Source of the DNA: an uncultured Candidatus Saccharibacteria bacterium
Lineage (GTDB): Bacteria > Patescibacteriota > Minisyncoccia > Phycocordibacterales > Phycocordibacteraceae
Direction: 5' to 3'
Length of the DNA stretch: 64,000 bases
Assembly: GCA_964507275.1 (NCBI GenBank)
Contig: CAZDPG010000001.1
Location: 340,577 to 404,576 of the forward strand
In this document: positions 1 to 64,000 of the stretch, piece by piece
How the letters are laid out: each line of letters starts with the position of its first letter
How positions within the stretch are numbered: position 1 is the stretch's first letter
Program-made: the position numbers and the translations under genes
The notes under the pieces: model-generated
Seen by the model: the letters and a program-made list of their open reading frames with translations, nothing else
Told to the model about the DNA's origin: nothing
The model's database searches: none

Positions 1-222
1 CATCTCCAGGGATCAAAAGTAAATGGGAAACTCGTCTCTTTCGAAACTCCACTCAGCAACGGCGATATCGTTGAGATCATACGCAAAGATTCCGCACACC
101 CTTCGCCGAAGTGGCTCGATATCGTGCGCACGTCGCTCGCGCGGCGACACATCAGGAGTGCTCTCGGCATGACCGAGCAGACCGCGCCGCGTCTCCGTAC
201 GCGCCGCACACGAAAGAGCAAA
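1..222 (+). CDS. RelA/SpoT-family (p)ppGpp synthetase/hydrolase, C-terminal fragment (TGS domain); the 5' part lies outside the window
   Basis: Frame 1 translation ...GSKVNGKLVSFETPLSNGDIVEIIRKDSAHPSPKWLDIVRTSLARRHIRSAL... aligns with the TGS region of SpoT/RelA (IGGRIVPF..GDQIEII...DWLN.V.TS.ARSKIR). Stop at 220-222 is followed by a hairpin. Confidence 0.6.
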
Positions 223-225
223 TGA

Positions 226-252
226 AAACAGGGCATGATGCCCTGTTTTCAT
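226..252 (+). terminator. rho-independent terminator (aaacagggc-atgat-gccctgtttt)
   Basis: Perfect 9 bp stem followed by a T-run directly after the stop codon. Confidence 0.6.
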
Positions 253-254
253 TT

Positions 255-1256
255 CTAGACAGAGAAGTTGCTGACCGAGTACATGTCCTCATCCTCGGAA
301 GGTTCTTCGGGTGCCGCCGCCGCGACGACGTCGCCTTCCAGCTGCGTGGTATTCGGGAAGACTGGGAAAGAGGCTTGTGGGGCGGTAACTCCCGCTTCTT
401 TTTCTACAGCAAGCACGTCGACGAGCTGTTGGAGATCGTCTGGGGAGAAGAACTCGATGAGCAGACGTCCGCCCTCGGCATTCGTCTCAATGATGACGCG
501 CGTGCCAAGGGTCTCGGTGAGCGACTTTTCAAGCTCGACGATCTCACGCGTCTTGCGGTGATATGAACGCACGCGTTCCTGTGCAATAGAGCGCGCAATG
601 CGCTCGGCAGCACGGACTGGAAGGCGCTTCAGGATAATCTCCCTGAGAAGCGTTTCCTGCTCCTCGGGGCGACTCGTGAGGGCGAGCAGCGGGCGGGCAT
701 GGCCCTCGCTTATCTCTTTCGCGACGATAGCGTTCTGCATATGCTCCGGCAGGGTGAGCAGGCGAATCGAGTTTGAGACGTATTCGCGACTCTTCCCTAT
801 CTTCGCAGCAGTCTCGACATGCGAGAGACCGAACTCATCGATGAGTTTCTGGAGCGCTTTCGCGCGGTCGATGGCATTCAGATCTTCCCGCTGCAGGTTC
901 TCGATGATTGCAAGCTCAAGCTTCGTGAGGTTGCTGTCGCCCTGACGAATCACGACGGGGACCTGCTTCAGCCCAGCAAGCTTCGAAGCGCGCAGACGTC
1001 GTTCCCCGGCAACGAGCTCATACAGAGTCTCGAGACCGCCATCGGGCTTCTCCACCTCGGTGCGAGAGACGACGAGCGGCTGGAGCACGCCATACTGACG
1101 AATGCTCTCCGCAAGCGACTTCAACCCCTCTTCACTGAACTCTTTTCTCGGCTGATACGGATTCGGGACGATGCGCTCGACATCAATCCAGAAGACCGAG
1201 TCGTATTTGGTCGGCACATAGCGAGCATCGTCGTTCATGTAAAAAGATTTTAGCAT
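255..1256 (-). CDS. parB: ParB-like chromosome partitioning protein
   Basis: ParB box LVAGERRLRASKLAGL and an HTH region. Start moved to MLKSFYMNDD (ATG at 1256) so the gene does not overlap the tRNA. Confidence 0.85.
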   Translation of the reverse strand: MLKSFYMNDDARYVPTKYDSVFWIDVERIVPNPYQPRKEFSEEGLKSLAESIRQYGVLQPLVVSRTEVEKPDGGLETLYELVAGERRLRASKLAGLKQVPVVIRQGDSNLTKLELAIIENLQREDLNAIDRAKALQKLIDEFGLSHVETAAKIGKSREYVSNSIRLLTLPEHMQNAIVAKEISEGHARPLLALTSRPEEQETLLREIILKRLPVRAAERIARSIAQERVRSYHRKTREIVELEKSLTETLGTRVIIETNAEGGRLLIEFFSPDDLQQLVDVLAVEKEAGVTAPQASFPVFPNTTQLEGDVVAAAAPEEPSEDEDMYSVSNFSV

Positions 1257-1276
1257 ATGGTACTCTGCAATCCATA

Positions 1277-1357
1277 GCCGGGATGGCGGAATGGTAGACG
1301 CAATGGATTCAAAACCCATCGACGCAAGTCATGAGAGTTCGAGTCTCTCTCCCGGCA
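1277..1357 (+). tRNA. tRNA-Leu (anticodon CAA)
   Basis: Cloverleaf read by eye: acceptor GCCGGGA/TCCCGGC, D-arm GCGGAATGGTAGACGC, anticodon loop TTCAAAA, long variable arm, T-arm GAGAG-TTCGAGT-CTCTC. No encoded CCA. Confidence 0.8.
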
Positions 1358-1361
1358 CATT

Positions 1362-1400
1362 AAGAAAGTCGGCCTTCCGTTAGGAAGGCCGACTTTCTTC
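1362..1400. terminator. bidirectional hairpin terminator (gaaagtcggccttcc...ggaaggccgactttc)
   Basis: 15 bp inverted repeat flanked by T/A runs, between the tRNA (+) and the peroxiredoxin gene (-). Confidence 0.6.
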
Positions 1401-1402
1401 TC

Positions 1403-2062
1403 TTATATCTTCCCTACCAGATCCAGTCCCGGTTCGAGCGTATCAGAACCTGGTTCCCACGATGCGGGACATACCTGACCCTTATGTGCTTCGACATACT
1501 GCGCCGCCTGTAGTTTGCGGAGTGTTTCAACCCCTTTGCGGCCTATCGAGTTGTCATTGATCTCCATCGCGCGGAGCACCCCGAGAGGATCGATGATGAA
1601 CGTACCGCGGAGTGCGAGCCCTTCGTCTGGTGTGTGCACTGCTTCGCCGCCCTCGACGAGGACGCCGAATGCGTACGCAAGCTTGCCAGAAGGATCGGCC
1701 GCCATCGGATATTCAATCTGTCCGATTGCCGGAGACGCGTCGTGCCATGCCTTGTGTGTGAATACGGTATCTGAAGACACCGAGATGATTTCAGCACCGA
1801 GCGCCTGGAACTTCGGGTACAGCTTCGCGAGCTCCTCGAGCTCGGTCGGACAGACGAACGTGAAGTCGGCAGGATAGAAGACCAGCACGGCCCACTTCCC
1901 GCGGAGCGACGAGAGGCTCATGGTCGTGACTACGTCTTTGTGATACGCCTCGAACTCGAAATCAGGCACCGCTTCGCCCACCTTCACCTGTGAGATATAA
2001 TCCCGCACGGGGTCATGGAACTCGCCGCAGTGTTCGCAATAGTTGCTTTTAGTATCTTTCAT
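1403..2062 (-). CDS. peroxiredoxin (2-Cys Prx/AhpC family) with a short N-terminal Cys-containing extension
   Basis: Thioredoxin-fold Prx motifs FTFVCPTE and a resolving-Cys region. The track ORF was trimmed to MKDTKSNY (ATG 2062) because upstream codons overlap miaA on the other strand. Confidence 0.85.
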   Translation of the reverse strand: MKDTKSNYCEHCGEFHDPVRDYISQVKVGEAVPDFEFEAYHKDVVTTMSLSSLRGKWAVLVFYPADFTFVCPTELEELAKLYPKFQALGAEIISVSSDTVFTHKAWHDASPAIGQIEYPMAADPSGKLAYAFGVLVEGGEAVHTPDEGLALRGTFIIDPLGVLRAMEINDNSIGRKGVETLRKLQAAQYVEAHKGQVCPASWEPGSDTLEPGLDLVGKI

Positions 2063-2086
2063 ACGTGTATTGGTTAGGTAAGAGCT

Positions 2087-2932
2087 ATGATACCATCGCC
2101 GACAATGGGCACACAAATCCTTCTCATCATCGGACCGACCGCGTCCGGCAAATCCTCGCGGGCGGTGGCGGAAGCGCTCGCACGAGGCGGCGAGGTGATA
2201 TCGGTCGACTCGCGCCAAGTCTACCGCGGACTCGATATCGGGACGGAAAAGATAACCGCCGAGGAGATGCGCGGCGTGCCCCATCACCTGATCGACATCC
2301 GCGAGCCAGGACAGACGTATTCCGCGGGCGATTTCGTACACGACGCGACACGGTTGATTTCTGAGATCTCGGCACGAGGAAAATTGCCGATACTCGCTGG
2401 TGGCACGCACTTTTATTTCGACGCGCTCCTCTATGGCCTGCCGATTGGGACTGATGCGAATCATGAGCTCCGCACCGAGCTCGAGAAACTTTCGACTGAA
2501 GAGCTGTATGCGCGCGTCTGCGCTCGGGATGCCCGCCGAGCTGCCGAGCTCGATCCGCAGAACCGGCGGCGACTCATCCGCGCACTTGAGATCATCGAGG
2601 CGAGAGGAACAGTACCGGAAAGAGTTTCGTCTGCACCGGATTACACAGTCGAATGGATTGTCATCGATCCTCCGCGCGAAGAACTGCGGGCACGTATCGA
2701 CGCTCGCATCGAAGAAGCTCGCGCGCGCGGTCTCATAGACGAAGTGCGGCACGTGCGTGAGGCGGTCGGCGAAGCCCGTCTGAATGAGCTCGGTCTTGAG
2801 TACAAAATTGTCGGCGAATACCTGCGCGGAGAAATTATGGAAATAGATCTCCTCCCCACGCTCAAGGCAAAGCTGTGGCAGTACGCACGCCGCCAGAAGG
2901 CGTGGCTGCGCAAGCTAGAACAAACACGTTAA
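2087..2932 (+). CDS. miaA: tRNA dimethylallyltransferase MiaA
   Basis: P-loop IIGPTASGKS, DSRQVYRGLDIGTEK and HHLIDI motifs. The start may instead be M at 2105. Confidence 0.9.
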   Translation: MIPSPTMGTQILLIIGPTASGKSSRAVAEALARGGEVISVDSRQVYRGLDIGTEKITAEEMRGVPHHLIDIREPGQTYSAGDFVHDATRLISEISARGKLPILAGGTHFYFDALLYGLPIGTDANHELRTELEKLSTEELYARVCARDARRAAELDPQNRRRLIRALEIIEARGTVPERVSSAPDYTVEWIVIDPPREELRARIDARIEEARARGLIDEVRHVREAVGEARLNELGLEYKIVGEYLRGEIMEIDLLPTLKAKLWQYARRQKAWLRKLEQTR

Positions 2933-3816
2933 TCAAGACCCGCGTCGCAGCCGCAACCATTCTGTTGCCCTACACTCACATGCAGATGATTCCCTTCGTT
3001 GAGCGAACTTGCTCCGCACTGGTTCGCTATCGTCGCGAGTGCATTCAAATCTCCAGCGAGGTCGACAGCATATGAGGAGCCTGTGCAATTCCGCCCACCA
3101 TAGTGACAGGAGTTAGCGGTGTGGGCGCACCCTATCTTCTTGCCACTCGCTGCACATTGTTCGATGGTGGCCTTGCCGCTCGTGATGGCGCTATCTGAAA
3201 TTGAGGTGATGATGGCATTTTTCGTCAGCTTATCGCTCATGCAAGACAAAAGCCCAGCAAGCGGAACCGATTCGGTAACTACTTGAGCATCTATACCTGG
3301 ATTAAAAGTGAACTTCCCTGCTCCACCGCCGGGAGTAACGCCGAGAGTCGGGATACCGGTCTGCTGAGCCTGGTTCAGGCTCGCCTTGAGAGGAATGCAG
3401 AAGTCGCCGCCGCCCGTCGTGATGAGGTTCGTCCAAGTACTGCCCGCGTCTTTAGGATTGTAGAGCACTGCCATGACGGCATCGACTATCATCCAGCCCG
3501 CAAGCGCGATAACAATACCAGTGACAGTATTCGTGAGGATCTTTTTCGCTGCCTCTTTCCCCCCTGCATTCACCGGATTGAGGACAAAGAGAAAGCCGGA
3601 GTAAGCGATCATCAGCGGCGCGATGAAGACGATGACGATTGTCAGGAGGAAGCTGATGAGGTTATTAATCACGATCATGAGTAATCCCCAGCCTGCCGCG
3701 CACTGGTTATACGCTTCGGGGATGATAGGGCCGAAGAACGGCACTCCTGCGTATGCAAACTGCGGCAGAACGAATGTCCCGAGCAGGAGGATGAATACTG
3801 GAATGCGGAAACGCAT
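2929..3816 (-). CDS. secreted VirB2/TrbC-like (T4SS-pilin-like) two-helix membrane module fused to a Cys-rich C-terminal domain with LAS-type zinc-peptidase-like motifs
   Basis: Signal peptide, then hydrophobic helix, PLMIAYSGF...GGKEAAKKILTNTVTGIVIALAGW, then a second helix. This is the same architecture as the six small paralogs at 16.2-18.4 kb. The C-terminal ~165 aa has about 10 Cys and the motifs SCHYGG...AVDL and EGNHLHVSVG (compare SxH..G.A.D / ExxH or HLH of M15/M23 peptidoglycan peptidases). Confidence 0.55.
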   Translation of the reverse strand: MRFRIPVFILLLGTFVLPQFAYAGVPFFGPIIPEAYNQCAAGWGLLMIVINNLISFLLTIVIVFIAPLMIAYSGFLFVLNPVNAGGKEAAKKILTNTVTGIVIALAGWMIVDAVMAVLYNPKDAGSTWTNLITTGGGDFCIPLKASLNQAQQTGIPTLGVTPGGGAGKFTFNPGIDAQVVTESVPLAGLLSCMSDKLTKNAIITSISDSAITSGKATIEQCAASGKKIGCAHTANSCHYGGRNCTGSSYAVDLAGDLNALATIANQCGASSLNEGNHLHVSVGQQNGCGCDAGLD

Positions 3817-3891
3817 GAGTACATCATACCGTGCGCCATCCGTGAGTAGGCGGCTTTTCCCCTCCCGTCTTATCTGTTATCGTTCATGTAC

Positions 3892-3961
3892 GGGTCCATC
3901 GTATAGTGGTAGTACATCGGTCTCCAAAACCGACAGTCCAGGTCCGATTCCTGGTGGGCCC
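3892..3961 (+). tRNA. tRNA-Trp (anticodon CCA)
   Basis: Acceptor GGGTCCA/TGGGCCC, anticodon loop CTCCAAA, T-arm CCAGG-TCCGATT-CCTGG. Confidence 0.75.
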
Positions 3962-3996
3962 GCATCTTTTGAAATGCTTGGTATACTAGCGTCATC

Positions 3997-4926
3997 ATGG
4001 CGCAAAAGAGCATCCTATTCGTCTGTACCGGAAACATCTTCCGAAGTCTGGCGGCCGAACAAGGTTTCAAGAAATATCTCTTAGACAATGGGATCCCCGG
4101 ATGGCATGTTGGCTCGGCGGGTATCCATGCCGTGCCGCAGGCCGTCGATCCAAAGACGCTGGAGACGCTATGCGAGGTTGGCATTACTGATATCGAGCAC
4201 GAGCAGCGGAAACTCACTCGAGAGATGCTCGAACAGTACGACGTTATCGTCGGTATGGCGCAAGACCATATCGATTTCATGAAATCACAATTCAATTATA
4301 AATACGGCATCCTTTTCAATGAGCTCGCCCAGCACGAAGCAACTTCTGTCCGAGACATAGATGAGGTGCCGGAGTATCAGACGAACCCGCAGGCAGTGGA
4401 GGAAAAGATTGAGTGCACTGTGAAGGACATCGTCGAAAAGATTCCTGCCGTATTCAAAAATGTGACTGAACGTTTCTATCTCTTTAAGAATTTTGCCGAA
4501 GGAAAGACTACTCATCGAAACGGCTACCCGTTCATCACCCTGCACGAAACCCCGCACTCGATTGCCTTCATGTCCATCGACATCCCCTTTAACGAAGACG
4601 GTCATGTTCTCGTAATTCCGAAAGAGAGATACCCAAGCCTCTCGGATATACCGGATGAGACCCTGAAAGATATACTCGCTTCTATCAAGAAGGTGGGTGA
4701 GGCTTTCAGCATCGATCATGGTGGCTACAACGTCCTCCTTAATAACGGACTGGATGCCGGACAATACATCATACACACCCACTTCCACATCATCCCGAGA
4801 CGGAGCGGCGACGGCATCACGATCGAAGGCTGGGAGCGCCCGAAGATCAGCCGTGATGATTTCATACGATTCAACGAGGATCTGAAGCGACAGATAGAGC
4901 AGCTACCCTCCTCGGTGATAGAATAA
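3997..4926 (+). CDS. fusion protein: N-terminal low-molecular-weight protein-tyrosine phosphatase / ArsC-like domain plus C-terminal HIT-family nucleotide hydrolase domain
   Basis: CX5R(S) P-loop ILFVCTGNIFRS and a DP motif at the N-terminus. Histidine-triad GQYIIHTHFHIIPR at the C-terminus. GC looks lower than in the flanks. Confidence 0.7.
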   Translation: MAQKSILFVCTGNIFRSLAAEQGFKKYLLDNGIPGWHVGSAGIHAVPQAVDPKTLETLCEVGITDIEHEQRKLTREMLEQYDVIVGMAQDHIDFMKSQFNYKYGILFNELAQHEATSVRDIDEVPEYQTNPQAVEEKIECTVKDIVEKIPAVFKNVTERFYLFKNFAEGKTTHRNGYPFITLHETPHSIAFMSIDIPFNEDGHVLVIPKERYPSLSDIPDETLKDILASIKKVGEAFSIDHGGYNVLLNNGLDAGQYIIHTHFHIIPRRSGDGITIEGWERPKISRDDFIRFNEDLKRQIEQLPSSVIE

Positions 4927-4984
4927 TCCGCCAATGCAGACACTAATGCAAACCGCCCTTTCGGGCGGTTTTGCTTTGATGAGA

Positions 4985-5140
4985 TTACTTCTTTGCCTCC
5001 TTGAAGGTGACACGCTTCCTAAGCGTGGGGTCGAACTTCGTGAGTTCAATCTTGCGCTCGGTAGTCTTCTTATTCTTGCGCGTCCAGATGACGTGCGGCG
5101 ACTTCGTCGACTTGAGCTTGATGAGGCGAATCTGTGACAT
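4985..5140 (-). CDS. rpmG: 50S ribosomal protein L33
   Basis: 51 aa ORF not in the track (under 60 aa): MSQIRLIKLKSTKSPHVIWTRKNKKTTERKIELTKFDPTLRKRVTFKEAKK. Matches the L33 pattern (..TRKNK.n.ERLELKK.DP..RKH..F.E.K). Zn-less variant. Confidence 0.7.
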   Translation of the reverse strand: MSQIRLIKLKSTKSPHVIWTRKNKKTTERKIELTKFDPTLRKRVTFKEAKK

Positions 5141-5190
5141 ACAGAAAACTTACCAGAATCGGCCGATTTTCGCAATGGACAGGCCGGATT

Positions 5191-7866
5191 CTAGACGGCT
5201 GTCGCAGCTGCCCGTTTCGAGCGAATCGCAGTCTTCTTCACCTCGAAATGCGGCTCACCGCCCTTGATGGAAACGGTCACTGTCCCGCCCTCGAGCAACC
5301 CTTGGCTCACCATGAGCGAAGCGAGTGGTGTGAGTATCACGTCCTGTATCGTGCGGCGAAGCGGGCGTGCCCCGTATTCCGGGTTGTATCCCTTCTCGGC
5401 AAGCCAGGTATGCACCTCCGGCGATATCGCGAGCGCGATGCGCTTCTGTGCGAGGCGGCTCTTTACCTCCTCGACCTGAGTATCGACGATGCGCGCGAGC
5501 GCTTCCTTCGCGAGCGGATCGAAGATGATGATGTCATCGAGGCGATTGAGGAACTCAGGACGGAAATGCTCCTTGAGCGAGTCCATCACCTTCTCTTTCG
5601 TCTCTTCATACCGGGTCGCCTCGGTCGCTTCTGCAACGCCGAAGCCGAGGTGCGCGAGTTTATCGATGAATTCACCGCCGATGTTGCTCGTAAGCACGAT
5701 AATCGTGTTCTTGAAATTGACCTTGCGGCCCTTGCCGTCGGTCAGGTGCCCCGAATCGAGTACTTGAAGCAATATATTGAATACCTCCGGATGTGCTTTC
5801 TCGATTTCGTCGAAGAGCACCACCGCGTACGGGCGATGGCGGATGCGCTCGGTGAGCGTCCCCGATTCCTCGTAACCGACATAGCCCGGCGGCGCGCCGA
5901 TGAGCTTCGCCACCGAATGCTTCTCCATAAATTCGCTCATGTCCACACGTACGAGAGCATCGGTGTCATTGAACATAAACTCCGCGAGCTTCTTCGAGAG
6001 TTCAGTCTTGCCGACGCCGGTCGGGCCAAGGAAAAGAAAGGAACCTATTGGACGATTCGGGTCGCTGATGCCGACGCGTGAACGCTTCACGGCATCCGTT
6101 ACCTTCTTCACCGCGATATCCTGTCCGATGATACCGTGCTTGAGCGCCTCCTCCATGCGAGTGAGCTTAGCCGCTTCCTCTTCGAGCATGCGCGCGACCG
6201 GGATGCCCGTCCAGCGGGAGACGACGGCCGCAATATCCTGCTCGGCCACCTCCTCGTTCAGCACGCGACGGGACTTCTGCAGGGACTTCAAGCGTTTGAG
6301 CTTCGTCTCGAGATCTTTCTGGATGTGCGGAATCTTACCGTAGCGGATCTCTGCGACCGTACCAAGGTCCGCGGCCGCCTCGGCATTGTCTGCCTGTATC
6401 TTGAGCGTCTCGAGCTCGGTCTTCGCGGCACGGATGCCTCCCAGTACTTCCTTCTCGTTCTTCCACTTAAGCTCAAGCTCGCTCGTCTTTTCCTTCAGAT
6501 CGGCAACTTCAGAGTCGATGACTTTGATACGTTCCTTGATCTCCTTGGCATGCTCGCCTTCCAGATCCTTCTGGAGCGCTTGTCGCTCAATTTCGAGCCG
6601 GCGAATCTTGCGGTCAGTCTCTTCCAGAAGCGGCGGCTTGTTCTCAAGAGCGATGCGCAGTCCCGACGCAGCTTCGTCGATAAGGTCGATCGCCTTATCG
6701 GGGAGGAAGCGATCGCTGATATAACGGCTGGAGAGCTCGACGGCAGCAACAATAGCCCCGTCGGTGATGCGCACGCCGTGAAAAAGCTCGTACTTGTCGC
6801 GCAGTCCGCGCAGTATGGCGATGCCGTCTTCAACAGAAGGCTCTTGTACGAAAACTGACTGGAAGCGGCGTGTGAGTGCCGCATCCTTCTCGATGTACTT
6901 CTGATACTCCTTGAGTGTAGTCGCGCCGATGACGCGAATCTCGCCGCGAGAGAGTGCCGGCTTCAGCATGTTCGACGCATCGAGCGAGCCTTCAGCGCCA
7001 CCCGCTCCCACGAGCGTATGGAGCTCATCGACGAAGAGGATCACCTTCCCTTCCGCGCGCTCCACCTCCTTCATGACGTTCTTCATGCGCTCCTCGAATT
7101 CGCCGCGATACTTCGTGCCGGCAATCATGAGCCCGAGGTCGAGTGAGAGGAGCTCCTTGCCTTTAAGCGATTCCGGAACATCATTCTGCGCCATACGCGC
7201 GGCAAGCCCTTCAGCAATCGCGGTCTTTCCGACGCCAGCTTCGCCTATGAGAATCGGATTGTTCTTCGTGCGGCGAGCAAGAATCTGGATGACCCGGTTA
7301 ATCTCGATATCACGCCCGATAACCGGATCGAGCTTGTTCTCAGCTGCCATCTTAGTGAGGTTGCGCGCGTACTTGGCGAGCGCCCGGAAACGCTTCGGCT
7401 CCGCTCCCTGTCCGTCCTTCGAACTTTTAAGCTCCTTCAGGACAGCTACTGCTGCTTCGTGTCCTATCGAGAAGCGCGCAAGGATGTCTGCCGCTGGACC
7501 TGGATGCTCAATGACAGCAAGGAAGAGATGCTCCGTGCCGACAAATGTATCGTTCATGCGCGCGGCGATCTTCCCTGCCGATTCGAGTGCCTGAGCGAGG
7601 TCGGGAGTGAGATATATCTGGTATGACGGAGAGAGCACCGACGCGCTCTCCGGCGTCTCCAAATGTTCAAGCACGGCATCAGCAAGCATGATGGTATCAA
7701 CCTCCATGCGATCGAGTATCGAGAACACCAGTGATTCCTCCTGAAGAATGAGGGCTGCGAGCAAGTGGAGCGGTGAGACATGGTTCTGTCCTCGCTCTAT
7801 CGCGAGTTCGTGTGCACGCCGAACGGCTTCTTTGGCTTTGGTGGTGAAATTATTAAATGGTGGCAT
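5191..7866 (-). CDS. clpB: ATP-dependent chaperone ClpB
   Basis: Clp N-domain, two AAA+ modules (GEAGVGKT and GPTGVGKT Walker A) and a long coiled-coil middle domain. 891 aa. Confidence 0.95.
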   Translation of the reverse strand: MPPFNNFTTKAKEAVRRAHELAIERGQNHVSPLHLLAALILQEESLVFSILDRMEVDTIMLADAVLEHLETPESASVLSPSYQIYLTPDLAQALESAGKIAARMNDTFVGTEHLFLAVIEHPGPAADILARFSIGHEAAVAVLKELKSSKDGQGAEPKRFRALAKYARNLTKMAAENKLDPVIGRDIEINRVIQILARRTKNNPILIGEAGVGKTAIAEGLAARMAQNDVPESLKGKELLSLDLGLMIAGTKYRGEFEERMKNVMKEVERAEGKVILFVDELHTLVGAGGAEGSLDASNMLKPALSRGEIRVIGATTLKEYQKYIEKDAALTRRFQSVFVQEPSVEDGIAILRGLRDKYELFHGVRITDGAIVAAVELSSRYISDRFLPDKAIDLIDEAASGLRIALENKPPLLEETDRKIRRLEIERQALQKDLEGEHAKEIKERIKVIDSEVADLKEKTSELELKWKNEKEVLGGIRAAKTELETLKIQADNAEAAADLGTVAEIRYGKIPHIQKDLETKLKRLKSLQKSRRVLNEEVAEQDIAAVVSRWTGIPVARMLEEEAAKLTRMEEALKHGIIGQDIAVKKVTDAVKRSRVGISDPNRPIGSFLFLGPTGVGKTELSKKLAEFMFNDTDALVRVDMSEFMEKHSVAKLIGAPPGYVGYEESGTLTERIRHRPYAVVLFDEIEKAHPEVFNILLQVLDSGHLTDGKGRKVNFKNTIIVLTSNIGGEFIDKLAHLGFGVAEATEATRYEETKEKVMDSLKEHFRPEFLNRLDDIIIFDPLAKEALARIVDTQVEEVKSRLAQKRIALAISPEVHTWLAEKGYNPEYGARPLRRTIQDVILTPLASLMVSQGLLEGGTVTVSIKGGEPHFEVKKTAIRSKRAAATAV

Positions 7867-7882
7867 AGGTTTCTTCTCTATA

Positions 7883-8650
7883 TTACTTCGTAGGAGCGGT
7901 CGACGTTGCAGCGGTCGACGTTGCAGTGAGGAGGTTGGTTATCACGTTCGTACCGATGAGGAACCCTGGCGTTGCACCAGCGCCGATACCGATGAGGTTG
8001 CCGGACAAATCGACGACCGCGCTTCCCGTACCGATATCCGGTAGGGTGGTATGGATGCCCTTCTCGCTCACTCGCGCGACAATACCGGTGGCAGCGAAGC
8101 CATCGGCACTGAGGGCGAGAGCTGTCTCACCGAGTTTGAGATCGCTTGGAGCGACAAGCACAGGCGAGGTCATTTTTGGCAACGCCGCGTCATCGGCGAA
8201 ACCGTAAATTGCGATACCTTTCCCTGCGTGCGCAAGCGACGCCGGAATGAATGATCCGTTCGTGAATTCTATGAGCACTTCTTTCGGAAGCGCGTCCTGA
8301 GCTGCTGTTGCGACGGCGCGCGTCTTGGGAAGATAGGTGCCAATGCTGATGGCTGGCGTCGACGTACCAGTCTCGGCTGCGTAGATGGCGACGGCTCGAG
8401 CGGCCGCGGCTCCTATGGCTGCCGTGACGAGGTCCTGATTCGATGGGGCGGATGCCTGTATGACCGCTGCCGGTGCGGCTGCGACCGTCTCTATCGTCCG
8501 CTCAACGACGCGGTTCACTGTCTGTGTCACGAATGCCGGCGCATGATCAAGCAGCGAGACCGTGAGGATGCCGGTCGCGACCGAGGTCACGAAATTGACG
8601 AGAATCGTGAGCAATATGAGCTGAGATTTTGAGAGTTCCTCGATATCCAT
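7883..8650 (-). CDS. membrane-anchored Ala/Thr-rich protein with a possible degenerate trypsin-fold (HtrA-like) domain
   Basis: N-terminal TM. The C-terminal segment GSAVVDLSGNLIGIGAG resembles the HtrA GNSGGPL..G.VIGIN region, but the catalytic motif is not canonical. Confidence 0.35.
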   Translation of the reverse strand: MDIEELSKSQLILLTILVNFVTSVATGILTVSLLDHAPAFVTQTVNRVVERTIETVAAAPAAVIQASAPSNQDLVTAAIGAAAARAVAIYAAETGTSTPAISIGTYLPKTRAVATAAQDALPKEVLIEFTNGSFIPASLAHAGKGIAIYGFADDAALPKMTSPVLVAPSDLKLGETALALSADGFAATGIVARVSEKGIHTTLPDIGTGSAVVDLSGNLIGIGAGATPGFLIGTNVITNLLTATSTAATSTAPTK

Positions 8651-8664
8651 ATGCGCTAATAATG

Positions 8665-9816
8665 CTACCCATGAGAGCTCCTGTCAACAAACGCGACTGC
8701 CTCCGCAAGCGCGCTCGCAAAACGAGCTAATTCACGCGAAGAGACCCCAGCTCCCCAGGAGATTCTGAGTGTGGAGCGCGCCCGATCTTGGTCTCCGGTG
8801 AGAGCAAAGACCGCGCGCGATCCCTCCTCGGAATCTGTCTCGCAGGCGCTCCGTGTCGATACGGCAAAGCCGGCTTCGTCGAGAAGCGCAACAAGGTAAT
8901 CCGTATCTCGACCCGGCAATGAGAGATTGAGGATGTTCGGCACCTGGGTACGACCTTCGTTCACCTGCACATTCAGAACATCCTTCGTAATTGCCTTCAT
9001 AAGAAGATCGCGATTGCGTTTGGCAGATGTATGGAACGCATCACGATTGCGTACCGAAGCTTCGAGCGCTGCGGCGAACGATTGTGCAAGCTCGGGACTC
9101 TCTGTCCCCGGGCGAAGCCCGCGCTCCTGTCCCCCGCCCCGGTACAACGGGATGATAGGAATCGTCCGGTGCCTGATGAGAGCACCCATACCGCGTATCG
9201 GGCCCACTTTTGATGCATCAAGCGTGAGCAGGTCCGCGCCGAAATGATCGCGGGTAACTTTTTGGGTCAGTGGCGCCTGACTCGCATCGACATGGAGCAG
9301 TATCCGCGAATCAGCAGCTCCATCACGCACCTTCCCCAATACGAGAGCGACGTCGCGCGTATTCCACACCACGCCGGTCTCGCCACACACGGCATCCATC
9401 GAGACAAGCACGGTCTCCGGCCGGATCATTTCCGTGAGTGTTTCGATATCAACGCGATACTCTTTGATCGGGAGCTGTTCAACCGCTATTCCTTCCTCCT
9501 CCAGTAACTTCATATTCTCAGCAATCGAAGCATGAGCGCTCGGGAGATACAGAACATGCATGTTGTTCCTCCCGGCCGTGTCTGGTCCGGCGAGCGTGCG
9601 GAGCGAACGCACATGGCCGAGAATAGCGAGCGCATTCGCTTCGGTTGCACCGCTCGTAAACACGACATCATCGGCTTGCACCTCGACGAGCCGGGCAATA
9701 GCCATCCGGGCGTCCTCAAGGATCTTCTTCGCCTTCCTCCCCTCCTCATGGGGCGATGACGGGTTGCCGCCTACGCCAGCCGCCACGTCGAGATTCACCC
9801 TTTTCTTCCACAGCAT
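8665..9816 (-). CDS. cysteine desulfurase (IscS/NifS-like, class V aminotransferase)
   Basis: VVFTSGATEANALAILGH and PLP-lysine region motifs. Confidence 0.85.
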   Translation of the reverse strand: MLWKKRVNLDVAAGVGGNPSSPHEEGRKAKKILEDARMAIARLVEVQADDVVFTSGATEANALAILGHVRSLRTLAGPDTAGRNNMHVLYLPSAHASIAENMKLLEEEGIAVEQLPIKEYRVDIETLTEMIRPETVLVSMDAVCGETGVVWNTRDVALVLGKVRDGAADSRILLHVDASQAPLTQKVTRDHFGADLLTLDASKVGPIRGMGALIRHRTIPIIPLYRGGGQERGLRPGTESPELAQSFAAALEASVRNRDAFHTSAKRNRDLLMKAITKDVLNVQVNEGRTQVPNILNLSLPGRDTDYLVALLDEAGFAVSTRSACETDSEEGSRAVFALTGDQDRARSTLRISWGAGVSSRELARFASALAEAVAFVDRSSHG

Positions 9817-9920
9817 AGATTCATTCTACACGACCGGGCGCACCCTAGTCTCTTTAAGACGATCGTGCTAAAACTACTCCGGACAATTCCTTTCAACCTC
9901 GTCAAAGTCAGGAGCTGGCA

Positions 9921-10352
9921 ATGAACTCGATTTACGAAAAAGATCCGCATGACACGGCCATCATCGTCCTCGTCGGGTGCGACACGTCAGACCTCGTCCT
10001 CATTCAGAGCCAACGTACAGGTCTCTGGAGATTCCCGGGAGACCGTATCCGCGCCGAGGACATCGATCCCGACCAGCCCCACAACCATGACCGGGCGGCG
10101 CGCAATGCCGTCTCTCGTGCCACGAAGAAACGAACCGGTCTCACGATAGAGAAAATGAAGTGCATCGTCGAAACGCAAAGATCTCTCGGCATGTTCTACG
10201 GCTACGTCGGACTTGCCGACTTTGGTGCATTCGCGCCGAACGGAGACGACAAGAACACGATGATCATCTCGTACGTGGCCCTGCCGTTCTCCTTCATGCC
10301 AATGATTCAGAGGATAGCCTTCGAGACGATAGATCGGTGGATACGGGAATGA
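9921..10352 (+). CDS. hypothetical protein with a degenerate Nudix-like fold
   Basis: GLWRFPGDRIRAED...RTGL resembles a Nudix box, but the REx2EE catalytic residues are not conserved. Confidence 0.35.
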   Translation: MNSIYEKDPHDTAIIVLVGCDTSDLVLIQSQRTGLWRFPGDRIRAEDIDPDQPHNHDRAARNAVSRATKKRTGLTIEKMKCIVETQRSLGMFYGYVGLADFGAFAPNGDDKNTMIISYVALPFSFMPMIQRIAFETIDRWIRE

Positions 10353-10447
10353 AATCAAGAAGCAAGCTCATAGCTCGACGGTTACCCAGCCGCCGAGCTT
10401 TTTGTTTAATTGTAAAAATGTCATTTTTGTGATGAAATAGAGCCATT

Positions 10448-11917
10448 ATGGCGCGGACAGCACGACCGCCCGTCATCGCGGTGATGGGCCATATAGACCA
10501 TGGGAAATCCTCGCTTCTCGATTACATTCGGAAGGCGAATATCGTCGCGGGTGAGGCAGGTGGCATCACGCAACATGTCGCCGCATATATCGCACGCCAC
10601 GACGACCGTCCAGTCACCTTCCTCGACACTCCCGGCCATGAAGCCTTTAAAGCCCTTCGCACCCGCGGAGCAGCAGCTGCCGACATCAGTATCCTCGTCG
10701 TGGCAGCTGATGAGGGCGTGATGCCGCAGACACTCGACGCGCTTGCTGCCATACAAGAAGCGAAGATTCCATACATCGTCGCAATTACAAAGATCGACAA
10801 GAACAATGCGGATATTGAGCGGACGAAAATGTCCCTCGTCGAGCACGGCATCTATATCGAGGGCATGGGCGGCGACATCGCCTACGCACCAATATCGTCG
10901 AAGACCGGCGATGGCATCACGGAACTACTCGACCTCGTCGTTCTCGCGGCGGATATTGCGGAACTCACAGCTGAGACAGACGCACCTGCAACTGGCTTCG
11001 TGCTTGAGTCCACTCAGGACCCGAAGCGCGGTGCATCAGCGACGCTCATCATAAAAGACGGCACTCTCACACTCGATGGATTCGTCGTCGCCGGTGATGC
11101 CTATGCGCCAATACGATTCATCGAGGACTGGAGTGGAAAGAGAGTTGAACAAGCGGGACCATCTGAACCGGTGCGCATCTCCGGATTCAGCAAGCTCCCT
11201 GCAGCAGGATCGCTCTTCACCATCGCGAAGAACAAGAAAGAAGCGGAAGCGCTTGCTGCCGAGCACGCGAAGTTGCTCGCGGTGACACCTGAGCGCGTCG
11301 CAACGGCCGAAGGCATCGCCGAACTCCCACTCATCGTGAAGGCAGACGTCGCCGGATCGATCGATGCTATCGTTCACGAACTCAAGAAGATAACGCATGA
11401 GCGAGCTATCATCCGCATCATTGCGGCGGGCGTCGGCAACGTCTCAGAAAATGACGTGAACACCGCACATGCTTCCGGTGGTGTTGTCATTGCGTTCAAT
11501 GTGGGGACCGACTCTATCGCCCGCGACCGCGCCGAGCGCGAAAGCATCGCGATCTACCCTTTTTCGATCATCTACGAGTTATCAGAGAAGGTGGCAACGC
11601 TCCTCAATGAGCGCGCGCCGTCAGTGTCGACCGACAAGGAGCTCGGTCGCGCGAAGGTATTGAAAGCCTTTTCTTCGAGCGCCAAGAAGCACGTGCTCGG
11701 CGCGCGACACCTGTCCGGCGCGCTCTCGCTCGGGGACCGAATCAAGCTCACGCGCGGGGAGACCGAGCTCGCGCGTGGCAGCATCACGAACTTGCAGCAA
11801 GCCCGCGCGGACGTGAAGGAGATAAAGGTCGAGGGCGATTTCGGCATCGAGATCGAGTCGCGCGAGCCAGCAGTCTACGGCGACGAAATCATCGCATTCG
11901 CCGTCACCGAGGCATGA
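10448..11917 (+). CDS. infB: translation initiation factor IF-2 (short form: G domain to C-terminus only)
   Basis: G1 motif [24 protein letters not shown] and NKIDK motifs, and the IF-2 C-terminal beta-barrels. 489 aa with no N-terminal extension. Confidence 0.9.
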
Positions 11918-12243
11918 TGAAGCCCGCTGATCGTAAGGGTCGCGTGACCGAGATCATCGCGCGCGAAGCGGCGCAATTCATCACCCGCGAAGCCGGAAGC
12001 GGTTCCTTGATCACCGTCATCCGCGCAGAGTCAGTCGCGCATGGCGACCGCGTCCTCGTGTTCGTGAGCATCTTCCCCGAAGACAAGGCTCAGTCCGCGC
12101 TCGCCTTCCTCGAACGGCACCGCGAAGCATTTTCTGACCACCTGAAATCACATGCGCGCCTGCGCCCCCTGCCCCGCATTGAATTCCTGCTCGATAACCG
12201 CGAAGTAACCGGAGCACCAGCACCACTGCCCGAACAGTTGTAA
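11914..12243 (+). CDS. rbfA: ribosome-binding factor A
   Basis: RbfA KH-like fold sequence VTEIIAREAAQFITRE...VLVFVSIFPED. Canonical infB-rbfA order with a 4 bp overlap. Confidence 0.85.
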   Translation: MMKPADRKGRVTEIIAREAAQFITREAGSGSLITVIRAESVAHGDRVLVFVSIFPEDKAQSALAFLERHREAFSDHLKSHARLRPLPRIEFLLDNREVTGAPAPLPEQL

Positions 12244-12355
12244 TTTTCGTACTTTGTGACACAGTAGTCCCGGATTACATGAAGTAGCTCTACGGGCCGA
12301 AAGCTCGTTTAGCTGGGCCGGAAGCCCCATGGTCCTTTGATAGTGAGGTGAGAAA

Positions 12356-12991
12356 ATGAACAAACAGACGTTGCAGATGTTGGCGGACATGCCGCCAGAG
12401 ATGCTTGCGGCATGGGAGACTAGTTACCCTGCGAAGTGGAGCATCCGACATATCGCAAGAAACTACACGAGACGGAATATATTCTCTGCCCTCTTCGGTC
12501 TCGCATGGCTTTTCTTGCTGGCCGGAACGGCGACTACAGTCTTCCCCGAAGCGACGATGAATGTCGTGTGGGTGGTTCCGATATCCTTCGGTATCGTCAT
12601 TCTGTTCGCTGTAGGCATATTCCTGGAAGACAGGCTCATCAGCCACCGGACAGAACAAGATGCAATCATCAAATCGCTCGAGACGGCAGTGAAGGATTCG
12701 GATATCGATCTGCAGTTCTACCTTCAGCGTGGCTCTGACTCAAGACGTATCCGGGAGGCGGTGCACTTGCTTCTCGTAGGGGCTGCTCAAGCCGTTCTTG
12801 AGGGCGAGGAACGTTTCAATCGCTTGCGCAAAAAAGATAAGGTACCTGAAACAGAGATTGTCAGGGCCGGTCAGGATTTGCTCCAGCGCCGAGACGTCTT
12901 CAAAAACAGGCTCTTTCGAGCTATACAATTCGGCTTGAGTGACAAGAACTCGCAAAAGTACTTCAAGGAGGCAGCCAGTCAGCTCACTTGA
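12356..12991 (+). CDS. hypothetical membrane protein (2 TM plus a helical cytoplasmic domain)
   Basis: ORF with hydrophobic helices, followed by a terminator. Confidence 0.4.
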   Translation: MNKQTLQMLADMPPEMLAAWETSYPAKWSIRHIARNYTRRNIFSALFGLAWLFLLAGTATTVFPEATMNVVWVVPISFGIVILFAVGIFLEDRLISHRTEQDAIIKSLETAVKDSDIDLQFYLQRGSDSRRIREAVHLLLVGAAQAVLEGEERFNRLRKKDKVPETEIVRAGQDLLQRRDVFKNRLFRAIQFGLSDKNSQKYFKEAASQLT

Positions 12992-13011
12992 ACGAAAGTC
13001 GGTTCGACTTA

Positions 13012-13048
13012 CGACGGCGGTCCCTGTGGCCGCCGTTTCTTATTTTCT
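13012..13048 (+). terminator. rho-independent terminator (cggcgg-tccctgtgg-ccgccg-tttcttatttt)
   Basis: GC stem plus T-run after the stop of the 12356-12991 gene. Confidence 0.55.
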
Positions 13049-13067
13049 CTGCTATATTTTAACTCAA

Positions 13068-13139
13068 GGCCAGGTGGTGAAGTGGTAACACAGCTCTCTG
13101 CAAAAGAGCGATGCGCGGGTTCAATTCCCGCCCTGGCCT
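13068..13139 (+). tRNA. tRNA-Cys (anticodon GCA)
   Basis: Acceptor GGCCAGG/CCTGGCC, anticodon loop CTGCAAA, T-loop TTCAATT. Confidence 0.8.
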
Positions 13140-13157
13140 CAAAATAAAGGCACACGC

Positions 13158-13715
13158 ATGTGGATAGTTGTGCATATTGCTCTACCAGTATGGCATAATC
13201 AATATATGGACCGTCGTCGAACCTGGAACCTTCTACAGCTCCGTAAGGCGGTCAAGACTTCTACGAGCACCCGACAAGTTATCAAGAAACTTGGCCTTGT
13301 TCCTGCTGGAGGTAATTATGTACAAGTTTCTAAAGCAATCAGTGATCAGAAATTGAGTACATCTCATTTCAAGGGACAAGGATGGAACAGAGGGATGAAG
13401 GTCCCTAAGGAGCCGATTTACAAACTGGAAGAGATTTTAGTTCCTAATGGTCACTATAATTCATATCGTCTAAAACAACGTCTCTTCAAGGAGGGGCTTA
13501 AAACAGCGGAATGTGAAGAATGCGGGTGGGCTCAAATGAGCCCCGATGGACGCACACCAGTTGAAATCGACCATATAAATGGAAATCACTCTGATAATCG
13601 AATCGAGAACTTGCGCATCCTCTGCCCCAATTGTCATAGCTTAAAACCCACTCATCGTGGTAAAAATAAGGGTGTCAGCCGGAGTGGCGAAATTGGTCAG
13701 ACGCATCGGGCTTAA
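13158..13715 (+). CDS. free-standing HNH homing-endonuclease-like protein (AT-rich insert); its 3' end overlaps the downstream tRNA-Leu
   Basis: HNH motif ECEECGW...VEIDHINGNHSDNRIENLRILCPNCHS. Markedly AT-rich compared with the flanks. The true start is probably MDRRRTW at 13206. Confidence 0.75.
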   Translation: MWIVVHIALPVWHNQYMDRRRTWNLLQLRKAVKTSTSTRQVIKKLGLVPAGGNYVQVSKAISDQKLSTSHFKGQGWNRGMKVPKEPIYKLEEILVPNGHYNSYRLKQRLFKEGLKTAECEECGWAQMSPDGRTPVEIDHINGNHSDNRIENLRILCPNCHSLKPTHRGKNKGVSRSGEIGQTHRA

Positions 13716-13768
13716 AACCCGAAGAGAGCCTAAAAACCCTCGTGTGGGTTCGAGTCCCACCTCCGGCA
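13678..13768 (+). tRNA. tRNA-Leu (anticodon TAA)
   Basis: Acceptor GCCGGAG/CTCCGGC, D-arm GGCGAAATTGGTCAGACGC, anticodon stem TCGGG/CCCGA with loop CTTAAAA, T-arm GTGGG-TTCGAGT-CCCAC. The long variable region is not cleanly resolved by eye. Confidence 0.6.
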
Positions 13769-13817
13769 CAAAGTTCTATTGAAGAGAATGCATTCATCGT
13801 GTAAAGTTTCTTCTATT

Positions 13818-13890
13818 GCACCTATAGCTCAGTTGGTAGAGCAGCTCCCTCTTAAGGAGACGGTCCCAGGTTCGAGCCCTGGTAGGTGCA
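13818..13890 (+). tRNA. tRNA-Lys (anticodon CTT)
   Basis: Acceptor GCACCTA/TAGGTGC, D-arm GCTCAGTTGGTAGAGC, anticodon loop CTCTTAA. Confidence 0.75.
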
Positions 13891-13932
13891 CAAAACGAGT
13901 ATAGGCCTGGTATAGTGCTTCTTACGCAGTCT

Positions 13933-14014
13933 GCTGGGATGGCGAAATTGGTAGACGCACTAGCCTTAGGAGCTAGCGGGGCAACCCATGGAGGTTCGAG
14001 TCCTCTTCCCAGCA
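13933..14014 (+). tRNA. tRNA-Leu (anticodon TAG)
   Basis: Acceptor GCTGGGA/TCCCAGC, D-arm GGCGAAATTGGTAGACGC, anticodon stem CTAGC/GCTAG with loop CTTAGGA, long variable arm. Confidence 0.75.
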
Positions 14015-14093
14015 CTTGACTTTCTCATAGTTTTGTGTATTATGCGCTCTAGAGCGCAGATCTTTCTGCTGCCCATACTTCAAGGAGAAAACC

Positions 14094-15437
14094 ATGTTCA
14101 AGGAGATTCTAATCATCGGCGGGCTGGTGGTGGTAATCGCCATTCTGACGCTCGCCATAATCCTGCTACTGTCGAATCTTGGCGCTTACTTCACAAAGAT
14201 AGCCCAGGGCACGACGGTCTTCATCAGTGCCGGCGAAAGCCTGCAGGACATCCTGCCGAATATCGGCGGATACAGAATGTCCAATGATCAAGACATCGAC
14301 GGGCGTCATTGGCTCGTCGCGGAAGCAACTGAAGAAAAGAGGCTCGCCGCGTTTTTCCACAACGCTCAGAAAGGAACCGTATGGTTTCAAAAATGGCTTT
14401 GGAAAAAATTCGGTGTAAAGCTCATCAGCTTGTTCTGGCCCCACACCAATGTCCATTCGTTCGACATACGGAAAGGAGGCCGGAGGAGGATTGAAGCACG
14501 CACAGAAGTCGGGCCTGAAGCCCCTCTCCGATCCCGCGTGATAGATTCACCTGAAAAAAGCACCCTTGTCAGTTCCCTTCTCTTCATGGTGCCTCGACCG
14601 ATATATGTGGAGGGAATCGAGCTTGCGGGGGACAACTCAAGAATCAACCTTCTGCTTCTTCCCGTCTTCCGACAGGTCATCCCGGCCTTACCGGTGTATT
14701 ACCTCAAGGGCGACTTCTTCACCCTGATTGATGCGGCCGTAGAAGCCGCCATGGTCGATTTTTTCGCCCGACACCGCGTAGCGGTGTATAAGGATGGTGA
14801 GAAAAAGGGGCAGTTTGCTATGGACTCCTACGAGTCCTCGCAAGCGGAACACGAGGAGAGCCCCCTGACCTACTCCCTCTGGCTAAAGCTCACCAAGGCT
14901 GGTGAAGGATCGCCGATGGAGAAGAAACTTCGCAATCTCAACGTAAGCAAAGAGTATCTTGCCAAGTTGAAGGCGGATGGGGGAAAGGAGGAGCTTGTCG
15001 ATTACATCAAAAAACACCTGATTGTCGGTGAGCCAACCGACGTGCCATCGGCGAGCGCAATCTCTGGGATGATTCCAAACGGAATTGTCCCTCGATTCGG
15101 GTTCGCCTTGGTAAGTTTCAGAGTAGTCGAATGGGAAGCTCACAAGAGCACGGTCGCTCTAGCTGAATCTCTTCTGGCAAAGGAAATAGAGCTTCACACG
15201 GCAGAAGGCGTTCGGCAGAAGGCAATCGGGGAAGGGGCCGCTATCCTAGAGCGATCTGCGGCGGAATCAAGCCGTTATGAGCGGCTCTTGAAAGCCCTCG
15301 TCGACAAGGGAGTAACTCCAGATGTCGCTGCCCAAGTCATAGCAACACAGCTCCGGACGGAAAACATCCGGGATGGCAAAGTCACAACCTATGTCGAAGG
15401 GGCGGCGTCGGCCACAGTGATGGTTCCTACCGCCTGA
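14094..15437 (+). CDS. hypothetical membrane-anchored protein (N-terminal TM; helical C-terminal region faintly SPFH/band-7-like)
   Basis: 447 aa ORF with RBS-like aaggag upstream. No confident motif. Confidence 0.4.
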   Translation: MFKEILIIGGLVVVIAILTLAIILLLSNLGAYFTKIAQGTTVFISAGESLQDILPNIGGYRMSNDQDIDGRHWLVAEATEEKRLAAFFHNAQKGTVWFQKWLWKKFGVKLISLFWPHTNVHSFDIRKGGRRRIEARTEVGPEAPLRSRVIDSPEKSTLVSSLLFMVPRPIYVEGIELAGDNSRINLLLLPVFRQVIPALPVYYLKGDFFTLIDAAVEAAMVDFFARHRVAVYKDGEKKGQFAMDSYESSQAEHEESPLTYSLWLKLTKAGEGSPMEKKLRNLNVSKEYLAKLKADGGKEELVDYIKKHLIVGEPTDVPSASAISGMIPNGIVPRFGFALVSFRVVEWEAHKSTVALAESLLAKEIELHTAEGVRQKAIGEGAAILERSAAESSRYERLLKALVDKGVTPDVAAQVIATQLRTENIRDGKVTTYVEGAASATVMVPTA

Positions 15438-15464
15438 ACCTCGACACAACAAGGAGGGTGCAAT

Positions 15465-16112
15465 ATGAAGTTCTTACTTACTGCGGCCATATCTCTGGCC
15501 GCGATTGCCCTGTTTCTTGGGGTGGTGAACATGCTTAAATCAAGGAAGCAAACAGGAAATGGCGATGGGTGGTGGTCCATGAAATACTTATGGGTCATTC
15601 CCCTCATCCTCGTCGGTGTTGCAATCTTCTACTTTGGGGTAAATCCATTGGGCTGGAAGTCGCCAAGTCTTGTGGATGTGGTTGCCATGAAGAACGCTTA
15701 CTGGTTCCACATCCTCATCGTCCTCGGCGTTGTCTACTTTCTCGCCGCCCGTTCGGAAGAAAAAGTGGCGAAGGAAACGGCAACCGCTGTCCTGGCAATC
15801 TCGGCATTCATGCTCTTCATCGGGTTCCCGGTGTGGGTGTGGGTCACAGGACCGAGCACGGCAGTAGCCGCAAGCGAAGCACGAGTGCTCTCGATGCCGC
15901 CTGGCGGGAAGTCAGCACGCATTCCCGTTCCGTACCAAAAGCAAGTCGTGATGGATGGGAAAGACTTCCGCTATCACTGCGTGTATCAGGACGGACGCGA
16001 GGAGTCATTCGGGGAAGGAGAGCGTCCGTGTACGAGCGGCAACCTGCCGTTCGTCTACGCGACGAACCTCCGGGAGAAGGAAAGTAATGTGGTCACCTAC
16101 TCCTACAAGTAA
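15465..16112 (+). CDS. hypothetical polytopic membrane protein
   Basis: 215 aa with about 4 predicted TM helices, then a soluble tail. Ends at a bidirectional terminator. Confidence 0.4.
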   Translation: MKFLLTAAISLAAIALFLGVVNMLKSRKQTGNGDGWWSMKYLWVIPLILVGVAIFYFGVNPLGWKSPSLVDVVAMKNAYWFHILIVLGVVYFLAARSEEKVAKETATAVLAISAFMLFIGFPVWVWVTGPSTAVAASEARVLSMPPGGKSARIPVPYQKQVVMDGKDFRYHCVYQDGREESFGEGERPCTSGNLPFVYATNLREKESNVVTYSYK

Positions 16113-16132
16113 TTTGGCCAGAAGTTCTTTGG

Positions 16133-16170
16133 CAAAAGCCGCACGGTACTCCCGCGCGGCTTTTTTCTTT
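16133..16170. terminator. bidirectional hairpin terminator (aaagccgcacgg...ccgcgcggctttttt)
   Basis: Inverted repeat plus T-run, between the convergent gene 15465-16112 (+) and the pilin array (-). Confidence 0.55.
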
Positions 16171-16184
16171 TCTCTGTCCTTTTC

Positions 16185-16457
16185 TTAGTGACCGGTTATT
16201 TTCGTAATCGGCGTAATGCCGAATGTGCCGAGCGCGAGATTGATGAGACCGTAGGCACCGAAGATGATCACGAGCCCGACGAGACCCCAGAGGATGGCAC
16301 TACGCCCTTCGACCCGCTTCCCTTCGTCACCCGCGTGAACGATGAACTCGAATACGCCCCAAAGAAACGCCACGAATGCAGTCGCCGCAAGAAGCAGGAT
16401 AATCGGGTTGATTATCTGCACGACAACCTTCTCAAGAAATGTTTCGAGGACTGGCAT
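16185..16457 (-). CDS. VirB2/TrbC-like pilin paralog 6 (no signal peptide)
   Basis: Shares IINPIILLLAATAFVAFLWG...EGKRVEGRSAILWGLVGLVIIFGAYGLIN with its neighbours. Starts 0 nt after paralog 5. Confidence 0.6.
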   Translation of the reverse strand: MPVLETFLEKVVVQIINPIILLLAATAFVAFLWGVFEFIVHAGDEGKRVEGRSAILWGLVGLVIIFGAYGLINLALGTFGITPITKITGH

Positions 16458-16835
16458 TTAGCCGCCAATCTGGACACCAGCTTTCGGTGTACCGCCTGAT
16501 ACGCCCGACGTATTGCTGAAGCTGACCGTGCCCGTGAGGATGTTGACGAGACCCCAGACAGAAACCATCACGAAGAAACCGATGAGACCCCAGAGCATGA
16601 GGTTCTTGCCCTTCTCCTTCACGTCATCAGAGTTAGCTCCCAGGATGAACGTCGTGAACGCACCCCAGATGAAGACGATAAACGCGACCGCGAAGAGTAC
16701 CGGAACGAGCACGTTGTTAATGATATTGATAATGAAAGAACCGACGTCTGCGATGTTCCCTATCGCGGCATATGAGATGAGTGGCAAAGCGAAGGCGGCG
16801 AATGTTCCAGTGGTCAGGGCGAGAGCTTTTTTCAT
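16458..16835 (-). CDS. VirB2/TrbC-like pilin paralog 5 (signal peptide plus two helices)
   Basis: MKKALALTTGTFAAFALPLISYAA signal peptide. IINIINNVLVPVLFAVAFIVFIWG...KEKGKNLMLWGLIGFFVMVSVWGLVN. Confidence 0.65.
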   Translation of the reverse strand: MKKALALTTGTFAAFALPLISYAAIGNIADVGSFIINIINNVLVPVLFAVAFIVFIWGAFTTFILGANSDDVKEKGKNLMLWGLIGFFVMVSVWGLVNILTGTVSFSNTSGVSGGTPKAGVQIGG

Positions 16836-16925
16836 AGAATGAGTGAACGGTTAATAGAGTAATTGTAGCCTGTGGGCGATACGGGTCAATGCACCTGTGT
16901 CCGACGTGTGGATAAGCCGAGCTTC

Positions 16926-17291
16926 CTAAAGGGTTGGGTAGTTCGGGGCCGTCCCTCCGGCTGAGAGACCGAACGTGCTTCCTACGACCGCGACGAGGCC
17001 CCACATCGAGAGTATGACGACGAACCCAATGATGCCCCAGAAGACGAAGTCCCGACCTTCCTTGCGCGATTCTTCTTTGGTCGCACCGAGGATGAAGTAT
17101 TTATATACGCCCCAGAGGAACGTCAAGAACGCGAGGGCGAAGAGTACCGGCACGAACACGTTGTTGATGATATTGATGATGCTCGAAGAATACCCAGTAA
17201 CGATACCCATATTGATGCCCGTACCTTGGGCAGACGCGAGAAGAGGGGCAGCAAACGTAAGCGGTGCGATGAGCCAGGAGATCTTTTTCAT
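16926..17291 (-). CDS. VirB2/TrbC-like pilin paralog 4
   Basis: Trimmed to MKKISWLIAPLTFAAPLLASAQG (signal peptide). IINIINNVFVPVLFALAFLTFLWG...RKEGRDFVFWGIIGFVVILSMWGLV. Confidence 0.65.
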   Translation of the reverse strand: MKKISWLIAPLTFAAPLLASAQGTGINMGIVTGYSSSIINIINNVFVPVLFALAFLTFLWGVYKYFILGATKEESRKEGRDFVFWGIIGFVVILSMWGLVAVVGSTFGLSAGGTAPNYPTL

Positions 17292-17296
17292 ACTTC

Positions 17297-17740
17297 CTAA
17301 TACGATCGCGGCAATTGAGGCGCACCAGCACCAGTAAGTCCGAAAGTGTTTGCGACGACATTCACGAGACCCCAGAGCGACACCATCACGACGAACCCTA
17401 TGAGGCCCCAAAGAACCAGCTTATGCCCTTCTTCAACCTCGCCCGGCTCACCATGAGAAAAGATGTACGCTTTGGCGATGCCGTACAGGAACGTGAGGAA
17501 TGCAACCGCGAAGAGTACTGGCACGAGGATGCCATTTATGATGTAGAGGATTGTGGAAGCGACGCAGCCGATACCGCCGGAACATGCACCGAAAAACGGT
17601 CCCGATGCTGAGATAAAGCCGTATGAATAGCCGGTGTTTACCGTCTGCGGACCGCCACCGACCCCGACCGTCTGCGCGAGCGCGAGCGCGGGAGTGAGAA
17701 ACACAGCAAGCGATGCGAGGATACGAGCGGGTATTTTCAT
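17297..17740 (-). CDS. VirB2/TrbC-like pilin paralog 3 (Gly/Cys-containing N-terminal extension)
   Basis: Trimmed to MKIPARILASLAVFLTPALALAQ (ATG 17740). ILYIINGILVPVLFAVAFLTFLYG...EEGHKLVLWGLIGFVVMVSLWGLVN. Confidence 0.65.
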   Translation of the reverse strand: MKIPARILASLAVFLTPALALAQTVGVGGGPQTVNTGYSYGFISASGPFFGACSGGIGCVASTILYIINGILVPVLFAVAFLTFLYGIAKAYIFSHGEPGEVEEGHKLVLWGLIGFVVMVSLWGLVNVVANTFGLTGAGAPQLPRSY

Positions 17741-17759
17741 ATGCGATAAGTATGACACA

Positions 17760-18029
17760 CTACACGCCTGATGCGATGCCGAGCGTGGATAACAGTATCT
17801 TGACGAAGCTCCAGACTGAGAGGAGTACGACAATGCCGATGATGCCCCAGAAGACGAACTGCCGGCCCTCGGCACGTTTCTCTTCACTGCCGCCATGGAA
17901 GAAGAAATAGTTTGCCACACCCCAAATGAACACAGCGAAGGAGAGCGAGAAGATAATCGGCACGATGACAAGATTGATGACGCCGATAATCCCGCTCGAG
18001 CTGCCGCCAATGAATTGCGCGAAGGTCAT
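17760..18029 (-). CDS. VirB2/TrbC-like pilin paralog 2 (no signal peptide)
   Basis: VINLVIVPIIFSLSFAVFIWG...KRAEGRQFVFWGIIGIVVLLSVWSFV. Starts 3 nt after paralog 1. Confidence 0.6.
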   Translation of the reverse strand: MTFAQFIGGSSSGIIGVINLVIVPIIFSLSFAVFIWGVANYFFFHGGSEEKRAEGRQFVFWGIIGIVVLLSVWSFVKILLSTLGIASGV

Positions 18030-18032
18030 GAA

Positions 18033-18440
18033 TTATCCGCCGAGCGACTTCACCGTCGCCTGGATGGCCAGCGATATAGCCTTGGCACCCAAGAGGACGA
18101 GCGCACCGATAATCGTCCAGAGGAGCATATTCTTGGCTTCGTTGAGCTTCGTATCGCTTCCCTGTGCTACGACGAACTTGTACCCGACGAATACGAGCAT
18201 CAGGATGATAGCAATAGAGCCGATGCGGATGATGAACTCGAGGATGCTTGTGAGGAACGATTCGAGACTCGTACCCGACTTGAGCGGATTCATGAGCGTG
18301 ACACTCGACCCGGTGTTCTGGCCTCCGGTGAGCTCATAGCCCCCCGTGTTCTGGCCGCCACCAAGAGAGACTGCATGCGCCGCGACCGCCCCGACGGAAA
18401 GCGATGAGAGGAAAACGAGTGCAATGAGTAGTGATTTCAT
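18033..18440 (-). CDS. VirB2/TrbC-like pilin paralog 1 (signal peptide, Gly-rich linker, two helices)
   Basis: MKSLLIALVFLSSLSVGAVAAHA signal peptide. ILEFIIRIGSIAIILMLVFVGYKFVVAQGSDTKLNEAKNMLLWTIIGALVLLGAKAI is a classic TrbC/VirB2-type pilin core. Confidence 0.65.
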   Translation of the reverse strand: MKSLLIALVFLSSLSVGAVAAHAVSLGGGQNTGGYELTGGQNTGSSVTLMNPLKSGTSLESFLTSILEFIIRIGSIAIILMLVFVGYKFVVAQGSDTKLNEAKNMLLWTIIGALVLLGAKAISLAIQATVKSLGG

Positions 18441-18441
18441 A

Positions 18442-19752
18442 TTATTTTTGCAGAAGAGATGAGAGTGAACCCTCGCTGAGCGTGAGCGCCATGCCAGGAT
18501 CGAGACGGCCGCTTATCACACCGGTAATCATACTTGAGAAGATAGGATCCGTAGCGGCAGGCAGTGGGGACAACCATCCCTTGGCATACAGCGCCTCGGC
18601 ATACGCAACGGTGGCAATCGGATCGGCTGGTACGGTCGCCAACTGATTCAGGGTCGCTGGAGCGAGTCCGGTCAAGGTTGCGGCGGAGATCTGGGGAGCC
18701 GAGCCCGTGAGGAACGCAGCCGCCAGGTACGCCCCGGAAGCGTTCTTCGCACCGCGGGGAATCATGAACGAGTAAACGAGCCCATAGGCACTCTTCAAGT
18801 TCGCTGTCGCTGGCTGCGGGAGTGGCGATACGATGAAACTGAGATTCGGGTTTGCCGACCTGAGGAATCGAGCCTCAGAGACGTAGCCGAGATAGAGCGC
18901 GAGATCTCCAGCGAGGAATGCTTGCTGCGAGTTCTGGAGCGATGCATTCCAGGTATAGGAGACCTTCGATGGGTCAGCAAACTGCGTATAGAAGTTGAGA
19001 ACGGCCTGCCCCGGTGTTGCGTTATCGGAAGAAGCTCCGCTTAGATTGGCAGCGAGTTCGCCATTCATATACACAGAGAGCGGAATGCCTGTCTGAAGGA
19101 AGAGCGAGGAGAGGATGCCGCGTGCATTACGAACATTTTCGTAGGTACCAAGTGCGATGAGCCCGCGAGTGACCTGTTTCGTCGGAGTAATCTGGGCGAC
19201 ATGCGGCACGAGACCAGTGAGTGCCTCCCATGTCTCCGGAGGCTTCGCAACGCCACTCGACGCGAGGATAGACTGATTCGAGAACAGCACAAGCGGATCG
19301 ACGAGAAATGGCAGGCCGTAATAGCCCACTCCGTCTGGCGTGGCGAGCATCTTCCCTTCTTCGATAAAAGCGTTGTTGAACGCCGACACCGGGAGCGTCG
19401 AGAATGGTATTGGCACGATGATCTTCGTGAGCGCGTGCAGTTCTTCCTGTGAAGTAAGGACCAGGTCAGGAGCCTCACCGACCGCTATCGCAGCAGCGAG
19501 GTCTGAAGCAACCGTGCTTCGATCCTTCTGCACATAGGAAACATCTTTCATGGACTCCTCCGCCTGCGCGACCGCAATGAGGACGGCCTGCATATCCGCT
19601 TTCGGGAGCGTGCCCCAAATGACGACCGTGCCGATTGCGGTGTTGCCTGCGCGAGAAGCATCACCGGTGTGTGTCGCGAAGACGTAGAGACCAATCATCG
19701 CTCCGAGACCGAAGACACCGAACAAAATTCCTTGGAAGAGAGATATTTTCAT
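18442..19752 (-). CDS. membrane-anchored extracellular solute-binding protein (SBP family 1-like), orphan
   Basis: N-terminal TM anchor. SBP-1-like segments GTVVIWGT, YYGLPFLVDPLVLFSNQ, PETWEAL, AFLAGDLALYLGYVSE. No adjacent ABC permease or ATPase. Stop is 1 nt before the pilin paralog 1 start. Confidence 0.5.
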   Translation of the reverse strand: MKISLFQGILFGVFGLGAMIGLYVFATHTGDASRAGNTAIGTVVIWGTLPKADMQAVLIAVAQAEESMKDVSYVQKDRSTVASDLAAAIAVGEAPDLVLTSQEELHALTKIIVPIPFSTLPVSAFNNAFIEEGKMLATPDGVGYYGLPFLVDPLVLFSNQSILASSGVAKPPETWEALTGLVPHVAQITPTKQVTRGLIALGTYENVRNARGILSSLFLQTGIPLSVYMNGELAANLSGASSDNATPGQAVLNFYTQFADPSKVSYTWNASLQNSQQAFLAGDLALYLGYVSEARFLRSANPNLSFIVSPLPQPATANLKSAYGLVYSFMIPRGAKNASGAYLAAAFLTGSAPQISAATLTGLAPATLNQLATVPADPIATVAYAEALYAKGWLSPLPAATDPIFSSMITGVISGRLDPGMALTLSEGSLSSLLQK

Positions 19753-19755
19753 AGA

Positions 19756-20292
19756 TTACGGTGCGGTGAATATGATTCCATAATGATGCGGGCCGGCGCG
19801 AAACGATTTCACTTTATGAAAACCGCTCTGGATGAAGAGTTCCTCGGCATCACGCTCGGATACGACTCGTTCCGGAACCGGGCCCATGCCGCCATAGCTC
19901 CCCGCCCAATCGACGACAAGGATCTTGCCTCCTGATTTAATGACTCGCTTCATCTCCGCAATGAGACCAGAGCGGTTTTCAATCTGGAAGAGAGCATTCG
20001 CGAGGATAATCGCATCGAGCGACGCGTCCCGCAGGTGTGTGCCTCCTGCCTTCTCAACATCACCCCAGACCGTCTCGATACTGCTCCGATGCTCTTCGTG
20101 CGTGTTTAGCTTCAGGTGCTTCAGCACGTCTTCCTGCACGTCTACCGCATACACCTTGCCGTCATATCCCACGATAGGCGCGGCAGCCCGGGCGTAATGC
20201 CCCGAGCCGGTGCAGAAATCTCCCACCTTCATGCCTTCGCGCAATCCGAGATGGAGGACGTTCTCTCGTGGTGAACTGAAATGAGCGCTCAT
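19756..20292 (-). CDS. class I SAM-dependent methyltransferase
   Basis: Rossmann motif I DFCTGSGHYA and an acidic motif II. Confidence 0.7.
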   Translation of the reverse strand: MSAHFSSPRENVLHLGLREGMKVGDFCTGSGHYARAAAPIVGYDGKVYAVDVQEDVLKHLKLNTHEEHRSSIETVWGDVEKAGGTHLRDASLDAIILANALFQIENRSGLIAEMKRVIKSGGKILVVDWAGSYGGMGPVPERVVSERDAEELFIQSGFHKVKSFRAGPHHYGIIFTAP

Positions 20293-20519
20293 GGATGCTT
20301 ATAAAATACCATGCGCGGGCACGAGAAGCGCGCGCAATCAACAGTACAAAAATAAAACGTCGCGAGGAAAACTGGTCGTTGGTATCCCTCTAGGACAACA
20401 ACGTACTTCACCAGTTTTCTGCTCGCGGCAACCTACCGCGTCCGCCGAAGTACTTTATCTAGAATTTCCTTCAGTAAGAGGAAGGGGCGGTCAGTCCCAT
20501 CTCTGGTGGGATAAGGGTA

Positions 20520-23015
20520 CTACAGCGCCGCCATCGAGGCAATCGAATCACCCTCGCGCATCTTCATGACACGCACACCCTGCGTCGCGCGAGAGAGGAG
20601 TGATATGGACGCGACCGACGTGCGAATCACCTGACCCTTCTTCGAAACGACGACAATCTCCTCGTCTTCGATACTTCCGGATACGATTTTCGCGCCGATG
20701 ATTTCGCCGGTCTTGGGCGTGACCTCGGCCGTCTTGATGCCTGAACCGCCGCGACCCTGCACCTTGTATTCGCTCATCTTGGTGCGCTTGCCATACCCCT
20801 TGCTCATGATGACGAGGAGAGACGCATCCTTCGCAGAGAGCGCCGGGATAACCTCGGCCGACACGACACGGTCGCCCTTCTTCACGCTCATGCCCTTCAC
20901 GCCGCCGGCGGTACGGCCCATCTCGCGTGCATCTTCGACATCGAAGCGGATTGATTGACCCTTCGAGGTGACGATCGAGACCGTATCACCTTCTGATGAG
21001 TGGTTCGCTGAAACGAGCTTGTCCCCTTTCTTCAGATTGATCGCGATGATCCCTGATCGGCGCACATCAGCGAACGACTTTGCCGCCACACGCTTCACGA
21101 CGCCCTGCTCGGTCACGAAGACGACCGATGATGCCTCGAGCGCTGCGCCCTTCGGCACGGGCAGTATCGAGGTCACTTTCTCCTCGGCCGCGAGCGACAG
21201 GAAGTTCATGATGGACTTCCCCTTGGTCGCGCGACGACCCTCGGGAAGCTCATACATCTTGAGCTGGTATGCCTTGCCGAAATCAGTGAAGAACAAGAGA
21301 TCGCTATGCGCGCTCGTCACGAGGAAATGCGTCACGATGTCTTCCTCCTTCGTCGCGATATCGACGACGCCCACGCCACCGCGCTTCTGACTCTTATACT
21401 CATCGGGGTTCGTGCGCTTCACATAGCCGCCCTGGGTGAGCAGGAGCATTGAGTCCTCGTCCGGCACAAGGTCTTCGACTGAGATGTTCTGCACGCCGCC
21501 CTTCACGATGCGCGTACGCCGGTCGTCGCCGTACTTCTCCATGAGCTCTTCGAGTTCCTTCTTCACCACCGCAAGAATCTTCTTCGGCGAAGAGAGGACG
21601 TCCTTCAACTTCTTGATGAGTGCCTGCACTTCGGAGAGTTCATCTTCGAGCTTCTTGCGCTCGAGGCCGGCGAGCTTGGAGAGGCGCATCTCAAGGATGG
21701 CGGCCGCTTGGAGTACAGAAAAACCAAACTTCTTCTGGAGTGCGGCGCTCGCGCTCGGCACATCAGCAGCTTTCTTGATGATTGCGATGACCTCGTCGAT
21801 GTGGTCGAGCGCTTTGCAGAGACCGAGGAGGATGTGCTCGCGGGCTTCAGCCTGGCGCAGATCGTATTCGGTGCGGCGCTTCACGACTTCTTGGCGATGC
21901 TTGATGAAATGATTGAGCATGCTCTGGAGCGAGAGCATTTCCGGCACGCCATCGACGAGAGCGAGCATGTTGTAGTGGAACGTACTCTCGAGCTCGGTGT
22001 GCTTGTAGAGCGCATTCAGGACTGCCTGCGGATGCGCCGTGCCCTTGAGCTCCACGACGACACGCACATCCGGCATGCCACGTTCATCTCCTGCAGACTC
22101 GTCACGCAGGTCGCGAATACCCTCTATCTTCTTGTCCTGCACCAGCTCGGCGATACGCGTGATAAGGTCGCTCTTGTTCACGCGGTACGGAATCGACGTG
22201 ATGATGATGCGCGTATCCTTCTTCCCGTCGTCGACGATCTCGGCCTCCCCACGCACGATGACCGGACCCTTGCCCGTACCATACGCGTGCTTAATATCGG
22301 ACTGATTGAATGCGACGCCGCCCATCGGAAAATCAGGGCCTTTCACGAATTGGAGGAGGTCTTCAGTCGTCGCGTCGGGATTCTCGATGAGATGGACCGT
22401 CGCCGCCACTACTTCGCGGAGGTTGTGTGGCGGGATGTTCGTCGCCATACCCACAGCGATGCCGAGCGTGCCGTTCAGAAGCAGGTTCGGGAGCGCTGCC
22501 GGGAGCACGTTCGGCTCTTCGCGCGTCGCATCATAGTTTGGGTTCCACTTGACCGTCTCTTTCTCGAGATCGGCAAGAAGCGCATCGGCGACACGCGACA
22601 TCTTCGCTTCGGTGTAACGCATCGCCGCCGGACTATCGCCGTCGATCGAGCCAAAGTTACCCTGGCCGAGCACGAGCGGATAACGATGGGAGAATGGCTG
22701 TGCCATCTTCGCCATCGAATCGTAGACCGCGACATCACCATGCGGGTGATACTTACCCAGCACTTCGCCGACCACAGTCGCACTCTTGCGGAACTTCGCG
22801 CCCGGTACGAGCCCCATGTCTTTCATCGCATAGAGGATGCGACGATGTACCGGCTTCAATCCGTCGCGCACGTCCGGCAGAGCACGCCCCGTGATGACGG
22901 TCATCGCATAGTCGATATACGACTGCCGCATCTCCGAGACGATCGGCTGGTCTATGACGTTTGCCGCTACCGGCAGTACGACATCCTTTTCTTCATCTCC
23001 CTTTCCGCGTGCCAT
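20520..23015 (-). CDS. gyrA: DNA gyrase subunit A
   Basis: 831 aa. Active-site region [28 protein letters not shown], and C-terminal beta-pinwheel repeats with a GyrA box. Confidence 0.95.
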
Positions 23016-23030
23016 GATTGAATATAAAAG

Positions 23031-23381
23031 TTAGAAAGGAAGGATCGTCTGCTCAGACTGCTTCTTAGTCGTTGGCGTGGTATCGATGATCTCGATATGC
23101 GCCGGAGCATCCTGCGAGCTCTCGAAAGCGGAAGCGGCACCGACGCCTGCGAGATTCTGATTGTTTACACCATCATTCTCCACCTGGACCGTGGCTCCTT
23201 GTCCCGTTGCGTCCGCAAATGAACTGCCGCGGAGCGCAAACGTACCAGACGCGTAATTGCCCGCGAGCCATACAAATGCGATGAGCGCGCTCATGAGTGT
23301 CGCTGCACCGAACGCTACCTGCTTGCGGACATGGTGCGGCTTCCCTTTCACGTATTCGATGTGTTCGACGATGTTCTTCAT
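23031..23381 (-). CDS. hypothetical small membrane protein
   Basis: 116 aa with one TM helix. Confidence 0.35.
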   Translation of the reverse strand: MKNIVEHIEYVKGKPHHVRKQVAFGAATLMSALIAFVWLAGNYASGTFALRGSSFADATGQGATVQVENDGVNNQNLAGVGAASAFESSQDAPAHIEIIDTTPTTKKQSEQTILPF

Positions 23382-23386
23382 GAAAG

Positions 23387-24028
23387 TTACGGAGTTAGTA
23401 CTAGTATACTCCCGTCGCGCCCAGCGAGATCTTTCTTCTTGAGCGTGAGTTTGTCGAGCTTGTCGCTACCGTTCCCAGCATCCTTCAGGAACGTCTCGAG
23501 CGATTTCGGGGTGCCCATACCACTCCAATGCATCGGAATGATGATCTTCGGCTCAAGTGAGACGGCGAGCTCATGTGCTTTGGCGGGAGTGAGGACGCCA
23601 TCACCGCCGACCGGTACGAACAGCACGTCAATCTCATCGATGCTCTCGCGTGCTTCTGCGGAGAGTTCCGTATCGGCAAGCGCACCGAGATGGACAAGGG
23701 TCATATCTTCGAGCTCAACGCTATATATAGTGTTCACCGCCGCTTCCTGACCCTTCGAGAGGCCATACGCGCTCTTGGATAGGAACCCTTGGATGACGAC
23801 GCCCTGGCGCTCGTACTCCCCAGGACCAGTAATGGCAAACGGCTCTTTGTCGCCATACGTCACCTCATCCACGCCGTTCATGTCGGGATGATTGCGCGAG
23901 ACAAGCGCGATATCCGCACCGAACCGGACCGAGGGAAGCGTCGCGCCTTTCGAGATAGGATCGAAGACGATCGTGAGGTCGCCAAGCGTCACTTTGAAAC
24001 ATTGCCCGCCGTGGTGCGTGATGACCAT
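23387..24028 (-). CDS. MBL-fold metal-dependent hydrolase
   Basis: Metallo-beta-lactamase fold, beta-strand start MVITHHGGQCFKV. Start trimmed to 24028. Confidence 0.65.
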   Translation of the reverse strand: MVITHHGGQCFKVTLGDLTIVFDPISKGATLPSVRFGADIALVSRNHPDMNGVDEVTYGDKEPFAITGPGEYERQGVVIQGFLSKSAYGLSKGQEAAVNTIYSVELEDMTLVHLGALADTELSAEARESIDEIDVLFVPVGGDGVLTPAKAHELAVSLEPKIIIPMHWSGMGTPKSLETFLKDAGNGSDKLDKLTLKKKDLAGRDGSILVLTP

Positions 24029-24440
24029 AAAGTACGTGCATTGTAGCACAAAACCTGGCTACGCGACAGCCTTTCATGCACCCCTACCGGTTGCAATGGG
24101 AGGCCTTCCTGTTACAGTTCTGATAGACGTTCTCTCTGAGAATCGAGTGGCGTCTCCCTGAAACTTTTCTGAGGAGAGCACCATGAACAAGCGCATTCCC
24201 GACGGCGACGGCATCACCAATGCGATTGGCGGCGGCGGCAACGCAAAGCTCGATGATCCGACCCAACCCTGACACGCCGGCAGTCATTTCAGTCGAATCC
24301 ACGTCCTCCTATGGAGGGCGTGAACTTTTTATACTCCTGTGCTATAGTCTGCCTATCGCGTGCTGGAGAAGTAGGAAGGCGTTAACCCTGAAAATCGAAA
24401 GGTTTCAGTACCCTTCTCGAAAATCCACACCGCTATATAT

Positions 24441-25562
24441 ATGTCTGAAGAGACGAAAGTGAAGGCAGCACCGCTGCCGACTATCCATCTCGCCGAGGGG
24501 CACCCTATGGCGGGTCTTATTGACGCCATTCCGACGCCTCCGGGTGCCGGTGATCTCGTCGAGGGCACGATTATCGCAATCTCTCGCGGTCGCGTGTACA
24601 TCGAGCTCGCACCGTTCGGTACCGGCCTCATCTACGGTCGCGAGTACTTGAATGCCGCAGACGTCCTGCGCAAGGCGAACCCTGGCGATCTCATAAGTGC
24701 GAAGGTCGTCGACCCAGCGGGGCGCGATGGCTACATCGAGCTCTCGCTCAAAGAAGCGCGCCAGGCAGCTATCTGGGGCGAAGCTGAGACAGCCATCCTC
24801 TCTCAGACACCATACTCACTCATTGTCGAGGAAGCGAACAAGGGCGGACTCATCCTCTCGTGGCAGGGCATCCAGGGATTCCTCCCGGCTTCCCAGCTCA
24901 CGGGCGAGCACTATCCGCGTGTACCGGAGGGCGATAAGGACAAGATCCTCGGTGAACTCATGCGGCTCATCGGTCAATCGCTCTCGGTGCGCATCATCAC
25001 GGCCGATGCGAAGGAGGGTAAGCTCATCTTCTCGGAGCGTATGGGCAATGAGTCTGAAGAGAAAGCCTCGCTCATCGACAAGTACCAGGTCGGCGACGCC
25101 GTCGAAGGCGAAGTCACGGGTATCGTCGACTTCGGTGTCTTCGTGAAGCTCGAATCAGGCCTCGAAGGTCTCGTGCACATCAGCGAGCTCGATTGGGGCC
25201 TCGTCGAGGATCCACACACCCTCTTCAATGTGGGTGATAAGGTCCGCGTGAAGGTCATCGAGATCAAAGACGGCAAAGTCTCGCTCTCGATCAAGGCGCT
25301 CAAGGAGAATCCGTGGCACACAGCAAGCGAGCGCTACACCAAGGGAATGGAGGTGCCGGGCGTCATCATCAAGTACAACAAGCACGGTGCACTCGCGTCC
25401 ATCGAGGAAGGCGTCGCCGGGCTCGTCCATGTGAGCGAGTTCACCTCGCCGCAGGAACTGCGCGAGAAGCTCGAGCTTGGGAAGACGTACCCATTCGCCA
25501 TCTCGCTCTTCGAACCGAAGGACCAGCGCATGACGCTCACCTTCGTCGACAAGAAGAAGTAA
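24441..25562 (+). CDS. rpsA: 30S ribosomal protein S1 (short, 4 S1 domains)
   Basis: Repeated S1 OB-fold motifs (GDLVEGTII..., VGDAVEGEVTGIVDFGVFVKL, GMEVPGVIIKYNKHGALASI...GLVHVSE). Confidence 0.85.
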   Translation: MSEETKVKAAPLPTIHLAEGHPMAGLIDAIPTPPGAGDLVEGTIIAISRGRVYIELAPFGTGLIYGREYLNAADVLRKANPGDLISAKVVDPAGRDGYIELSLKEARQAAIWGEAETAILSQTPYSLIVEEANKGGLILSWQGIQGFLPASQLTGEHYPRVPEGDKDKILGELMRLIGQSLSVRIITADAKEGKLIFSERMGNESEEKASLIDKYQVGDAVEGEVTGIVDFGVFVKLESGLEGLVHISELDWGLVEDPHTLFNVGDKVRVKVIEIKDGKVSLSIKALKENPWHTASERYTKGMEVPGVIIKYNKHGALASIEEGVAGLVHVSEFTSPQELREKLELGKTYPFAISLFEPKDQRMTLTFVDKKK

Positions 25563-25584
25563 TCACGTCTTGTACAAGCGAAGC

Positions 25585-25612
25585 AAAACCCCCGCCGACG
25601 CGGGGGTTTTGC
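25585..25612 (+). terminator. rho-independent terminator (aaaacccccgc-cgac-gcgggggtttt)
   Basis: Perfect GC-rich stem plus T-run 23 nt after the rpsA stop. Confidence 0.7.
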
Positions 25613-25624
25613 TATACTCTCCCG

Positions 25625-26218
25625 ATGAAGCAAGTTGTCGTCATACATGGTGGACATATATTCGAGTCTCAAGAAGAATACCTTTCCCACCTCCAGAATT
25701 ATAAGATCGGGAGTCTTGAGTATTTTAAGAGAACAGGATGGAAGCCATCCCTCGTGAAGGAGCTCGGAGAAGGTTATGAAGTCATCCTCCCGAGCATGCC
25801 GTGCAAAGAGAACGCGAAATACCCTGAATGGAAAATCTGGTTCGAAAAGATGATTCCCTTCCTTGAAGACAACGTAATTCTTGTTGGCCATTCGCTCGGT
25901 GGGAAATTCCTAGCAAGGTATTTAGCCGAAGAGACTTTCTCCAGAAAGATTCTCGCGGTGATACTCATCGCGTCTCCTTTTGATCGCAGTTCCCGCAAGC
26001 ACACTGATTTCTTCTTACCTGACTCGCTTGCGATGTTTGAACGGCAAGGAGGCAACATAATTCTCTTCCATAGCAAAGACGATCCTGTCGTGAACTTCTC
26101 TGAACTCGCAAAATATCAAGAACTGCTTCCAGACGCGACAGTGCGCATCTTCGACGACCGCCAGCACTTCAATCAAGCGGGGTTCCCCGAGCTTGTTGCC
26201 GAAATTAAGAGCCTTTAG
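25625..26218 (+). CDS. alpha/beta-hydrolase (RBBP9/YdeN-like serine hydrolase); AT-rich
   Basis: Nucleophile elbow GHSLGG. Starts at MKQVVVIHGG. Noticeably lower GC than the surroundings. Confidence 0.65.
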   Translation: MKQVVVIHGGHIFESQEEYLSHLQNYKIGSLEYFKRTGWKPSLVKELGEGYEVILPSMPCKENAKYPEWKIWFEKMIPFLEDNVILVGHSLGGKFLARYLAEETFSRKILAVILIASPFDRSSRKHTDFFLPDSLAMFERQGGNIILFHSKDDPVVNFSELAKYQELLPDATVRIFDDRQHFNQAGFPELVAEIKSL

Positions 26219-26811
26219 CGCGTATTCGCAAATAGCATCGCCGCCTCGATATCCTCTGTCGCGAAGATGCGTGCTGCTTCGACAACCTTCTTTAGGACCT
26301 TCTTCACGAGCACTTCTTCAGTTGGCTTCCATTTCCCTATCACCATTTTAATAACCTTCTCCTCACCCACGACCTTCTTCGCCTGATTCTTCTTCCCTGC
26401 GGCACTAATGCCGATGCGGATGCGCGCGAACTCTTTCGTCTTGGTCGCGCGCATGATGCTCTCAACACCTTTGTGTCCGCCACTACCGCGCCCGAAGACC
26501 ATTTTCACTGTACCGAGCGGAAGATCGAGATCATCGTGGATGACGAGGAGATTCTTCGCCGCTTTCGGTGTCTTCACGAACGCCGCAACGGCCTTCCCGG
26601 AGAGATTCATCATCGTCTCGGGCAGGACGAGTGTTGCTTTCTCGCTTCCCACTACACCTTTCGCGACGAGCGCATTGCTTGCCTTGTTAAAAACGAACGC
26701 ATCGAAGTCCTCTTGTTTCGCGAGAATCTCGACAGCACTTCTTCCCGCGTTGTGTCGCGTCTTTTCGTATTCTTTCCCTGGGTTTCCGAGACCTACAATG
26801 ACGAGTGCCAT
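26215..26811 (-). CDS. pth: peptidyl-tRNA hydrolase
   Basis: MALVIVGLGNPGKEYEKTRHNAG...MNLSG. Trimmed from the track ORF to the ATG at 26811. Confidence 0.85.
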   Translation of the reverse strand: MALVIVGLGNPGKEYEKTRHNAGRSAVEILAKQEDFDAFVFNKASNALVAKGVVGSEKATLVLPETMMNLSGKAVAAFVKTPKAAKNLLVIHDDLDLPLGTVKMVFGRGSGGHKGVESIMRATKTKEFARIRIGISAAGKKNQAKKVVGEEKVIKMVIGKWKPTEEVLVKKVLKKVVEAARIFATEDIEAAMLFANTR

Positions 26812-26940
26812 GCGCTCGATAGTACCATATCCGCCTATCGCTCCATCGGCAGAGATAGTTTCCGCGCTTCTGAGCGCTCCAGAATTACTTCGCGCGCTCC
26901 CAAAACTTGCATGCCAGAAACAGACGCGTACAATACGCGC

Positions 26941-27516
26941 ATGCAAGACATTGGAAAGGGTCTCTTGAAGGATCTTTTCACCCTCGCACTTCTCATTGTC
27001 GTCGTGGTCATCCCGATCCGGATGTTCATCGTGTCGCCTTTCGTCGTCGACGGAGCATCGATGCATCCGACGTTCGAGAACCTCGACTACCTCATCATCG
27101 ACGAGATTGTGTATGCCTTTTCTTCACCAGCGCGTGGCGATGTCGTCGTCTTCCGCTACCCCGGCAACCCATCTATCTTCTACATCAAGAGGATCATTGG
27201 GCTTCCGGGAGAGACGGTTTCGATAAATCGCGGAAGTGTCACTATATCGAGCGCAAGCGGTGAGGACATCGCGCTCACCGAGCCGTACATCGTGAATGAG
27301 GACGCGACCTACACGAAAAGTATTTCGCTGAATGACGGCGAATACTTCGTCATGGGCGACAATCGTCCTAACAGCTCCGACAGTCGCGTCTGGGGCGTAC
27401 TGCCGCGCGAGAACATCATCGGACGCGTCGATTTGCGTCTTCTGCCGATTCGGGAAAGTGAATTCTTCCCCGGCAGAGCGACCTATGCAAGCGCGACCAC
27501 CTCAGTAGCCCTATGA
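26941..27516 (+). CDS. lepB: signal peptidase I
   Basis: TM helix, Ser box VVDGASMHPT, GDNRPNSSDSR box. Start chosen at MQDIGKG. Confidence 0.85.
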   Translation: MQDIGKGLLKDLFTLALLIVVVVIPIRMFIVSPFVVDGASMHPTFENLDYLIIDEIVYAFSSPARGDVVVFRYPGNPSIFYIKRIIGLPGETVSINRGSVTISSASGEDIALTEPYIVNEDATYTKSISLNDGEYFVMGDNRPNSSDSRVWGVLPRENIIGRVDLRLLPIRESEFFPGRATYASATTSVAL

Positions 27517-28658
27517 TGCGCGAGAGTATCCCAGCGGAAGAACTCCTGCACAAAGCGAGCGCCGTCGGCCAGTACTACGGATTCACCCCGCTCTCGGCGC
27601 TCACGCTTAAAGCACGTGGACAAGCGCGGACCAAAGCAGAACTTCCAGAATCACTCTCGAGCATAGCTCTTGATCCAATCGCGAACTCGGTCGTAAGCTT
27701 CTTAAAGCAGTGCCAACATATTGAGCACATCCCCTCCCCGCGACAGCCGCTCTTCGTGTGGCACACAAACATCGCGCCTGGACGCCCGGCTCAGAAGAAG
27801 GCGACGGTGCAGTTCCACGCACTCGGTACGGATCGCGCGCTTGCTGACGCTGTCATCATCCGCGCACTCCTCGCTCTCGCCCGCGATCTTTTCCATGATG
27901 AACCCATCGTGCGTATCAATTCCATGGGTGATAAAGAGACACGCGCTCGCTATGCTCGCGAGCTCGGCGTGTTCTTCAAGAAACGCGCCGTCGGTCTTCC
28001 AGAAGAGTGTATGGAGCGCGCGAAATGCGATGCGTTCGCAGCTGCCGAACTCGCCATAGCGCGCGAATGCGCCGACGATCTTCCTGCCCCGACAGAGCAT
28101 CTCTCGGATGCGAGTCGCAAGCGCTTTGAAGACCTTCTCGAGTATCTCGAAATGACTGAGACGCCCTACGAGCTCGCACGCAATCTGATCAGTCAGGGGA
28201 CGATCTGGAACGATACCTGCTTCGAGATTGTCGTCGGCGGTCGGAGGGTCGCCTGGGGCTCGCGCTACAGCGATCTCACGAAGCACTTCTTCCCGTCTGC
28301 GCCAATAAGTGCGACCGGTGCCGTATTCCAGATAGCGAGCGAGGGTGCAGTGGTGAAGAAAGTGGCCGTTCCGCGCCTTCGCTTCCACTTCGTCCACATC
28401 GGCGATGAAGCGAAGCGCATATCCATCCGCCTTGCCGAGGATTTCCGAAAAGCGCGTGTTCCGCTCATCCAGCACATCGGCGTCGAGTCCCTGACCGAAC
28501 AGCTCCGTCTCGCCGAACACAACGATAGCCCCTATCTCCTCATCATGGGACGTAAGGAAGCGCTTGAGCACTCCGCGATACTCCGCAACCGCCAGACACA
28601 GGTGGAAACCACCCTCCCGCTCGCGAACCTCATCGAACGACTGAAGGCAGTCGCCTAG
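27513..28658 (+). CDS. histidyl-tRNA synthetase-like protein (class II core plus anticodon-binding domain; catalytic motifs appear degenerate)
   Basis: The N-terminal YGF.PLS and the GGRRVAWGSRYSDL region resemble HisRS motif 3 (GGGRYD). The C-terminal HGPT-like anticodon-binding fold is present. Motif-2 Arg/Glu are not recognisable by eye. Confidence 0.5.
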   Translation: MMRESIPAEELLHKASAVGQYYGFTPLSALTLKARGQARTKAELPESLSSIALDPIANSVVSFLKQCQHIEHIPSPRQPLFVWHTNIAPGRPAQKKATVQFHALGTDRALADAVIIRALLALARDLFHDEPIVRINSMGDKETRARYARELGVFFKKRAVGLPEECMERAKCDAFAAAELAIARECADDLPAPTEHLSDASRKRFEDLLEYLEMTETPYELARNLISQGTIWNDTCFEIVVGGRRVAWGSRYSDLTKHFFPSAPISATGAVFQIASEGAVVKKVAVPRLRFHFVHIGDEAKRISIRLAEDFRKARVPLIQHIGVESLTEQLRLAEHNDSPYLLIMGRKEALEHSAILRNRQTQVETTLPLANLIERLKAVA

Positions 28659-28712
28659 AATTCTCTGCCCAAGTAGACAAGTATTGCCTCGGTGTGCTAG
28701 GATTTCCGCATT

Positions 28713-28979
28713 ATGACAGCAGTAACCGCAAGCACCCGCGTCGAAGTACGTCGCGGAAAAAATGAAAGCACAACGGCGCTTATCCGCCGCTTTACGCGCC
28801 GTGCACAGGGTCTCGGCCTCGTACGCGAAGTTCGCAATTCTCGTTACTGGGAGCGCCCGATGTCGAAGAATGTGGAGCGCAAGCGTGCCCTCATCTCCAA
28901 AGTGCGCCGCGAGAACTATAACGAACAAGTGAAGCTCGGAAAGATCGATCCGGCAGCGAAGAAGACGCGCAAGCGTTAA
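28713..28979 (+). CDS. rpsU: 30S ribosomal protein S21
   Basis: RRFTRRAQGLGLVREVRNSRYWERP...ERKRA matches the S21 pattern. Confidence 0.75.
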   Translation: MTAVTASTRVEVRRGKNESTTALIRRFTRRAQGLGLVREVRNSRYWERPMSKNVERKRALISKVRRENYNEQVKLGKIDPAAKKTRKR

Positions 28980-28985
28980 TAAGGA

Positions 28986-29459
28986 ATGGCAGGTGTCGAA
29001 ATAACGAACCTCACGCGGCGCTCAGTGCCGCGTTTCGCATATACCACGGTGGCTGCAACCGTACTCCCCGGTTGGGACGTATCGCTCGTATTCGTCGGGC
29101 CGAAGAAAGCGCAGGAACTGAACCAGCAGCTCCGCAAGAAGTCGTATACGCCGAATGTGCTCTCCTATGCGCCTGGGCAGACGAGCGGGGAGATCTTCAT
29201 CTGCCTCCAGGAAGCGGAGCGGCAGGCACCCTCTCATGCCATGACGGCTCGAGTGTTCGTCCTCTATTTGTTTATCCACGGTCTCCTGCATTTGAAGGGA
29301 TGGGCTCATGGCAGTACTATGGAGCAATGCGAACAGAAGCTAGTGAAACGATTCTCTGCACCGCGCGTGCGCACTCTTACTCATGGCACGGAGAATAGCA
29401 ACCGGAATAGACATCGGAACGTACCAAGTGAAGGTGGTCGTCGTCGAGGAGTTCGCTGA
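28986..29459 (+). CDS. ybeY: rRNA maturation endoribonuclease YbeY
   Basis: Metal-binding motif HGLLHLKGWAHG (H..LHL.G.DH). The 3' end overlaps the ftsA start. Confidence 0.75.
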   Translation: MAGVEITNLTRRSVPRFAYTTVAATVLPGWDVSLVFVGPKKAQELNQQLRKKSYTPNVLSYAPGQTSGEIFICLQEAERQAPSHAMTARVFVLYLFIHGLLHLKGWAHGSTMEQCEQKLVKRFSAPRVRTLTHGTENSNRNRHRNVPSEGGRRRGVR

Positions 29460-30540
29460 TACCAAGAACGGGCGACAGTTGCGCATCATCGGTACCGGCC
29501 TCGCGGAGTCGAAAGGCCTCCGCCACGGGTATGTCGTGAACCGCGAAGAAGTCTCCGCCAGCATCCGCGAAGCCAAGCGCCAGGCAGAGGCTGCCGCACG
29601 GATCTCGATACGCTCCGCATTCCTCGCGGTTGGCGGTATATCACTCGATGAAGCGCGTGCCACTGGATCTGCAATCATCTCGCGCGCCGATCAGGAGATA
29701 ACCAGCCTTGATATCGACAAAGCAATCAAGATCGCGCGAGAAGCGGCCGCTCCTGGATTCCTGAACCGGCATGTCCTTCATAGCATCCCGCTCGAGTATC
29801 GCGTCGATGGAACGAAGATACTCGGTGACCCTATCGGCATGAAAGGAGTTCGTCTTGAAGTCGATTACCTCTTCATCACGTGTCTCGCACAACACGAAGA
29901 GATGCTCGTGAAGTCGATCGAAGATGCCGGTATTGAAATCATCGACCAGATGGCTTCCCCGCTCGCCGGATCCTATGTGCTCCTCTCGGGCGAGCAGAAG
30001 ATGAAAGGCTGTGTTCTGGCGAATATCGGCGCAGAGACAGTCTCAATTGTCGTCTACGATGAAGGCATCCCCATTTCAATAAAAGTATTCCCCGTTGGGT
30101 CAAGCCATATCACCGACGATATTGCGCTCGGATTCCGTATCTCTCTTGATGAAGCGGAGCGCGTGAAGCTCGGCCGTCTCTCCGGGCAGATGTATCCTCG
30201 CAAAAAAATAGACGATCTCATCTCGAGTCGACTCACTACGATGTTCGCATCTATCGACAAGCACCTCCGTTCGCTCGGCCGCCGCGGCCCTCTACCTGCG
30301 GGCATCATCATCTCAGGTGGTGGCGCCGGTATCGGCAGTATCAGTGATGTCGCAAGAGGATCGCTCAAGCTTCCGGCACGACTCGCGGAGTTCCGTCTCA
30401 CTTCTGATACAAAGATTCGCGATGCGACCTGGGCGGTCTCCTATGGTCTCGCGCTCTGGGGACTCACCGGTGATACGAATGCACCGAAGAAGAATTTCAC
30501 TGCGATCATTGAGAAGTTTCTGCAGCAGTTCCTCCCGTAG
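29383..30540 (+). CDS. ftsA: cell division protein FtsA
   Basis: Actin-fold ATPase: IATGIDIGTYQVKVVV, DIGAETVSIVVYDEG and GGGAG motifs. Confidence 0.9.
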   Translation: MARRIATGIDIGTYQVKVVVVEEFADTKNGRQLRIIGTGLAESKGLRHGYVVNREEVSASIREAKRQAEAAARISIRSAFLAVGGISLDEARATGSAIISRADQEITSLDIDKAIKIAREAAAPGFLNRHVLHSIPLEYRVDGTKILGDPIGMKGVRLEVDYLFITCLAQHEEMLVKSIEDAGIEIIDQMASPLAGSYVLLSGEQKMKGCVLANIGAETVSIVVYDEGIPISIKVFPVGSSHITDDIALGFRISLDEAERVKLGRLSGQMYPRKKIDDLISSRLTTMFASIDKHLRSLGRRGPLPAGIIISGGGAGIGSISDVARGSLKLPARLAEFRLTSDTKIRDATWAVSYGLALWGLTGDTNAPKKNFTAIIEKFLQQFLP

Positions 30541-30551
30541 CACGCTGCAAA

Positions 30552-31892
30552 ATGGGGTCTCTGCCCCGAAACATTTCGCAGAATGTCAATATTTGCATAA
30601 AGTCTGGTTCTGCTATGATGACGAAAACTTACTTGCACACACCTATGTCAAAACGCGTTGAACCAGAGATTGAGACATTTGCACGAATCCGTGTCGTTGG
30701 TGTCGGTGGTTCAGGGAAAAATGCGATCAATCACATGATCGAATCGAAGGTGCGGGGCGTCGAATTCGTCGCCATCAACTCCGATGCACAGGACCTCCAC
30801 CGCTCCCTCGCGAAGAAGAAGATCCATATCGGCAAGAATCTCACCCGCGGACTCGGCACAGGAATGAATCCTGAACTCGGCAAGCGAGCTGCTGAAGAGA
30901 CGCGTCAGGAAATCCAGGAAGCGCTTTCGGGTAGCGACATGGTCTTCATCACGTGCGGCATGGGTGGCGGCACGGGCACGGGTGCATCTGCAGTCGTCGC
31001 GAAGATGGCGAAGGAAGTCGGCGCGCTCGTCATCGCTATTGTGACGAAGCCGTTCTCATTCGAAGGCGCACAGCGCAAAGAGATCGCTGAGCGCGGTCTT
31101 GCCGACCTCAAGAAGGAAGTCGATGCCTTCATCGTCATCCCGAACGACAAACTGCTCGCGGTCGTCGACATGAACACCTCAGCGAAGAGCGCCTTCGCGA
31201 TGTGCGACGAAATCCTCCGCCAGGCGGTCGAGGGTGTCTCAGACATCATCACCACTCCAGGCGATATCAATACTGACTTCAACGACATCAAGGCGATTAT
31301 GGAAAATGCCGGCCCCGCACTCATGGGCATCGGCATCGCCGACGGCGACGATCGCGCAGTCACTGCTGCGAAGCAGGCCGTAAACTCGCCGCTTCTCGAT
31401 GTCTCCATCGGCGGCGCGAAGGGTATCCTCTTCGTCGTAGCAAGTAATGACGACCTCGGCATCATGGAGGTGCAGGAGGCCGCAAAAGTCATCAACGAAT
31501 CCGTCGATAAGAGCGCAAAGATTATCTTCGGTATGATGCGCGACGAGAAGCTGAAGAAGGGCCAGGTACGCATCATCGTCATCGCTACCGGCTTCCCGGA
31601 GAGCGCAGCGCACGCTTCGCACTCTGGTCCTGAGCGTTCCCTCTTTGCTATGCCTACCGAGCGACGCGAGGAAGAGCGCGGCCGCATCTATCATGAAATC
31701 CTCAAGCGCGAGGATAAGAAAGAGGAGGATGTGAAAGAAAAGAAGGAACCCGTCGTGACCGTCGAGAAGATTGAGAAAGAAGAGCCGATTGTCACCGCGA
31801 TGCCGCATAAGCGCGATGAGGTAACTCCCGCTCCGGAAGATGACGAGGCGTGGGGTGCGATTCCGACCTTCCTTCGCCGACACAAGAAGTAA
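30552..31892 (+). CDS. ftsZ: cell division protein FtsZ
   Basis: Tubulin signature GGGTGTG, VGVGGSGKNAINHM. The real start is probably MSKRVEP at 30645. Acidic, Lys-rich C-terminal tail. Confidence 0.9.
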   Translation: MGSLPRNISQNVNICIKSGSAMMTKTYLHTPMSKRVEPEIETFARIRVVGVGGSGKNAINHMIESKVRGVEFVAINSDAQDLHRSLAKKKIHIGKNLTRGLGTGMNPELGKRAAEETRQEIQEALSGSDMVFITCGMGGGTGTGASAVVAKMAKEVGALVIAIVTKPFSFEGAQRKEIAERGLADLKKEVDAFIVIPNDKLLAVVDMNTSAKSAFAMCDEILRQAVEGVSDIITTPGDINTDFNDIKAIMENAGPALMGIGIADGDDRAVTAAKQAVNSPLLDVSIGGAKGILFVVASNDDLGIMEVQEAAKVINESVDKSAKIIFGMMRDEKLKKGQVRIIVIATGFPESAAHASHSGPERSLFAMPTERREEERGRIYHEILKREDKKEEDVKEKKEPVVTVEKIEKEEPIVTAMPHKRDEVTPAPEDDEAWGAIPTFLRRHKK

Positions 31893-31904
31893 CTCATACG
31901 TTGA

Positions 31905-31943
31905 AACAGCACGGACACCCGCTTGGTGTCCGTGCTGTTTTGC
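31905..31943 (+). terminator. rho-independent terminator (aacagcacggacacc...ggtgtccgtgctgtttt)
   Basis: 15 bp stem plus T-run after the ftsZ stop. Confidence 0.7.
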
Positions 31944-31975
31944 TTCCCTCGAGACGGACGGTATACTGCACGGAT

Positions 31976-32899
31976 ATGCACGACCTCATCATCATCGGCG
32001 GCGGACCCGCAGGCATCGCCGCCGGAGTCTACGCAGCCCGCAAACAATTACAAGCCGTTCTCATCGCCGAAGAGATTGGCGGGCAGTCGACGGTATCGGA
32101 AGGTATTGAGAACTGGGTCGGTTCGGTGAAGATACGCGGTGCAGACCTCGCGAAAGCATTTCATACGCACCTCGACGCCGTGAAGGGTAACATCGTCACC
32201 CCGGTCATCGGCGACCGTGTCGTATCACTTGAGAAGGTTGAGGGCGGATTCTCGGTCAAGACACGGGGTGGAAAGGGATTCTCCGCGAAGGCAGTGCTTA
32301 TCGCGTCTGGAGCCGGGCGGCGCAAGCTCACCGCTCTCGGCGCTCTCAAGTTCGAAAATAAAGGCGTTACCTACTGCGCCTCGTGCGACGGACCGCTGTT
32401 CTCCGGCATGGACGTCGCCGTCATCGGTGGCGGCAACGCTGGCTTCGAGACTGCGCTCCAGCTCCTCGCGTATGCGAAGTCAGTCACACTCATCCACCGG
32501 CACAAAGAGTTTAAAGCTGATGCCGTCACGGTCGAGAAGGCGCGTGCGCACCCGAATATGCGCGTTATCACGCACGCTGAGCCGGTTGAAGTGAAGGGCG
32601 AGCAGTTCGTGACCGGCCTCTCGTATACCGATAAAGACACAGGCGAGTTGAAAGAGCTTCCAGTATCCGGGATTTTCGTTGAGGCAGGTGTCATCCCCAA
32701 CACGGATTTCGTCGGCAGTCTGCTTGAGCTCGATCCCGTGAAGCGCGTCGTGACCGATCCACGCACCCAACGCACGAGCGTGGAGGGCGTCTGGGCAGCC
32801 GGAGACTGCACGGATGAGCTCTATCACCAGAACAACATCGCCGCGGGCGATGGCGTGAAAGCGATTGAGGACCTCTACCTCTGGGTGAAGAAGCAATGA
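31976..32899 (+). CDS. trxB: thioredoxin reductase
   Basis: FAD motif IIIGGGPAGIAAGVYAA, redox CASCDG, NADPH motif GGGNAG. Start at MHDLIII. Confidence 0.9.
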   Translation: MHDLIIIGGGPAGIAAGVYAARKQLQAVLIAEEIGGQSTVSEGIENWVGSVKIRGADLAKAFHTHLDAVKGNIVTPVIGDRVVSLEKVEGGFSVKTRGGKGFSAKAVLIASGAGRRKLTALGALKFENKGVTYCASCDGPLFSGMDVAVIGGGNAGFETALQLLAYAKSVTLIHRHKEFKADAVTVEKARAHPNMRVITHAEPVEVKGEQFVTGLSYTDKDTGELKELPVSGIFVEAGVIPNTDFVGSLLELDPVKRVVTDPRTQRTSVEGVWAAGDCTDELYHQNNIAAGDGVKAIEDLYLWVKKQ

Positions 32900-33627
32900 G
32901 CACGCCACGTGTCTCGATCGTCATCCCGACCCTCCGAGAGGGTCCATTCCTGGAGCGTACTCTCAAGAATCTCGATGGTCTGACTATTCCTCACGAGATC
33001 ATCATTACTGACGGTGGAAGCGCTGACGAGACGCTCGACGTCGCCCGTCGCTACACCGACAAGATAACCGTATGGACAGAACCGCGTCGCCAGACCTTCG
33101 GTGAGGCTAAGAATGCCGGTGCCGCACTCGCAACCGGCGAATATCTGGTATTCATCGATGCCGACGTGCTCATCCCCTCTCCGCAGGCCTTTTTCGAAGA
33201 AATGCTTGCGGCGTTCGACAAAGCTCCGAACCTCGTTGCAATGACCGTTCCACTCAAACCATGGCCCGAGAATCATTCGCTCAAGGATGCGTTCTTCTCT
33301 GCTCCGCTCAATTGGTTCTATATCGTTTCCAATAATATATTCCATTCCGGCAATTCCTCTGGGGAGTTCCAGATGGTTCGAGCGGAGGCTTTCAAGAAGA
33401 TTGGTGGTTTCGGCGAGCAGCTCGCCGCGGGAGAAGATAATGAGTTGTTCCGCCGTCTCGCTGATATCGGTCGCACACTGTCGTACGCTAAACTCTGCGT
33501 GCAGCATTCACTCCGCCGTCCCCATAAGCTCGGCTGGCTGCGCACCTATTACATCTGGATTAAAAATGGTATCTCAGTCGCACTGCGAGGCCGTGCGGCG
33601 TACAAAGAGTGGTCGGTCGTGCGTTAA
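32896..33627 (+). CDS. family 2 glycosyltransferase
   Basis: VSIVIPTLRE...IIITDGGSADET and DADV (DxD) motifs. Confidence 0.75.
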   Translation: MSTPRVSIVIPTLREGPFLERTLKNLDGLTIPHEIIITDGGSADETLDVARRYTDKITVWTEPRRQTFGEAKNAGAALATGEYLVFIDADVLIPSPQAFFEEMLAAFDKAPNLVAMTVPLKPWPENHSLKDAFFSAPLNWFYIVSNNIFHSGNSSGEFQMVRAEAFKKIGGFGEQLAAGEDNELFRRLADIGRTLSYAKLCVQHSLRRPHKLGWLRTYYIWIKNGISVALRGRAAYKEWSVVR

Positions 33628-34622
33628 AAGATATTCTTGATAAAAGCATCTGCTGAGTGCCCCCAGCTGTACTGTTCCGCTTTCCTGCGACATGCTTCAG
33701 GCGATAGTTCGAGACATTTGATAGCCGCCTCTTGTAAATCATCGCTCAAGTACCCATCCTTCCCTTCCGTAAGGATGTCGCCCGGGCCCATCACATCGTG
33801 TGCCGCCACGGGTATGCCGCACGCAAGCGCTTCAAGCGCGACCAGCCCGAAGGTTTCGGTTCTCGATGGGAATACGAATACGCTGGCGAGTGAGAGCCAG
33901 TCGACAAGCTCTTGCCCATGCTTGTACCCGACGAATCTGTTGCTCTTCCCGTATCGTCTCTCGAGTTTCGAACGGAGCGGACCATCTCCTATCACGAGCT
34001 TCGTGCCGGGCAATTCCAGCTTCATGAATTCCTCGGGATTCTTTTCTGGAGCAAGGCGGCTGAAGTACACGAAGACCGGCTTCGGGAGTGTCGGGAGTGC
34101 GGGCGCTGGGTTGCGCATAAAGAAATCGACGTCGACGCCGAGCGGCATGATGACGAGGTTCTTGAAACCTACTGCCTCAAGCTCTTTCTTCAAGCTTTCG
34201 GTAGAGACCATGGTATGAGCGGCAGGCGCGTGGAACCGCCGTATGAGAGCGTATACAGGGCGCAAGAGCCCGCGCAGGCGCACATCGACATAGAGCTGGA
34301 AATGGCTGTGGTACCACGAAGTGAATGGTATGCCGAGTTCCCGGCATACCGCGCGGGCCGCCCAGCCGAGTGGTCCCTCGGTCACGACACAGATCGCATC
34401 CGGCTGCGTTTCCTCTATCAGCTTCTTGATACGACGCTTCGAAAAGAGCGCGAGACGGATCTCCGGATACAACGGCAACGGCACGGTCCTGAACTGTCCC
34501 GGTTCGATGACGGTAATCTCATATCCACGAGCTTTGAGAATTGGGATAAGCGCCTCAAGCACACGCACGACGCCGTTCACTTGCGGTGCCCACGCGTCTG
34601 TCACAAACAGAATCTTTTTCAT
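33624..34622 (-). CDS. family 1 (GT4-like) glycosyltransferase
   Basis: GT-B fold with a C-terminal EX7E-like region (FGLVALEALACGIPV). Confidence 0.75.
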   Translation of the reverse strand: MKKILFVTDAWAPQVNGVVRVLEALIPILKARGYEITVIEPGQFRTVPLPLYPEIRLALFSKRRIKKLIEETQPDAICVVTEGPLGWAARAVCRELGIPFTSWYHSHFQLYVDVRLRGLLRPVYALIRRFHAPAAHTMVSTESLKKELEAVGFKNLVIMPLGVDVDFFMRNPAPALPTLPKPVFVYFSRLAPEKNPEEFMKLELPGTKLVIGDGPLRSKLERRYGKSNRFVGYKHGQELVDWLSLASVFVFPSRTETFGLVALEALACGIPVAAHDVMGPGDILTEGKDGYLSDDLQEAAIKCLELSPEACRRKAEQYSWGHSADAFIKNIF

Positions 34623-35236
34623 ACCAGCGACTGCTCGGTATCCTTCTCAGCTTTAAGCAACTTGTCGCGCATATACCAGCTAAGCAGGTAGTACCCCGTG
34701 ATGGCGAGCGCGGTGAATGCGATTACATACTGCACATTACTTATTATGTGAGCGACGCTTCCGCCGAGCGAAGCCCCTAGGAAGTAGCCGGCAAAGAGAA
34801 GTGTGCCGTATTCGAGAATGGCAACGAGTGCACCGTAGCGAAAGAACATCCCGAGCGGCAGCTTCACCATGCCCGCCACAACGATGAACGCCGATGCAAC
34901 GCCGTACGAGAGTTTGCCCATGAACATCGTCATGAACGGACGTCGCGTCCAAAGCTCATGTACTTTATCGAGATGATCGTCCGTGATCTTAAGCTTCGCG
35001 AGCATGCGCTTCGCGAATGAGGTCTTTCCGCCGAAATACCCGGTGGCGTAATACGCACCATCAAGCCCCACGTCGCGGACGAAAAAGAGTACCGCGAGGA
35101 AGTACATATCGAAGAAACCGAGCGAAGCGAGCGTCCCGGCGACGAACGCGACAACCGGGCCCTCGATGAGAGACAACGGGATAAGAATCCAGTAGCGGTA
35201 CTGGAGAATAAGCTCAGTGATGAGTTCAACCGACAT
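34619..35236 (-). CDS. DedA/TVP38 family membrane protein
   Basis: Multi-TM with the DedA-like G..Y..G(K) region. Confidence 0.55.
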   Translation of the reverse strand: MSVELITELILQYRYWILIPLSLIEGPVVAFVAGTLASLGFFDMYFLAVLFFVRDVGLDGAYYATGYFGGKTSFAKRMLAKLKITDDHLDKVHELWTRRPFMTMFMGKLSYGVASAFIVVAGMVKLPLGMFFRYGALVAILEYGTLLFAGYFLGASLGGSVAHIISNVQYVIAFTALAITGYYLLSWYMRDKLLKAEKDTEQSLV

Positions 35237-35259
35237 GATTTCCGGTCAGTATACTATGT

Positions 35260-35349
35260 TTGGCGGAGGCGGGAGGATTCGAACCTCCGATACCCTTTCG
35301 AGCATACTTGTTTTCGAAACAAGCGCGATCGACCACTCTGCCACGCCTC
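35260..35349 (-). tRNA. tRNA-Ser (anticodon CGA), CCA encoded
   Basis: Reverse complement reads GGAGGCGTGGCAGAGTGGTCGATCGCGCTTGTTTCGAAAACAAG...long variable arm...GGTTCGAATCCTCCCGCCTCCGCCA. Confidence 0.8.
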
Positions 35350-35450
35350 CTTAGAGCGCCGTAGAACGGCTCTCGGGCGATCCGATTACGGATTGAGCCT
35401 GTGTCTGCCATCCTAGCATTTCGAAGCAAAAATGATAAGGTTCTACTAAC

Positions 35451-35522
35451 GGCCCTATCGTCTAACGGTTAGGACAGGTCCCTTTCACGGATCAAATCGG
35501 GGTTCGATTCCCCGTGGGGTCA
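35451..35522 (+). tRNA. tRNA-Glu (anticodon TTC)
   Basis: GGCCCTATCGTCTAACGGTTAGGACAGGTCCCTTTCACGGATC...GGGGTTCGATTCCCCGTGGGGTCA, very close to canonical bacterial tRNA-Glu. Confidence 0.75.
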
Positions 35523-35579
35523 CAAAATTATCCACTGCAGCAAATCGAACGCTCGTGCGCACTCATGTAGAATACATAC

Positions 35580-36281
35580 ATGAGTATCGATTCAGCACTC
35601 AAACAAAAAGCCATCCAGTTACGCCTCGAAGGTAAGAGCTATACTGAGATTCTTAAGCAATTGCAGTTGAAATCAAAAGGAACTTTGAGTGTTTGGTTTC
35701 GAGAATTAAAATTACCTGCCAAATCCAAAAGACTTCTGGAGAAGAATACCGCTCGAGCAACGGAACGTGGTCTTCTTGAGTTCAATCGGAAGCGTTCGCA
35801 ACTGGTACAGGAACAGAATGAAACTGCCTATCGCATCGGATGTGGTGAGGTGGGAAAGATAACTGAGCGCGAACTCTTAGTGCTCGGAGCGGCGCTGTAC
35901 TGGGGAGAAGGAACGAAATACGAGAGAAAGAATGGATCGATAGCGCTTGTTTTCACAAACTCAGATCCAGAAATGATTCTGGTCTTCATGGAATTCCTGC
36001 GTCGAATACTGAAAATTCCTGAAGAAAGAATTCGTGCTGGCATCCACATGTACTCTCAAGCTGAAACCGACATACAGAAGACTCGACAATATTGGTCGGA
36101 GATAACGAATTTGCCTGCCGCTCGTTTTTACATTTCTCAATTAGTAAGTGGGGCGAGTTCGCTCAAAAGAGATAAGAAACGACTCCCTTACGGAACTCTC
36201 GCAATCCGAGTCAATGACCGGAAAATATTCTTTCGAGTAAAAGGCATGATGAGAGGGTTAATTGAGGGCTTAAAAAAATAA
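35580..36281 (+). CDS. LAGLIDADG-like homing endonuclease candidate with N-terminal HTH (AT-rich insert between tRNA-Glu and tRNA-Val)
   Basis: ELLVLGAALYWGEGTK...GSIALVFTNSDPEMILVFMEFLRRIL resembles a single LAGLIDADG motif plus the following beta-sheet. N-terminal HTH (KSYTEILKQLQLKSKGTLSVWF). Strongly AT-rich relative to the flanks. Confidence 0.45.
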   Translation: MSIDSALKQKAIQLRLEGKSYTEILKQLQLKSKGTLSVWFRELKLPAKSKRLLEKNTARATERGLLEFNRKRSQLVQEQNETAYRIGCGEVGKITERELLVLGAALYWGEGTKYERKNGSIALVFTNSDPEMILVFMEFLRRILKIPEERIRAGIHMYSQAETDIQKTRQYWSEITNLPAARFYISQLVSGASSLKRDKKRLPYGTLAIRVNDRKIFFRVKGMMRGLIEGLKK

Positions 36282-36299
36282 TGATATAGTCTCATCAAC

Positions 36300-36377
36300 G
36301 CGCCGTTAGCTCAGCTGGTTTAGAGCGTCTCATTGACGTTGAGAAGGTCGGGGATTCGAATTCCTCACGGCGCACCA
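36300..36377 (+). tRNA. tRNA-Val (anticodon GAC), CCA encoded
   Basis: GCGCCGTTAGCTCAGCTGGTTTAGAGCGTCTCATTGACGTTGAGAAGGTCGGGGATTCGAATTCCTCACGGCGCACCA. Confidence 0.8.
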
Positions 36378-36409
36378 AAATAAGGAAATTCGTGGTATAA
36401 TTTCGCCTA

Positions 36410-37177
36410 ATGCGACCGAAACGGAACCCGGTGCGAAAAGAGAAAGTCTATATATACGGCAAGCACGCGCTCATGGAGGCGCTTCAGAATACTCCCCATG
36501 TCATAAAGAAGGTCTTCCTTGCGCCGGACCTGCGCGACGTGGAACTCCATACGCTTCTCGAAATGCGCAATATACCGATTGCGAAGCTCACGGCGACGAG
36601 CGGCAAAGAGCTCGTCGGGCGCGATGCTGTGCACCAGGGTGTCATCGCTATCATGGACCCCTCTGCCCTCCTCGTCTCGTTCGACGACTTCCTCCTTTCG
36701 CTCGATACGAAGACGAACCCGGCGGTAGCTATCCTCGGCGAAGTACAGGACCCGCATAACGTCGGCGCGATTATCCGCTCGGCAGCCGCATTCGGCCTCG
36801 CGGGTGTCCTTATCCCCGCACACCATCAAGCGGGCATCACCGGCACGGTCGTGAAGACATCTGCAGGCATGGTCTTCCGCGTCCCGCTCATCTCCATAGG
36901 GAATGTGAATACCACGATCAAGACTCTCAAAGAGAAAGGTTTCTGGGTATACGGCCTCGCAATGGATGGGAAGACGTCGCTCAAGACCGAAGCATTCGAA
37001 ACGCCAACCGTATTCATCGTCGGCAATGAAGGTGCCGGCATCCGCGAGAAGACACTTGAGGCCTGCGACATCACGCTCTCGATACCGATGCACCCGCGCA
37101 CCGAATCGCTCAACGCGGCAGTCTCAGCGGCAGTCGTGTTCTACGAATGGAGCAAGCGGCATCCTGAGGCGCTATGA
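36410..37177 (+). CDS. SpoU/TrmH-family RNA 2'-O-methyltransferase (RlmB-like)
   Basis: SPOUT motifs QDPHNVGAIIRSAAAFG, FIVGNEGAGI and LNAAVSAAVV. Confidence 0.8.
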   Translation: MRPKRNPVRKEKVYIYGKHALMEALQNTPHVIKKVFLAPDLRDVELHTLLEMRNIPIAKLTATSGKELVGRDAVHQGVIAIMDPSALLVSFDDFLLSLDTKTNPAVAILGEVQDPHNVGAIIRSAAAFGLAGVLIPAHHQAGITGTVVKTSAGMVFRVPLISIGNVNTTIKTLKEKGFWVYGLAMDGKTSLKTEAFETPTVFIVGNEGAGIREKTLEACDITLSIPMHPRTESLNAAVSAAVVFYEWSKRHPEAL

Positions 37178-38037
37178 CACACGACCAGCATCTCACGACC
37201 CTCCCCTGGAGCGACTACGAGCTCCTTGATTCGGGTGAGAACATGAAGCTGGAGCGCTTCGGTTCAATCATCATTGCGCGCCCTGAGACACAAGCGCTCT
37301 GGAAGAAACAGAGACCTGAACTCTGGGAGACGGCACATGCCGTGTTTGCCTTTCGTGATAAGCGCGGTACGTGGGACACGAAAGCATCGGTACCGGAATC
37401 ATGGGAGGTCTCCTGGGGCGACACACGCTTCTCTGCACAACTCACCGGATTCAAGCACACAGGCATCTTCCCCGAGCAGGCTCCGAATTGGGAATGGCTA
37501 AAGGAACAGACCAAGAAATTAGAGCAACCAAAAGTCTTGAACTTGTTCGGCTACACCGGCATCGCCTCGGTCGTCGCGGCACAGGCGGATGCTTTCGTGA
37601 CTCATGTCGACGCTTCGAAACAGTCGCTTGATTGGGCGCATGCGAATGCGCGTCGCTCGGGCGTGGGCGAAGATAGGATCCGCTGGGTGCTCGACGACGC
37701 ACTCGCATTCGTGAAGCGCGAAGCACGCCGCGGGGCCCTCTATGATGGCATCATCCTCGACCCTCCAGCATTCGGACGCGGTGCCAAAGGCGAGGTATGG
37801 AAGATCGAAGAGAATCTTCCTGAGCTTCTCGAGGCGCTCAAAAGCATCTTCTCCGACAAGCCCGGCTCCTTCTTCCTCTTAAACGGCTATGCCGCTGGCT
37901 ATGCCCCTCTCTCGTTTGCACAAGCAGTTGAGAGCACCTTCGGTGCAACAAACGGCGACTGCGGTGAACTTTTCATACAAGAATCCTCCTCCCTGCGCGT
38001 CATCCCCGCCGGCATCTACGTCCGCTTTGTGCGGTAG
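37174..38037 (+). CDS. class I SAM-dependent rRNA methyltransferase (RlmI/YccW-like)
   Basis: VLNLFGYTGIASVVAA (motif I) and DGIILDPPAF (motif IV, DPPxF). Confidence 0.7.
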   Translation: MTHDQHLTTLPWSDYELLDSGENMKLERFGSIIIARPETQALWKKQRPELWETAHAVFAFRDKRGTWDTKASVPESWEVSWGDTRFSAQLTGFKHTGIFPEQAPNWEWLKEQTKKLEQPKVLNLFGYTGIASVVAAQADAFVTHVDASKQSLDWAHANARRSGVGEDRIRWVLDDALAFVKREARRGALYDGIILDPPAFGRGAKGEVWKIEENLPELLEALKSIFSDKPGSFFLLNGYAAGYAPLSFAQAVESTFGATNGDCGELFIQESSSLRVIPAGIYVRFVR

Positions 38038-38046
38038 ACTACCTCT

Positions 38047-38901
38047 ATGCCCCATAACAAACAGATTGTCGTCATCTACCATAAACGCTGCGAAGACGGA
38101 TTCGGTGCGGCATATGCGGCATGGAAGAAGTTCGGCGATACCGCCGAATACCTTCCTGCCGGCTATGGCGATAACCTGCCTGAAGGACTTGAGGGGAAAG
38201 AGGTCTATATCCTCGACTTCTGCTACGAAATGGAGGGTGCGATGGACCGACTCGCAACAATCACGAAGAAACTCGTCGTACTCGATCATCATGCCAGCTC
38301 TCGCGGAATTGTAGAGAGCACACCGAATCATGTCTATGATGCCACTCGTTCCGGGGCGACCATCGCCTGGACATACTTCCACCCCAACACACCGATGCCC
38401 CGCCTCATGCGCCATCTCGAAGATGGCGATCTCTATCGTTTCGCCCTTCCCGAAACCGCTGATATTTTCTCCTACCTCGTCGTACAGCCCTATGACTTCA
38501 CCGTATGGGACGATATGGTTCACCGACTCGAAGATGATAATGGACGCCAGGAGATACTCACGAAAGCATCCATCTATACAGAATATTTCGAAAAGATGAG
38601 TCACCTCTGCATTGAAGCAGCGAAGAAAGTCCATTTCGAAGGATACGAATGCTATTTCGCCACGACACTGCCCTCGATAACCATGCGCTCGTATGTCTGC
38701 CATCAACTCTATAAGAAACTTCCGCCCATCGCGATCGTCGTCACGGCACATCCTGACGGCTTTGGCGTCTCTATCCGGAGCGATGGTTCTGTCGATGTAT
38801 CGAAGATAGCTGAAAAATACGGCGGCGGCGGACATCCTGGCTCTTCAGGATTCTTTATTCCGAACGGTACCCACATGCCGTGGGTAGAACTCGACGACTA
38901 G
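38047..38901 (+). CDS. nrnA: DHH-family phosphoesterase NrnA (nanoRNase / pAp phosphatase)
   Basis: DHH motif VVLDHHAS and DHHA1 GGGH motif KYGGGGHPGSSGF. Confidence 0.75.
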   Translation: MPHNKQIVVIYHKRCEDGFGAAYAAWKKFGDTAEYLPAGYGDNLPEGLEGKEVYILDFCYEMEGAMDRLATITKKLVVLDHHASSRGIVESTPNHVYDATRSGATIAWTYFHPNTPMPRLMRHLEDGDLYRFALPETADIFSYLVVQPYDFTVWDDMVHRLEDDNGRQEILTKASIYTEYFEKMSHLCIEAAKKVHFEGYECYFATTLPSITMRSYVCHQLYKKLPPIAIVVTAHPDGFGVSIRSDGSVDVSKIAEKYGGGGHPGSSGFFIPNGTHMPWVELDD

Positions 38902-39452
38902 CGCGTGAAGAGCGCTCCGCGATAGAACGCGAGCTCAGAGATAGACGCGAGAATGTCGTCCTTTGCGCGATGAGCGCTCTCTCCTTTCCTGCTGCGTGCC
39001 TTCTCATAGAGCGCTGGTGCCCAGCGACGCGCGAGCTCCTTAAGAGAAGACACGTCGACACAGCGATAAAAGAGATACTGCTCCACACGCGGCATCTGTA
39101 GCCGCAGGAAGTGTCGATCGACATGAATCGAATTGCCACACAGTGGCGCAGAATTCAGCGTGACGTGTTCCTTGAGGAACGCGAGTACCTGGTCCTCGGC
39201 TTCGGTGAGTGAGACCGTACTTACGGCAACGAGCGGCATAAGGCCGTTTTTTTCATGCAGTTCCCGTGCCGAAGCTGGGGCGGCATCAAAAAGCCGCTCG
39301 TCGGCATGAATGATGATGTCGGGACCCTCCGCGACAATATTTAAGTCTTTATCCGTCAAAATGACGGCTATTTCGATAATCTGATCCACCTGGGCGTCGA
39401 CCACTGAGGTCATTTCGAGGTCCATCCAGACCATAAGGTCGTCGCGTTGCAT
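38898..39452 (-). CDS. orn: oligoribonuclease (DEDDh 3'-5' exonuclease)
   Basis: MVWMDLEMTS (Exo I), GNSIHVDRHFL (Exo III, H). The track ORF was trimmed to MQRDD (ATG 39452); the upstream part is antisense to tsaD. Confidence 0.8.
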   Translation of the reverse strand: MQRDDLMVWMDLEMTSVVDAQVDQIIEIAVILTDKDLNIVAEGPDIIIHADERLFDAAPASARELHEKNGLMPLVAVSTVSLTEAEDQVLAFLKEHVTLNSAPLCGNSIHVDRHFLRLQMPRVEQYLFYRCVDVSSLKELARRWAPALYEKARSRKGESAHRAKDDILASISELAFYRGALFTR

Positions 39453-39473
39453 ACGGGGTATACTACCACCACC

Positions 39474-40652
39474 ATGAAGATCCTCGCCATCGAGACCTCC
39501 TGCGACGAGACAGCTATCGCCATCCTTGAGGCTAAAGGGGATGAGCAGAGCGCGCGGTTCCGTGTACTCGGCAACGCGCTCATTTCGCAGATAGATATCC
39601 ATAAAGAGTATGGCGGCGTCTTCCCTGCGCTCGCTAAGCGCGAACATGCGAAAAACCTCGTCCCGATACTCGAAGCCGCACTCGAGGAAGCCGAACTCCT
39701 CGTCGAGGACAGACGAGCGATACCCGAAGAAAAGCAAAACAAGATCGCTGATATGCTCTCGCGCGAGCCCGGTCTTACTGAATCTTTTCTCGAATTCGTT
39801 TCTGAGTGCGAAACGCCGGACATCGATGCGATTGCCGTCACGGCTGGTCCCGGCCTCGAACCGGCACTCTGGGTGGGGATTAATTTTGCGAAGGCCCTCG
39901 CCCTCCTCTGGGACAAACCTGTCGTTGCCGTAAATCATATGGAGGGACATATCATGGCGGCGCTTGCAAAGACGAGCGGCGACTCACTCCATATCGAACA
40001 GGTCGGCATGCCGGTACTCGCACTCCTCATCTCAGGCGGGCACACTGAACTTGTCTTGATGAAAGAGTGGCTCGAGTATGAACTCGTCGGACAGACGCTT
40101 GATGATGCGGTCGGCGAAGCGTTCGATAAAGTCGCGCGCATGCTCTCGCTCCCCTATCCTGGCGGTCCTGAAATCTCGCGCCTCGCCGAACTCGTACGCG
40201 AGAATCCATCGCAAGAAACCACCCCAGCCTATGTCCTGCCGCGTCCAATGATTAACGACGCGACCTGCAACTTCTCATTCTCAGGACTGAAGACAGCTGT
40301 GCTCTACCTCCTGAAGAAGAACCCGGAAATAACCGAGCACGAAAAAAAACACCTTGCGCACGAATTCGAAAATGCCGTCACGGAGGTGCTTTGGAAGAAA
40401 ACGGCACGCGCTCTCGACGAGACTGGAGCCCAAGCGCTCGCCTTGGGTGGCGGCGTTTCAGCGAATACACACATTCGCCGCACTTTCGCCGCGAACATGA
40501 AGAATGAGTACCCGAATGTCGCACTCCGCATCCCTGCAAGTTCGCTCACGACCGATAATGCCATCATGATTGCGATGGCTGGCTTCTACCGTGTACGGCG
40601 CGAAGAATCCCCGAACGATATTATCGCAAACGGGAATCGTTCGCTCGCCTAG
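39474..40652 (+). CDS. tsaD: tRNA N6-adenosine threonylcarbamoyltransferase TsaD
   Basis: MKILAIETSCDETAIAIL, HMEGHI and GGGVSAN motifs of the Kae1/TsaD family. Start at 39474. Confidence 0.9.
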   Translation: MKILAIETSCDETAIAILEAKGDEQSARFRVLGNALISQIDIHKEYGGVFPALAKREHAKNLVPILEAALEEAELLVEDRRAIPEEKQNKIADMLSREPGLTESFLEFVSECETPDIDAIAVTAGPGLEPALWVGINFAKALALLWDKPVVAVNHMEGHIMAALAKTSGDSLHIEQVGMPVLALLISGGHTELVLMKEWLEYELVGQTLDDAVGEAFDKVARMLSLPYPGGPEISRLAELVRENPSQETTPAYVLPRPMINDATCNFSFSGLKTAVLYLLKKNPEITEHEKKHLAHEFENAVTEVLWKKTARALDETGAQALALGGGVSANTHIRRTFAANMKNEYPNVALRIPASSLTTDNAIMIAMAGFYRVRREESPNDIIANGNRSLA

Positions 40653-40677
40653 CCCTTATTTGCTATATTTCTAGGCA

Positions 40678-42819
40678 ATGGATCCTAAATTCCTGAAGCC
40701 GTACGACGCGTCGGCGACCGAAGGGCGTATCTATGCCGAGTGGGAGAAGAGTGGACTCTTCAATCCCGATGAATGCATCGCCCAGGGTACGACCGAGGCC
40801 GACGCTCCGGCCTACTCGATCATCCTTCCCCCGCCGAACGTCACCGGCCGCCTCCACATGGGCCATGCGCTCATGCTCGCGATTGAAGATGTCATCGTCC
40901 GCTATAAGCGCATGCGCGGGTTCCGTACCCTCTGGCTCCCAGGCACCGACCACGCGGCTATCGCGACACAATCGGTCGTCGAGAAGCAGATCAAGAAAGA
41001 AGAAGGCAAGAGCCGTCACGACCTCGGACGCGAAGAACTCTTGAAGCGCATCGAGGCATTCGCTACAGCGAGCCACGACACCATTCTAGGACAACTGAAG
41101 ACGATGGGTGCTTCGCTCGACTGGTCGCGCGAAGCGTTCACACTTGATGAGACGCGCAGTCGCGCCGTACGCACGGTCTTCAAGAAGATGTACGATGCCG
41201 GACTCATCTATCGCGGCCATCGCATCGTCAACTGGGATCCGAAGGGTCAGACAACGATTTCTGATGACGAGATTGTCTACGAGGAAGAAAAGACGACGTT
41301 CTATTACTTCAAATACGGCCCGTTTACCATCGGCACAGCGCGTCCGGAAACAAAGTTCGGCGACAAGTATGTCGTCATGCACCCGGACGATCCACGTTAT
41401 GCGCAGTGGGAAGACGGACAAACGTTCGAGACCGAATGGATAAACGGCCCTATCACCGCGACCGTCATCAAAGACGATTCTATCGACATGACGTTCGGTA
41501 CCGGTGTCATGACTATCACTCCGTGGCACAGCACTGCGGACTTCGAAATCGCAGAACGGCATGGACTCGATAAAGAGCAGGTCATAAACGAATATGGAAA
41601 GCTCCTCCCTATCGCCGGAGAATTCGCAGGGATGAAGATCGCCGAGGCACGGCCGAAAATTGTTGAGAAATTGCGCGCAAAAGGATTGGTCGCGAAAGAA
41701 GAACCGTATGTCCACAATATCTCAACTGCCGAACGCACCGGCGGTATCATCGAACCGCAGATCAAACTGCAGTGGTTCGTCGATGTGAATAAGGAAGTCT
41801 CTGGCCGCGGGAAAACGCTCAAAGAGCTCATGCTCGACTCGGTGCGCTCCGGTGCTATAACAATTATCCCCGAGCACTTCGAGAAGACCTACTTCCACTG
41901 GATAGAGAATCTGCGTGACTGGTGCATCAGTCGGCAGATCTGGTACGGACATCGCATCCCGGTATGGTACAAGGGCGAGGAAGTCGCTGTCGGAGAAGCC
42001 CCTACCGGCGACGGATGGGTGCAGGACGAAGATACGCTTGATACCTGGTTCTCGTCCGGTCTCTGGACCTTCTCTACACTCGGCTGGCCCGAAGACACGA
42101 AAGACAAGCAGACGTATCATCCGACTGACCTCATCGAGACTGGGTACGATATCCTCTTCTTCTGGATCGCCCGTATGATACTTATGACCGAATTCACACT
42201 CGGTACGATTCCTTTCAAGACCGTCTACCTCCATGGCCTCGTGCGTGATGCACAGGGGCGCAAGATGAGTAAATCGCTCGGCAACAATCTCGATCCCCTA
42301 GATATCGCGGCGAAGTTCGGTGCCGACGCCGCACGCATGGCACTCATCGTCGGCAATACGCCCGGCACCGATATGCGCATGAGTGAAGACAAGATCAAAG
42401 GCTATAAGCACTTCGCGAACAAGCTCTGGAATATCGCGCGCTTCGTGTTTGATAATACAAAAGATGCTGACCTCTCGGCAGCACTCACCGCCGGCGATGA
42501 AGAACTCCTCTCTGCATATGGAACGCTTGCGCAGGAGATTACAGCCGATATCGAAGAATATCGCATCTATCTCGCTGCAGAGAAGGCCTATCACTATGCG
42601 TGGCATGAGCTTGCCGATAAGATTCTAGAGGAATCAAAACCAATCCTCGCGGGCGGCGATCCTGCTGCGAGAGCTTCGCGACAGAGACTTCTCATCACAC
42701 TCCTCGACCGTACGCTCCGCATCCTCCACCCGTTCATGCCGTTCGTCACCGAAGAAATATACCAATCCATGCCGACCAAAGATGCGAAATTCCTCATGGT
42801 CGCGAAATGGCCGTCCTGA
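40678..42819 (+). CDS. valS: valyl-tRNA synthetase (compact form, no C-terminal coiled coil)
   Basis: HIGH: PPPNVTGRLHMGHA. KMSKS: KMSKSLGN. PGTDHAAIATQ is typical of ValRS. 713 aa. Confidence 0.85.
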   Translation: MDPKFLKPYDASATEGRIYAEWEKSGLFNPDECIAQGTTEADAPAYSIILPPPNVTGRLHMGHALMLAIEDVIVRYKRMRGFRTLWLPGTDHAAIATQSVVEKQIKKEEGKSRHDLGREELLKRIEAFATASHDTILGQLKTMGASLDWSREAFTLDETRSRAVRTVFKKMYDAGLIYRGHRIVNWDPKGQTTISDDEIVYEEEKTTFYYFKYGPFTIGTARPETKFGDKYVVMHPDDPRYAQWEDGQTFETEWINGPITATVIKDDSIDMTFGTGVMTITPWHSTADFEIAERHGLDKEQVINEYGKLLPIAGEFAGMKIAEARPKIVEKLRAKGLVAKEEPYVHNISTAERTGGIIEPQIKLQWFVDVNKEVSGRGKTLKELMLDSVRSGAITIIPEHFEKTYFHWIENLRDWCISRQIWYGHRIPVWYKGEEVAVGEAPTGDGWVQDEDTLDTWFSSGLWTFSTLGWPEDTKDKQTYHPTDLIETGYDILFFWIARMILMTEFTLGTIPFKTVYLHGLVRDAQGRKMSKSLGNNLDPLDIAAKFGADAARMALIVGNTPGTDMRMSEDKIKGYKHFANKLWNIARFVFDNTKDADLSAALTAGDEELLSAYGTLAQEITADIEEYRIYLAAEKAYHYAWHELADKILEESKPILAGGDPAARASRQRLLITLLDRTLRILHPFMPFVTEEIYQSMPTKDAKFLMVAKWPS

Positions 42820-42837
42820 GTGCGGTAGAATAAGCGA

Positions 42838-43548
42838 GTGACTCTCACGACGCTCGGCTACGCATTCATCGGCGGTCTCTTACCGTCTTTCATCTGGCTT
42901 TATTTCCTCTTGAAAGAGGATTCTCGCTGTCCTGAACCGCGTACGATCATAGCGATTGCGTTTATCGCTGGAATGGCGGCCGTACCACTTGCAATACCAT
43001 TCGAGCATTTTGTGAAAATATCCCTCGGAAGCGACCTTTCCGTCCTCACGGCATGGGCAATTATCGAAGAGGTTCTCAAATACGTCATGGCGGCCGCATT
43101 CATCCTCTGGCGGCCGGCCGTCGATGAGACGCCCGATTATGTAATCTATATGATCACCGTAGCGCTCGGCTTCGCAGCGGCAGAAAACATGCTTTTCCTG
43201 CTTGCGCCGCTTGCTGACGGACAAATTGCCTCAAGTATATACACCGGCGACGTGCGCTTCCTCGGTTCGACACTGCTTCACGTCCTCGCCTCGGCATCAA
43301 TCGGATTCATGCTCGCGTTCTCTCATGAAAGCCATCCTGTCGTCCGCATAGCCGCCGGAGCGGGCGGACTTATCCTCGCAGGAGCATTGCACACAAGCTT
43401 CAACGCGCTTATCATTACTCAAGGTACTTCGACCACGCTTTCTGCGGTCTTCCTCGTTTGGACAGCCGCTGTGATTTTCTTTGCGGCTTTTGAAGTACTC
43501 AAGTATTTCCAATATCGTAATTTCCCATTAACATCCCCCCGACCATGA
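42838..43548 (+). CDS. PrsW-family intramembrane metalloprotease-like protein
   Basis: Multi-TM with EEVLKY, AAAENMLF and HxxxN-like motifs characteristic of PrsW/CPBP-type proteases. Confidence 0.55.
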   Translation: MTLTTLGYAFIGGLLPSFIWLYFLLKEDSRCPEPRTIIAIAFIAGMAAVPLAIPFEHFVKISLGSDLSVLTAWAIIEEVLKYVMAAAFILWRPAVDETPDYVIYMITVALGFAAAENMLFLLAPLADGQIASSIYTGDVRFLGSTLLHVLASASIGFMLAFSHESHPVVRIAAGAGGLILAGALHTSFNALIITQGTSTTLSAVFLVWTAAVIFFAAFEVLKYFQYRNFPLTSPRP

Positions 43549-44036
43549 CTAAGAAGCGATCGTTCTTTGAACGCCTTTCTGGTAACACCTCGATTGAAGA
43601 CTCTTTTGACTCCTTCGACGATGAACTCCCCACAGCGGTAACTCCTACGCGCACCGAAACCTCTGCCTCTCGACCGGCACCGCTCAATGACGAACCATCG
43701 GTGGGCGACGGACAGCTCCCGGTCGATGTCCATCAGACCGCTGAGGACATCATCATTCGCGCCTTCGTCGCTGGCGTACGTCCTGACGAACTCAATATTT
43801 CTATAAGTCGTGATATGGTCGAAATTGAAGGAAACCGCACCGAACGCGAAGAAGTCTCCGGTCCTGACTATTTCACTCGAGAGCTTTTCTGGGGATCATT
43901 CTCCCGCACTATCCTCCTCCCTCAGGAAGTCGACGTCGAGGCCTCCTCAGCAAGTGCTAAGGATGGACTGCTCACGCTCATACTTCCGAAACTCGATAAG
44001 GCAAAACAGACGAAATTACGCGTAAAGGCGGGCTAA
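43545..44036 (+). CDS. Hsp20/alpha-crystallin family small heat-shock protein
   Basis: Alpha-crystallin domain with GLLTLILPK (compare GVLTVTLPK) and DV..T.DDIIIRA. Confidence 0.8.
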   Translation: MTKKRSFFERLSGNTSIEDSFDSFDDELPTAVTPTRTETSASRPAPLNDEPSVGDGQLPVDVHQTAEDIIIRAFVAGVRPDELNISISRDMVEIEGNRTEREEVSGPDYFTRELFWGSFSRTILLPQEVDVEASSASAKDGLLTLILPKLDKAKQTKLRVKAG

Positions 44037-44054
44037 CACTTTCAACTTCACAAA

Positions 44055-44102
44055 CAGAAAACAGCGGAGTGGCCTTGCTGCCACTCCGCTGTTTTCTGTT
44101 TC
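44055..44102 (+). terminator. rho-independent terminator (agaaaacagcggagtgg...ccactccgctgttttct)
   Basis: 17 bp inverted repeat plus T-run after the Hsp20 stop. Confidence 0.65.
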
Positions 44103-44104
44103 TT

Positions 44105-44179
44105 GGTGCTTGGACCCGGGCTCGAACCGGGGACCCCTTCCTCTTCAGGGAAGTGCTCTACCAACTGAGCTATCCAAGC
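44105..44179 (-). tRNA. tRNA-Phe (anticodon GAA), CCA encoded
   Basis: Reverse complement: GCTTGGATAGCTCAGTTGGTAGAGCACTTCCCTGAAGAGGAAGGGGTCCCCGGTTCGAGCCCGGGTCCAAGCACCA. Confidence 0.8.
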
Positions 44180-44189
44180 GTCACGGATG

Positions 44190-44474
44190 CTATGGCACCG
44201 CTTTGAAAGAGTTTATCAGCTTTTGTAGCTCAACGGAAGTCGGGAAACCAAATGGTCCCGAGGTCGTGGTTCCGGACGTTGCAGAGAACTTTTCGACAAA
44301 TGGCTGGAGATACTGCTGATACAGATAGAGCGGGAGAGCGAGCACGATAGCCCAGACGATAATCCTGCCAAAGAAACCGAGCCACTGGTCGCGGCGGATA
44401 GCACGGAGCATGCGGTTATTCTCTCGTGCAAGCACGTGCGTCTCCTCAAGCAACCGTTTCAATTCTGGATCCAT
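44190..44474 (-). CDS. hypothetical small membrane protein
   Basis: 94 aa with one TM helix (IIVWAIVLALPLYLY). Confidence 0.35.
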   Translation of the reverse strand: MDPELKRLLEETHVLARENNRMLRAIRRDQWLGFFGRIIVWAIVLALPLYLYQQYLQPFVEKFSATSGTTTSGPFGFPTSVELQKLINSFKAVP

Positions 44475-44500
44475 GTCCTCATAAGTATACCGTATAAATG

Positions 44501-44572
44501 TGCCCCCGGCAGGAATCGGACCTGCATCAGCCCATTAGGAGCGGGCCGTTCTATCCATTGAACTACAGGGGC
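44501..44572 (-). tRNA. tRNA-Arg (anticodon CCT)
   Basis: Reverse complement: GCCCCTGTAGTTCAATGGATAGAACGGCCCGCTCCTAATGGGCTGATGCAGGTCCGATTCCTGCCGGGGGCA. Anticodon loop CTCCTAA. Confidence 0.7.
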
Positions 44573-44632
44573 TGTGCGAAAAGCCTAACACGAAACGCGC
44601 CCCACGAAAGTGGAGCGCGTTTCGTGCGAACG

Positions 44633-44875
44633 CTACGCGGCAATACCGAGTGTCGAGGCGAGCCGCTCCTGGTCGAAACCGATAATCATCTCGTCGCCGA
44701 CGAATATCACCGGTACGCCCATCTGTCCGGACCTCTGAATCATCTCCTGGCGTTTCTCAAGATCGCTCGCCACATTGTGTTCCGTGTAACCAATTCCCTT
44801 CTCTTTAAGGAACTCTTTGGCCATCTGACAGAAGTGACACGTCGGTGTGCTGTAAATAGTTACATTTTTATCCAT
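44633..44875 (-). CDS. glutaredoxin-family redoxin (NrdH/Grx-like, CxxC = CHFC)
   Basis: 80 aa. VTIYSTPTCHFCQMAKEFL...GVPVIFVGDEMIIGFD is a typical glutaredoxin fold. Confidence 0.75.
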   Translation of the reverse strand: MDKNVTIYSTPTCHFCQMAKEFLKEKGIGYTEHNVASDLEKRQEMIQRSGQMGVPVIFVGDEMIIGFDQERLASTLGIAA

Positions 44876-45007
44876 ATTCGTAGGTGTTATAGAGCGAGTA
44901 TATCACGTGCCTCAAAAAGTGGTTTCCGTGGATAAATGCTTGCGAAACATTCGTCCTGTGTCTTTATAACAAAGAGGACTCGTCATGATGACCGAGTCCT
45001 CGACGTT

Positions 45008-45538
45008 TCAATTCCGCCCTTCCTTCTTCACTGCGACGATCAGATAATACGCTTTCAGCTTCGTCGCGGCGGGATAAAAAGGAATGAATTCCGTCACACC
45101 GCCCTCGCGCACAAGAAGACGGTATTCCCGAAACTTCTCATCACGAATGGCTGTCCCCAAATGGAACACGGGGTATGCCCTCGTACCCTGATGCATGAGC
45201 GTGACCAGGTACGACGCGCTTTCGCTCATGCTCGCGGGATAATATCCCTGTTCATCAAGAGCTTTTCGAAAGTCAGGGATGAGCATCTCTTTTCCGAGCG
45301 ACACGAGCGCAAGTGTCTTCTCGTATCCTTCCGCACCTTCATAGTCTCGCCAGAGCGGTTCGTGCAAGATGTTCAGAAGAGCGAGACCCTCCTCACTCCG
45401 CCGGTCCAAGCGCATCGTACTCAGAATGAATGAGGGGAGGTCATGAAGATGATGCTTCCCTTGGGTAAGCGCGAGTGCGTGAGCGATAGTGGGATGGCGG
45501 GTAACGCTGATACCATCTATCTCATGTTCAATGTTCAC
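45008..45538 (-). CDS. hypothetical protein
   Basis: 176 aa ORF with no recognised motif. Confidence 0.3.
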   Translation of the reverse strand: MNIEHEIDGISVTRHPTIAHALALTQGKHHLHDLPSFILSTMRLDRRSEEGLALLNILHEPLWRDYEGAEGYEKTLALVSLGKEMLIPDFRKALDEQGYYPASMSESASYLVTLMHQGTRAYPVFHLGTAIRDEKFREYRLLVREGGVTEFIPFYPAATKLKAYYLIVAVKKEGRN

Positions 45539-45594
45539 GAAAGATTCCTTTCACAAGTACAAATCAGCCCACATTATGCCATAAAAACTCTTTG

Positions 45595-45665
45595 TGCGGG
45601 TACCGGGAATCGAACCCGGGTCTCAACCTTGGGAAGGTCGCATTCTGCCACTAAACCATACCCGC
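45595..45665 (-). tRNA. tRNA-Gly (anticodon CCC)
   Basis: Reverse complement: GCGGGTATGGTTTAGTGGCAGAATGCGACCTTCCCAAGGTTGAGACCCGGGTTCGATTCCCGGTACCCGCA, close to canonical bacterial tRNA-Gly. Confidence 0.75.
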
Positions 45666-46010
45666 TTATTCAGAGAACCAACTCAGCACCTTCTCCCACC
45701 ACGATTGAGTCGAGGTCGATACCGGTGCTGATGGTGGTACTACTACGATAACCTCTTCTCCAGGCCGCGCAACCCCGAAGGCCGTCCTGATAGCGGCATC
45801 CCGCCCGCGCTCGGTCGCAAGAGCTTCGAGATTCGCTGTCAGCGCGATTTTACGGTCTTCAAATGACCGATACTGTTGCTCCACTTCCCTTGCTTGGGAA
45901 ATGGCCACATGGGCCTTCCCGGCCAATCCCCAGATGAGCGAAAGCAACCAGAAAGAGACGAGGAGGAGGATGCCGACGAGAATGCCCTTCTGCCATTGAT
46001 TCGTGTGCAT
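45666..46010 (-). CDS. small single-TM coiled-coil protein (possibly FtsB/DivIC-like septum protein)
   Basis: N-terminal TM (ILVGILLLVSFWLLSLIWGLAG) followed by a short coiled coil. Confidence 0.3.
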   Translation of the reverse strand: MHTNQWQKGILVGILLLVSFWLLSLIWGLAGKAHVAISQAREVEQQYRSFEDRKIALTANLEALATERGRDAAIRTAFGVARPGEEVIVVVPPSAPVSTSTQSWWEKVLSWFSE

Positions 46011-46026
46011 AGGGGCAGTATACGAT

Positions 46027-47823
46027 TTATGCGTCGTTCTGCACCATCTTCATGAAGACCTCTTCCGGGATGTTGACCTTCCCTGTCCCCCGCTCGAGCA
46101 TCTTCTTCTTCCCTCGCTTTTGCTTATCGAGAAGTTTGTTCTTGCGCGACACGTCGCCGCCATAGAGATAGCCCGTAACATCTTTACGCATCGCGGAAAG
46201 CGTCTTTGATGCGATGATGCGTCCTTGTGCGCGTGCCTGAATCTTCGTGACGAAAAGCTGCTTCGGCAGGGTCGCATGTAACTTCTCGACCATCTTCTCG
46301 GCCTCTTCTTGGATCCGACGACGGGCGACCACACGGGCGAACGCTGGCACTGGTTCTTCGGCGACCAATATATCGAGCCGCACCACGTCAGCCGGACGTT
46401 CCGGCAGAATCTCATACGAGAGCGACGCGTATCCTGAAGAGATATTCTTGAGAGTGTCGAAGAAGCCACGCATGAGCTCACGAAGCGGCATCTCGACGAT
46501 CATTTCGACACGGCCATCCTCATACGTCTCCGTGCTCTGTGTCTGCGCTTCATGCTCATACAGGAGCTGGATGAGCGCTGAGAGCGAATCTGGCGGGATG
46601 ATGATGGTAACTTTCGCCCACGGCTCTTCGATGAGCGTGATCAAACCGAACTCAGGAAACTTCGCTGGCGTGTATACGACCTCTCGGACCCCGCTCGTAT
46701 TCGTCACGGCATAGGAGATCGTCGGAATCGTGACGATGAGCGCGAGACCGAACTCCCGGCGTAAGCGTTCCGTGACAATCTCCAGATGCAGGAGGCCGAG
46801 GAACCCACAGCGGAATCCTCTGCCAAGCACGCCTGACGACTCCTCTTCGAAAGAGAGCGATGAATCGGAGAGCCGCAACCGCTCGAGCGATTGACGCAGG
46901 AGCGGGAGGTCATCCTGACTCTCCGGGTAGATTGATGCCCAGACGACAGGACGCGGGCGCTCATAATCCTCCAGGGCCGGGAGTGTGCCCTTCACCGCGC
47001 CTATGGTATCGCCCACCGCGACGACGCCCGGCTCTTTGATACCCGTCACGATATACCCTATTTCGCCGGCAGAGAGAGAATCGGCAGGAGTCTCTTCTGG
47101 CGTGAAGATACCGGTCTCAAGCGCGATGAATTCTTTTCCGGCAGCGCGGAAAACGAGTGGCTGGCCTTTCTTAAAAGTGCCATCGAAAACACGTAGATAC
47201 ACTGCAACGCCGCGATGCTTGGAATATGAGAAATCGAAGACGAGTCCGCGTGGTTCGTCGCCAGCGACCGGCGATGAATCATGTGGCGGCGGGATGCGCT
47301 CTATGATTGCGGCAAGCAGCTCTTCAACGCCTGCGCCCGTCTTCCCTGATACAGCAATCACCTGGTCCTTCGAGACGTTGATGAGCTTTGCGAGTTCGTT
47401 TGAGACGACATCGACGCGCGCGGCAGGAGAATCAATCTTCGAGACGACCGGGATGATGACGCACCCCTGGGCCTGCGCCATCGCGAGCGTAGTAAGCGTC
47501 TGCGCCTGTACCCCCTGCGTTGAATCCACCAAGAGGAGCACTCCTTCGACCGCCTTCAGCGCACGCGAAACTTCGTACGAGAAATCGATATGTCCGGGCG
47601 TATCGATGAGGTTCAGCGTGTAGTCGCCATAGCGCATACGGACCGGCTGCATCTTGATAGTGATGCCGCGCTCACGCTCGAGATCCATACGATCAAGCAC
47701 CTGATCGCGCATCTTGCGCTCAGGGATCGCACCGGTTCGCTCGAGCAGGCGATCAGCAAGCGTCGACTTGCCATGGTCGACGTGCGCGATGATAGAAAAA
47801 TTTCGGATATCCTTTTGGTTCAC
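46027..47823 (-). CDS. lepA: elongation factor 4 (LepA)
   Basis: IRNFSIIAHVDHGKSTLADRLL, DTPGHIDF and the LepA-specific C-terminal domain. Confidence 0.95.
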   Translation of the reverse strand: MNQKDIRNFSIIAHVDHGKSTLADRLLERTGAIPERKMRDQVLDRMDLERERGITIKMQPVRMRYGDYTLNLIDTPGHIDFSYEVSRALKAVEGVLLLVDSTQGVQAQTLTTLAMAQAQGCVIIPVVSKIDSPAARVDVVSNELAKLINVSKDQVIAVSGKTGAGVEELLAAIIERIPPPHDSSPVAGDEPRGLVFDFSYSKHRGVAVYLRVFDGTFKKGQPLVFRAAGKEFIALETGIFTPEETPADSLSAGEIGYIVTGIKEPGVVAVGDTIGAVKGTLPALEDYERPRPVVWASIYPESQDDLPLLRQSLERLRLSDSSLSFEEESSGVLGRGFRCGFLGLLHLEIVTERLRREFGLALIVTIPTISYAVTNTSGVREVVYTPAKFPEFGLITLIEEPWAKVTIIIPPDSLSALIQLLYEHEAQTQSTETYEDGRVEMIVEMPLRELMRGFFDTLKNISSGYASLSYEILPERPADVVRLDILVAEEPVPAFARVVARRRIQEEAEKMVEKLHATLPKQLFVTKIQARAQGRIIASKTLSAMRKDVTGYLYGGDVSRKNKLLDKQKRGKKKMLERGTGKVNIPEEVFMKMVQNDA

Positions 47824-49526
47824 GGTTGAGTTGGTTCTTCGGCAGAAGGAGGAAGTGCTGTGGACTGCTCTTCCGGAGATCTGATGAGCCGGAGGAGCGC
47901 GTTCGTCACAATGCGGAATTCCTCATTCTCGACGAGGAAAAGCGCACACGCAGCAGCCGCAAGACCTACGATACCAGCGATGAGGCCTTGTGTGAAGACG
48001 GCCGCAAGCGTCGTGAGTGGCGCGATGCCACCCTCGAATGCGAGGACAGCATACGCAGCAATCCCCCCAGCAACTGCGGCGAGAAAACCATCGGCGAGCG
48101 ACCGCGTGAGCATACGTCCCAGACCTGGTGCAACGCTCCGGAGGGCGAGCAAGGAAAGAAGCGCAAGAAATACTTGCCCGAGCGTCACCGCAAGCGCGAG
48201 CAGTAATATCTCCGTCCCAGGAATATCTGCCACCTTGAGGAGCGAGGAGAGCGATGCGAGCAAGCCATCGCTCGGCATTGCCAAGAATGTCATGGCGAGA
48301 AGCACCGTCAATACGCCACCGAGAATCTGATACACAAGCGGGCGCCATGATTGTCGTGCTGCATAGAGCGCACGAGAGAACAGAAGAACGATTCCTTGTG
48401 CGACGAGGCCAACCGCAAGGAGTGCGAGAAGCGCCGCTGTGAGGCGTGTCGCGTTCCAGTCGAATGCACCCGTTCCGAGGACGACACGCACGAGATGAGC
48501 GCGCAGCACCGCGATGAGTCCGAGCGACACTATCGACCAGAGGATGATGTGCCGCGCGCTGGCAGAAAGAATACGCGTGAACTCTTCCTTCTTTTCGAGA
48601 GCCGATGCTTCGGAAAGTGCAGGGAACGCTGCAACGGCATACGAAGAGCCGATGAGAGCGAGTGGGACTGTTTCGAGATTGCTTGCGAACGTGAAGACGG
48701 ACACCGATCCGGTACCGATCCGAGATGCCATCGCCGTGAGGACAAGCGCTGTGACCGAGCCGACGCCAAGCGCGAGTGAGCGCGGGATGGAATCGCGAAC
48801 AATCGAAGACATCAGACTCATGCTTGGGAGACGGAAGCGTGGTAAGACGTCTGCGGCGACCACAACCGGGATATTTACCGCGAGATACGCGATGGCACCG
48901 AGAATGACACCAATCCCAATCCCAGGCAGGCCCCAGAGCGGGTAGAGCACGACCGCCCCCACAATGATTCCCAGGTTATAGAGAACCGGCGAGATCGCAA
49001 AGAGCAAGAAGCGGCGATGCACTTGCGTCACGCTCCCAAGCACACCTGATAGACCGAGCAATATAGGCTGGAACAGGAGCATCCGCGCGAGCAGTACGAA
49101 CTCGGCGTAGTGCGGCGACGTCGCGAAGCTCGGGTAGAGAAACTCGAGGAACTGCGGCATGAAGAAACCGAGGATGATACAAAAGACCCCGCCGACCACG
49201 AACAGGAACGTTGCCGATTCGGAAAGGATCCGACGCGTCATATCCCTATCCATGCCCGTTATACGCGGTATGAGCACGTATGCGCTCACGAGTGAGGACA
49301 CTAGCGCAAATACGAGATCTGGCACGCGAAACGCGGCATAATACAAGTCGAGTTCTTGCCCGGCACCGAACGTATGGGCGAAGGTCCTATCGCGTAGGAG
49401 CGCGAGTACCTGTGAAGCGAGCGTAAGCGCAGCGAGTAGGTACGCCGCTTGATGAAGACTACGTATAGGCCGCATAACAAGCCCGCGTACCGGTGCAGCG
49501 ATACGCTCGAAAATCTGCCGAATCAT
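47820..49526 (-). CDS. murJ: lipid II flippase MurJ
   Basis: About 14 TM helices with MurJ/MviN N-terminal signature ...ASQVLALLRDRTFAHTFGAG..LDLYYAAFRVPD. Start ambiguous (49475-49553); the upstream hairpin suggests one of the internal Met codons. Confidence 0.75.
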   Translation of the reverse strand: MIRQIFERIAAPVRGLVMRPIRSLHQAAYLLAALTLASQVLALLRDRTFAHTFGAGQELDLYYAAFRVPDLVFALVSSLVSAYVLIPRITGMDRDMTRRILSESATFLFVVGGVFCIILGFFMPQFLEFLYPSFATSPHYAEFVLLARMLLFQPILLGLSGVLGSVTQVHRRFLLFAISPVLYNLGIIVGAVVLYPLWGLPGIGIGVILGAIAYLAVNIPVVVAADVLPRFRLPSMSLMSSIVRDSIPRSLALGVGSVTALVLTAMASRIGTGSVSVFTFASNLETVPLALIGSSYAVAAFPALSEASALEKKEEFTRILSASARHIILWSIVSLGLIAVLRAHLVRVVLGTGAFDWNATRLTAALLALLAVGLVAQGIVLLFSRALYAARQSWRPLVYQILGGVLTVLLAMTFLAMPSDGLLASLSSLLKVADIPGTEILLLALAVTLGQVFLALLSLLALRSVAPGLGRMLTRSLADGFLAAVAGGIAAYAVLAFEGGIAPLTTLAAVFTQGLIAGIVGLAAAACALFLVENEEFRIVTNALLRLIRSPEEQSTALPPSAEEPTQP

Positions 49527-49551
49527 GTCTTCTATAATACTCCGAAGCGGC

Positions 49552-49592
49552 AAAAAGAGGCACCCTCGCTTTACGAGGGTGCCTCTTTTTCT
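49552..49592 (-). terminator. hairpin terminator (aaaagaggcaccctcg...cgagggtgcctcttttt)
   Basis: Perfect 16 bp stem with T-runs on both sides, just downstream of the stop of the 49603-52059 gene. Confidence 0.6.
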
Positions 49593-49602
49593 TCTGGATC
49601 TA

Positions 49603-52059
49603 TTACTTTACCGGTGCTGGGGTGACCGAGAGGAGATTCGCCGGGAACGGGTTCCTACCTTCTTTGAGGGCGGAGAGTTGAGAAGCGACAGCCTCAGCGT
49701 TCTCGGCCGACATGCCTGCTATCGCCTGCATTTCCTCAAGCGCACCCTTCAGATTCCCCTGCTTTGCGTACACAGCCGAGAGGAAGTATCGAGCATTTGC
49801 GAACTGTGAGTTTGCCGCAATAGCTGCCGAGAGAGCTGCGACTGCACCTGGGTAGTCCCCTGACGCGGCGCTCAGGATACCGACCTGGAAGAGGATGTTC
49901 GGATCGTTCGGCGTGAAGTACGCAGCCGCAAGAGCTGAAGCGAGTGCATCTTTCACATTCCCATCCTGTACCTCAAGTTGCGACAGGAGGAAGATTGCGG
50001 CCGTGTAGTCCTGCTTGAGCGCGATTGCGGCCTTCAGATCTTCCTGCGCAGCTTTCGTATTCTTATTTGCGATGTTGAGCTGAGCGAGGATATATGGAAT
50101 CTGCGGATTCGAAGGATTCAATTCCTGCGCCTTCTGGTATGCCGTCTTGGCACTGTCATAGGCACCTGAGACACCAAGCGGTACCGCTTGCGCGTAGAGG
50201 TTTCCAAGTAGGATCCAGCTCTGGTAGTCAGAGGCATTGAGGCTCGTCGCCGTCAGGGCGGCGTTTATACCGGCAGAAAGCGCTGCTTGGTATTCGCGCT
50301 GTGCTACGGTCTTGTCGATCGTCGTCGACGCCATAATGACGCCGAGCCGAGCAGCAGCGATGTTCGCCTGCATCTGGTACGCAGCGACTGATGGCGCGAA
50401 GGATATCGCATTTTGCGCTTTGAGCTCTGCTGTATCGAGATCGCCCACAGAAAGCGCTGCGGCGGCGTTTGCCGACTGAGCGGCAGCGATGTATCGCTCA
50501 ACGAGCGAGTACGCGGCAACGACTGATGACAGCAAGAGAATAGTGAGCGAGAACACGATAATGAAGCCCAAGCGAGGACTCCGTGCAAACATGACTCCCC
50601 ACTGTCGACCATCAAGAGCGAAGCGCGTCGTCGACACAAAGAGACCCGCGAAGACGAATGCCAGCGTGAGAATGACCGTACCTGGCAGATCGAACAGTGC
50701 AAGCGCGAAGAGGTAGAGCGAGCCGACGAATGACACTATCGCGACATAGCGGACGTATACATCCTGCGGTGTGCGGAGTATGAGCGTCCGGAGACCAAGC
50801 GCGATGAAGAGCACCATGAATGCGAGCCATGCAACGACGCCTATGATACCCGTCGTCACGAACGATGTCGGTATGAAGCCGATACCGGAAGAGAAATCAA
50901 CATTCCAGAAGACGGTCGAGTTAAGCGACGCGTCACGATACTTCAACCATTCGACACCGAATGTACTCGGACCCGAGCCGAACACAGGGGCCGTACTGAA
51001 GGTCTTCTCTGCAACCGCAAACGTCGACTGCCATGAAGGACGGATATTGAGCACATCTACATTGAGAGAGCTCGCGAGTGCCCCGCCGAGCTGACCGCCG
51101 ATGAGGAAGAAGAGCGAGATTGCGAGCACGCCAAGAGGAAGGACGAGCGAATGATTCCCCTCGCTCTCACCGACCGGCGCCTCTTCGCTCAAAAGGACCG
51201 CTTCATCGAGGTCACCATCGGAAGACTTCGACCCGCGGCGCATCACGGCCTCCACGAAAAGACCGAGCGATACGAGCGCAACCAATATCCACACGAGCGA
51301 GGAGTTTGCGACAGCAAGGAGGAAGAGTGACACAACACCCATCGCAATGAGTGCGCGATTCGCGCGAGACGGAAGCTCGACGAACCTGAGCGTGATGAGT
51401 ATAGCGATGACGCCGAGGCCGAGGAGCGAAGCGAGGTCATTGAAAGACCCAATGAACGAGAATGACGGAGAGACTGTCTGAGGAGAGAACTGCCCAACGA
51501 TGATGACAAGTGCCTCGAGGAAAGCCACTGCGGCAAACGTGTATGCCCCAACACGCATGAATGATCGGTAATGATCAGGACGGCGTAGTACGAGCGCGCC
51601 GAGCGTACCGAGACATGCCGCGATGAGCATGAAGCCGAGCGTATCTGGCTCGAGCGCCGTACCCCAGAGAGCATTGGAGAACGATACTCCAGAGAATGCG
51701 GCGGAGAGTACATAGGCCGCGACCGGTAGCCAGAGGACGCCAATAAGAAGTGATGACGGGAAGATGACATTCCCCCGCGTAAGCCGCGCGAGAATATAGA
51801 GAGCGAGCGTGATAAGCGCACCAGCGGCAAGCACGAACGTCTTCGTCGTTGTGAACGGAATCGATGCAAACGGTGTGATAACGAACAATGCAGCGATGAC
51901 GGTTACGAAGAGCGCCCAGGTACTTACGGTATCAAGTGAACGACGTTGCGAAATACTGACTGACTGTTGCGGAGGCATGATGAATGGTATTGATGCTATT
52001 CGGTAGTAATGCCTTTTAGTATACCTCGCGCTCCGCTTGTCACCGAAAGCCATCCACAA
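49603..52059 (-). CDS. large polytopic membrane protein with O-antigen-ligase-like (Wzy_C-type) core and C-terminal TPR repeats
   Basis: About 12 or more TM helices, then about 250 aa of TPR-like Ala-rich repeats (AYQKAQELNPSNPQ...). The true start may be MPPQQ at 51978. Confidence 0.45.
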   Translation of the reverse strand: MWMAFGDKRSARYTKRHYYRIASIPFIMPPQQSVSISQRRSLDTVSTWALFVTVIAALFVITPFASIPFTTTKTFVLAAGALITLALYILARLTRGNVIFPSSLLIGVLWLPVAAYVLSAAFSGVSFSNALWGTALEPDTLGFMLIAACLGTLGALVLRRPDHYRSFMRVGAYTFAAVAFLEALVIIVGQFSPQTVSPSFSFIGSFNDLASLLGLGVIAILITLRFVELPSRANRALIAMGVVSLFLLAVANSSLVWILVALVSLGLFVEAVMRRGSKSSDGDLDEAVLLSEEAPVGESEGNHSLVLPLGVLAISLFFLIGGQLGGALASSLNVDVLNIRPSWQSTFAVAEKTFSTAPVFGSGPSTFGVEWLKYRDASLNSTVFWNVDFSSGIGFIPTSFVTTGIIGVVAWLAFMVLFIALGLRTLILRTPQDVYVRYVAIVSFVGSLYLFALALFDLPGTVILTLAFVFAGLFVSTTRFALDGRQWGVMFARSPRLGFIIVFSLTILLLSSVVAAYSLVERYIAAAQSANAAAALSVGDLDTAELKAQNAISFAPSVAAYQMQANIAAARLGVIMASTTIDKTVAQREYQAALSAGINAALTATSLNASDYQSWILLGNLYAQAVPLGVSGAYDSAKTAYQKAQELNPSNPQIPYILAQLNIANKNTKAAQEDLKAAIALKQDYTAAIFLLSQLEVQDGNVKDALASALAAAYFTPNDPNILFQVGILSAASGDYPGAVAALSAAIAANSQFANARYFLSAVYAKQGNLKGALEEMQAIAGMSAENAEAVASQLSALKEGRNPFPANLLSVTPAPVK

Positions 52060-52089
52060 TACCCATCACATAAAAATGTGGTATAGTCT

Positions 52090-52432
52090 GTGGGGACCAA
52101 GCTAGACGATCGCTCGATTAAGTCATTCGATCCAATCGGGAGGAAAGTCCGAACATGCTTCCCTGGCTTCGGTCGGAGAAACAATAGGTAGCGGGTAACG
52201 CCCGTCGTCCGCAAGGATAGAGGTGACCACAGAAACGCCAACGCCGAAAGGCTGCGGATCCCCTCGCGGGATACGCCCATCGCGAGATGGGAATGCAACG
52301 AACAAATCCTTACCCGCATGCAAGGCCGTGCTCCGCTTCGGTGGAGAGTGCCGCTCGAGCCTGCAAGCAATTGCGAGCCCAGATAAATGATCGTCCACGA
52401 CAGAATTCGGCTTATCGGCTTGGTCTACAATA
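52090..52432 (+). ncRNA. rnpB: RNase P RNA, bacterial type A
   Basis: Conserved blocks readable against E. coli M1 RNA: GGGAGGAAAGTCCG (CR-I), GGGTAACGCCCG, ACAGAAACGCC, and AGATAAATGATCGTCCACGACAGAATTCGGCTTATCGG (CR-IV/V). The 5' CCAAGC pairs with the 3' GCTTGG (P1). Confidence 0.8.
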
Positions 52433-52474
52433 ATGAGAAAACCCACGCTCCTGCTGTGGGTTTTCTCATTTGAG
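52432..52474. terminator. bidirectional terminator (aatgagaaaacccac...gtgggttttctcatt)
   Basis: Perfect 15 bp inverted repeat, between the rnpB 3' end and the stop of nrdJ. Confidence 0.65.
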
Positions 52475-52496
52475 GCCTCGTAGGAAACTCTCCTAC

Positions 52497-54923
52497 CTAC
52501 ATGATATCGCAGACACCGGCGGCACAGGCCAACTCCCGCTTCATATCCGACTCATCCTGCCGCTCGTACGCTGTAAGCTTGGAGTAATCAACTTTCGGGA
52601 AACGGGACATGCGTGCCTCATATTCTTCCTTCGTGATTGTTTCATACGGTGCAAGACGGTACACATGATTACTTCGTGGAAGGAACGAGAGTCCGCCGAT
52701 GATATTCCAGTTCCTTTGAATCCAGTCGACGACACTAATCCACTCGTCTTCGGAGACCGAGATGGTCGCGGACGGGTTGTGCTCGGTGTAATTGAGCTTC
52801 ACGAGCTTCCAGTACTCGAGCTGGTCAAGCGCGGTGAGGTCGTCCTTGAATCGCGCTTCCTTCGAATGATCAGGCGCTTTGACAGGAAATTCGAGCACAT
52901 AGGTGTTCGCTTCTTCCATCGACTGCCCAACTTCCGGATAGTATGGGACGCCTTGGTCACGCATGAGCTTGAAGAGCGAATCGGTCGCACTGATGCGCAC
53001 GCGACGGATGTAGTACGGGGCATGGCGCGGATGGATGCCTGACGCGCAATCAAATGTCTGAGAGACGGTTCCCGATGGCTTCACTGCGGTGACCGCCATC
53101 GAGCGCTCCACACCAAAACGCTTCGCATAAGTGGCGTTCGTCTTCACGGCAGCATCACGGACCTTGCGCATCACTTCTGGACGGCGCGCGACAGGACTAT
53201 CCCACTGCCCTGTCACCGACACACCAAGCAGGCGCTCCGCCGCGCAGTGGTCGACCCAATCTTTCGATATGTAACCGAATTTCGTAAGCGTCGACTGATA
53301 GGTGCCGAGTATCGCCGCGAGACGTGCCTTGCGCAGAAGCGAAGCTTCGGTGTCATTGGCACGTGCGATGACCTCGGAAAGATTACAGAACTGCTTGGAT
53401 TGCAGGATGATTTCGGCGCACGGATTCGTACCGATGGAGCCGCGTACGACACCGTCTTCGCCGATGAAGCCGACCGCTTTGAAATAGTCCTTGCGACGCT
53501 TCGGAAACGTCTCGGCAAGCGCACCGCGATTGAATATGCCGCGTTCGCCGCTTCCGCTCTTCATGAGCGCGACCCACTCGTCCATAAGTTCGGCATTCGT
53601 CGGCTGTGCCTCATAGACGGCTGAGTTATTCGCCACAGAACGATGAGGATCAGTCATATAGAACTGTCCTTTCTTCGCATCGCGCATCTCAACGTCATCG
53701 AGATCGGAAAGCGAAATCATCGCAGTACGCCGCACGCCGCCAGCGACGACACACTCGCCGATCTTGCAGATGATGTCGTGCACGTCGATCGCGCGCAAAC
53801 GGCGTCCTGCACGAGACAAGATGCGCTCACGAGCAAAAGCAAGGAGCGAACGGAGCGGCTCTGGACCGGAGGCCTTTCCGCCCATCGTCTTCAATCGCGC
53901 GCCTGCCGGACGGATCTGGGAATAATCAAACGTAATGTCCTTGCCGGCATACCAAGTCTTCACGCCGAGAGTGAGGGCATCGCACCATCCCTCCTTCGAA
54001 TCGCCGATGACATGTGTCGTTGCCTTCTGTCCTGCCTGCTTCATGATCTGCGGGAACTGCTCGACATTCTGACTCTCCACTGCGAACCCGACACCGCACC
54101 CCTGCATCGAGAGGTACATAATCTCAGCGAAGTCCTCGAGTTTCGTCGGTGCCGTGAACGTACAGTTATACGCACACGTATTGCAGCGGCGTGCCGCTTC
54201 GCCAGCGAACTGCATGAGACGCATCGACGGCATCACTTCCTGCTTCAGAATTCCCATACGCACCTCGGCATACTCCTTCTCAGTAAGTTTCGTACCGAGA
54301 TTTTCGCGCATGAAACTCATATAACGATCAACTGTCTCGACCCATGTCTCGCGGCGACCCTCTTCCGGAATCCATTTCGCATAGGTACGCAAATATACGA
54401 ACTCACCGAGCACATTGCTGTCGAAATACTTCCTGCTTTCTTCCGCGAGCTTCCGCACATGTTCAGGGACTTCGACATGCGCCGCACGGAGCTGTGCTCG
54501 CTTATCACGATAGAGGATGTACGCTTTCGCCGTCTTCACGTAATCGTTCAGGATGAGGTATTTCTCGATAGAATCCTGCATACCTTCAACGGTCGGAAGG
54601 AAACTCTTGTACTTCTTGGAGAATCTTCCGAGTTCGCCCGCAACCTGATGGGCCACAAGTACCGCATCTTCCTGACTTCCTTCTTCTGCCGCCATCATCG
54701 CCTTCCACACCGCAGTGACGATCTTATCGAAATCGAATTGGACGAGTCTGCCGTCGCGTTTCTCGATCTGAGGAATCATCTCACGATACCGGCGAGTCTC
54801 TTTCGAGATCGGCTGTTCGACCGTCACGGCGACACTCGGTGCAGAGGTCTTCGTGCGAACAGAAACTTTTGCGACTTTTGACATGGACGGATCGATTAGG
54901 TGGGTATCAATAAATAATTTCAC
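52497..54923 (-). CDS. nrdJ: class II (adenosylcobalamin-dependent) ribonucleotide reductase NrdJ with N-terminal ATP-cone
   Basis: ATP-cone (VQFDFDKIVTAVWKA), active-site GTNPCAEI...CNLSEV, C-terminal Cys pair. Confidence 0.8.
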   Translation of the reverse strand: MKLFIDTHLIDPSMSKVAKVSVRTKTSAPSVAVTVEQPISKETRRYREMIPQIEKRDGRLVQFDFDKIVTAVWKAMMAAEEGSQEDAVLVAHQVAGELGRFSKKYKSFLPTVEGMQDSIEKYLILNDYVKTAKAYILYRDKRAQLRAAHVEVPEHVRKLAEESRKYFDSNVLGEFVYLRTYAKWIPEEGRRETWVETVDRYMSFMRENLGTKLTEKEYAEVRMGILKQEVMPSMRLMQFAGEAARRCNTCAYNCTFTAPTKLEDFAEIMYLSMQGCGVGFAVESQNVEQFPQIMKQAGQKATTHVIGDSKEGWCDALTLGVKTWYAGKDITFDYSQIRPAGARLKTMGGKASGPEPLRSLLAFARERILSRAGRRLRAIDVHDIICKIGECVVAGGVRRTAMISLSDLDDVEMRDAKKGQFYMTDPHRSVANNSAVYEAQPTNAELMDEWVALMKSGSGERGIFNRGALAETFPKRRKDYFKAVGFIGEDGVVRGSIGTNPCAEIILQSKQFCNLSEVIARANDTEASLLRKARLAAILGTYQSTLTKFGYISKDWVDHCAAERLLGVSVTGQWDSPVARRPEVMRKVRDAAVKTNATYAKRFGVERSMAVTAVKPSGTVSQTFDCASGIHPRHAPYYIRRVRISATDSLFKLMRDQGVPYYPEVGQSMEEANTYVLEFPVKAPDHSKEARFKDDLTALDQLEYWKLVKLNYTEHNPSATISVSEDEWISVVDWIQRNWNIIGGLSFLPRSNHVYRLAPYETITKEEYEARMSRFPKVDYSKLTAYERQDESDMKRELACAAGVCDIM

Positions 54924-54974
54924 TTCTTACCCTCAAGTTTACTCCTCCTCTCGGTAAACGCCATGTGGATAGGA

Positions 54975-55436
54975 TTACTTCAAAACGGTTGAGAGATTTT
55001 TCAATGAAAGCGGGGTGCCGGTCGCTATCCCGTGCTCATCGGCGAACCCCGCCATGGTCTCTAGGACATATCGCGCAGGCTCTGTCGGATAAAAGACACG
55101 CGGGTACGACGAGGTCGCGACCCAGGTCGCCATCGAGACGACCTGTCCTTTATCATCGAGCCAGAATATGTCGATTGGGACGAGCATATCCTTCATCCAG
55201 AAGCCATAAAGGCCATCTTCTTGGAAAGGGAAAAGCATCCCATAACCATCAGGAACGCTCGTGCGGCCTCCTAACCCCCGCTCTTGAGCTTCCGCAGTCG
55301 CTGCGGCTTCGACTCTTAAGGACACACTGCCGAAATCTATCCTCTGCAAGGCCGGCGCTTCTGTCTTATAGGCGTAGAGCACCCCGCCGATGACGACACC
55401 AAGGATGAGAATTCCCGCATAGGAATATCGTGTCAT
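54975..55436 (-). CDS. DUF192-family protein
   Basis: GMLFPF...GFWMKDMLVPIDIFWLDDKGQVV matches the DUF192 (COG1430) signature. N-terminal TM anchor. Confidence 0.7.
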   Translation of the reverse strand: MTRYSYAGILILGVVIGGVLYAYKTEAPALQRIDFGSVSLRVEAAATAEAQERGLGGRTSVPDGYGMLFPFQEDGLYGFWMKDMLVPIDIFWLDDKGQVVSMATWVATSSYPRVFYPTEPARYVLETMAGFADEHGIATGTPLSLKNLSTVLK

Positions 55437-55445
55437 ACCGGCATT

Positions 55446-56039
55446 CTACATCTTCCGGAAAATGAAATTCAGATACTCTTTTGACCCAGGTGTGAATGCT
55501 TCAAAATAGACGAGCTCGAACCCATATCCCTGGACCAGGGTTTCAATCTCTTCTTTCGAGTAATAACTGAACAGTCGTGGAAGGTTCATTCCCGAACTCT
55601 GCCGATACAACTCCCCCTCTCCCTCAATAAGACCGAGACCGAGTATGCCTCCTTCATTCAAGATCCTCTTAATCTCTCCCAATGCCATACCAATGTCGGC
55701 CTTCGCTACATGCAGAAGCGAAGTGTATGCCCACACACCATCGAACGATGCGTCAGGGAACGGGAGGTGCATAAAGTCTCCGACGACCGACTCCAACCCA
55801 CGTTCACTCGAGATCCTCACCATCTCCTCTGAGGCATCGAGACAGGCGACGTCTTTCCCTGCCTTTTGCAGGAGTAATCCGTCGCGACCCGGACCACTGC
55901 CGATGTCGAGAATACGCACGCCGCTTGTTGCGATGAATTGATCGAGGAACGTGCGCGGAAACTTCTCCCAAAAGTCAGTTGTTTCCTCGTCATACTCAGC
56001 CGCCAGCTGGTTGTAGGTGTCGATGGTCTTCTGATCCAT
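55446..56039 (-). CDS. class I SAM-dependent methyltransferase
   Basis: Motif I VRILDIGSGPGRDG, motif II DVACLDASEEM. Confidence 0.75.
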   Translation of the reverse strand: MDQKTIDTYNQLAAEYDEETTDFWEKFPRTFLDQFIATSGVRILDIGSGPGRDGLLLQKAGKDVACLDASEEMVRISSERGLESVVGDFMHLPFPDASFDGVWAYTSLLHVAKADIGMALGEIKRILNEGGILGLGLIEGEGELYRQSSGMNLPRLFSYYSKEEIETLVQGYGFELVYFEAFTPGSKEYLNFIFRKM

Positions 56040-56095
56040 TTCCCTAACAATAGCGTATCTTGAGATCTCTGCGATTCTTCTCTTCGTTCAAAATG

Positions 56096-56182
56096 CGGAG
56101 GCGGGGGGATTCGAACTCCCGAGACCCTTTCGAGTCTGCCGCCTTTCCAAGGCGGTGCACTAGACCACTATGCGACGCCTCC
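56096..56182 (-). tRNA. tRNA-Ser (anticodon GGA)
   Basis: Reverse complement: GGAGGCGTCGCATAGTGGTCTAGTGCACCGCCTTGGAAAGGCGG...long variable arm...GAGTTCGAATCCCCCCGCCTCC. Confidence 0.75.
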
Positions 56183-56234
56183 AAGCGTATGACTGTTATA
56201 TCAGAAAAACCTCGTTCTACACAACCAGCAGAAA

Positions 56235-57125
56235 CTACTTCTTCTTCTCGCTCAAGAAAGCTTTTTCCAATTCCCTATCCGGATCCATTTCCCACGCCTG
56301 CTCGAGCGTAAGCTCGCCCTTTTTTCCTCCCAATTTCTTCTCAACATACAGGACGTAATCCGCGTACCGTTTAACTTCGTCCATAGTCGGATGCTGCTCA
56401 AGTGTCGTGTATTTGTCGTCACCGAGCTGCCCTTCTCCGTTTATCGTGGCAATGCCGATGCTCGCAGAAGCATTTGTCCGGTATCCTGGATATTCACCGC
56501 GCATAATGCCATTTATATCCTCTATGGCAGTGCGTATATTCCGCGCAATACTTAGCGAACTCTCCGCCGGAGCATCGACGAGAAACACGCTGAATTCGTC
56601 CCCACCCAAGCGACCAAACACGTCGGCATCACGCACGACACGTCCCACCTTCTCCGCAACGAGCTCCAGGAATCGATCGCCTGCATCATGCCCGACCGTA
56701 TCATTGATCATCTTGAAATCATCAAGATCAATAGCAAGAAGAGCACTGGGAATGAGGACTCCTTTCGAGCGCTCTCTCTTGAGAAATGTCGTGTAGCGAT
56801 TCCACTCTTCCTTGAAGCCTCGGCGATTCAGGAGCCCGGTTAGTTCGTCGGTGCGGGACTCTTTCTCGACTCTTTCTGCTTCCTGAGCGAATTCTCGCAC
56901 CCTTTCGGCATCGCCCTTGGCTTGCTCTGCGAAGGCGCGCAACTTCTTTGCGTCCTCTGGCAGTCCACGCGATTCGAGATCCCCAGCCTGTTCCAAGATG
57001 AGAAGCGAGCGCGATTCGAGATCGCGGACATGCGCTTCCATCCTCTGGTACAAAAGAGGGTCCCGCTCTGACCCGACATGGTCAAGACCGGTCTCGGCAC
57101 GATGCGGTCGTGATCTTTCAATCAT
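56235..57125 (-). CDS. GGDEF-domain diguanylate cyclase with N-terminal coiled coil
   Basis: DELTGLLNRRGF, product-binding region, and an intact GGDEF active site (RLGGDEFSVFL). Confidence 0.8.
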   Translation of the reverse strand: MIERSRPHRAETGLDHVGSERDPLLYQRMEAHVRDLESRSLLILEQAGDLESRGLPEDAKKLRAFAEQAKGDAERVREFAQEAERVEKESRTDELTGLLNRRGFKEEWNRYTTFLKRERSKGVLIPSALLAIDLDDFKMINDTVGHDAGDRFLELVAEKVGRVVRDADVFGRLGGDEFSVFLVDAPAESSLSIARNIRTAIEDINGIMRGEYPGYRTNASASIGIATINGEGQLGDDKYTTLEQHPTMDEVKRYADYVLYVEKKLGGKKGELTLEQAWEMDPDRELEKAFLSEKKK

Positions 57126-57129
57126 GCCT

Positions 57130-58029
57130 CTATTGTACTCCCGTAAGCGCCCGAATCCTATCCTCTACCGGCGGGTGCGTAGAGAACAAGTGCGCGGCCC
57201 AGTTCCCCGCGCCAGCTGCCTTTGCGCCGAACGGATCGCCAATGAAAAGGTGCGCGGTCGCGAGATGCGCGTTCCTCATAGGTGCTCCGTAGTCATTTAT
57301 CTTCCTCAAGGCAGACGCGAGACCCTCCGGATAGCGAGTGAGGAGAGCACTCGATGCATCAGCAAGATATTCGCGACGTCGCGAGACGGCAAGCTGGATG
57401 AGTTTCGCGGCGAGCGGTGCGAGCACAATGCCGACCACGGCGAGAATCATAAGGATTGCATTCCCCTGCTTGCTATCGCTGCTACGGCCACCGCCCAGAA
57501 ATGACATGCGGAGGAATATATCTGCGACGATGGCGATGAAGCCAGCGAGCACGACCGCGATTGTCATAAGAAGTATGTCGCGGTTCTTGATGTGCGACAA
57601 CTCATGACCGATAACACCCTCGAGCTCGGGGCGCGTCATCAAAGTAAGCAGTCCAGTCGTCGCGCAGACGACTGCATGTGCCTCATCCCGTCCGGTCGCA
57701 AAGGCGTTCGGCGCGGGATCGTCGATCACGTAGAGCCGAGGCTTCGGCAGTCCCGCCGTGATAGCGAGATTTTCCGTGACGGTATAGAAGTCGAAGAACT
57801 CTTCACGTGATGCTGGCCGAGCATGATTCATCGAGAGCACGAGCTTATCGCTCTCCCAGTACGCATAGAAATTCGTCGCAAAAGCGAGGAACACGGCGAT
57901 ATAGAGGATGCCTGGATTGCCGTAATACCAGGCGATCGCATACCCGACCGCAATGACAAGAACGAGGAAGCCGAGCACAAGCGCCCATGTCCGGCGGATG
58001 TTGCTCGAGCGTTGTGCGTACAGATCCAT
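57130..58029 (-). CDS. htpX: zinc metalloprotease HtpX (M48)
   Basis: HELSHIKNRD (HExxH) and a four-TM topology. Confidence 0.85.
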   Translation of the reverse strand: MDLYAQRSSNIRRTWALVLGFLVLVIAVGYAIAWYYGNPGILYIAVFLAFATNFYAYWESDKLVLSMNHARPASREEFFDFYTVTENLAITAGLPKPRLYVIDDPAPNAFATGRDEAHAVVCATTGLLTLMTRPELEGVIGHELSHIKNRDILLMTIAVVLAGFIAIVADIFLRMSFLGGGRSSDSKQGNAILMILAVVGIVLAPLAAKLIQLAVSRRREYLADASSALLTRYPEGLASALRKINDYGAPMRNAHLATAHLFIGDPFGAKAAGAGNWAAHLFSTHPPVEDRIRALTGVQ

Positions 58030-58034
58030 CCCGT

Positions 58035-58598
58035 TTAGAACTGTACGTTCACCGGTTCAGCATGAGTAGCGTCAGCAAGCTCAAAAAGGTCCATTTGCAT
58101 GAATCCGAACGCTGAAGCGATGAGGTTCCCTGGAAACGATTGAATGGCAGTGTTGAGCGTCATGACGCTCGTGTTGTAGAAGCGGCGAGATGCCTGGATC
58201 TTGTCCTCGGTATCACCGAGCTCTTTCTGGAGCTGAAGGAAATTCTGATTCGCTTTGAGGTCTGGATAGGCCTCCGAGACAGCAAAGAGCGTCTTCAAAG
58301 CACCCGAAAGCTGATTCTCAGCCTGTGCCTGCTCAGCGTGAGACGCATTCCCCGCTCCCATAGCGGCCGACCGTGCCTTGGTCACATTCTCGAAAGCTGC
58401 TGATTCGTGCGCGGCATAGCCCTTCACGGTCTCAACAAGGTTCGGAATGAGATCATAACGGCGTTTGAGCTGTACGTTTATATCGGACCATGCTTCTTTT
58501 GCACGATTCGTGAGTGTAACGAGGCCATTATAAGAGACGACAACCCAGAGCACGAGCACGGCGACGATAACAAGGATGATTGTGGTGGTGGTAGGCAT
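58035..58598 (-). CDS. lemA: LemA family protein
   Basis: N-terminal TM plus YNGLV...W..I..QLKRR.DLIPNLVETVKGYA LemA signature. LemA-HtpX is a conserved pair. Confidence 0.85.
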   Translation of the reverse strand: MPTTTTIILVIVAVLVLWVVVSYNGLVTLTNRAKEAWSDINVQLKRRYDLIPNLVETVKGYAAHESAAFENVTKARSAAMGAGNASHAEQAQAENQLSGALKTLFAVSEAYPDLKANQNFLQLQKELGDTEDKIQASRRFYNTSVMTLNTAIQSFPGNLIASAFGFMQMDLFELADATHAEPVNVQF

Positions 58599-58630
58599 AT
58601 CTGAAATTATACTTCCGAGCAGGTAAAAGT

Positions 58631-59761
58631 CTATCGCACCGAACGAGCGACCGCCGCGACTACTCGCTTATCAAGGAGGTCTGGAATGATCTTCTCTGCG
58701 GTCGGCTTCGCCACAAGCTCGGCAAGCGCACGAGCTGCGCGCAACTTCGTCGCGAGAGTTATCTTCTTTACGCCCTTATCGAGAGCACCACGGAATATAC
58801 CCGGGAACACGAGCGCATTGTTTATCTGGTTCGGGAAGTCGCTTCTACCGGTCGCAATGACCTCTGCCCCAGCTCGCCAGGCTTCGTCAGGCAGTATCTC
58901 CGGATCAGGATTCGCAAGCGCGAAGACGATGCTGCCGGAAGCCATTAAAGCGACCTGTTCTGCCTTAAGAATTCCCTTGCCTGAGACACCGACAAAAGCA
59001 TCGGCGTCCTGCATCGCTTCAGCGAGGCCGCCCTTGACCTTGCGTGGGTTCGTGGATGCCGCGAGCTCAGTCTTATGCGCATTCATGACTGATCGACCAG
59101 CATAGAGCGTGCCCGCACGGTCAAGCAGGATGATGTCTTTCACGCCAGCAGCGAGGAGAAGCTTTGCGACGGCCGTCCCCGCAGCACCGGCGCCGCTCAC
59201 GACGATCCTCAGTTTCTTAAGGTCTTTCTTTACGACCTTTGCGGCATTTATCATCCCCGCGAGGACCACGATGGCGGTGCCATGCTGGTCATCATGCATC
59301 ACGGGGATATCGAGCTCGTCAATAAGGCGTTGTTCGATACTGAAGCATGCCGGCGCAGCGATATCTTCAAGATTGATACCGCCGAAGTTCGGCGCTATCG
59401 CCTTCACGATGCGCACAATCTCGTCCGGGTCCTGCGTATCGAGTACGAGCGGCCAGGCATCGACGTTTCCTTTTTCTTTGAAGATGAGCGCTTTGCCTTC
59501 CATCACCGGCAGTGCACCGTACGGGCCGATATTACCGAGTCCGAGCACAGCCGAGCCGTCGGAGACGATGGCGACACTGTTCTGTTTGATCGACATTGTC
59601 CGCGCGTCCTTCGGATGCTTCGCTAAGTGGAGCGATGCGGCACCCACGCCGGGAGTGTACCAGAGCGAGAAATCGCTCTTTTCGCGCAGCTTCACGCGTG
59701 CTTTCGTCTCTATCCGCGCCCCCTGTTTCTTATACGCCGCCAGTATCTTTTTCGTATCCAT
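58631..59761 (-). CDS. NAD(P)-dependent malic enzyme (short, no PTA domain)
   Basis: LSLWYTPGVG, dinucleotide-binding VVSGAGAAGTAVAKLL. Confidence 0.85.
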   Translation of the reverse strand: MDTKKILAAYKKQGARIETKARVKLREKSDFSLWYTPGVGAASLHLAKHPKDARTMSIKQNSVAIVSDGSAVLGLGNIGPYGALPVMEGKALIFKEKGNVDAWPLVLDTQDPDEIVRIVKAIAPNFGGINLEDIAAPACFSIEQRLIDELDIPVMHDDQHGTAIVVLAGMINAAKVVKKDLKKLRIVVSGAGAAGTAVAKLLLAAGVKDIILLDRAGTLYAGRSVMNAHKTELAASTNPRKVKGGLAEAMQDADAFVGVSGKGILKAEQVALMASGSIVFALANPDPEILPDEAWRAGAEVIATGRSDFPNQINNALVFPGIFRGALDKGVKKITLATKLRAARALAELVAKPTAEKIIPDLLDKRVVAAVARSVR

Positions 59762-59786
59762 AGTAGAGGACTAGTATACTACAGCC

Positions 59787-61952
59787 ATGCATCCTGAGGA
59801 CCTTGTTGATAAGCATTTCCCGCGTTTGAAACCCGATCAGAAACGGGCGCTGCACAAGCTCGGCATACGAACCATCCACGACCTGCTCTATCACTTCCCT
59901 GCCCGTTATGAGAACGCCGGACCAACTGGCACCATCACTGGCATAACGGCCGGTGCTGAAGTGACTCTCTACGGCACAGTGAGAAAACCCGAGATACGGA
60001 AGACCTGGAAGAGCCGGAGGCCCATCGCCGAAGCGTGGCTCGAAGATAACTCGGGAAGGATCAAGATGATGTGGTTCAGCCAGCCTTATATCGCGAAGTC
60101 CCTGCACGACGGCATGCATGTGAAGGTGAGCGGACGCGTTGCTGGCGAAGGGGCGAAGATATATCTCGCGAATCCGGAGATTGGGAAGACGCCCATCGAG
60201 CCAGAAGAGGTTCATGATTCGCTCTTTGCGAAAAGCGAAGGAGCGCCCGATCAAACACTCTATCCAATCTATTCCGAGAGTAAGGGCGTCTCCTCGCTCT
60301 GGCTCACGCACGCGGTACGCAAAGTGTTTGAAGCAAAAGCACATGAGCATATCGTCGACCCCATCCCGAAAGAGATTCTCGCACGCTACAACTTGCCCTC
60401 CATCACCTCCGCACTCGTCTTCATCCATGCACCGCGCGTGATGCCGGATGCACTCGCGGCACGCAAACGCTTCGCCTTTGAAGAAGTCTTCGCGCTTCAG
60501 ATTGTGATGCAAGAGCGACGACGGGCGCATCTGCGAGAAGAAGCACTTCCGGTTGCCGTCAATCGTGCGGCACTCGATGAGTTCATTGCATCATTCCCCT
60601 TCCCGCCGACAGGAGCGCAGACGCATGCCATCGAATCCATCGTCGGTGATTTCGAAAAGACGCATCCGATGCTCCGTCTTCTCGAAGGCGACGTCGGGAG
60701 CGGCAAGACCGCCGTGGCCGCAGCGACAGCCTATCTCGTCGCGACATCGCTTCCGAAGGGCCGGATTGCCGGCACGCTCCAGGTCGCCTATCTTGTCCCG
60801 ACCGAAATTCTCGCGAAACAACATTTCTCGACCTTCGTCTCCTATTTCAAAGATCACCCTATCCCGATTGGACTCATCACTGGTTCTGAGTGTCGCAAGT
60901 TCCCCTCCCGTGTGCGGTATGAAGAATCCGCCAAGCTCTCGAAGCCAGCATTCAAGAAGATGGTAGCGAATGGCGAGATACCCATCGTCATAGGTACGCA
61001 TGCTCTTGTCGAGAAATCGCTTTCATTCAAGTATTTCGCATATGCCATCATCGACGAGCAGCACCGCTTCGGCACGATGCATCGACAAAAGCTCGCGACC
61101 AAGGGTTCGCTTGCCCCGCACCTGCTTTCTATGACCGCGACACCCATCCCGCGCACGCTCGCGCTCACGCTCTATGGCGATCTCGACCTCACACTCCTCG
61201 ATGAGATGCCGGCAGGCAGGAAGCCGATAAAGACAGAAGTCCTCGGACCCGAAAAGCGAACGGAAGCCTACAAGAGAGTGCACGAGGAGCTCGCTCGCGG
61301 CCATCAAGCGTATGTCATTTGCCCGCGTATCGATGAACCCGATCCAGCGAAGGAGCTCGCTCTCCAAGCGAAATCGGTCAAAGCCGAAGCCGCGCGACTG
61401 AAAAGAGATATCTTCCCCGAAGCGAATATTGATATTCTGCACAGCAAGATGCGTCCGACCGAGAAAGAAGCTGTCATGAAAAGGTTTGAAAAAGGTGAGA
61501 TACACATCCTTGTCGCGACGTCAGTCGTCGAAGTGGGTGTAAACGTGCCGAATGCGACCGTCATCCTCATCGAGGGCGCTGAACGCTTCGGTCTCGCTCA
61601 GCTCCACCAATTGCGCGGACGTGTCATCCGATCGACGCACCAATCCTACTGCTTCGCACTTCCTGAATCATTCGGTCCGACGACCAAAGAACGTATGAAA
61701 GCATTCGTCTCTGCGAAGAATGGTTTTGAACTCGCTGAGTATGACCTCGCGCTGCGCGGTGCAGGGGAACTTGCTGGAGGAAAACAATGGGGCGTCTCGG
61801 ACATAGCGATGGAAGCCCTGAAGAACTTGAAGCTCGTCGAGGCGGCTCGCTCGGAGGCGGCACGGCTCGTGGAAAGCGATCCTGATTTACGCGAACACCC
61901 CGCACTCAAAGCACGCGCCCACACGGCCGATACAGAGATGCACTTGGAATAA
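59787..61952 (+). CDS. recG: ATP-dependent DNA helicase RecG
   Basis: Wedge domain, GDVGSGKT Walker A, DEQHRFG (DEAH-like), and the TRG motif region. Confidence 0.9.
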   Translation: MHPEDLVDKHFPRLKPDQKRALHKLGIRTIHDLLYHFPARYENAGPTGTITGITAGAEVTLYGTVRKPEIRKTWKSRRPIAEAWLEDNSGRIKMMWFSQPYIAKSLHDGMHVKVSGRVAGEGAKIYLANPEIGKTPIEPEEVHDSLFAKSEGAPDQTLYPIYSESKGVSSLWLTHAVRKVFEAKAHEHIVDPIPKEILARYNLPSITSALVFIHAPRVMPDALAARKRFAFEEVFALQIVMQERRRAHLREEALPVAVNRAALDEFIASFPFPPTGAQTHAIESIVGDFEKTHPMLRLLEGDVGSGKTAVAAATAYLVATSLPKGRIAGTLQVAYLVPTEILAKQHFSTFVSYFKDHPIPIGLITGSECRKFPSRVRYEESAKLSKPAFKKMVANGEIPIVIGTHALVEKSLSFKYFAYAIIDEQHRFGTMHRQKLATKGSLAPHLLSMTATPIPRTLALTLYGDLDLTLLDEMPAGRKPIKTEVLGPEKRTEAYKRVHEELARGHQAYVICPRIDEPDPAKELALQAKSVKAEAARLKRDIFPEANIDILHSKMRPTEKEAVMKRFEKGEIHILVATSVVEVGVNVPNATVILIEGAERFGLAQLHQLRGRVIRSTHQSYCFALPESFGPTTKERMKAFVSAKNGFELAEYDLALRGAGELAGGKQWGVSDIAMEALKNLKLVEAARSEAARLVESDPDLREHPALKARAHTADTEMHLE

Positions 61953-61982
61953 AGAAACAATCCCCTCACGGGGATTGTTGGT
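61953..61982. terminator. hairpin (aacaatcccc-tcac-ggggattgtt)
   Basis: 10 bp stem. The T-run lies on the minus strand, so this is the terminator of the 61994-62434 gene and possibly recG. Confidence 0.5.
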
Positions 61983-61993
61983 GTGGCGAGTCT

Positions 61994-62434
61994 TCACTGC
62001 GCCGTGACATGTTCGCGAAGCCATTTCACTTCAGCCGGGAAGTCGATCGCGAACGTGCCGAGGAGAAACGCCGCGTCGAGGCGGGTTATCGTGACACATA
62101 CTTCCCCGCTCGACCCCCTGTCGACATGCCGGGCTAGGCCTCCACGAACGACTCCTGAGACCATGCGTTCGCGAAGGAGGTCATCGCTCAAGACCTCACG
62201 AAGCGTTTGCGGCATGTCGTCACCCACACAGCGCGCGAGGAGATCGAGGAACTCATCACGATGAGCAAGGAGTTTCCACTCTTTCTTGACGCAGAGAATC
62301 CAGAGACAGAAAAGCATCTTGCCGACACTCACTGCGCCGATAGTGGACCCTCGTTTCTTGTCGCCGCCATACTCGAGCGCTTCGTAGTCAATGCCAGGAA
62401 GAACCAGTTGTTGTCGTGACATCGCACCCTCCAA
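61994..62434 (-). CDS. hypothetical protein
   Basis: 146 aa ORF with no confident motif. Confidence 0.3.
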   Translation of the reverse strand: MEGAMSRQQLVLPGIDYEALEYGGDKKRGSTIGAVSVGKMLFCLWILCVKKEWKLLAHRDEFLDLLARCVGDDMPQTLREVLSDDLLRERMVSGVVRGGLARHVDRGSSGEVCVTITRLDAAFLLGTFAIDFPAEVKWLREHVTAQ

Positions 62435-62492
62435 AAAGGTTATTCAAAGAATCTGCTGAGAAGATACCATTCCTTGACGAGAAGTCAAATTT

Positions 62493-62565
62493 GTCCGCCC
62501 CCCTGGACTCGAACCAGGAACCGCAGAGGTATAAGCTCTGTGCTCTAACCATTGAGCTAGGGGCG
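62493..62565 (-). tRNA. tRNA-Ile with genomically encoded anticodon TAT (UAU)
   Basis: Reverse complement: CCGCCCCTAGCTCAATGGTTAGAGCACAGAGCTTATACCTCTGCGGTTCCTGGTTCGAGTCCAGGGGGGCGGA. Acceptor CCGCCCC/GGGGCGG, anticodon stem CAGAG/CTCTG, loop CTTATAC. Confidence 0.7.
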
Positions 62566-62699
62566 GATGTGTCCATACTACAACGAAGCACCGAAGTTGC
62601 GAACAGGAGAGGTATTGCCACCCATCATGCTTGATGGTATTGTGCACTCTGCTTTTGTTCTGTCCAACCGTAGTTAAAACTAAGAAGGAGCATCGCATC

Positions 62700-62987
62700 A
62701 TGCTAACCAGAGAAGGTGTCAAACATGGGACGATAGTCCCTGTGCAATACAAGACTGGAGCGAGGGTGGGCCAAAGCCCCGTTGTCGCCGCGGCCGCCGT
62801 CGCCGATGGCCGAGCCGACGTACTGGACGACAAGGGAGAGATCATCGAACCGACCTTGCTGGGCATCCGGTGCGGGCGGCGAACGGTCGAAATGCTCGCG
62901 ATCAACCCGGGACCGACGTATCCGTTCCTGATTCTGCCACAGGCGCCGCGAAACGAGGCCCTCGCTGCGAAAGCGAACTCCTTCTGA
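62700..62987 (+). CDS. hypothetical small protein
   Basis: AAGGAG Shine-Dalgarno 8 nt upstream of the ATG at 62700, followed by a terminator. Confidence 0.35.
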   Translation: MLTREGVKHGTIVPVQYKTGARVGQSPVVAAAAVADGRADVLDDKGEIIEPTLLGIRCGRRTVEMLAINPGPTYPFLILPQAPRNEALAAKANSF

Positions 62988-63004
62988 TTTTTCCTTCACC
63001 CTAC

Positions 63005-63034
63005 AGAAACCCGGTCCGAGACCGGGTTTTCGAT
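63005..63034. terminator. hairpin terminator (aaacccggtc-cgag-accgggtttt)
   Basis: Stem plus T-run, between the convergent small ORF (+) and ftsH (-). Confidence 0.6.
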
Positions 63035-63042
63035 TTTCATAC

Positions 63043-64000
63043 TCAGAGCTGGACTGGCGCGATAGTGTGCCCCTCTTCTTCCTTCTTCTTCGGCGTGATG
63101 CCGTTGAGCACGAGAATCTTTTCGAATTCTTCACGCTCGACCGTCTCCTTTTCGATAAGCTCTTTCGCAATAGCGTCGAGTGCACCACGGTGCCCCCTGA
63201 TGACATCCTCCGCTCGCTTCTTCGCTCCTTCGATGATATGCGACACTTCGACATCAATCTGTGCGGCGACCTGTTCTGAATACGGCTCATTCCCGAGTTG
63301 TCGTTCGCCGAAAGCAATGGGGCCGAGCTTGTCGCTCATACCGTAACGGGCGACCATGGAGCGAGCGAGTGCCGTGATGACCATGAGGTCGTTGGAGGGA
63401 CCGGTCGTCACGTCATCGAAAAGCATCTCTTCTGCGACGTAGCCGCCAAGAGTTGCTGCAATATCATCGAGGAACTGCTTTTTCGACTGCATCTTTTTAT
63501 CATCAAAAGGAAGCTTCAGTGTGTACCCTGCTGCGCGCCCACGACTGATGATGGATATCTTGTGCACCGGATCGGCATGCTCGAGCACGGAAGAGACGAG
63601 CGCATGCCCGGCCTCGTGATATGCCGTCAGCTCCTTCTCCCGCTTGGAGAGCAAATGACTCTTACGCTCAGGACCGAGCATCACCTTCTCTATGGAGCGG
63701 ATGAGGTCGTATTGAGTTATCTCTTTCCGATCCTCGCGCGCAGCGAGTATCGCTCCTTCGTTCATGAGACTGTAGAGTTCGGCTCCAGAGAATCCCGGAG
63801 TGCGCTCGGCGATGACCGAGAGCACAACATCCGGACCGAGCGGCTTCTTGCGCGCATGTGTTACGAGGATCTCTTCGCGGTCTCGACGATCTGGGAGGTC
63901 GATCGTGACGCGTCTATCAAAGCGTCCCGGGCGTAGGAGCGCGGGGTCGAGCACATCAGGGCGGTTCGTCGCCGCCATGACCACGACTTTCTCAGTCGGC
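63043..64000 (-). CDS. ftsH: ATP-dependent zinc metalloprotease FtsH, C-terminal part (the N-terminus lies beyond the window end)
   Basis: AAA lid (ATNRPDVLDPALLRPGRFDR), M41 peptidase HEAGHAL zinc site. Confidence 0.9.
   Translation of the reverse strand, partial: PTEKVVVMAATNRPDVLDPALLRPGRFDRRVTIDLPDRRDREEILVTHARKKPLGPDVVLSVIAERTPGFSGAELYSLMNEGAILAAREDRKEITQYDLIRSIEKVMLGPERKSHLLSKREKELTAYHEAGHALVSSVLEHADPVHKISIISRGRAAGYTLKLPFDDKKMQSKKQFLDDIAATLGGYVAEEMLFDDVTTGPSNDLMVITALARSMVARYGMSDKLGPIAFGERQLGNEPYSEQVAAQIDVEVSHIIEGAKKRAEDVIRGHRGALDAIAKELIEKETVEREEFEKILVLNGITPKKKEEEGHTIAPVQL

Follow-up and report, generated by a model that had tools for sequence, protein, structure and literature searches.

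The window, by which we mean the whole stretch of 64,000 nucleotides that was analysed, carries near its beginning a gene whose product joins a hairpin of the VirB2-like pilin type to a domain of the Hedgehog/DD-peptidase (LAS) fold (Table 1). The open reading frame is a real gene, well beyond chance. Its product is matched by 472 database proteins from CPR/Patescibacteria (E ≤ 1e-3), and among the best 120 of these about 78 cover it over the full length with identities of 42-99%, so that the same fusion was found in related genomes. The initiator methionine lines up with the starts of the homologues in the alignment. The 3' end of the gene overlaps the convergent miaA gene by 4 nt, and an identical overlap is present at the related locus L001. 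Apart from the distant pilins of the array listed in Table 1, tblastn detected no second copy of either the hairpin or the head module in the window.

Table 1. Coordinates of the fusion gene, its segments and predicted active-site motifs, and the array of small pilin genes in the window.
Feature	Position	Strand	Basis
Whole gene, 295-aa fusion of pilin hairpin and Hedgehog/DD-peptidase-fold domain; ATG start, stop codon 2929-2931	2929..3816	-	ORF list
Residues 1-23, predicted signal peptide of the Sec type (n-region MRFR, then a hydrophobic core and the AYA/G site)	3748..3816	-	model helix 4-20, composition
Residues 24-43, conserved N-terminal segment, predicted extracytoplasmic (IPFFGPIIP...C39)	3688..3747	-	conservation; location predicted
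Residues 44-79, hydrophobic helix 1 of VirB2-like hairpin	3580..3687	-	model helix 43-79
Residues 80-95, short loop NPVNAGGKEAAKKILT, three Lys and one Glu	3532..3579	-	model turn 80-83, charge count
Residues 96-119, hydrophobic helix 2 of hairpin	3460..3531	-	model helix 84-119
Residues 120-165, post-membrane segment, then Pro/Gly-rich disordered tether (141-165)	3322..3459	-	model, alignment
Residues 166-295, Cys-rich, probably disulfide-bonded Hedgehog/DD-peptidase-fold (LAS) domain, putative Zn2+ peptidoglycan peptidase	2932..3321	-	
H232...S236-C237-H238 (CAHTANSCH), H238 the predicted first Zn ligand	3103..3123	-	
D252 (SYAVD), predicted second Zn ligand, beta-strand 250-254	3061..3063	-	conservation, model strand
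E274-G-N-H277-L-H279, H-X-H with upstream Glu	2980..2997	-	alignment, conservation
Tandem array of six genes for small PF18895 (VirB2-like) pilins, paralogues of the fusion hairpin	16185..18440	-	Pfam, HMM scan, hhalign

Several candidates were set aside. Bovine ultralong-CDR antibodies, retrieved by phmmer with the whole protein (E about 1e-3), are Cys/Gly-rich compositional matches, and the Pfam matches 7TM_GPCR_Srsx, DHHC, Yip1 and DUF1345 reflect hydrophobic-helix bias. An apparent 1236-aa 'long member' of the family (L075) is an artefact of ORF calling in which the frame runs across masked Ns, and it was left out. Literature searches found no published description of a pilin-hydrolase fusion; the 'Pam pilus' of a 2026 preprint is a donor-strand-exchange pilus and unrelated.

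In the AF2 model, helices at residues 4-20, 43-79 and 84-119 make up a signal peptide and a hydrophobic hairpin whose two helices are joined by a short polar loop. Cleavage of the signal peptide would be expected after AYA by the AxA rule, and the positive-inside rule predicts that the loop at residues 80-95 is cytoplasmic. In the segment preceding the hairpin C39 is invariant and P26, G29, P30 and I31 are nearly so; W128 and C140 are invariant behind it, and in the model residues 41 and 140 form a beta-bridge that brings C39 beside C140. The motifs pointed out in the earlier note for this half are all present (PLMIAYSGF at 67-75, GGKEAAKKIL at 85-94 and GIVIALAGW at 100-108). Mean pairwise identity among the protein and its 78 full-length homologues is 63% for the hairpin (44-119) as against 59% for the catalytic domain. 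The linker has an identity of 30%, and pLDDT falls below 50 at residues 147-165 of the tether.

The earlier note had compared this N-terminal half with six small pilin-like paralogues about 13 kb away. These are real tandem ORFs on the minus strand. Five of the six were scanned against Pfam and scored 31-39 bits, above the PF18895 gathering threshold of 26.6; the sixth, at 17763-18032, came from a six-frame HMM scan. When a profile of the five genes above the threshold was aligned with the N-terminal module, hhalign returned a probability of 95.9% (E 5.3e-9, 70 columns). Hence we conclude that the N-terminal half is homologous to the PF18895 pilins of the window, with which it shares the signal peptide and helix-loop-helix architecture, as had been claimed. 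In the Pfam search the protein itself stayed below the gathering threshold: the whole sequence scored 16.7 bits, and its N-terminal half reached 20.0 bits (E 7e-4) in an alignment spanning residues 50-114, whereas 92 of 97 diverse proteins sharing its C-terminal domain match PF18895 and the orthologues P0086 (35.4 bits) and L016 (43.6 bits) exceed the cut-off. PF04956 (TrbC/VirB2) is matched by 20 of the same 97 proteins at E ≤ 0.05 (best 4.7e-6) and not by the protein from the window; L016 reaches 26.1 bits with this profile, the cut-off being 27.9. No solved pilin structure was matched by the N-module or small-pilin profiles, nor by Foldseek. The hairpin is better conserved across fusion orthologues than among the array pilins (63% versus 34% pairwise identity). 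The fusion protein is not a stand-alone pilin, because its 295 residues include the added tether and a 130-residue head.

The head is a separate domain that folds with confidence in the model. It displays the characteristic LAS arrangement, in which helices pack against one face of a central antiparallel sheet and the metal cleft lies on the opposite face. The protein contains ten cysteines (39, 140, 192, 221, 230, 237, 244, 267, 288 and 290), nine of which lie in the C-terminal 165 residues, and the description of this half as a separate Cys-rich domain therefore holds. Patterns of Cys co-loss across the family suggest disulfide pairs; the candidate pairs are C39-C140, C237-C290 and C244-C288, with C192, C221, C230 and C267 as a further set. 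There are only four histidines (232, 238, 277 and 279), all of them within the putative metal site. When searched alone, the head retrieved 644 cluster representatives that are essentially restricted to CPR.

The earlier note had recognized LAS-type metal motifs in SCH (236-238), AVDL (250-253) and EGNHLHVSVG (274-283). In the alignment with Desert hedgehog, the CAHTANSCH region falls on HHAQDSLHYEGR, with SCH at the Hedgehog zinc motif SLHYEGR, and H232 corresponds to the Hedgehog histidine six residues upstream of the ligand histidine. H279, the predicted third zinc ligand, and H277, predicted to be catalytic, align with NHVHVSV of the same protein. The active-site residues also align with the SxH..G.D and HY motifs of the VanY-like heads described below. 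In a set of 97 representatives with 30-57% identity they do not vary, and among 224 domains H238 is retained in 223, D252 and H279 in 222 each, H232 in 221, H277 in 220 and E274 in 194. The residues named by the motifs thus stood up across the family, whereas the canonical distance from His to Asp did not: H238 and D252 are separated by 13 residues (12-18 across the 224 domains, mode 13, never 6). The spacing of 13 results from a seven-residue Cys-containing insert, RNCTGSS, and in the hhalign comparison with the VanY-like heads a seven-residue gap falls exactly at this insert. The definition of the LAS/Hedgehog metal motif follows published work (PMC6027127).

Profile searches placed the head in no curated family. 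No match was obtained in Pfam, NCBIfam or PHROG, including the PHROG endolysin families, and the M15, VanY, M74 and HH_signal profiles gave no match to the protein or to the 45 + 97 members of its family that were scanned. Of the two families considered in the earlier note, M15 thus gave no profile match, and the combination of HxxxD and HxH on a beta-rich fold that characterizes Peptidase M23 (PF01551) is not present. The best PDB profile match was to Desert hedgehog, at an E value of only 0.4, and the hhalign comparison of the head with the VanY-like heads reached a probability of only 27%. With another head type of the family (type 3, the P0076 group) hhalign showed no kinship (1.8%). The closest structural neighbour is ShhN, which is best known as a ligand and not as an enzyme. 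Taken together, the head is most likely a zinc enzyme domain that cuts peptidoglycan.

Among the best 120 of the 472 homologues, at least nine alternative head clusters occur on the same N-module. They include SLT/lysozyme-like, VanY-like and CHAP-like heads, and four of the nine types have no profile match at all. The SLT and SLT_3 heads reach the Pfam gathering score; the VanY-like and CHAP-like matches are weak and sub-threshold. All four head alleles with fetched loci occupy the same chromosomal slot, and P0107 (locus L009), of the SLT_3-type cluster, sits between ClpB-L33 and miaA as does the gene of the window. Comparison with the VanY-head allele L011 at the DNA level revealed flanks of 80-92% identity around a head region of about 500 bp devoid of similarity. 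The similarity ends near residue 156, inside the tether, in a clean cassette breakpoint. Judged from these sequences, the tether is the recombination breakpoint for head swapping. Polymorphic effectors join a conserved N-module at a sharp junction to C-terminal domains that are unrelated to one another, and the family shows these traits. Triple fusions in the order pilin, SLT and C-terminal domain are represented by P0130 and P0203, glucosaminidase and 3D domains co-occur in the family, and at locus L004 a pilin-SLT gene and a gene joining the pilin to the C-terminal domain share one operon. A membrane-anchored accessory gene of 164-191 aa often follows alleles of the SLT type, and only those; it is absent from the window. 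No cognate immunity-like gene lies downstream of the window allele, the stop codon of which overlaps miaA.

The neighbours of the fusion gene in the window (miaA, Prx, ParB, PTP-HIT, L33 and ClpB) are housekeeping genes. In the clade of the window, at 22 loci, the gene lies between ClpB/L33 and miaA-Prx-ParB, and virB4 was found within 6-10 kb of it at none of them. Nor was a T4SS (VirB4-like) ATPase found among the large ORFs of the window. In other lineages the situation differs. Of 80 species-representative loci, 12 have the gene in a conserved operon, in which it runs in the same direction as the gene for a VirB4-type ATPase (P-loop_TraG, 96.7 bits) and follows it at a distance of 0.5-1.5 kb. 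In the five virB4 operons examined, no hairpin protein other than the fusion was detected over about 6 kb, where the HMMs may miss divergent small pilins. The organism makes peptidoglycan, as the window encodes MurJ at 47820-49553.

The explanation that we favour, with a probability of roughly 0.55, is that the gene encodes an extracytoplasmic zinc peptidoglycan peptidase anchored by a pilin hairpin and serving the type IV secretion or pilus apparatus of CPR bacteria. The protein would be exported by Sec, cleaved after AYA and inserted into the cytoplasmic membrane as a two-helix hairpin, with both ends outside and the Lys-rich loop inside. A disulfide between C39 and C140 would staple the two external ends, and a Pro/Gly tether of about 25 residues would hold the multiply disulfide-bonded LAS domain of 130 residues. 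H238, D252 and H279 would bind Zn2+, and H277, E274 and H232 would activate water and stabilize the transition state in the cleavage of a peptide bond of a peptidoglycan stem or cross-link. The conserved hairpin would bring the enzyme to the place of assembly of the type IV secretion system or VirB2-like pilus in the membrane, and the wall would therefore be cut locally. Such a role would resemble that of VirB1 in 'space making' or wall breaching, with a peptidase head in place of an SLT head. The head of the window is one allele of a cassette family on a common anchor in a common slot. In favour of this explanation we counted the conservation of the active-site residues, the other wall-hydrolase heads on the same N-module, the synthesis of peptidoglycan by the organism, the kinship of the anchor with the pilins, the virB4 linkage in other lineages and the precedent of Southlakia described below. 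We counted against this explanation the lack of a curated profile for the head, the poor scores with the PDB and the VanY-like heads, H-X13-D in place of the family-defining H-X6-D, the nearness to ShhN, the sub-threshold PF18895 score and the absence of virB4 nearby.

A different place of action is conceivable, although we consider it doubtful. The fusion may be an 'evolved pilin' effector. The T4SS would polymerize it into a VirB2-type pilus made of the small array pilins, or at the tip of such a pilus. The hydrolase head, displayed outside the cell, would attach to the host wall and digest it locally, and head swapping would track host wall chemistry. In VirB2 and TraA both termini of the hairpin are external, and the C-terminal head would therefore lie on the outside of the fibre, in line with the hairpin model. 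The 63% identity of the hairpin exceeds what a plain anchor needs, nine heads on one N-module with a clean breakpoint in the tether, between genomes with flanks 88-92% identical, form a pattern typical of proteins of inter-organism conflict, and in the five virB4 operons no second hairpin protein was detected. In Southlakia, pilin array and T4SS are essential for epibiotic growth (PMC10633639; PMC12857230). Against this stand the lack of any sign that a pilin with a globular C-terminal domain of 130 residues polymerizes, the lack of an immunity-like gene behind the window allele, the limited reach of the hairpin HMMs for divergent small pilins in virB4 loci, and the vertical inheritance of the gene, which is present in one copy and in conserved synteny with housekeeping genes. 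Moreover, a 25-residue tether reaches the cell's own wall, so that a pilus is not required. The broader proposal that the CPR VirB2-like hairpin is a delivery or display module for swappable wall-degrading heads, placed in or capping the T4SS pilus and opening the host wall, is equally tentative; it would add that strains exchange cassettes according to host wall chemistry and that the heads supply the missing VirB1 function of CPR T4SSs. Display of the head on a pilus against a host is possible. For the pilus-tip, wall-breaching role suggested in the earlier note, head swapping and the virB4 linkage in other lineages count in favour; the solitary position among housekeeping genes of the window counts against it or is neutral.

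Somewhat less probable still is a housekeeping autolysin for which the hairpin is merely a pilin-derived anchor, and which remodels the cell's own wall during growth and division or by carboxypeptidase-type trimming, with no secretion system involved. VanY, LdcB, MepA and MepK are M15-type classic housekeeping wall enzymes, the neighbourhood of ClpB, L33, miaA, peroxiredoxin, ParB, RelA and TopA is kept in orthologues down to 42% identity, and virB4 is missing from 22 of 22 loci with the miaA context. However, at least 12 other species have a member of the same family inside a virB4 operon, the enzyme domain is less conserved than the hairpin, and exchange at a single locus for a different bond specificity (glycan versus peptide) would be odd for a dedicated housekeeping step. 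A non-catalytic LAS-fold adhesin that, like Hedgehog-N, holds a ligand (stem peptide or host glycan or protein) in its zinc cleft is improbable: the H-X13-D insert could block the cleft or change its shape, but besides the metal ligands the catalytic-type residues H277 (98% of domains), H232 (99%) and E274 (87%) are kept, where Drosophila Hh by contrast has neither the D/H motif residues nor the equivalent of E177 (PMC6027127), and the sister heads at or above the Pfam gathering score are enzymes (SLT).

The ultra-small CPR/Patescibacteria depend on T4SSs and arrays of VirB2-like pilins for life on their hosts, and a VirB1-type wall hydrolase is seemingly missing from most of their genomes (PMC12102498, PMC12857230, PMC10633639). 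Our results indicate that fusions of the pilin hairpin itself to putative wall-cutting enzymes are widespread in CPR, with heads that are exchanged as cassettes. The head of the window represents a previously unclassified LAS-fold subfamily, a divergent bacterial branch (H-X13-D, probably disulfide-stapled) added to the Hedgehog/DD-peptidase superfamily, and several lineages carry the fusion gene in a virB4 operon. The fusions are concrete candidates for the means by which the apparatus crosses a wall, be it the cell's own or that of the host. Caution is also advised with profile-based counts of CPR 'pilins', which include enzymes.

The Hedgehog/DD-peptidase (LAS) superfamily (MEROPS clan MD) comprises M15 (the Zn DD-peptidase of Streptomyces albus, 1lbu, VanX, VanY, LdcB and the phage L-Ala-D-Glu endolysins Ply500, LysB4 and T5), M74 MepA, and Hedgehog-N with bacterial Hh-like proteins. 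The head shares with them a predicted extracytoplasmic location and the His...Asp...His-X-His residues on equivalent elements. It differs in having no M15, VanY or HH_signal match, in the His-Asp distance (12-18, mode 13, versus 6), and in its eight conserved cysteines, C-terminal CxC tail and fusion to a pilin hairpin; where the VanY-like sister heads have SxYR or SGYR, its strand reads ISSISDS. Like the PF18895 pilins, the protein has a signal peptide and a pair of hydrophobic helices connected by a short charged loop. Unlike the array pilins of about 90-150 aa, it has 295 aa with tether and head, and its gene lies outside the array and does not adjoin virB4 in this genome. Arrays of 2-11 pilin genes have been described in Patescibacteria (PMC12102498).

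Sister proteins combining PF18895 with PF18896 (SLT_3) or PF01464 (SLT), for example P0079, P0085, P0109 and P0082, have an N-module 58-70% identical to that of the window up to residue 144-202 and likewise a Cys-rich head, predicted to be extracytoplasmic, but this head is a lysozyme-like glycosidase and not a peptidase. Fixed N-terminal delivery modules with swappable C-terminal effectors are known from evolved VgrG/PAAR of T6SSs and from CdiA-CT and Rhs-CT. The family resembles these systems, by analogy and not by homology, in its conserved N-module, swappable enzymatic heads and sharp junction. Unlike in polymorphic toxins, no cognate immunity gene follows the window allele, and all heads identified by profile are wall hydrolases, four of the nine types being without a profile match.

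The VirB1-type hydrolases of monoderms (PrgK of pCF10, TraG of pIP501, TcpG and CwlT) consist of an N-terminal membrane anchor, an SLT/muramidase domain and a CHAP or LytM domain. The fusion protein would likewise be a membrane-anchored extracytoplasmic wall hydrolase and is encoded with virB4 in many relatives; the order of anchor, SLT and peptidase in P0130 and P0203 resembles that of TM, SLT and CHAP in the VirB1 type (for VirB1 background, PMC12102498). In contrast to this type, the anchor is a VirB2-like hairpin and not a single TM helix, the peptidase has a LAS fold and not a CHAP or M23 fold, and the window allele is without a glycosidase domain and without linkage to T4SS genes. An SLT/lysozyme or CHAP domain of the VirB1/TrsG/CD419 type is absent from the head of the window, SLT being confined to sister alleles and triple fusions; as an analogy of function, the comparison with VirB1 would be unaffected by the differing head. 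In Ca. Southlakia epibionticum, SEML1_0007, a hypothetical protein of 1113 aa encoded directly downstream of virB4, is scored as growth-defective/essential (PMC10633639; also PMC12102498); its residues 951-1105 are assigned to the ECOD Hedgehog/DD-peptidase group and its large N-terminal region is without assignment (PMC10633639). By its published annotation, SEML1_0007 resembles the present family in the fold class of its C-terminal domain, in its adjacency to VirB4/TraC and in its position near a PF18895 array.

The fusion gene is an ATG-started ORF with 472 matching proteins in the databases and hence no chance ORF. About 78 of the best 120 homologs were full-length (42-99% identity), and all homologs with a named source came from CPR/Patescibacteria MAGs (Paceibacteria, Kaiserbacteria, Parcubacteria). 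The strings quoted in the earlier note were present where it had placed them, both in the N-terminal module (PLMIAYSGF, GGKEAAKKIL and GIVIALAGW) and in the C-terminal head (SCH, residues 236-238; AVDL, 250-253; EGNHLHVSVG, 274-283), and its six pilin-like paralogs are real, forming a tandem array. Five array pilins were scanned against Pfam and all exceeded the threshold of PF18895 (T4SS_pilin) with 31-39 bits, and the sixth was recovered with a six-frame HMM scan.

Coordinates of features in the window and in related loci (L-numbers)
Sequence	Position	Strand	Feature
window	1403-2752	minus	449-aa ORF with peroxiredoxin C-terminus
window	2929-3816	minus	fusion gene, 295 aa
window	2932-3350		head-coding DNA compared with L011
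window	3997-4926	plus	low-molecular-weight phosphotyrosine phosphatase-HIT fusion, 309 aa
window	13158-13715	plus	HNH endonuclease ORF
window	14094-16112; 18442-19752	plus; minus	flanks of pilin array: two Pfam-less membrane proteins (447 aa, 215 aa) and a solute-binding protein
window	16185-18440	minus	array of six pilins
window	17763-18032		sixth array pilin
L011	745-1253		head-coding DNA of VanY-type allele
L004	9442-9936		164-191-aa anchored protein, 3' of SLT-type allele
L009	11003-11578		164-191-aa anchored protein, 3' of SLT-type allele
L020	1180-1716		164-191-aa anchored protein
L082	6409-7617		~380-415 aa anchored protein
L080	6439-7647		~380-415 aa anchored protein
L044	6383-7621		~380-415 aa anchored protein

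Residues 1-23 resemble a Sec signal peptide: MRFR forms the n-region, and a hydrophobic core leads up to AYA directly before G. The AlphaFold2 model of the N-terminal module, built from a 33-sequence alignment, has a helix at residues 4-20 followed by a long helical hairpin (43-79 and 84-119, pLDDT 82-89) whose helices are connected by NPVN. Since the inter-helix loop bears three Lys and one Glu, the positive-inside rule predicts that the hairpin ends, and hence the C-terminal domain, face outward. In VirB2/TraA pilins both hairpin ends lie outside. The proposal that this half is a VirB2/TrbC-type pilin held with respect to profile-level homology to the array pilins, whereas the protein's own PF18895 match (residues 50-114, 20 bits, E 7e-4) stayed below the cut-off of 26.6. 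By hhalign, the module aligned with the small pilins of the window at 95.9% probability (E 5e-9, 70 columns), and fusion orthologs passed the PF18895 threshold with 35.4 and 43.6 bits. Among 97 diverse proteins with the head, 92 matched PF18895 (best 3e-11) and 20 the canonical TrbC/VirB2 family PF04956 (best 5e-6). Homology of the hairpin to PF18895 pilins is established at the level of sequence profiles. Solved pilins were matched by the module neither in sequence searches nor with Foldseek, so the link to VirB2 proper is profile-based. With mean pairwise identities of 63% for the hairpin, 59% for the enzyme domain, 30% for the tether and 34% for the array pilins, hairpin and enzyme domain are conserved to a similar degree, the hairpin far more than tether or array pilins. 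C39 and C140 are invariant, and in the model residues 41 and 140 form a beta-bridge that places the two Cys close together; a C39-C140 disulfide staple is suggested.

Among the 120 closest homologs, about 40 matched the query only over residues 1 to ~160 (50-85% identity), with complete divergence beyond. Clustering of the heads of these 120 proteins yielded nine types: the query's LAS-fold head (Hedgehog/DD-peptidase fold; n=79, no Pfam match), an SLT_3/SLT lysozyme-like head (n=22, several at or above the Pfam threshold), the P0076 type (n=7, no match), a VanY-like head with SAYR, SNHSTGIGVD and HY motifs (n=5, weak VanY match), a CHAP-like head (n=2, weak match), the P0088 type (n=2, no match) and the single heads of P0103 and P0087 (no match for either) and P0082 (canonical SLT, 84 bits). 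The three other-head alleles with fetched neighbourhoods all occupied the query's slot, ClpB-(L33)-gene-miaA-Prx-ParB. DNA of L011, a locus with the VanY head, was 80% identical to the window over the upstream region and the N-terminal module to about residue 156 and 88-92% identical across miaA and Prx, but the ~500 bp of head-coding DNA showed no similarity. The head has been cleanly exchanged as a cassette, and the breakpoint lies in the tether. That two closely related genomes have unrelated heads (VanY-like versus Hedgehog/DD-like) on the same N-module and between such flanks indicates recent recombinational head exchange.

Scanning species-representative genomes gave 105 loci, and 80 of these were retained. 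SLT-type alleles are directly followed by a gene for a membrane-anchored protein (164-191 aa), which recurred in 20 of the 80, mostly in miaA context; two copies that were compared share 36% identity (E 2e-30). The window lacks a counterpart of this protein, which could be an inhibitor, immunity protein or partner of the lysozyme-like head. One relative has three genes in the slot, arranged as one operon: pilin-SLT, the gene of a 164-aa anchored protein, and pilin-LAS head.

Housekeeping genes (ClpB, L33, miaA, peroxiredoxin, ParB, RelA/SpoT, TopA, DprA) surround the fusion gene in the window, as they do orthologs as distant as 42% identity; fusion gene and miaA overlap convergently by 4 nt. 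No virB4 was found in the 22 miaA-context loci or near the pilin array, and no T4SS ATPase among the window's large ORFs. Head swapping and the conserved hairpin would agree with an evolved pilin, displayed on a pilus against a host wall; the synteny with housekeeping genes and the lack of an immunity gene argue against this reading, which we consider unlikely. That the protein is an ordinary housekeeping autolysin reusing a pilin-derived anchor appears distinctly improbable.

Several further features of the window were observed. The phosphatase-HIT gene lies between the hydrolase gene and L33, a position that in other genomes is empty or taken by a pilin-SLT pair. The 449-aa ORF is over-extended from an upstream GTG, and only its C-terminal ~200 aa are a 1-Cys/2-Cys peroxiredoxin (202-241 aa in syntenic loci). 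GC content is lowest at 12-14 kb (0.51 versus ~0.56), and this stretch contains the HNH endonuclease ORF, a candidate for a small mobile or homing element. The array pilins share 19-47% identity, and the sixth is masked by a longer ORF that starts at TTG in a different reading frame.

The head matched no Pfam, NCBIfam or PHROG model when the query and sets of 45 and 97 relatives were scanned. Its model (residues 136-295, from a 45-sequence alignment) had block-mean pLDDT values of 95-97 over fragment residues 41-150, i.e. protein residues 176-285. The list obtained for the head includes the phage L-Ala-D-Glu endolysins Ply500 (6.9) and LysB4 (6.8) and, lower down, LdcB and the T5 and RB49 endolysins. 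In a profile search of PDB sequences Desert hedgehog came first at a non-significant E of 0.4, with aHaanSCHYGGr of the head opposite HHAQDSLHYEGR and nhlHvsv opposite NHVHVSV. His is found at just four positions of the fusion protein (232, 238, 277, 279), Cys at ten. Across 224 family domains H238 was kept in 223, D252 and H279 in 222 each, H232 in 221, H277 in 220 and E274 in 194; H238, D252, H277 and H279 were invariant in 97 representatives with 30-57% identity. As every catalytic-type residue is retained, a non-catalytic, Hedgehog-like binding head is very hard to credit. The single departure from the LAS family definition is the His-Asp spacing, H-X13-D in the query and 12-18 across the 224 domains but never 6. 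A weak hhalign alignment with the VanY-like sister heads (27%, E 7e-4) pairs His/His, Asp/Asp, His/His and the terminal CxC and has a 7-residue gap exactly at RNCTGSS, so that the added length is an insert bearing C244. Cys co-loss patterns suggest disulfides C237-C290 and C244-C288; the geometry of the metal site is one that we infer.

Searched against 1.8 billion proteins, the head profile matched 644 cluster representatives, with the head C-terminal in every case, and the hairpin was present in 138 of the best 150 matches, the exceptions being mostly fragments. The 80 loci are almost entirely from CPR (Paceibacteria, Kaiser-, Moran-, Falkow-, Vogel-, Azam-, Komeili-, Gribaldo- and Kuenenbacteria). 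The pilin-head fusion, which was to be sought in related genomes, is widespread there, with a detectable hairpin in 68 of 81 head ORFs. Two triple fusions (P0130, P0203) run from pilin hairpin through SLT lytic transglycosylase to LAS-fold head, and other members add glucosaminidase or 3D domains; these combinations follow the glycosidase-plus-peptidase logic of wall-degrading enzymes. In three MAGs labelled archaeon or Altiarchaeota (L036, L043, L045) the head follows the signal peptide directly, with no hairpin (proteins of 262-969 aa); either the bins are contaminated or the gene was transferred to archaea.

A gene for a VirB4-type ATPase (P-loop_TraG 96.7 bits, AAA_10, DUF87) precedes the fusion gene by 0.5-1.5 kb, in the same direction, in 12 of the 80 loci, which belong to other CPR lineages. 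The operon is conserved, in the order 2-TM VirB3/PrgI-like protein, ~225 aa protein, VirB4, small multi-TM protein, ~330 aa anchored protein, fusion, ~400 aa anchored protein. In five virB4 loci the fusion was the sole hairpin protein detected within ~6 kb by the HMMs used. Two of the 12 loci have apparent dnaA and dnaN genes a few kb further. In L041 and L044, ORFs with DnaA-like N-termini and then a DnaN-like ORF, judged from N-terminal sequences, lie 2-4 kb past the fusion gene, just beyond the virB4 operon, which agrees with a published location of CPR T4SS genes close to the replication origin (PMC12102498). An N-terminally anchored protein of ~380-415 aa with a weak DUF5050 match stands before or after the fusion gene in virB4 operons (three examples in the table, 17 other loci); all but one of the 12 virB4 loci have it, which marks it as a conserved unannotated member of the CPR T4SS neighbourhood.

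Our preferred reading, to which we give a probability of roughly 0.55, is a Sec-exported fusion of VirB2-type hairpin, flexible tether and disulfide-stapled Zn2+ LAS-fold peptidoglycan peptidase. The hairpin would sit in the membrane, with the tether next, and the peptidase on the outer face would cut peptidoglycan peptides. The conserved hairpin would direct the enzyme to the T4SS/pilus assembly site, a VirB1-like role performed by a peptidase.

CPR T4SSs are MPF-FATA-like and unique in bearing VirB2-like pilin arrays, and pilin-bearing CPR genomes are mostly without a recognisable VirB1 (PMC12102498). In Ca. Southlakia, T4SS and pilin array are essential to epibiotic growth (PMC10633639; PMC12857230). 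SEML1_0007 of this organism, encoded directly downstream of a VirB4/TraC homolog, has an ECOD Hedgehog/DD-peptidase domain at 951-1105 and was scored growth-defective/essential (Southlakia supplementary tables, PMC10633639); its likeness to the fusion family is one of annotation and virB4 adjacency. Literature searches found no paper describing a pilin-hydrolase fusion. T4SS-associated wall hydrolases, LAS-fold peptidases and CPR VirB2-like pilins are each already known, and a Hedgehog/DD-peptidase-fold protein adjoining virB4 is on record for Southlakia. New are the pilin hairpin-enzyme fusion as the rule in a CPR-wide head family unrecognised by Pfam, NCBIfam and PHROG, the H-X13-D, Cys-rich variant of the LAS site, and the cassette-like swapping of wall-degrading heads at a conserved locus.

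Follow-up and report, generated by a model that had tools for sequence, protein, structure and literature searches.

A free-standing HNH endonuclease gene between tRNA-Cys and tRNA-Leu(UAA) of a Patescibacteria tRNA operon, and its probable spread by homing

Background

Much is known about the homing endonuclease genes of phages, organelles and introns, and in cyanobacteria and plastids the tRNA-Leu(UAA) gene is classically interrupted by a group I intron. In a genome of an uncultured Candidatus Saccharibacteria bacterium, a gene carrying an HNH motif lies between two genes of a tRNA operon and ends inside the second of them, which encodes tRNA-Leu(UAA). Is this gene a mobile element, a gene that serves its host, or the remnant of an intron? 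The locus was analysed within its window, i.e. the whole stretch of 64,000 nucleotides of contig CAZDPG010000001.1 (assembly GCA_964507275.1) in which all positions below are counted, and it was compared with related loci (numbered L001, L003 and so on; the window itself is WIN).

The tRNA operon and its HNH gene

The window encodes IF2, RbfA, a SpoU methylase and scattered tRNAs, and was therefore attributed to the chromosome of a cellular CPR (Patescibacteria) organism; its HNH gene does not lie in a viral genome, and Patescibacteria MAGs are the source of the related loci. Four tRNA genes of the + strand, detected both by ARAGORN and by the Rfam tRNA model RF00005 (66.4, 63.0, 67.4 and 58.0 bits, for a gathering score of 29 bits), form one operon with the HNH ORF, itself on the + strand like all other features described here. 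These are tRNA-Cys(GCA) (13068..13140), the left flank of the HNH cassette; tRNA-Leu(UAA) (13678..13769), a contiguous class II tRNA gene with a long variable arm, which is the right flank and the presumed docking site; tRNA-Lys(CUU) (13818..13891), a conserved downstream member; and tRNA-Leu(UAG) (13933..14015), the last gene of the operon. The upstream edge is marked by a terminator-like hairpin and T-run (13013..13046) at the end of a 211-aa gene, and a terminator-like stem-loop (14043..14058) with a T-rich tail after it closes the operon.

An extended -10-like element, TGCTATATT (13047..13057), recognised by eye about 10 nt 5' of tRNA-Cys, is a putative operon promoter; it was not called by the consensus promoter scan because it has no -35. 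The left spacer of the cassette (13141..13205), conserved in L134 and L001, contains a further -10-like element, TATGGCATAAT (13189-13199), and 'tatggtaNact' elements resembling it are present in many homologous loci. As the last base of TATGGCATAAT lies 6 nt 5' of the ATG at 13206, its position suggests that the HNH mRNA may be leaderless. A sigma-70 scan detected no promoter within the 3' part of the HNH ORF, so that an internal promoter for tRNA-Leu is unsupported. Other inserts were also seen in this operon among the loci, namely racemases and one aminotransferase, all 3' of tRNA-Leu(UAA).

The ORF at 13158..13715 scored above the Pfam cutoffs for HNH_3 (PF13392, 29.6 bits for a cutoff of 24.8) and HNH (PF01844, 27.1 bits for a cutoff of 21.4). 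Translation was considered to start at the ATG at 13206 according to the homologue alignment, giving a protein of 169 aa (13206..13715, supported by the ORF list, Pfam and the alignment); the alternative in-frame ATG at 13158 was discarded as it had no homologue support. The N-terminal part is a three-helix, HTH-like module (residues 9-47, 13230..13346) with helices at residues 9-18, 22-28 and 35-47 in the predicted structure (pLDDT ~90). This module, which is tandemly repeated two to three times in long variants, where the repeats weakly match HTH_Tnp_1, is presumed to be a DNA-recognition domain. It is followed by a zinc-finger HNH (beta-beta-alpha-Me) nuclease domain (residues 100-152, 13503..13661), delimited by Pfam, alignment and predicted structure, in which the model places strands at 120-123 and 136-139 and a helix at 141-145. 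The zinc ligands C103/C106 and C140/C143, as well as D122-H123, N135 and H144, are invariant among 36 homologues, and the HNH motif noticed in the first-pass annotation is thus not degenerate.

The predicted structure of the whole protein has a pLDDT of 79. Foldseek searches of the PDB returned no relative of the whole protein and only weak matches to the HNH domain; among solved structures, those of the HNH domains of McrA, ScoMcrA and Cap5 come nearest, as weak matches in structure and sequence, and a PDB sequence-profile search gave McrA alone (E 0.2-0.5). Residues 1-158 matched positions 2-158 (of 245) of the phage profile phrog_10822, 'HNH endonuclease', with E=6.7e-43. The dN/dS of the gene is 0.05-0.12, with dS saturated between relatives. 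To judge from these sequence comparisons, the ORF is best explained as the gene of a functional HNH endonuclease.

The first-pass annotation had placed about the last 12 codons of the ORF in the 5' half of the tRNA-Leu(UAA) gene and had read this tRNA as intact and free of an intron. Both readings hold: the overlap is 38 nt (12 codons plus stop), and the tRNA is recovered by ARAGORN and aligns end-to-end to RF00005 at 13678-13769 with its variable arm as an insertion. The ORF tail VSRSGEIGQTHRA (13678..13715) is encoded by the first half of the tRNA gene, is predicted to be disordered (pLDDT below 50 for residues 153-169) and is not conserved as protein. According to the sequence and ARAGORN, the TAA triplet at 13713..13715 is at once the HNH stop codon and the tRNA-Leu anticodon (tRNA position 36). 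This stop-on-anticodon arrangement was found in 6 of 77 family loci, while the ORF overlaps the tRNA in 48 of the 77; a consequence for annotation is that gene callers run about 60% of the family ORFs into tRNAs.

Occupied and empty junctions

The occupied set comprised 80 related CPR loci selected by HNH similarity and the empty set was selected by tRNA pattern; neither gives an occupancy frequency. The first tRNA downstream of the HNH gene is a co-directional tRNA-Leu(UAA) in 79 of the 80 CPR loci, starting 32-95 nt past the CPNCH motif; in the remaining one N masks the tRNA, but the ORF tail can be read as the beginning of a tRNA-Leu gene. Across all 80, the homologue has its 3' end before or inside the tRNA-Leu(UAA) gene. 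The gene of the window is one member of a very large family, a point absent from the first-pass annotation. The upstream neighbour is tRNA-Cys in 47/80 loci, IF2-RbfA synteny is kept in about 40/80, and the position is common to many CPR classes. This pattern is best explained by a Patescibacteria-wide HNH lineage that has its fixed home in the short stretch separating tRNA-Cys(GCA) from tRNA-Leu(UAA). The literature searched contained no specific report of an HNH gene adjoining tRNA-Leu in CPR, nor any of a free-standing homing endonuclease gene held at a single tRNA junction throughout a phylum.

Empty junctions were obtained by a tRNA-pattern scan of metagenomes, which returned 37 loci; tblastn searches detected the HNH gene in none of the 37, and both tRNA-Cys and tRNA-Leu(UAA) were present in 33 of them. 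Where the two tRNA genes are adjacent in loci lacking HNH, the gap is 1-28 nt (12-24 nt in the close relatives), and the cysT-12 nt-leuZ arrangement of E. coli is likewise a Cys-Leu(UAA) junction with no insert. A comparison of related genomes, proposed in the first-pass annotation as a check of an insertion, therefore shows the two tRNA genes to be contiguous in empty relatives. Among genomes with IF2 identity to the window of 75-80% are the HNH-less L094, L108, L117 and L090, of which L094 is the nearest IF2 neighbour of the window, and the occupied L001, L005 and L025 are equally close. The HNH gene is considered dispensable because junctions are empty in the nearest relatives.

Movement of the cassette and base composition

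A gene that was acquired once by an early ancestor of the Patescibacteria and then inherited vertically, with occasional loss, in the service of its host (in DNA repair, restriction or the expression of the tRNA operon) would be consistent with strong purifying selection over a long time (low dN/dS, with dS saturated between relatives) and with the retention of one position across many CPR classes. Close pairs also show parallel HNH and IF2 identities (e.g. L032/L053, 0.88/0.84). We nevertheless regard this explanation as improbable, since the empty junctions of the nearest relatives are joined by two comparisons that speak against it. First, the quartet grouping WIN with L001 and L005 with L025 obtained 1000/1000 bootstrap replicates for HNH and 2/1000 for the adjacent IF2. 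Second, the window and L134 share 92.5% nucleotide identity over tRNA-Cys, spacer and HNH, in a high-identity block that begins within tRNA-Cys, compared with 79.1% over IF2/RbfA about 1 kb away; the corresponding dS of HNH is 0.35, which is 3-4 times lower than the values of the flanking genes IF2/RbfA (1.00 and 1.31).

More generally, pairwise identities of HNH and IF2 are nearly independent (Spearman 0.09 on 666 pairs); the flat floor of HNH identity at about 60% could in part reflect saturation of variable positions instead of transfer. By these comparisons, the history of the HNH gene appears decoupled from that of its hosts. The mobility of the HNH lineage is thus deduced from the empty sites in the closest relatives, the conflict between HNH and IF2 trees and the low divergence of the cassette shared with L134.

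The first-pass annotation had taken the composition of the ORF as the mark of a recent mobile acquisition. The ORF is indeed AT-rich (GC 0.445, for 0.553 in the window), and the host value is about 55%, not the 60% which had been given; GC3 is 0.41, compared with 0.62-0.70 in neighbouring genes. Mobility stands on the evidence above, while the recency argument is weak because the whole family shares the GC deficit: across the family HNH GC follows host GC (r=0.86, slope 0.70) with the window on the trend, and low GC was accordingly rejected as proof of recent arrival. The same correlation, read as partial amelioration, would also fit vertical inheritance in a host-serving role. HNH GC3, however, follows host GC weakly (slope 0.34) and in GC-rich hosts remains 0.24-0.42 below that of the host, even though dS between WIN and L001 is saturated, which argues against such inheritance. 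This systematic deficit fits repeated import and gives no date.

Presumed docking at tRNA-Leu(UAA) and comparison with known systems

Outside the CPR set, longer homologues from genomes of 65-76% GC abut a tRNA gene with UAA anticodon in 6/6 loci, mostly convergently, and one homologue from a huge phage does likewise. Homologues were also found in phages by tblastn (~40% identity), located in tRNA clusters; the phrog_10822-type examples are T5-like, Felix O1-like, Pakpunavirus, actinophage and cyanophage genomes. HNH homing endonucleases are documented in phage tRNA clusters, where they are treated as mobile elements (PMC10194208, PMC6582537). The gene described here shares with these phage genes full-length homology, the same two-part build and a position wedged between tRNA genes. 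The 3' end of the phage ORF touches or overlaps the next tRNA in 3/6 cases, and it is 0-2 nt away or overlapping in L125, L126, L127 and L128. The phage genes differ in adjoining various tRNAs (Gly, Glu, Ile, Arg, Leu-UAG) in accessory arrays, whereas the CPR lineage keeps to one tRNA species and one junction, in a core tRNA operon of cellular organisms.

These contexts bear on a second alternative, in which the cassette is a passenger moved by general recombination between tRNA genes and its nuclease, for example a McrA-like restriction enzyme, does not drive the spread. The weak structural matches to McrA, ScoMcrA and Cap5, which are HNH domains of restriction or defence systems, would agree with it, as would the racemases and the aminotransferase inserted elsewhere in the operon. 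No clean difference that could represent an immunity polymorphism was detected in the tRNA-Leu D-stem between occupied alleles and an empty set biased by its search pattern, and no target asymmetry was apparent, which would likewise agree with a passenger; nor could a target be deduced from this comparison of alleles. Sequence-specific docking is nonetheless preferred over chance recombination because, in either orientation and in hosts that are not related, the family holds its 3' end next to a tRNA with UAA anticodon; together with the phage relatives, read as homing endonucleases in their tRNA clusters, this makes passive transport a quite improbable account.

A documented precedent, within the wider concept of intronless homing by Seg and Mob endonucleases, is SegB of phage T4, a free-standing endonuclease encoded between tRNA genes which promotes inheritance of the tRNA region; transcript processing limits expression, and retention is favoured by embedded host promoters (PMC2988022). 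SegB is a GIY-YIG enzyme of a phage and depends on co-infection to spread, whereas the CPR gene is of the HNH type by its sequence, resides in a bacterial chromosome and has an ORF that overlaps the tRNA. Within CPR, LAGLIDADG homing endonucleases are known from insertions in rRNA genes, with a patchy distribution (PMC11270868, PMC8172020, PMC11809585). They have in common with the present cassette the host phylum and the parking of selfish endonuclease genes in highly conserved RNA genes, but they lie within rRNA genes, as introns or insertions that have to be taken out of the RNA. The HNH cassette, by contrast, sits between genes without interrupting the tRNA, and its nuclease is of another family.

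That the ORF is left over from a group I intron once present within tRNA-Leu(UAA) is very improbable indeed, the only point in favour being the coincidence that this tRNA is the classic host of such introns, since the tRNA is contiguous and matches the full model at 63 bits, the ORF does not sit in the anticodon loop but 5' of tRNA position 1, as it does at each of the 80 loci, and a permissive Rfam scan of 12500-14500 for intron families and other structured RNAs returned only the four tRNAs and sub-threshold noise, with no Intron_gpI at E<=1. The first-pass view of a free-standing insertion beside the tRNA, and not an intron, is thereby upheld. Compared with the tRNA-Leu(UAA) intron of cyanobacteria and plastids (bacterial group I introns are reviewed in PMC3984707), the same tRNA species serves as landing place of a mobile element, but here there is no ribozyme, the anticodon loop is uninterrupted and the element is found 5' of the tRNA gene.

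Proposed mechanism

We consider it probable that the cassette is a free-standing homing endonuclease gene linked to tRNA-Leu(UAA), which spreads by gene conversion between the flanking tRNA genes. The HTH-like module and the zinc-finger HNH domain would recognise DNA at or near tRNA-Leu(UAA) in alleles lacking the cassette and nick or cut it, and repair from an occupied allele would copy the cassette of ~530 bp into the spacer, with the conserved flanking tRNA genes acting as homology arms usable between diverged lineages. The compared loci demonstrate the outcome of this process, in that the cassette has been gained, lost and replaced at a single site; the recombination route is our proposal. 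Homing in cellular bacteria requires DNA exchange between lineages, which is assumed to take place here.

Transcription of the cassette would take place within the tRNA operon, driven by the operon promoter and perhaps also by the -10-like element of the cassette. As the cassette has no stop codon of its own, translation would continue to the first in-frame stop that the tRNA gene offers, which in the window is the UAA anticodon. Cleavage by RNase P at the tRNA 5' end would leave a stop-less mRNA and could hold nuclease levels low. With the tRNA directly behind the ORF, any imprecise deletion would put an essential tRNA at risk, and the cassette may be retained more readily for this reason.

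A wider reading, put forward tentatively as possible rather than probable, is that the whole family consists of endonucleases specific to the tRNA-Leu(UAA) gene, docking at either end and jumping between phyla and viruses with this specificity kept, that most of its ORFs have lost their own stop codon and are coupled in expression to tRNA 5' processing, and that the cassette traces DNA exchange among CPR. In Patescibacteria the docking would then be co-directional and at the 5' end, whereas in the huge phage and in Myxococcota-like genomes of high GC it would be convergent and at the 3' end; the acceptor-stem sequence, an inverted repeat present at both ends of the tRNA, could explain both orientations.

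Should the proposed homing mechanism be true, these genes would represent a natural family of tRNA-gene-targeting enzymes with modular DNA-binding units (one to three N-terminal repeats), and direct genomic evidence of DNA exchange and recombination across ultra-small, host-dependent CPR lineages, for which tRNA genes would be universal homology arms. A protein gene ending in a tRNA gene, on its anticodon, would moreover provide a testable link between tRNA processing and the control of a selfish nuclease.

Minor sequence features

The flanking direct repeats AAAATAAAGG and AAAATAAGGG (13141 and 13663), together with a GGTA microhomology in L001, were examined as a target duplication and rejected, being too short and A-rich for an interpretation. 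Two 11-nt copies of the anticodon stem-loop within the ORF (13494 and 13639) were treated as coincidence because they fall on conserved Leu-Lys codons and their DNA is not conserved in L001, L025 and L003. Alone among the empty spacers, that of L094 resembles the HNH 3' end (codons R-G-K-(N)-I-K-T); as a possible footprint of a deleted HNH gene, this resemblance is suggestive only (P ~0.01 before correction for 14 tests).

Organization of the tRNA operon

The array consists of four tRNA genes on the + strand, tRNA-Cys(GCA) (13068-13140), tRNA-Leu(UAA) (13678-13769), tRNA-Lys(CUU) (13818-13891) and tRNA-Leu(UAG) (13933-14015), for which ARAGORN and the Rfam tRNA model were concordant (58-67 bits against a threshold of 29 bits). 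tRNA-Leu(UAA) matches the full Rfam model, the long variable arm being the sole insertion, and a permissive Rfam scan of 12500-14500 detected no intron or other RNA family, which bears out the first-pass annotation of this tRNA as intact and intron-free. Between tRNA-Cys and tRNA-Leu(UAA) lies an ORF on the + strand (13158..13715) scoring above the Pfam thresholds for HNH_3 and HNH and overlapping, as proposed earlier, the tRNA-Leu(UAA) gene, by 38 nt; its TAA stop codon (13713-13715) is the anticodon triplet of the tRNA. Using an alignment of homologues, the HNH start was set at ATG 13206 (169 aa); the ATG at 13158 has no support among the homologues, and in the equivalent sequence of the homologous locus L001 a stop codon comes after it.

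Terminator-like hairpins are found upstream (13013-13037) and downstream (14043-14058) of the array, so that the HNH gene and the four tRNAs look like one transcription unit. Elements resembling a -10 box were read, by eye only, at about 13047-13057 and at 13189-13199, the latter 6 nt upstream of the HNH ATG. Just upstream of the array, a short IF2 (489 aa) and RbfA are encoded (Pfam); from these genes, and from related loci in MAGs of Patescibacteria (CPR), the window is a cellular genome.

The interval between RbfA and tRNA-Cys (12244-13067) contains, in the window genome only, a gene for a 211-aa membrane protein (12356-12991) matching no Pfam family, a terminator and a new promoter-like element. 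In the homologous loci L134, L001, L005, L025 and L094, RbfA ends about 160 nt or less from tRNA-Cys, leaving no room for this gene, and the region looks like a lineage-specific insertion. Within the HNH ORF, 13494-13504 and 13639-13649 are exact 11-nt copies of the anticodon stem-loop sequence of tRNA-Leu(UAA) (13708-13720): GGGCTTAAAAC and GCTTAAAACCC. They fall on conserved Leu-Lys codons and are probably coincidental, since the DNA is not conserved in the homologous loci L001, L025 and L003.

Linkage of the HNH family to tRNA-Leu(UAA)

Clustered at 90% identity, the homologues returned by a protein search form more than 3,400 groups. Most are metagenomic proteins without a name, and the named ones, which are few, come from Patescibacteria; at 50% clustering, the full-length family comprised 197 representatives at E<=1e-30. 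C-terminal tails of homologues (SGEIGQTHRA, GGETGRHATLKTL and GGEMVDTRRLKRCEL, each followed by a stop) resemble a Leu tRNA gene translated in differing frames. The linkage was tested on DNA by a scan of species-representative genomes, which gave at least 577 loci, 80 of which were fetched (Kaiser-, Sacchari-, Magasanik-, Doudna-, Berkel-, Peregrini-, Woese-, Levy-, Curtissbacteria and others). In 79 of the 80 loci, the first tRNA to follow the CPNCH motif, beginning 32-95 nt past it, is tRNA-Leu(UAA) in co-directional orientation; in the remaining one the tRNA is N-masked, but the tail of the ORF corresponds to the 5' portion of a gene for tRNA-Leu. The upstream neighbour is tRNA-Cys(GCA) in 47/80 loci, and about 40 loci share the order IF2, RbfA, tRNA-Cys, HNH, tRNA-Leu(UAA), Lys(CUU), Leu(UAG), at IF2 identities as low as 36%.

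Of 77 ORFs whose ends were scored, 29 stop upstream of the tRNA. The other 48 reach it: 3 end across its 5' end, 18 in the D-arm region, 6 on the anticodon, like the window ORF, and 17 further 3' within the tRNA, while 4 run through it entirely. The overlap is therefore a habit of the family. The C-terminal tail is not conserved at the amino-acid level, and its predicted structure is disordered. The window copy, considered singly in the first-pass annotation, is ordinary within this large tRNA-Leu(UAA)-linked family, and the earlier scope was too narrow.

Several MAGs with CPR-type HNH/tRNA-Leu(UAA) loci (L015, L020, L030, L031, L034, L063 and L011) bear non-CPR labels (Nevskiaceae, Gammaproteobacteria, Clostridia, Elusimicrobiaceae or Omnitrophica), which likely reflects contamination of bins by CPR contigs, or else real spread beyond the phylum.

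Homologues in GC-rich genomes and phages

Long variants of 270-290 aa, with the N-terminal module in two or three tandem copies, occur in host genomes of 65-76% GC, one cluster being named Kofleriaceae. They adjoin a UAA-anticodon tRNA in 6/6 loci, once co-directionally and five times convergently, the tRNA 3' end in the convergent loci being 0-37 nt from the stop codon or overlapped. In a 485-kb phage, an HNH homologue ends on a convergent tRNA-Leu(UAA), the first of a five-Leu-tRNA array. Phages also carry more remote homologues (about 40% identity; phrog_10822 match, E=6.7e-43), all of them in or beside tRNA clusters; in four of six, the next tRNA is at most 2 nt from the ORF end or overlapped. 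The family's strict attachment to tRNA-Leu(UAA), which is flexible in orientation, and the use of the tRNA to finish the reading frame are worth pursuing.

The UAA-anticodon tRNAs beside three long variants (L130 1223-1298, L131 2333-2408, L132 2368-2444) have a short variable arm and a length of only 76-77 nt, a class-I shape atypical for a Leu tRNA. In the GC-rich locus L122, HNH and tRNA(UAA) are inverted as a unit, compared with L121, L130 and L131, relative to adjacent alpha/beta-hydrolase and protein-kinase genes, which hints that nuclease gene and tRNA are able to move or flip together.

Mobility of the cassette

Phylogenies were compared for the window and the homologous loci L001, L005 and L025, whose IF2 proteins are mutually 73-79% identical. 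The split of window plus L001 versus L005 plus L025 was obtained in 1000/1000 bootstraps for HNH and in 2/1000 for IF2, encoded 1.2 kb away. HNH and IF2 identities are nearly uncorrelated (Spearman 0.09, n=666 pairs), and the HNH identity floor of about 60% may partly be saturation. The HNH of L134 is 95% identical to that of the window; the two loci share 92.5% over 689 nt (tRNA-Cys, spacer and HNH) versus 79.1% over 660 nt of IF2/RbfA, with synonymous divergences of 0.35 (HNH), 1.00 (IF2 C-terminus) and 1.31 (RbfA). The high-similarity block starts inside tRNA-Cys, and the comparison indicates that a recent exchange involved the window's own cassette.

Empty sites were searched in metagenome DNA with a pattern of clade-type tRNA-Cys 3' end, 1-31 nt and Leu-type 5' end, giving 37 loci, none of which has an HNH by tblastn. 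Both tRNA-Cys and tRNA-Leu(UAA) are found in 33 of them (gap 1-28 nt where adjacent), in many cases preceded by IF2-RbfA and followed by Lys(CUU)/Leu(UAG). The empty loci L094 (IF2 78%, RbfA 82%), L108 (80%), L117 (77%) and L090 (75%) match the occupied L001, L005 and L025 (76-77%) in their closeness to the window. Occupied and empty genomes are interleaved in the IF2 tree, where the nearest neighbour of the window is the empty L094. Without an insert, the junction is nothing unusual for a bacterium, as E. coli has cysT, 12 nt and leuZ. Gain, loss and replacement have thus occurred at one junction, and the earlier reading of a free-standing mobile insertion beside the tRNA is upheld by the empty sites, the HNH/IF2 tree conflict and the L134 divergence contrast.

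The 23-nt spacer between tRNA-Leu(UAA) and tRNA-Cys in the empty site of L094 (840-862; AAAGAGGTAAAATAAAGACTCTT) resembles the final HNH codons R-G-K-I-K-T (cf. the homologous locus L056) and may be the footprint of an HNH deletion (P about 0.01, uncorrected for 14 tests).

Nucleotide composition

The HNH gene was described earlier as AT-rich in a 60% GC host; it is indeed AT-rich (GC 0.445 versus 0.553 for the window), but the host is at 55% GC. Its GC3 is 0.41 versus 0.62-0.70 in neighbouring genes. Across the family, overall HNH GC tracks host GC (r=0.86, slope 0.70), and GC3 does so weakly (slope 0.34), with a deficit of 0.24-0.42 in GC-rich hosts, the window included; this deficit persists despite saturation of synonymous sites between window and L001. 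Repeated import from the AT-rich CPR pool would fit this, as would a gene-specific constraint. The GC contrast, on which the first reading of a mobile gene rested, is the weakest evidence available for it.

Proposed mechanism and known systems

The cassette carries an intact two-domain nuclease gene, strictly adjacent to tRNA-Leu(UAA), embedded in a tRNA operon and terminating inside the tRNA. Purifying selection acts on the protein (dN/dS 0.05-0.12) and, as claimed initially, its HNH residues are not degenerate, catalytic residues and zinc ligands all being invariant among aligned homologues. The cassette is probably a homing endonuclease gene that is active or was so until recently. The main rivals, a domesticated host gene and a passive passenger whose nuclease serves some other function, are both unlikely, and an intron relic is effectively excluded.

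As a homing endonuclease, the enzyme would recognise, in alleles that lack the cassette, DNA at the tRNA-Leu(UAA) gene or close to it and would nick or cut this DNA, and repair templated by the occupied allele would copy the cassette, the tRNA genes on either side serving as homology arms still usable between diverged lineages. RNase P cleavage at the tRNA 5' end would leave many family mRNAs stop-less and could limit nuclease output, and the tightly abutted essential tRNA might discourage imprecise deletion; the retention of T4 endonuclease genes that carry host promoters has a similar basis (PMC2988022).

The proposed mode of action is that of free-standing endonucleases of phage tRNA regions, both T4 SegB, a GIY-YIG enzyme (PMC2988022), and the HNH genes noted in mycobacterial tRNA arrays of phage origin and among the clustered tRNA genes of many lytic phages (PMC10194208, PMC6582537). 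The window HNH is homologous to HNH genes of this kind. Unlike phage tRNA-region endonucleases, the present family is chromosomal in cellular organisms, is bound to one tRNA species and one junction phylum-wide, and routinely terminates within the tRNA. CPR bacteria have LAGLIDADG endonucleases in rRNA-gene insertions (PMC11270868, PMC8172020, PMC11809585); no description of a tRNA-linked HNH family of CPR was found in open-access papers and preprints.

Other genes in or near tRNA arrays

A second AT-rich ORF (233 aa, 35580-36281, + strand; GC3 0.425, in a local GC dip) lies between tRNA-Glu(UUC) (35451-35523) and tRNA-Val(GAC) (36300-36377). It has no Pfam, PHROG or PDB-sequence match; by eye, it shows an N-terminal HTH-like stretch and a LAGLIDADG-like motif (LGAALYWGEGTK...TNSDPE). 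An ORF of the HNH-empty locus L111 (11808-12557), located between tRNA-Leu(UAA) and tRNA-Lys(CUU), is its homologue (31% identity, E 2e-25), and the two may represent another family of homing endonucleases in CPR tRNA operons.

Genes for D-amino-acid/cell-wall enzymes, differing by relative, lie between tRNA-Leu(UAA) and tRNA-Lys(CUU) in the homologous loci L001 (3818-4675), L013 (3464-4684), L108 (1728-2525) and L136 (799-1620), so that this junction is an insertion hot spot too. By eye, the genes 3' of tRNA-Leu(UAA) are class-IV aminotransferase-like, alanine racemase-like and glutamate racemase-like, and that of L136 has a precomputed Asp_Glu_race match.

On the - strand, 16185-17411 of the window encodes several small hydrophobic proteins in a row. 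Downstream of the tRNA operon in the homologous locus L135 there is a similar series of small ORFs, with PF18895 T4SS_pilin matches, a likeness which would suggest that the window ORFs are type-IV-secretion-like pilins.

Follow-up and report, generated by a model that had tools for sequence, protein, structure and literature searches.

An ultrasmall groundwater member of the Patescibacteria, belonging to the Paceibacteria and Kaiserbacteria-like, carries, on the minus strand of the 64,000-nucleotide stretch of DNA analysed here (the window), a single eight-gene operon encoding a methyltransferase, a membrane-anchored solute-binding-like protein and six pilins of the T4SS_pilin family, referred to as c1 to c6. 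Comparison with related sequences indicates that the six pilins are ancient, ordered paralogs and not interchangeable copies, each holding a fixed position under purifying selection, and that the binding protein is a dedicated partner co-inherited with such arrays throughout the phylum. Four of the pilins bear leaders and are Sec-exported; the other two, conserved hairpins without a leader, are each coupled in translation to the copy before them. With moderate confidence, we propose that the six pilins are different subunits of a pilus-like or channel-lining structure, that a type IV secretion system (T4SS) would assemble it, and that the binding protein would serve it as a receptor, adhesin or assembly factor.

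Organization of the operon

All six minus-strand pilin ORFs described in the initial annotation are real and, with the binding-protein gene, make seven confirmed ORFs spanning 16185–19752 (Table 1). The lengths first given were right for c1, c2, c5 and c6, but c3 and c4 encode 147 and 121 aa instead of 148 and 122, and independent gene calls on public contigs give the same values. Gaps inside the array, from c1 to c6, measure 3, 19, 5, 90 and 0 nt; spacers of 0–5 nt had been claimed for four of the five junctions, but only three are this short (four of six once the 1-nt gap between binding protein and c1 is added). The operon-like arrangement is nonetheless supported. A 3-nt gap separates the methyltransferase stop codon from the start of the binding-protein gene, and the methyltransferase is probably the operon's first gene. 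Of 46 species-representative loci, 41 have a homolog immediately ahead of the binding-protein gene, the distant L052–L055 among them, as do 29 or more of the 65 metagenomic loci. The methyltransferase has a dN/dS of 0.031 and may be functionally tied to the pilins.

The operon is closed by a terminator-like hairpin, which has a 13-bp stem between an A-run and a U-run and a folding energy of −24.4 kcal/mol (z-score −4.1; none of 200 shuffles folds equally well). A second, internal promoter is predicted before c5–c6. The c4–c5 spacer contains the region's best sigma-70-type match (10/12), and the c5 leader downstream is 26 nt long and has no Shine-Dalgarno sequence. The layout of DnaA-box-like 9-mer, 17 nt, TTGACC, 16 nt, TACAAT, 25–26 nt and ATG is near-invariant across some 20 related species, with free variation of the bases in between. 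With at most one mismatch, the 9-mer is present in 29 of 39 c4–c5 spacers, compared with 1.6% of shuffled spacers, and the composite of box and promoter occurs once in the window against an expectation of zero. Identical copies of the locus occur on 21 public contigs, the longest one read being a groundwater contig of 360,794 bp. Within the window the module is surrounded by housekeeping genes only, and no phage or bacteriocin context was found among the neighbouring genes.

Table 1. Features of the pilin operon and a distant pilin-domain protein (window coordinates)
Feature	Position	Strand	Evidence or remark
Class I SAM-dependent methyltransferase, 178 aa	19756..20292	-	Pfam Methyltransf_11/25/31, Ubie_methyltran
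Membrane-anchored MalE-type solute-binding-like protein, 436 aa	18442..19752	-	SBP_bac_8 70.6 bits, SBP_bac_1 55 bits
c1, 135 aa	18033..18440	-	PF18895 31.3 bits; signal peptide, Gly/Asn/Thr-rich linker
c2, 89 aa, leaderless	17760..18029	-	PF18895 31.9 bits; tightly coupled to c1
c3, 147 aa, signal peptide	17297..17740	-	PF18895 35.4 bits
c4, 121 aa, signal peptide	16926..17291	-	PF18895 38.8 bits
Conserved c4–c5 spacer, predicted internal promoter	16836..16925	-	sigma-70-type match and conserved layout
DnaA-box-like 9-mer TTATCCACA	16907-16915	-	in c4–c5 spacer
-35 TTGACC	16884-16889	-	in c4–c5 spacer
-10 TACAAT	16862-16867	-	in c4–c5 spacer
c5, 125 aa, signal peptide	16458..16835	-	PF18895 33.4 bits
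c6, 90 aa, leaderless	16185..16457	-	PF18895 33.1 bits; start codon abuts c5 stop
Terminator-like hairpin	16134..16164	-	closes operon; also serves convergent gene 15465-16112
Distant seventh pilin-domain protein, 295 aa	2929..3816	-	outside operon, between housekeeping genes

Pilin family assignment

Each of the six ORFs separately matches PF18895 (T4SS_pilin) at 31.3–38.8 bits (E 1e-7 to 1e-10). Since all exceed the curated Pfam cut-off of 26.6 bits, the assignment proposed earlier to this family, typical of Patescibacteria, holds, and the core motif said to be shared by the six is real and well above chance. Pairwise identity among them is 23–51%, the pilin domain of c1 being the most divergent (23–27% to the other copies). 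Two copies, c4 and c5 (36.1 and 36.7 bits), fall narrowly under the cut-off of 40 for NCBIfam NF045849, which models the Mbov_0395 family pilin-like conjugal transfer protein of mycoplasma ICEs; likeness to true VirB2/TrbC is sub-threshold, the TrbC match of c5 reaching 15.2 bits against a PF04956 cut-off of 27.9. A profile of the six paralogs, compared with all ORFs of the window, recovered just those six and ORF 2929–3816, which had been put forward as a further paralog. This protein combines a signal peptide and a pilin-like hairpin with a C-terminal domain of about 170 aa containing cysteines; it scores 16.7 bits with PF18895, below the cut-off, and 33 bits (E 2.9e-9) with a clade-specific pilin profile, and is only a distant pilin-domain relative of the array. 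The AlphaFold2 model of c5 consists of a leader helix and a two-helix hairpin, with a core pLDDT of 75–90.

Order and conservation of the paralogs

The order c1-c2-c3-c4-c5-c6, judged by best match, is kept in loci L011–L032 and L049 and recurs in 19 related species, where the median identity to the window ortholog is 54–75% per position. Values of dN/dS lie between 0.03 and 0.08 in every pilin copy and at 0.072 in the binding protein. Orthologs of c1 hold position 1 in the 19 species and range from 119 to 368 aa (dN/dS 0.048), those of c3 hold position 3 with a median identity of 63% (0.036), and those of c4 vary from 96 to 310 aa (0.035). The most conserved copy is c5, at 77–86% identity in over 100 clusters and nearly always of 125 aa; its dN (0.007) and dS (0.224, against approximately 0.3–0.53 in its neighbours) are both the lowest values. 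The N-termini of c1, c3, c4 and c5 have the K/R, hydrophobic and AxA-type elements of a leader.

A signal peptide is absent from c2 and c6, as the initial annotation stated, and a leader is impossible in both because their frames open straight after the upstream stop codon (TAA-TTC-ATG at the c1/c2 junction, TAA-ATG at c5/c6). A recent split had been considered for these two genes, but neither is a fragment: both are separate, length-conserved genes in the 19 related species, with orthologs under strong purifying selection: c2 orthologs have 85–95 aa and an N-terminus that is almost always MTFAQFVG (dN/dS 0.082), and c6 orthologs have 86–99 aa and the conserved N-terminus M..LN.FL.KVV.QI.NPIILLL (0.041).

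It had also been suggested that c1 plus c2, and c5 plus c6, are each expressed as one two-domain pilin through stop-codon readthrough or programmed frameshifting. Both junctions are in frame in the window with a single TAA between, a point that the initial annotation did not make, and genuine two-pilin-domain polypeptides are encoded by the distant lineages L047, L052 and L055; in the L052 and L055 fusions domain 1 is nearest c1 and domain 2 is nearest c6 or c2. Among relatives, however, the c1/c2 gap is 1–4 nt and mainly out of frame, and at c5/c6 the arrangement ranges from genes overlapping by 1 nt to genes 12 nt apart, with mixed frames and with a TAATG overlap in a relative whose binding protein is 82% identical. 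Because frame and spacing differ in this way, the in-frame junctions are coincidental, and chance alone yields two of them about once in nine. The N-termini of c2 and c6 are moreover conserved from their own ATG, the window contains no suppressor tRNA, and no known recoding RNA was found. We reject such recoding as scarcely credible.

The binding protein and its association with pilins

The binding protein has a single N-terminal hydrophobic anchor (residues 2–28) and no lipobox cysteine, and its family profile matches the oligosaccharide-binding proteins 4r9f, 4qrz, 5ysb, GacH and MalE in the PDB; its own structure model, at a pLDDT of 41, is too poor to reveal a binding pocket or an interface. 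Over 100 protein clusters are 65–72% identical to it, and the motif NFYTQFAD...Y.WN (residues 253–269, nt 18946–18996) is invariant down to 23–33% identity. A pilin gene follows within 700 nt in 63 of the 65 metagenomic loci with enough downstream sequence, and nearly all of the 46 species-representative loci have same-strand pilin ORFs directly downstream, to binding-protein identities of 25–30%. Synteny among close relatives largely also takes in unrelated housekeeping genes (gyrA, infB), and therefore the distant loci alone weigh for a functional link. The protein was at first called an orphan. No ABC permease is adjacent, but its presence is not incidental: across Patescibacteria, its gene is a conserved companion of such pilin arrays on their upstream side.

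Association with type IV secretion genes in some lineages

Gene annotations bear out the statement that the window lacks VirB4, VirB6 and VirD4: neither these nor PrgI were detected with Pfam among the called genes of the 64-kb window and 10 kb on each side. Elsewhere, three lineages have PrgI/VirB3 and/or VirB4-like genes next to the module. L056 encodes on one strand a VirB4-like protein (P-loop_TraG 99.6 bits), a 468-aa protein, the binding protein, three pilins, a 373-aa protein, an Amidase_3+M23 protein, a 335-aa protein and a pilin; L097 has the order methyltransferase, binding protein, pilin, pilin, PrgI family, 232-aa protein and VirB4-like, and L103 the same order by sequence match. 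Such loci number just 3 of about 110 informative ones, which counts against a T4SS role. The experimentally studied T4SS cluster of Southlakia contains six essential pilins, SEML1_0014–0019, of the same family PF18895 (PMC10633639 supplement; PMC12857230), whose matches overlap there with those of TrbC; unlike the locus described here, it has no such binding protein (PMC10633639 supplement).

Discussion

We infer that the six pilins are the major and minor subunits of a single heteromeric pilus-like or channel-lining structure. Its assembly would fall to VirB4 machinery of the monoderm type (MPF-FATA-derived), which is present in Patescibacteria and would here be encoded outside the window, on the assumption that this organism has a cognate T4SS. 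Being the most conserved copy, with the lowest synonymous divergence and a strong promoter of its own, c5 is the candidate major, or bulk, subunit. The pairs c1–c2 and c5–c6 may each work together, since other lineages have their counterparts of c1 and c2 joined in one protein. On the outer side of the membrane, the binding protein would serve as a glycan-binding receptor or adhesin, or else help to assemble or dock the structure, and would not belong to a classical ABC importer.

Archaea possess a 'bindosome', in which sugar-binding proteins are organised by pilin-like proteins, and the operon might similarly encode a T4SS-independent complex, at the surface or in the membrane, that captures or takes up nutrients, or a new multi-subunit permease. 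Some 84 kb of housekeeping context without T4SS core genes, a MalE-type carbohydrate-binding fold beside the pilins with no ABC permease adjacent, and the 12 membrane helices that six hairpins provide are consistent with this, as is the reliance of Patescibacteria on imported nutrients (PMC11665869). We nevertheless consider it unlikely, given that the essential VirB4 cluster of Southlakia includes the same pilin family, that the L056, L097 and L103 modules are contiguous with PrgI and/or VirB4-like genes, and that a pilin gene number of 2–11 is more readily reconciled with a filament bearing accessory subunits than with a permease of fixed composition. Orphan binding proteins can use distant permeases, as PrgZ of plasmid pCF10 does in working with the host Opp system, and the present protein, with its plain SBP_bac_1/8 domains, could be the receptor of an ordinary ABC importer with its permease and ATPase encoded elsewhere; its position would then reflect no more than co-expression or inherited order in a clade where nearby gene order, gyrA and infB included, is generally conserved. 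This is rather improbable, for the pilin adjacency persists where other synteny does not (at 25–30% identity, where gyrA is missing from the locus, and within T4SS clusters), the next gene in 63 of 65 loci is a pilin and not a permease, and the family has an invariant motif of its own.

The six paralogs could instead be alternative versions of one major pilin that serve antigenic or host-range variation, as has been suggested for VirB2 arrays in Bartonella and Anaplasma. Quinonero-Coronel et al. made this proposal for Patescibacteria arrays (PMC12102498), and both the low identity within the array and the varying length of the surface-exposed linkers and tails of c1 and c4 across species speak for it. 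However, every position has its own ortholog in fixed order in the 19 species, dN/dS gives no sign of diversifying selection, one tightly coupled operon holds all copies, and the existence of two conserved leaderless forms implies distinct roles; we give this explanation little credence. That the ORFs are unrelated small membrane proteins, such as holins, bacteriocin immunity proteins or c-ring-like subunits, for which the name pilin misleads, is extremely improbable. The two-helix hairpin is indeed a generic fold, for which a fold search is non-diagnostic and returned non-significant matches only, a PDB search with the pilin profile matched no solved pilin, and we know of no pilus ever observed, or pilus role demonstrated, for PF18895. 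Yet PF18895 is significant for all six ORFs and no holin or immunity family in Pfam or NCBIfam is, a phage or bacteriocin context is absent, relatives are tied to VirB4 and PrgI, and in Southlakia the family overlaps with TrbC.

Patescibacteria are already known from published work to carry divergent VirB2-like pilin genes in tandem, with 2–11 genes to an array. What is new is that the paralogs are ancient and ordered, that c2 and c6 are conserved without leaders, and that the partnership with a binding protein extends across Patescibacteria. That this protein accompanies the arrays across the bacterial group offers a hint to the role of the machine.

Results

The operon and its neighbourhood

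ORF analysis of the window shows eight closely spaced genes on the minus strand between 20292 and 16185, comprising a class I SAM methyltransferase, a solute-binding-like protein (the binding protein hereafter) and six pilin-like ORFs, designated c1 to c6 in transcribed order (see table). Successive intergenic gaps from the methyltransferase to c6 are 3, 1, 3, 19, 5, 90 and 0 nt, so that three of the five junctions between pilin genes, and not four as the initial annotation had it, measure 0–5 nt; that annotation also made c3 and c4 one residue too long, the rest of its observation being accurate. Upstream of the methyltransferase, across a gap of 227 nt, lies gyrA, and a strong hairpin (−24.4 kcal/mol, z −4.1) is found 3′ of c6. 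The identical locus is present on 21 public contigs from groundwater, for which independent gene calls give the same eight genes, and close relatives are labelled Candidatus Paceibacterota or Kaiserbacteria by their sources. In one such contig, ENA ERZ909573 k127_29331 (360,794 bp), the window occupies bases 128,799–192,798. Of 46 species loci, 41 have the methyltransferase gene directly upstream of the binding protein, as do at least 29 of the 65 metagenomic loci.

The window and the 10 kb on either side of it hold housekeeping genes only (gyrA, infB, rbfA, clpB, ftsZ, a ribonucleotide reductase gene and others); no T4SS core gene, VirB4 included, was found there, as had been correctly noted of the window from its sequence. 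A tblastn search with c5 gave no match among 72,556 plasmids, and there is therefore no link to known mobile elements. The Rfam scan of the whole window returned RNase P RNA and tRNAs only, with no match in the array or in the c4–c5 spacer.

Two membrane proteins are encoded on the plus strand, convergent with the end of the operon, with which they have the terminator hairpin in common. Neither has a family match; the 215-aa protein recurs in the same place in 11 related loci at ~30% identity (57% in the closest, L011). Elsewhere in the window, an HNH-endonuclease-like ORF lies among four clustered tRNA genes, overlapping a tRNA-Leu at its 3′ end, and is absent from most related loci.

Features of the window and of related loci carrying a relative of the binding protein
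Feature	Position	Strand	Length
Signal-peptide protein with distant pilin-like hairpin	2929-3816	minus	295 aa
HNH-endonuclease-like ORF	13158-13715	plus	
tRNA-Leu	13678-13769		
Convergent membrane protein	14094-15437	plus	
Convergent membrane protein	15465-16112	plus	
Hairpin 3′ of c6	16134-16164		
c6	16185-16457	minus	90 aa
c5	16458-16835	minus	125 aa
c4–c5 spacer	16836-16925	minus	90 nt
Perfect 9-mer in c4–c5 spacer	16907-16915		
c4	16926-17291	minus	121 aa
c3	17297-17740	minus	147 aa
c2	17760-18029	minus	89 aa
c1	18033-18440	minus	135 aa
Solute-binding-like protein	18442-19752	minus	436 aa
Binding-protein family motif (residues 253-269)	18946-18996		
Class I SAM methyltransferase	19756-20292	minus	178 aa
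One-mismatch 9-mer	44868-44876		
One-mismatch 9-mer	44927-44935		
One-mismatch 9-mer	54964-54972		
Di-pilin ORF, locus L047	5560-6534		
Di-pilin ORF, locus L052	6702-7544		
Di-pilin ORF, locus L055	5712-6611		
T4SS-like cluster, locus L056	1-15331		

Family membership of the six pilins

All six copies belong to the Pfam T4SS_pilin family PF18895, with whole-protein scores of 31.3, 31.9, 35.4, 38.8, 33.4 and 33.1 bits for c1 to c6 against a curated gathering cut-off of 26.6 bits, which establishes their membership and bears out the family assignment first made from the sequence. Pairwise identity among them is 23–51%. Every copy has two hydrophobic stretches after the leader in a hydropathy scan, with a charged loop between them visible in the alignment, and the AlphaFold2 model of c5 consists of a leader helix and a two-helix hairpin (helices 28–68 and 70–104) with an acceptable core. 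Leaders, judged by eye and hydropathy only, appear to be present in c1, c3, c4 and c5; c2 and c6 can have none, their frames opening at the upstream stop codon.

Other profiles came close or fell short. The NCBIfam model NF045849 (Mbov_0395 family) matched c5 at 36.7 bits and c4 at 36.1 bits over nearly the whole of its 80 positions, a near miss of its curated cut-off of 40 bits. For the TrbC/VirB2 pilin family PF04956 the best scores were 15.2 bits for c5 (E 0.025) and 11 bits for c6, no copy reaching the gathering cut-off of 27.9 bits, and the c1 orthologue of one related locus (L062) has a weak TrbC match on record. A profile of the pilins gave 0 matches to PDB sequences at E up to 10. Foldseek comparison of the c5 model with the PDB gave no match at E 0.001 or better, only non-significant helical hairpins, and no pilin among the best 50 of 58 matches, the fold being too simple for this to exclude homology. 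Profile searches assigned none of the six to an unrelated family, and with the PF18895 scores in hand it is very improbable indeed that the ORFs belong to one and that the name of pilin is misleading. We infer, as does the literature, that PF18895 proteins are homologous to diderm VirB2.

A further ORF of the window, lying between miaA-like and HIT/phosphatase genes, encodes a protein whose signal peptide is accompanied by a distant pilin-like hairpin, which scores 33 bits against a clade-specific profile and 16.7 bits against PF18895, under the gathering cut-off. Its C-terminal domain (~170 aa) contains cysteines and matches no family.

Ordered orthologues and gene junctions

Fifty loci with a relative of the binding protein were taken from species-representative genomes, and their six-frame ORFs were scanned with a six-pilin profile. 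Throughout the Kaiserbacteria-like clade (19 species with complete arrays) there are always six genes, whose best matches run c1-c2-c3-c4-c5-c6 in order, with median identities to the window orthologue of 55, 62, 63, 54, 75 and 71% from c1 to c6; c5 is the most conserved copy. Pilin order does not change from species to species, and two copies are conserved without a leader, a state kept in 19 species: c2 orthologues are 85–95 aa long and in almost all cases begin MTFAQFVG, and c6 orthologues are 86–99 aa long with the conserved start M..LN.FL.KVV.QI.NPIILLL. In a comparison with a close relative (binding protein 94% identical), dN/dS is 0.048, 0.082, 0.036, 0.035, 0.032 and 0.041 for c1 to c6; the values for the binding protein and GyrA are 0.072 and 0.013. 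Because their length and start are conserved and their dN/dS is low, c2 and c6 are functional genes, and the possibility that they are pseudogene fragments is ruled out.

In related loci L011–L049 the orthologues of c2, c5 and c6 are invariant in length; those of c1 (119–368 aa) and c4 (96–310 aa) vary greatly. Leader and pilin domain of the window's c1 are separated by a short Gly/Gln/Asn/Thr repeat (GGQNTG twice).

At two junctions of the window the flanking genes are in frame (c1/c2, TAA TTC ATG; c5/c6, TAA ATG), and the initial annotation had raised a recent split, or frameshifting or readthrough, as possibilities for these gene pairs. The frame relation is not kept in relatives. There, c1/c2 mostly shows a gap of 1–4 nt or a 4-nt overlap, out of frame, and c5/c6 varies in frame and spacing, between an overlap of 1 nt and a gap of 12 nt, being a TAATG overlap in a relative with an 82% identical binding protein. 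Nor does the window contain a suppressor tRNA or an Rfam match to a recoding RNA. Readthrough and frameshifting are rejected by this comparison of spacing and frame, recoding of c1+c2 and c5+c6 in the window being left with a negligible probability, and the tight junctions fit ordinary translational coupling.

A single stop-free ORF with two PF18895 domains occurs in three distant loci. In two of these (L052 and L055) a linker of ~30 residues connects a first domain closest in sequence to c1 with a second closest to c6 or c2; identity of the second di-pilin domain to c2 is 32% over 77 residues. Since the pair is fused in one lineage and adjacent and coupled in another, these sequences suggest that the c1/c2-type pair works as a unit.

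The binding protein and T4SS core genes

The binding protein has one N-terminal membrane anchor (residues 2–28) and exceeds the Pfam cut-offs for SBP_bac_8 (70.6 bits) and SBP_bac_1 (55.0 bits); a profile of its family matches MalE-type oligosaccharide binders in the PDB with E down to 3.5e-34. Its AlphaFold2 model, built with 30 homologues, was unusable (pLDDT 40.7). Proteins 65–72% identical to it make up more than 100 clusters. The invariant or near-invariant family motif NFYTQFADPSKVSYTWN (NFYTQFAD...Y.WN) persists across the pilin-linked family down to 23–33% overall identity and could be a family signature or an interaction patch.

Linkage of the binding protein to pilin arrays extends across the phylum. 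Pilin ORFs lie directly downstream on the same strand in 46 Patescibacteria loci, wherever the contig continues, and loci named Moraniibacteria and Nomurabacteria, whose binding proteins are 25–30% identical, still show the adjacency. A second, independent sample comprised 80 distant family members from metagenomes, of which 65 had at least 500 nt of downstream sequence; in 63 of these 65 a pilin ORF starts no more than 700 nt downstream of the binding-protein gene, in arrays of 2–11 pilins (median 5).

The module sometimes adjoins VirB4, PrgI or both, being part of a T4SS cluster in three distant lineages. In the first (L056), a VirB4-like ATPase (99.6 bits to P-loop_TraG) and a 468-aa protein precede the binding protein, which aligns with that of the window along nearly all of its length at 30% identity; three pilins come next, and then a 373-aa protein, a wall hydrolase with Amidase_3/M23 domains, a 335-aa protein and a fourth pilin, every gene being on one strand. 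In the second (L097), methyltransferase and binding protein are followed by two pilins, a protein of the PrgI family (VirB3-like), one of 232 aa and a VirB4-like ATPase, and the third (L103) has the same gene order by sequence match, so that in both the methyltransferase again precedes the binding protein. The tie between module and T4SS would be one of guilt by association, drawn from lineages in which the rest of the gene order is lost. The L056 cluster is compact and contains large proteins with no Pfam match (921, 253, 468, 373 and 335 aa), of which the 253-aa protein recurs next to VirB4 in the other two loci.

A promoter and DnaA-box-like element ahead of c5

The spacer between c4 and c5 is mostly 77–130 nt long in nearly all of the 39 loci that yielded one. 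In about 20 related, Kaiserbacteria-like species it has the layout [T/C]TATCCACA / 17 nt / TTGACC / 16 nt / TACAAT / 25–26 nt / ATG, which is nearly invariant while the intervening bases vary freely. The window has the perfect 9-mer TTATCCACA 17 nt upstream of the −35 element of a near-consensus promoter; this sole perfect copy in 64 kb agrees at every base with the classical consensus for DnaA boxes (TTATCCACA / TTWTNCACA). With at most one mismatch, the 9-mer is present in 29 of 39 spacers, against 1.6% of shuffled spacers, and its place is taken by TTGTCCACA or TTTTCCACA in more distant clades. As a general feature of arrays it failed: among 80 distant loci its density is 0.13 per kb inside arrays and 0.18 elsewhere, and it is therefore specific to the Kaiserbacteria-like clade and its neighbours.

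Copies of the 9-mer with one mismatch are also found in intergenic positions of the window, one upstream of the ribonucleotide reductase gene and two upstream of a small glutaredoxin gene, and the promoter layout at these genes differs from that of the pilin array. Both gene types belong to DnaA regulons in other bacteria, and the copies may be taken as a lead towards a DnaA regulon.

Synonymous divergence is lowest in c5 (0.224, against ~0.3–0.53 for its neighbours; 0.88 against 1.2–1.6 in a second independent comparison), which is consistent with codon-usage selection in a highly expressed gene. Its own promoter, highest conservation and lowest synonymous divergence together suggest that, among the subunits, expression is highest for c5, along with the coupled c6.

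Discussion

A methyltransferase, a membrane-anchored protein of MalE fold and six distinct PF18895 proteins are encoded together in a conserved operon, with purifying selection on all eight genes, and we hold the statements on family and operon, taken together, with high confidence. The six-gene pilin array as such is already known. Proteins of PF18895 are the "VirB2-like pilins" of the Patescibacteria T4SS in the literature; six of these, SEML1_0014-0019, were found by Wang et al. in the T4SS cluster that is essential in Southlakia epibionticum (PMC10633639), and Quinonero-Coronel et al. 2025 surveyed 441 arrays of 2–11 pilin genes in 383 assemblies, averaging about 25% identity and reaching 54% at most (PMC12102498). 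The present array, six tandem genes of 23–51% identity, agrees with the published definition (2–11 genes, tandem or separated by one gene, of low identity) and resembles the Patescibacteria arrays in its PF18895 domains, tandem divergent paralogues, chromosomal location and the absence of a relaxase nearby. Unlike the Southlakia and surveyed arrays, however, it is neither inside nor next to a VirB4 cluster, and a methyltransferase and a MalE-type binding protein are encoded ahead of it; it also differs from the surveyed arrays in having two conserved leaderless members and an ordered, not variable, set of orthologues, and it comes from Paceibacteria, where those are mostly from Microgenomatia and Saccharimonadia. 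The binding protein and the methyltransferase are without mention in the Southlakia and Quinonero-Coronel papers, including the supplements available, and full-text searches of the literature, in an incomplete library that gives no proof of absence, returned no report of a link between binding protein and pilins. Set against the available literature, the elements for which we found no precedent are the constant MalE-type partnership, often with a methyltransferase; the array as a set of ordered orthologues; the conserved leaderless members and the fused pairs; and the DnaA-box-like promoter.

The diderm VirB2/TrbC/TraA pilins (PF04956) are likewise small proteins with a long leader, two hydrophobic helices and a short charged loop, and are also multi-copy in some pathogens; in contrast, the host here is monoderm, VirB5, a cyclising peptidase and neighbouring VirB3-B11 genes are absent, and any pilus would be putative. 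The closest curated NCBI model to c4 and c5 describes the Mbov_0395 / MMCAP2_0565 protein of mycoplasma ICEs (NF045849), which belongs to monoderm conjugation of the MPF-FATA type, thought to be the ancestral class of the Patescibacteria T4SS. That protein is encoded by a single gene in a mobile element, whereas the window has a chromosomal operon of six with a binding protein.

Solute-binding folds are tied to T4SS elsewhere, by function or genetically. PrgZ of pCF10, an MPF-FATA system, is a pheromone-binding OppA homologue, and ChvE of Agrobacterium is a sugar-binding activator of VirA; like the protein described here, they have no dedicated permease adjoining. PrgZ is a family-5 peptide binder, however, and ChvE a ribose/galactose-type binder with its own ABC transporter, and neither is known to be encoded beside pilin genes or co-conserved with pilins across a phylum. 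In the Bas bindosome of Sulfolobus, small pilin-like proteins organise surface sugar-binding proteins, and the window might offer an analogy, in that pilin-like membrane proteins are co-encoded with, and in Bas needed by, sugar-binding proteins in a cell that has no outer membrane; the Bas proteins are type IV pilin-like, with class III signal peptides and a PilB/PilC-type ATPase and platform, and have no known relation to VirB2-like hairpins.

How the copies relate to one another, and to the binding protein, admits several readings. Antigenic or host-range variation has been suggested for such arrays (PMC12102498), and the low identity between copies is shared by ours, but the subunits of the arrays prove to be distinct, conserved and set in order, with leaderless forms and fused pairs among them, which argues against variation and for heteromeric assembly; variation among copies seems to us a distinctly remote explanation. 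The binding protein, with its MalE-type matches, might be an ordinary ABC receptor that merely sits in the same operon. No cognate ABC permease or ATPase gene occurs in the window or its flanks, its adjacency to pilins recurs in nearly every locus of both samples, and we consider this improbable. Slightly less so, and still unlikely, is a capture or uptake complex that works independently of a T4SS, which the housekeeping surroundings of the window would allow and to which the three clusters with VirB4 run counter.

The reading that we favour, with moderate confidence as a composite, is a conserved operon serving a heteromeric pilin structure built by a T4SS, to which the binding protein would contribute a receptor, adhesin or docking factor. 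The six proteins would be the major and minor subunits of one pilus-like or channel-lining structure, built by the organism's monoderm-type T4SS, in which c5 would be the bulk subunit and c1–c2 and c5–c6 would act as pairs; this assembly model for the six pilins could equally well prove right or wrong. The binding protein would be an extracellular glycan-binding component, whether as receptor, adhesin or docking factor for the pilin structure. A more far-reaching proposal, which we regard as improbable, is that the module forms the substrate-capture end of the Patescibacteria T4SS, with the MalE-like receptor docking on a heteromeric pilus or channel that imports glycans from the host or other nutrients. 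Were it true, a relative of the T4SS would be an importer with its own binding protein, functionally like the archaeal bindosome, and in the Kaiserbacteria-like clade the gene of its main subunit would be wired to the initiator of replication.

The T4SS and pilin array are essential in the sole genetically tractable patescibacterium, their role being described as wholly unknown, and reviewers have speculated on uptake of host molecules via the T4SS (PMC11665869, PMC12857230); a 2025 review calls the array "remarkable" and speculates that the pilus is an uptake conduit (PMC12857230). A carbohydrate-type binding protein that is co-inherited with the pilins across the phylum, and sometimes encoded between VirB4 and the pilins, is a testable clue to that role. 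It offers a soluble domain for ligand screening, a candidate partner of the pilus and, in NFYTQFAD...YTWN, a signature for phyletic profiling. If none of these proposals holds, the locus is one more array of a known type. The finding overturns nothing; it gives a concrete handle on an essential machine.
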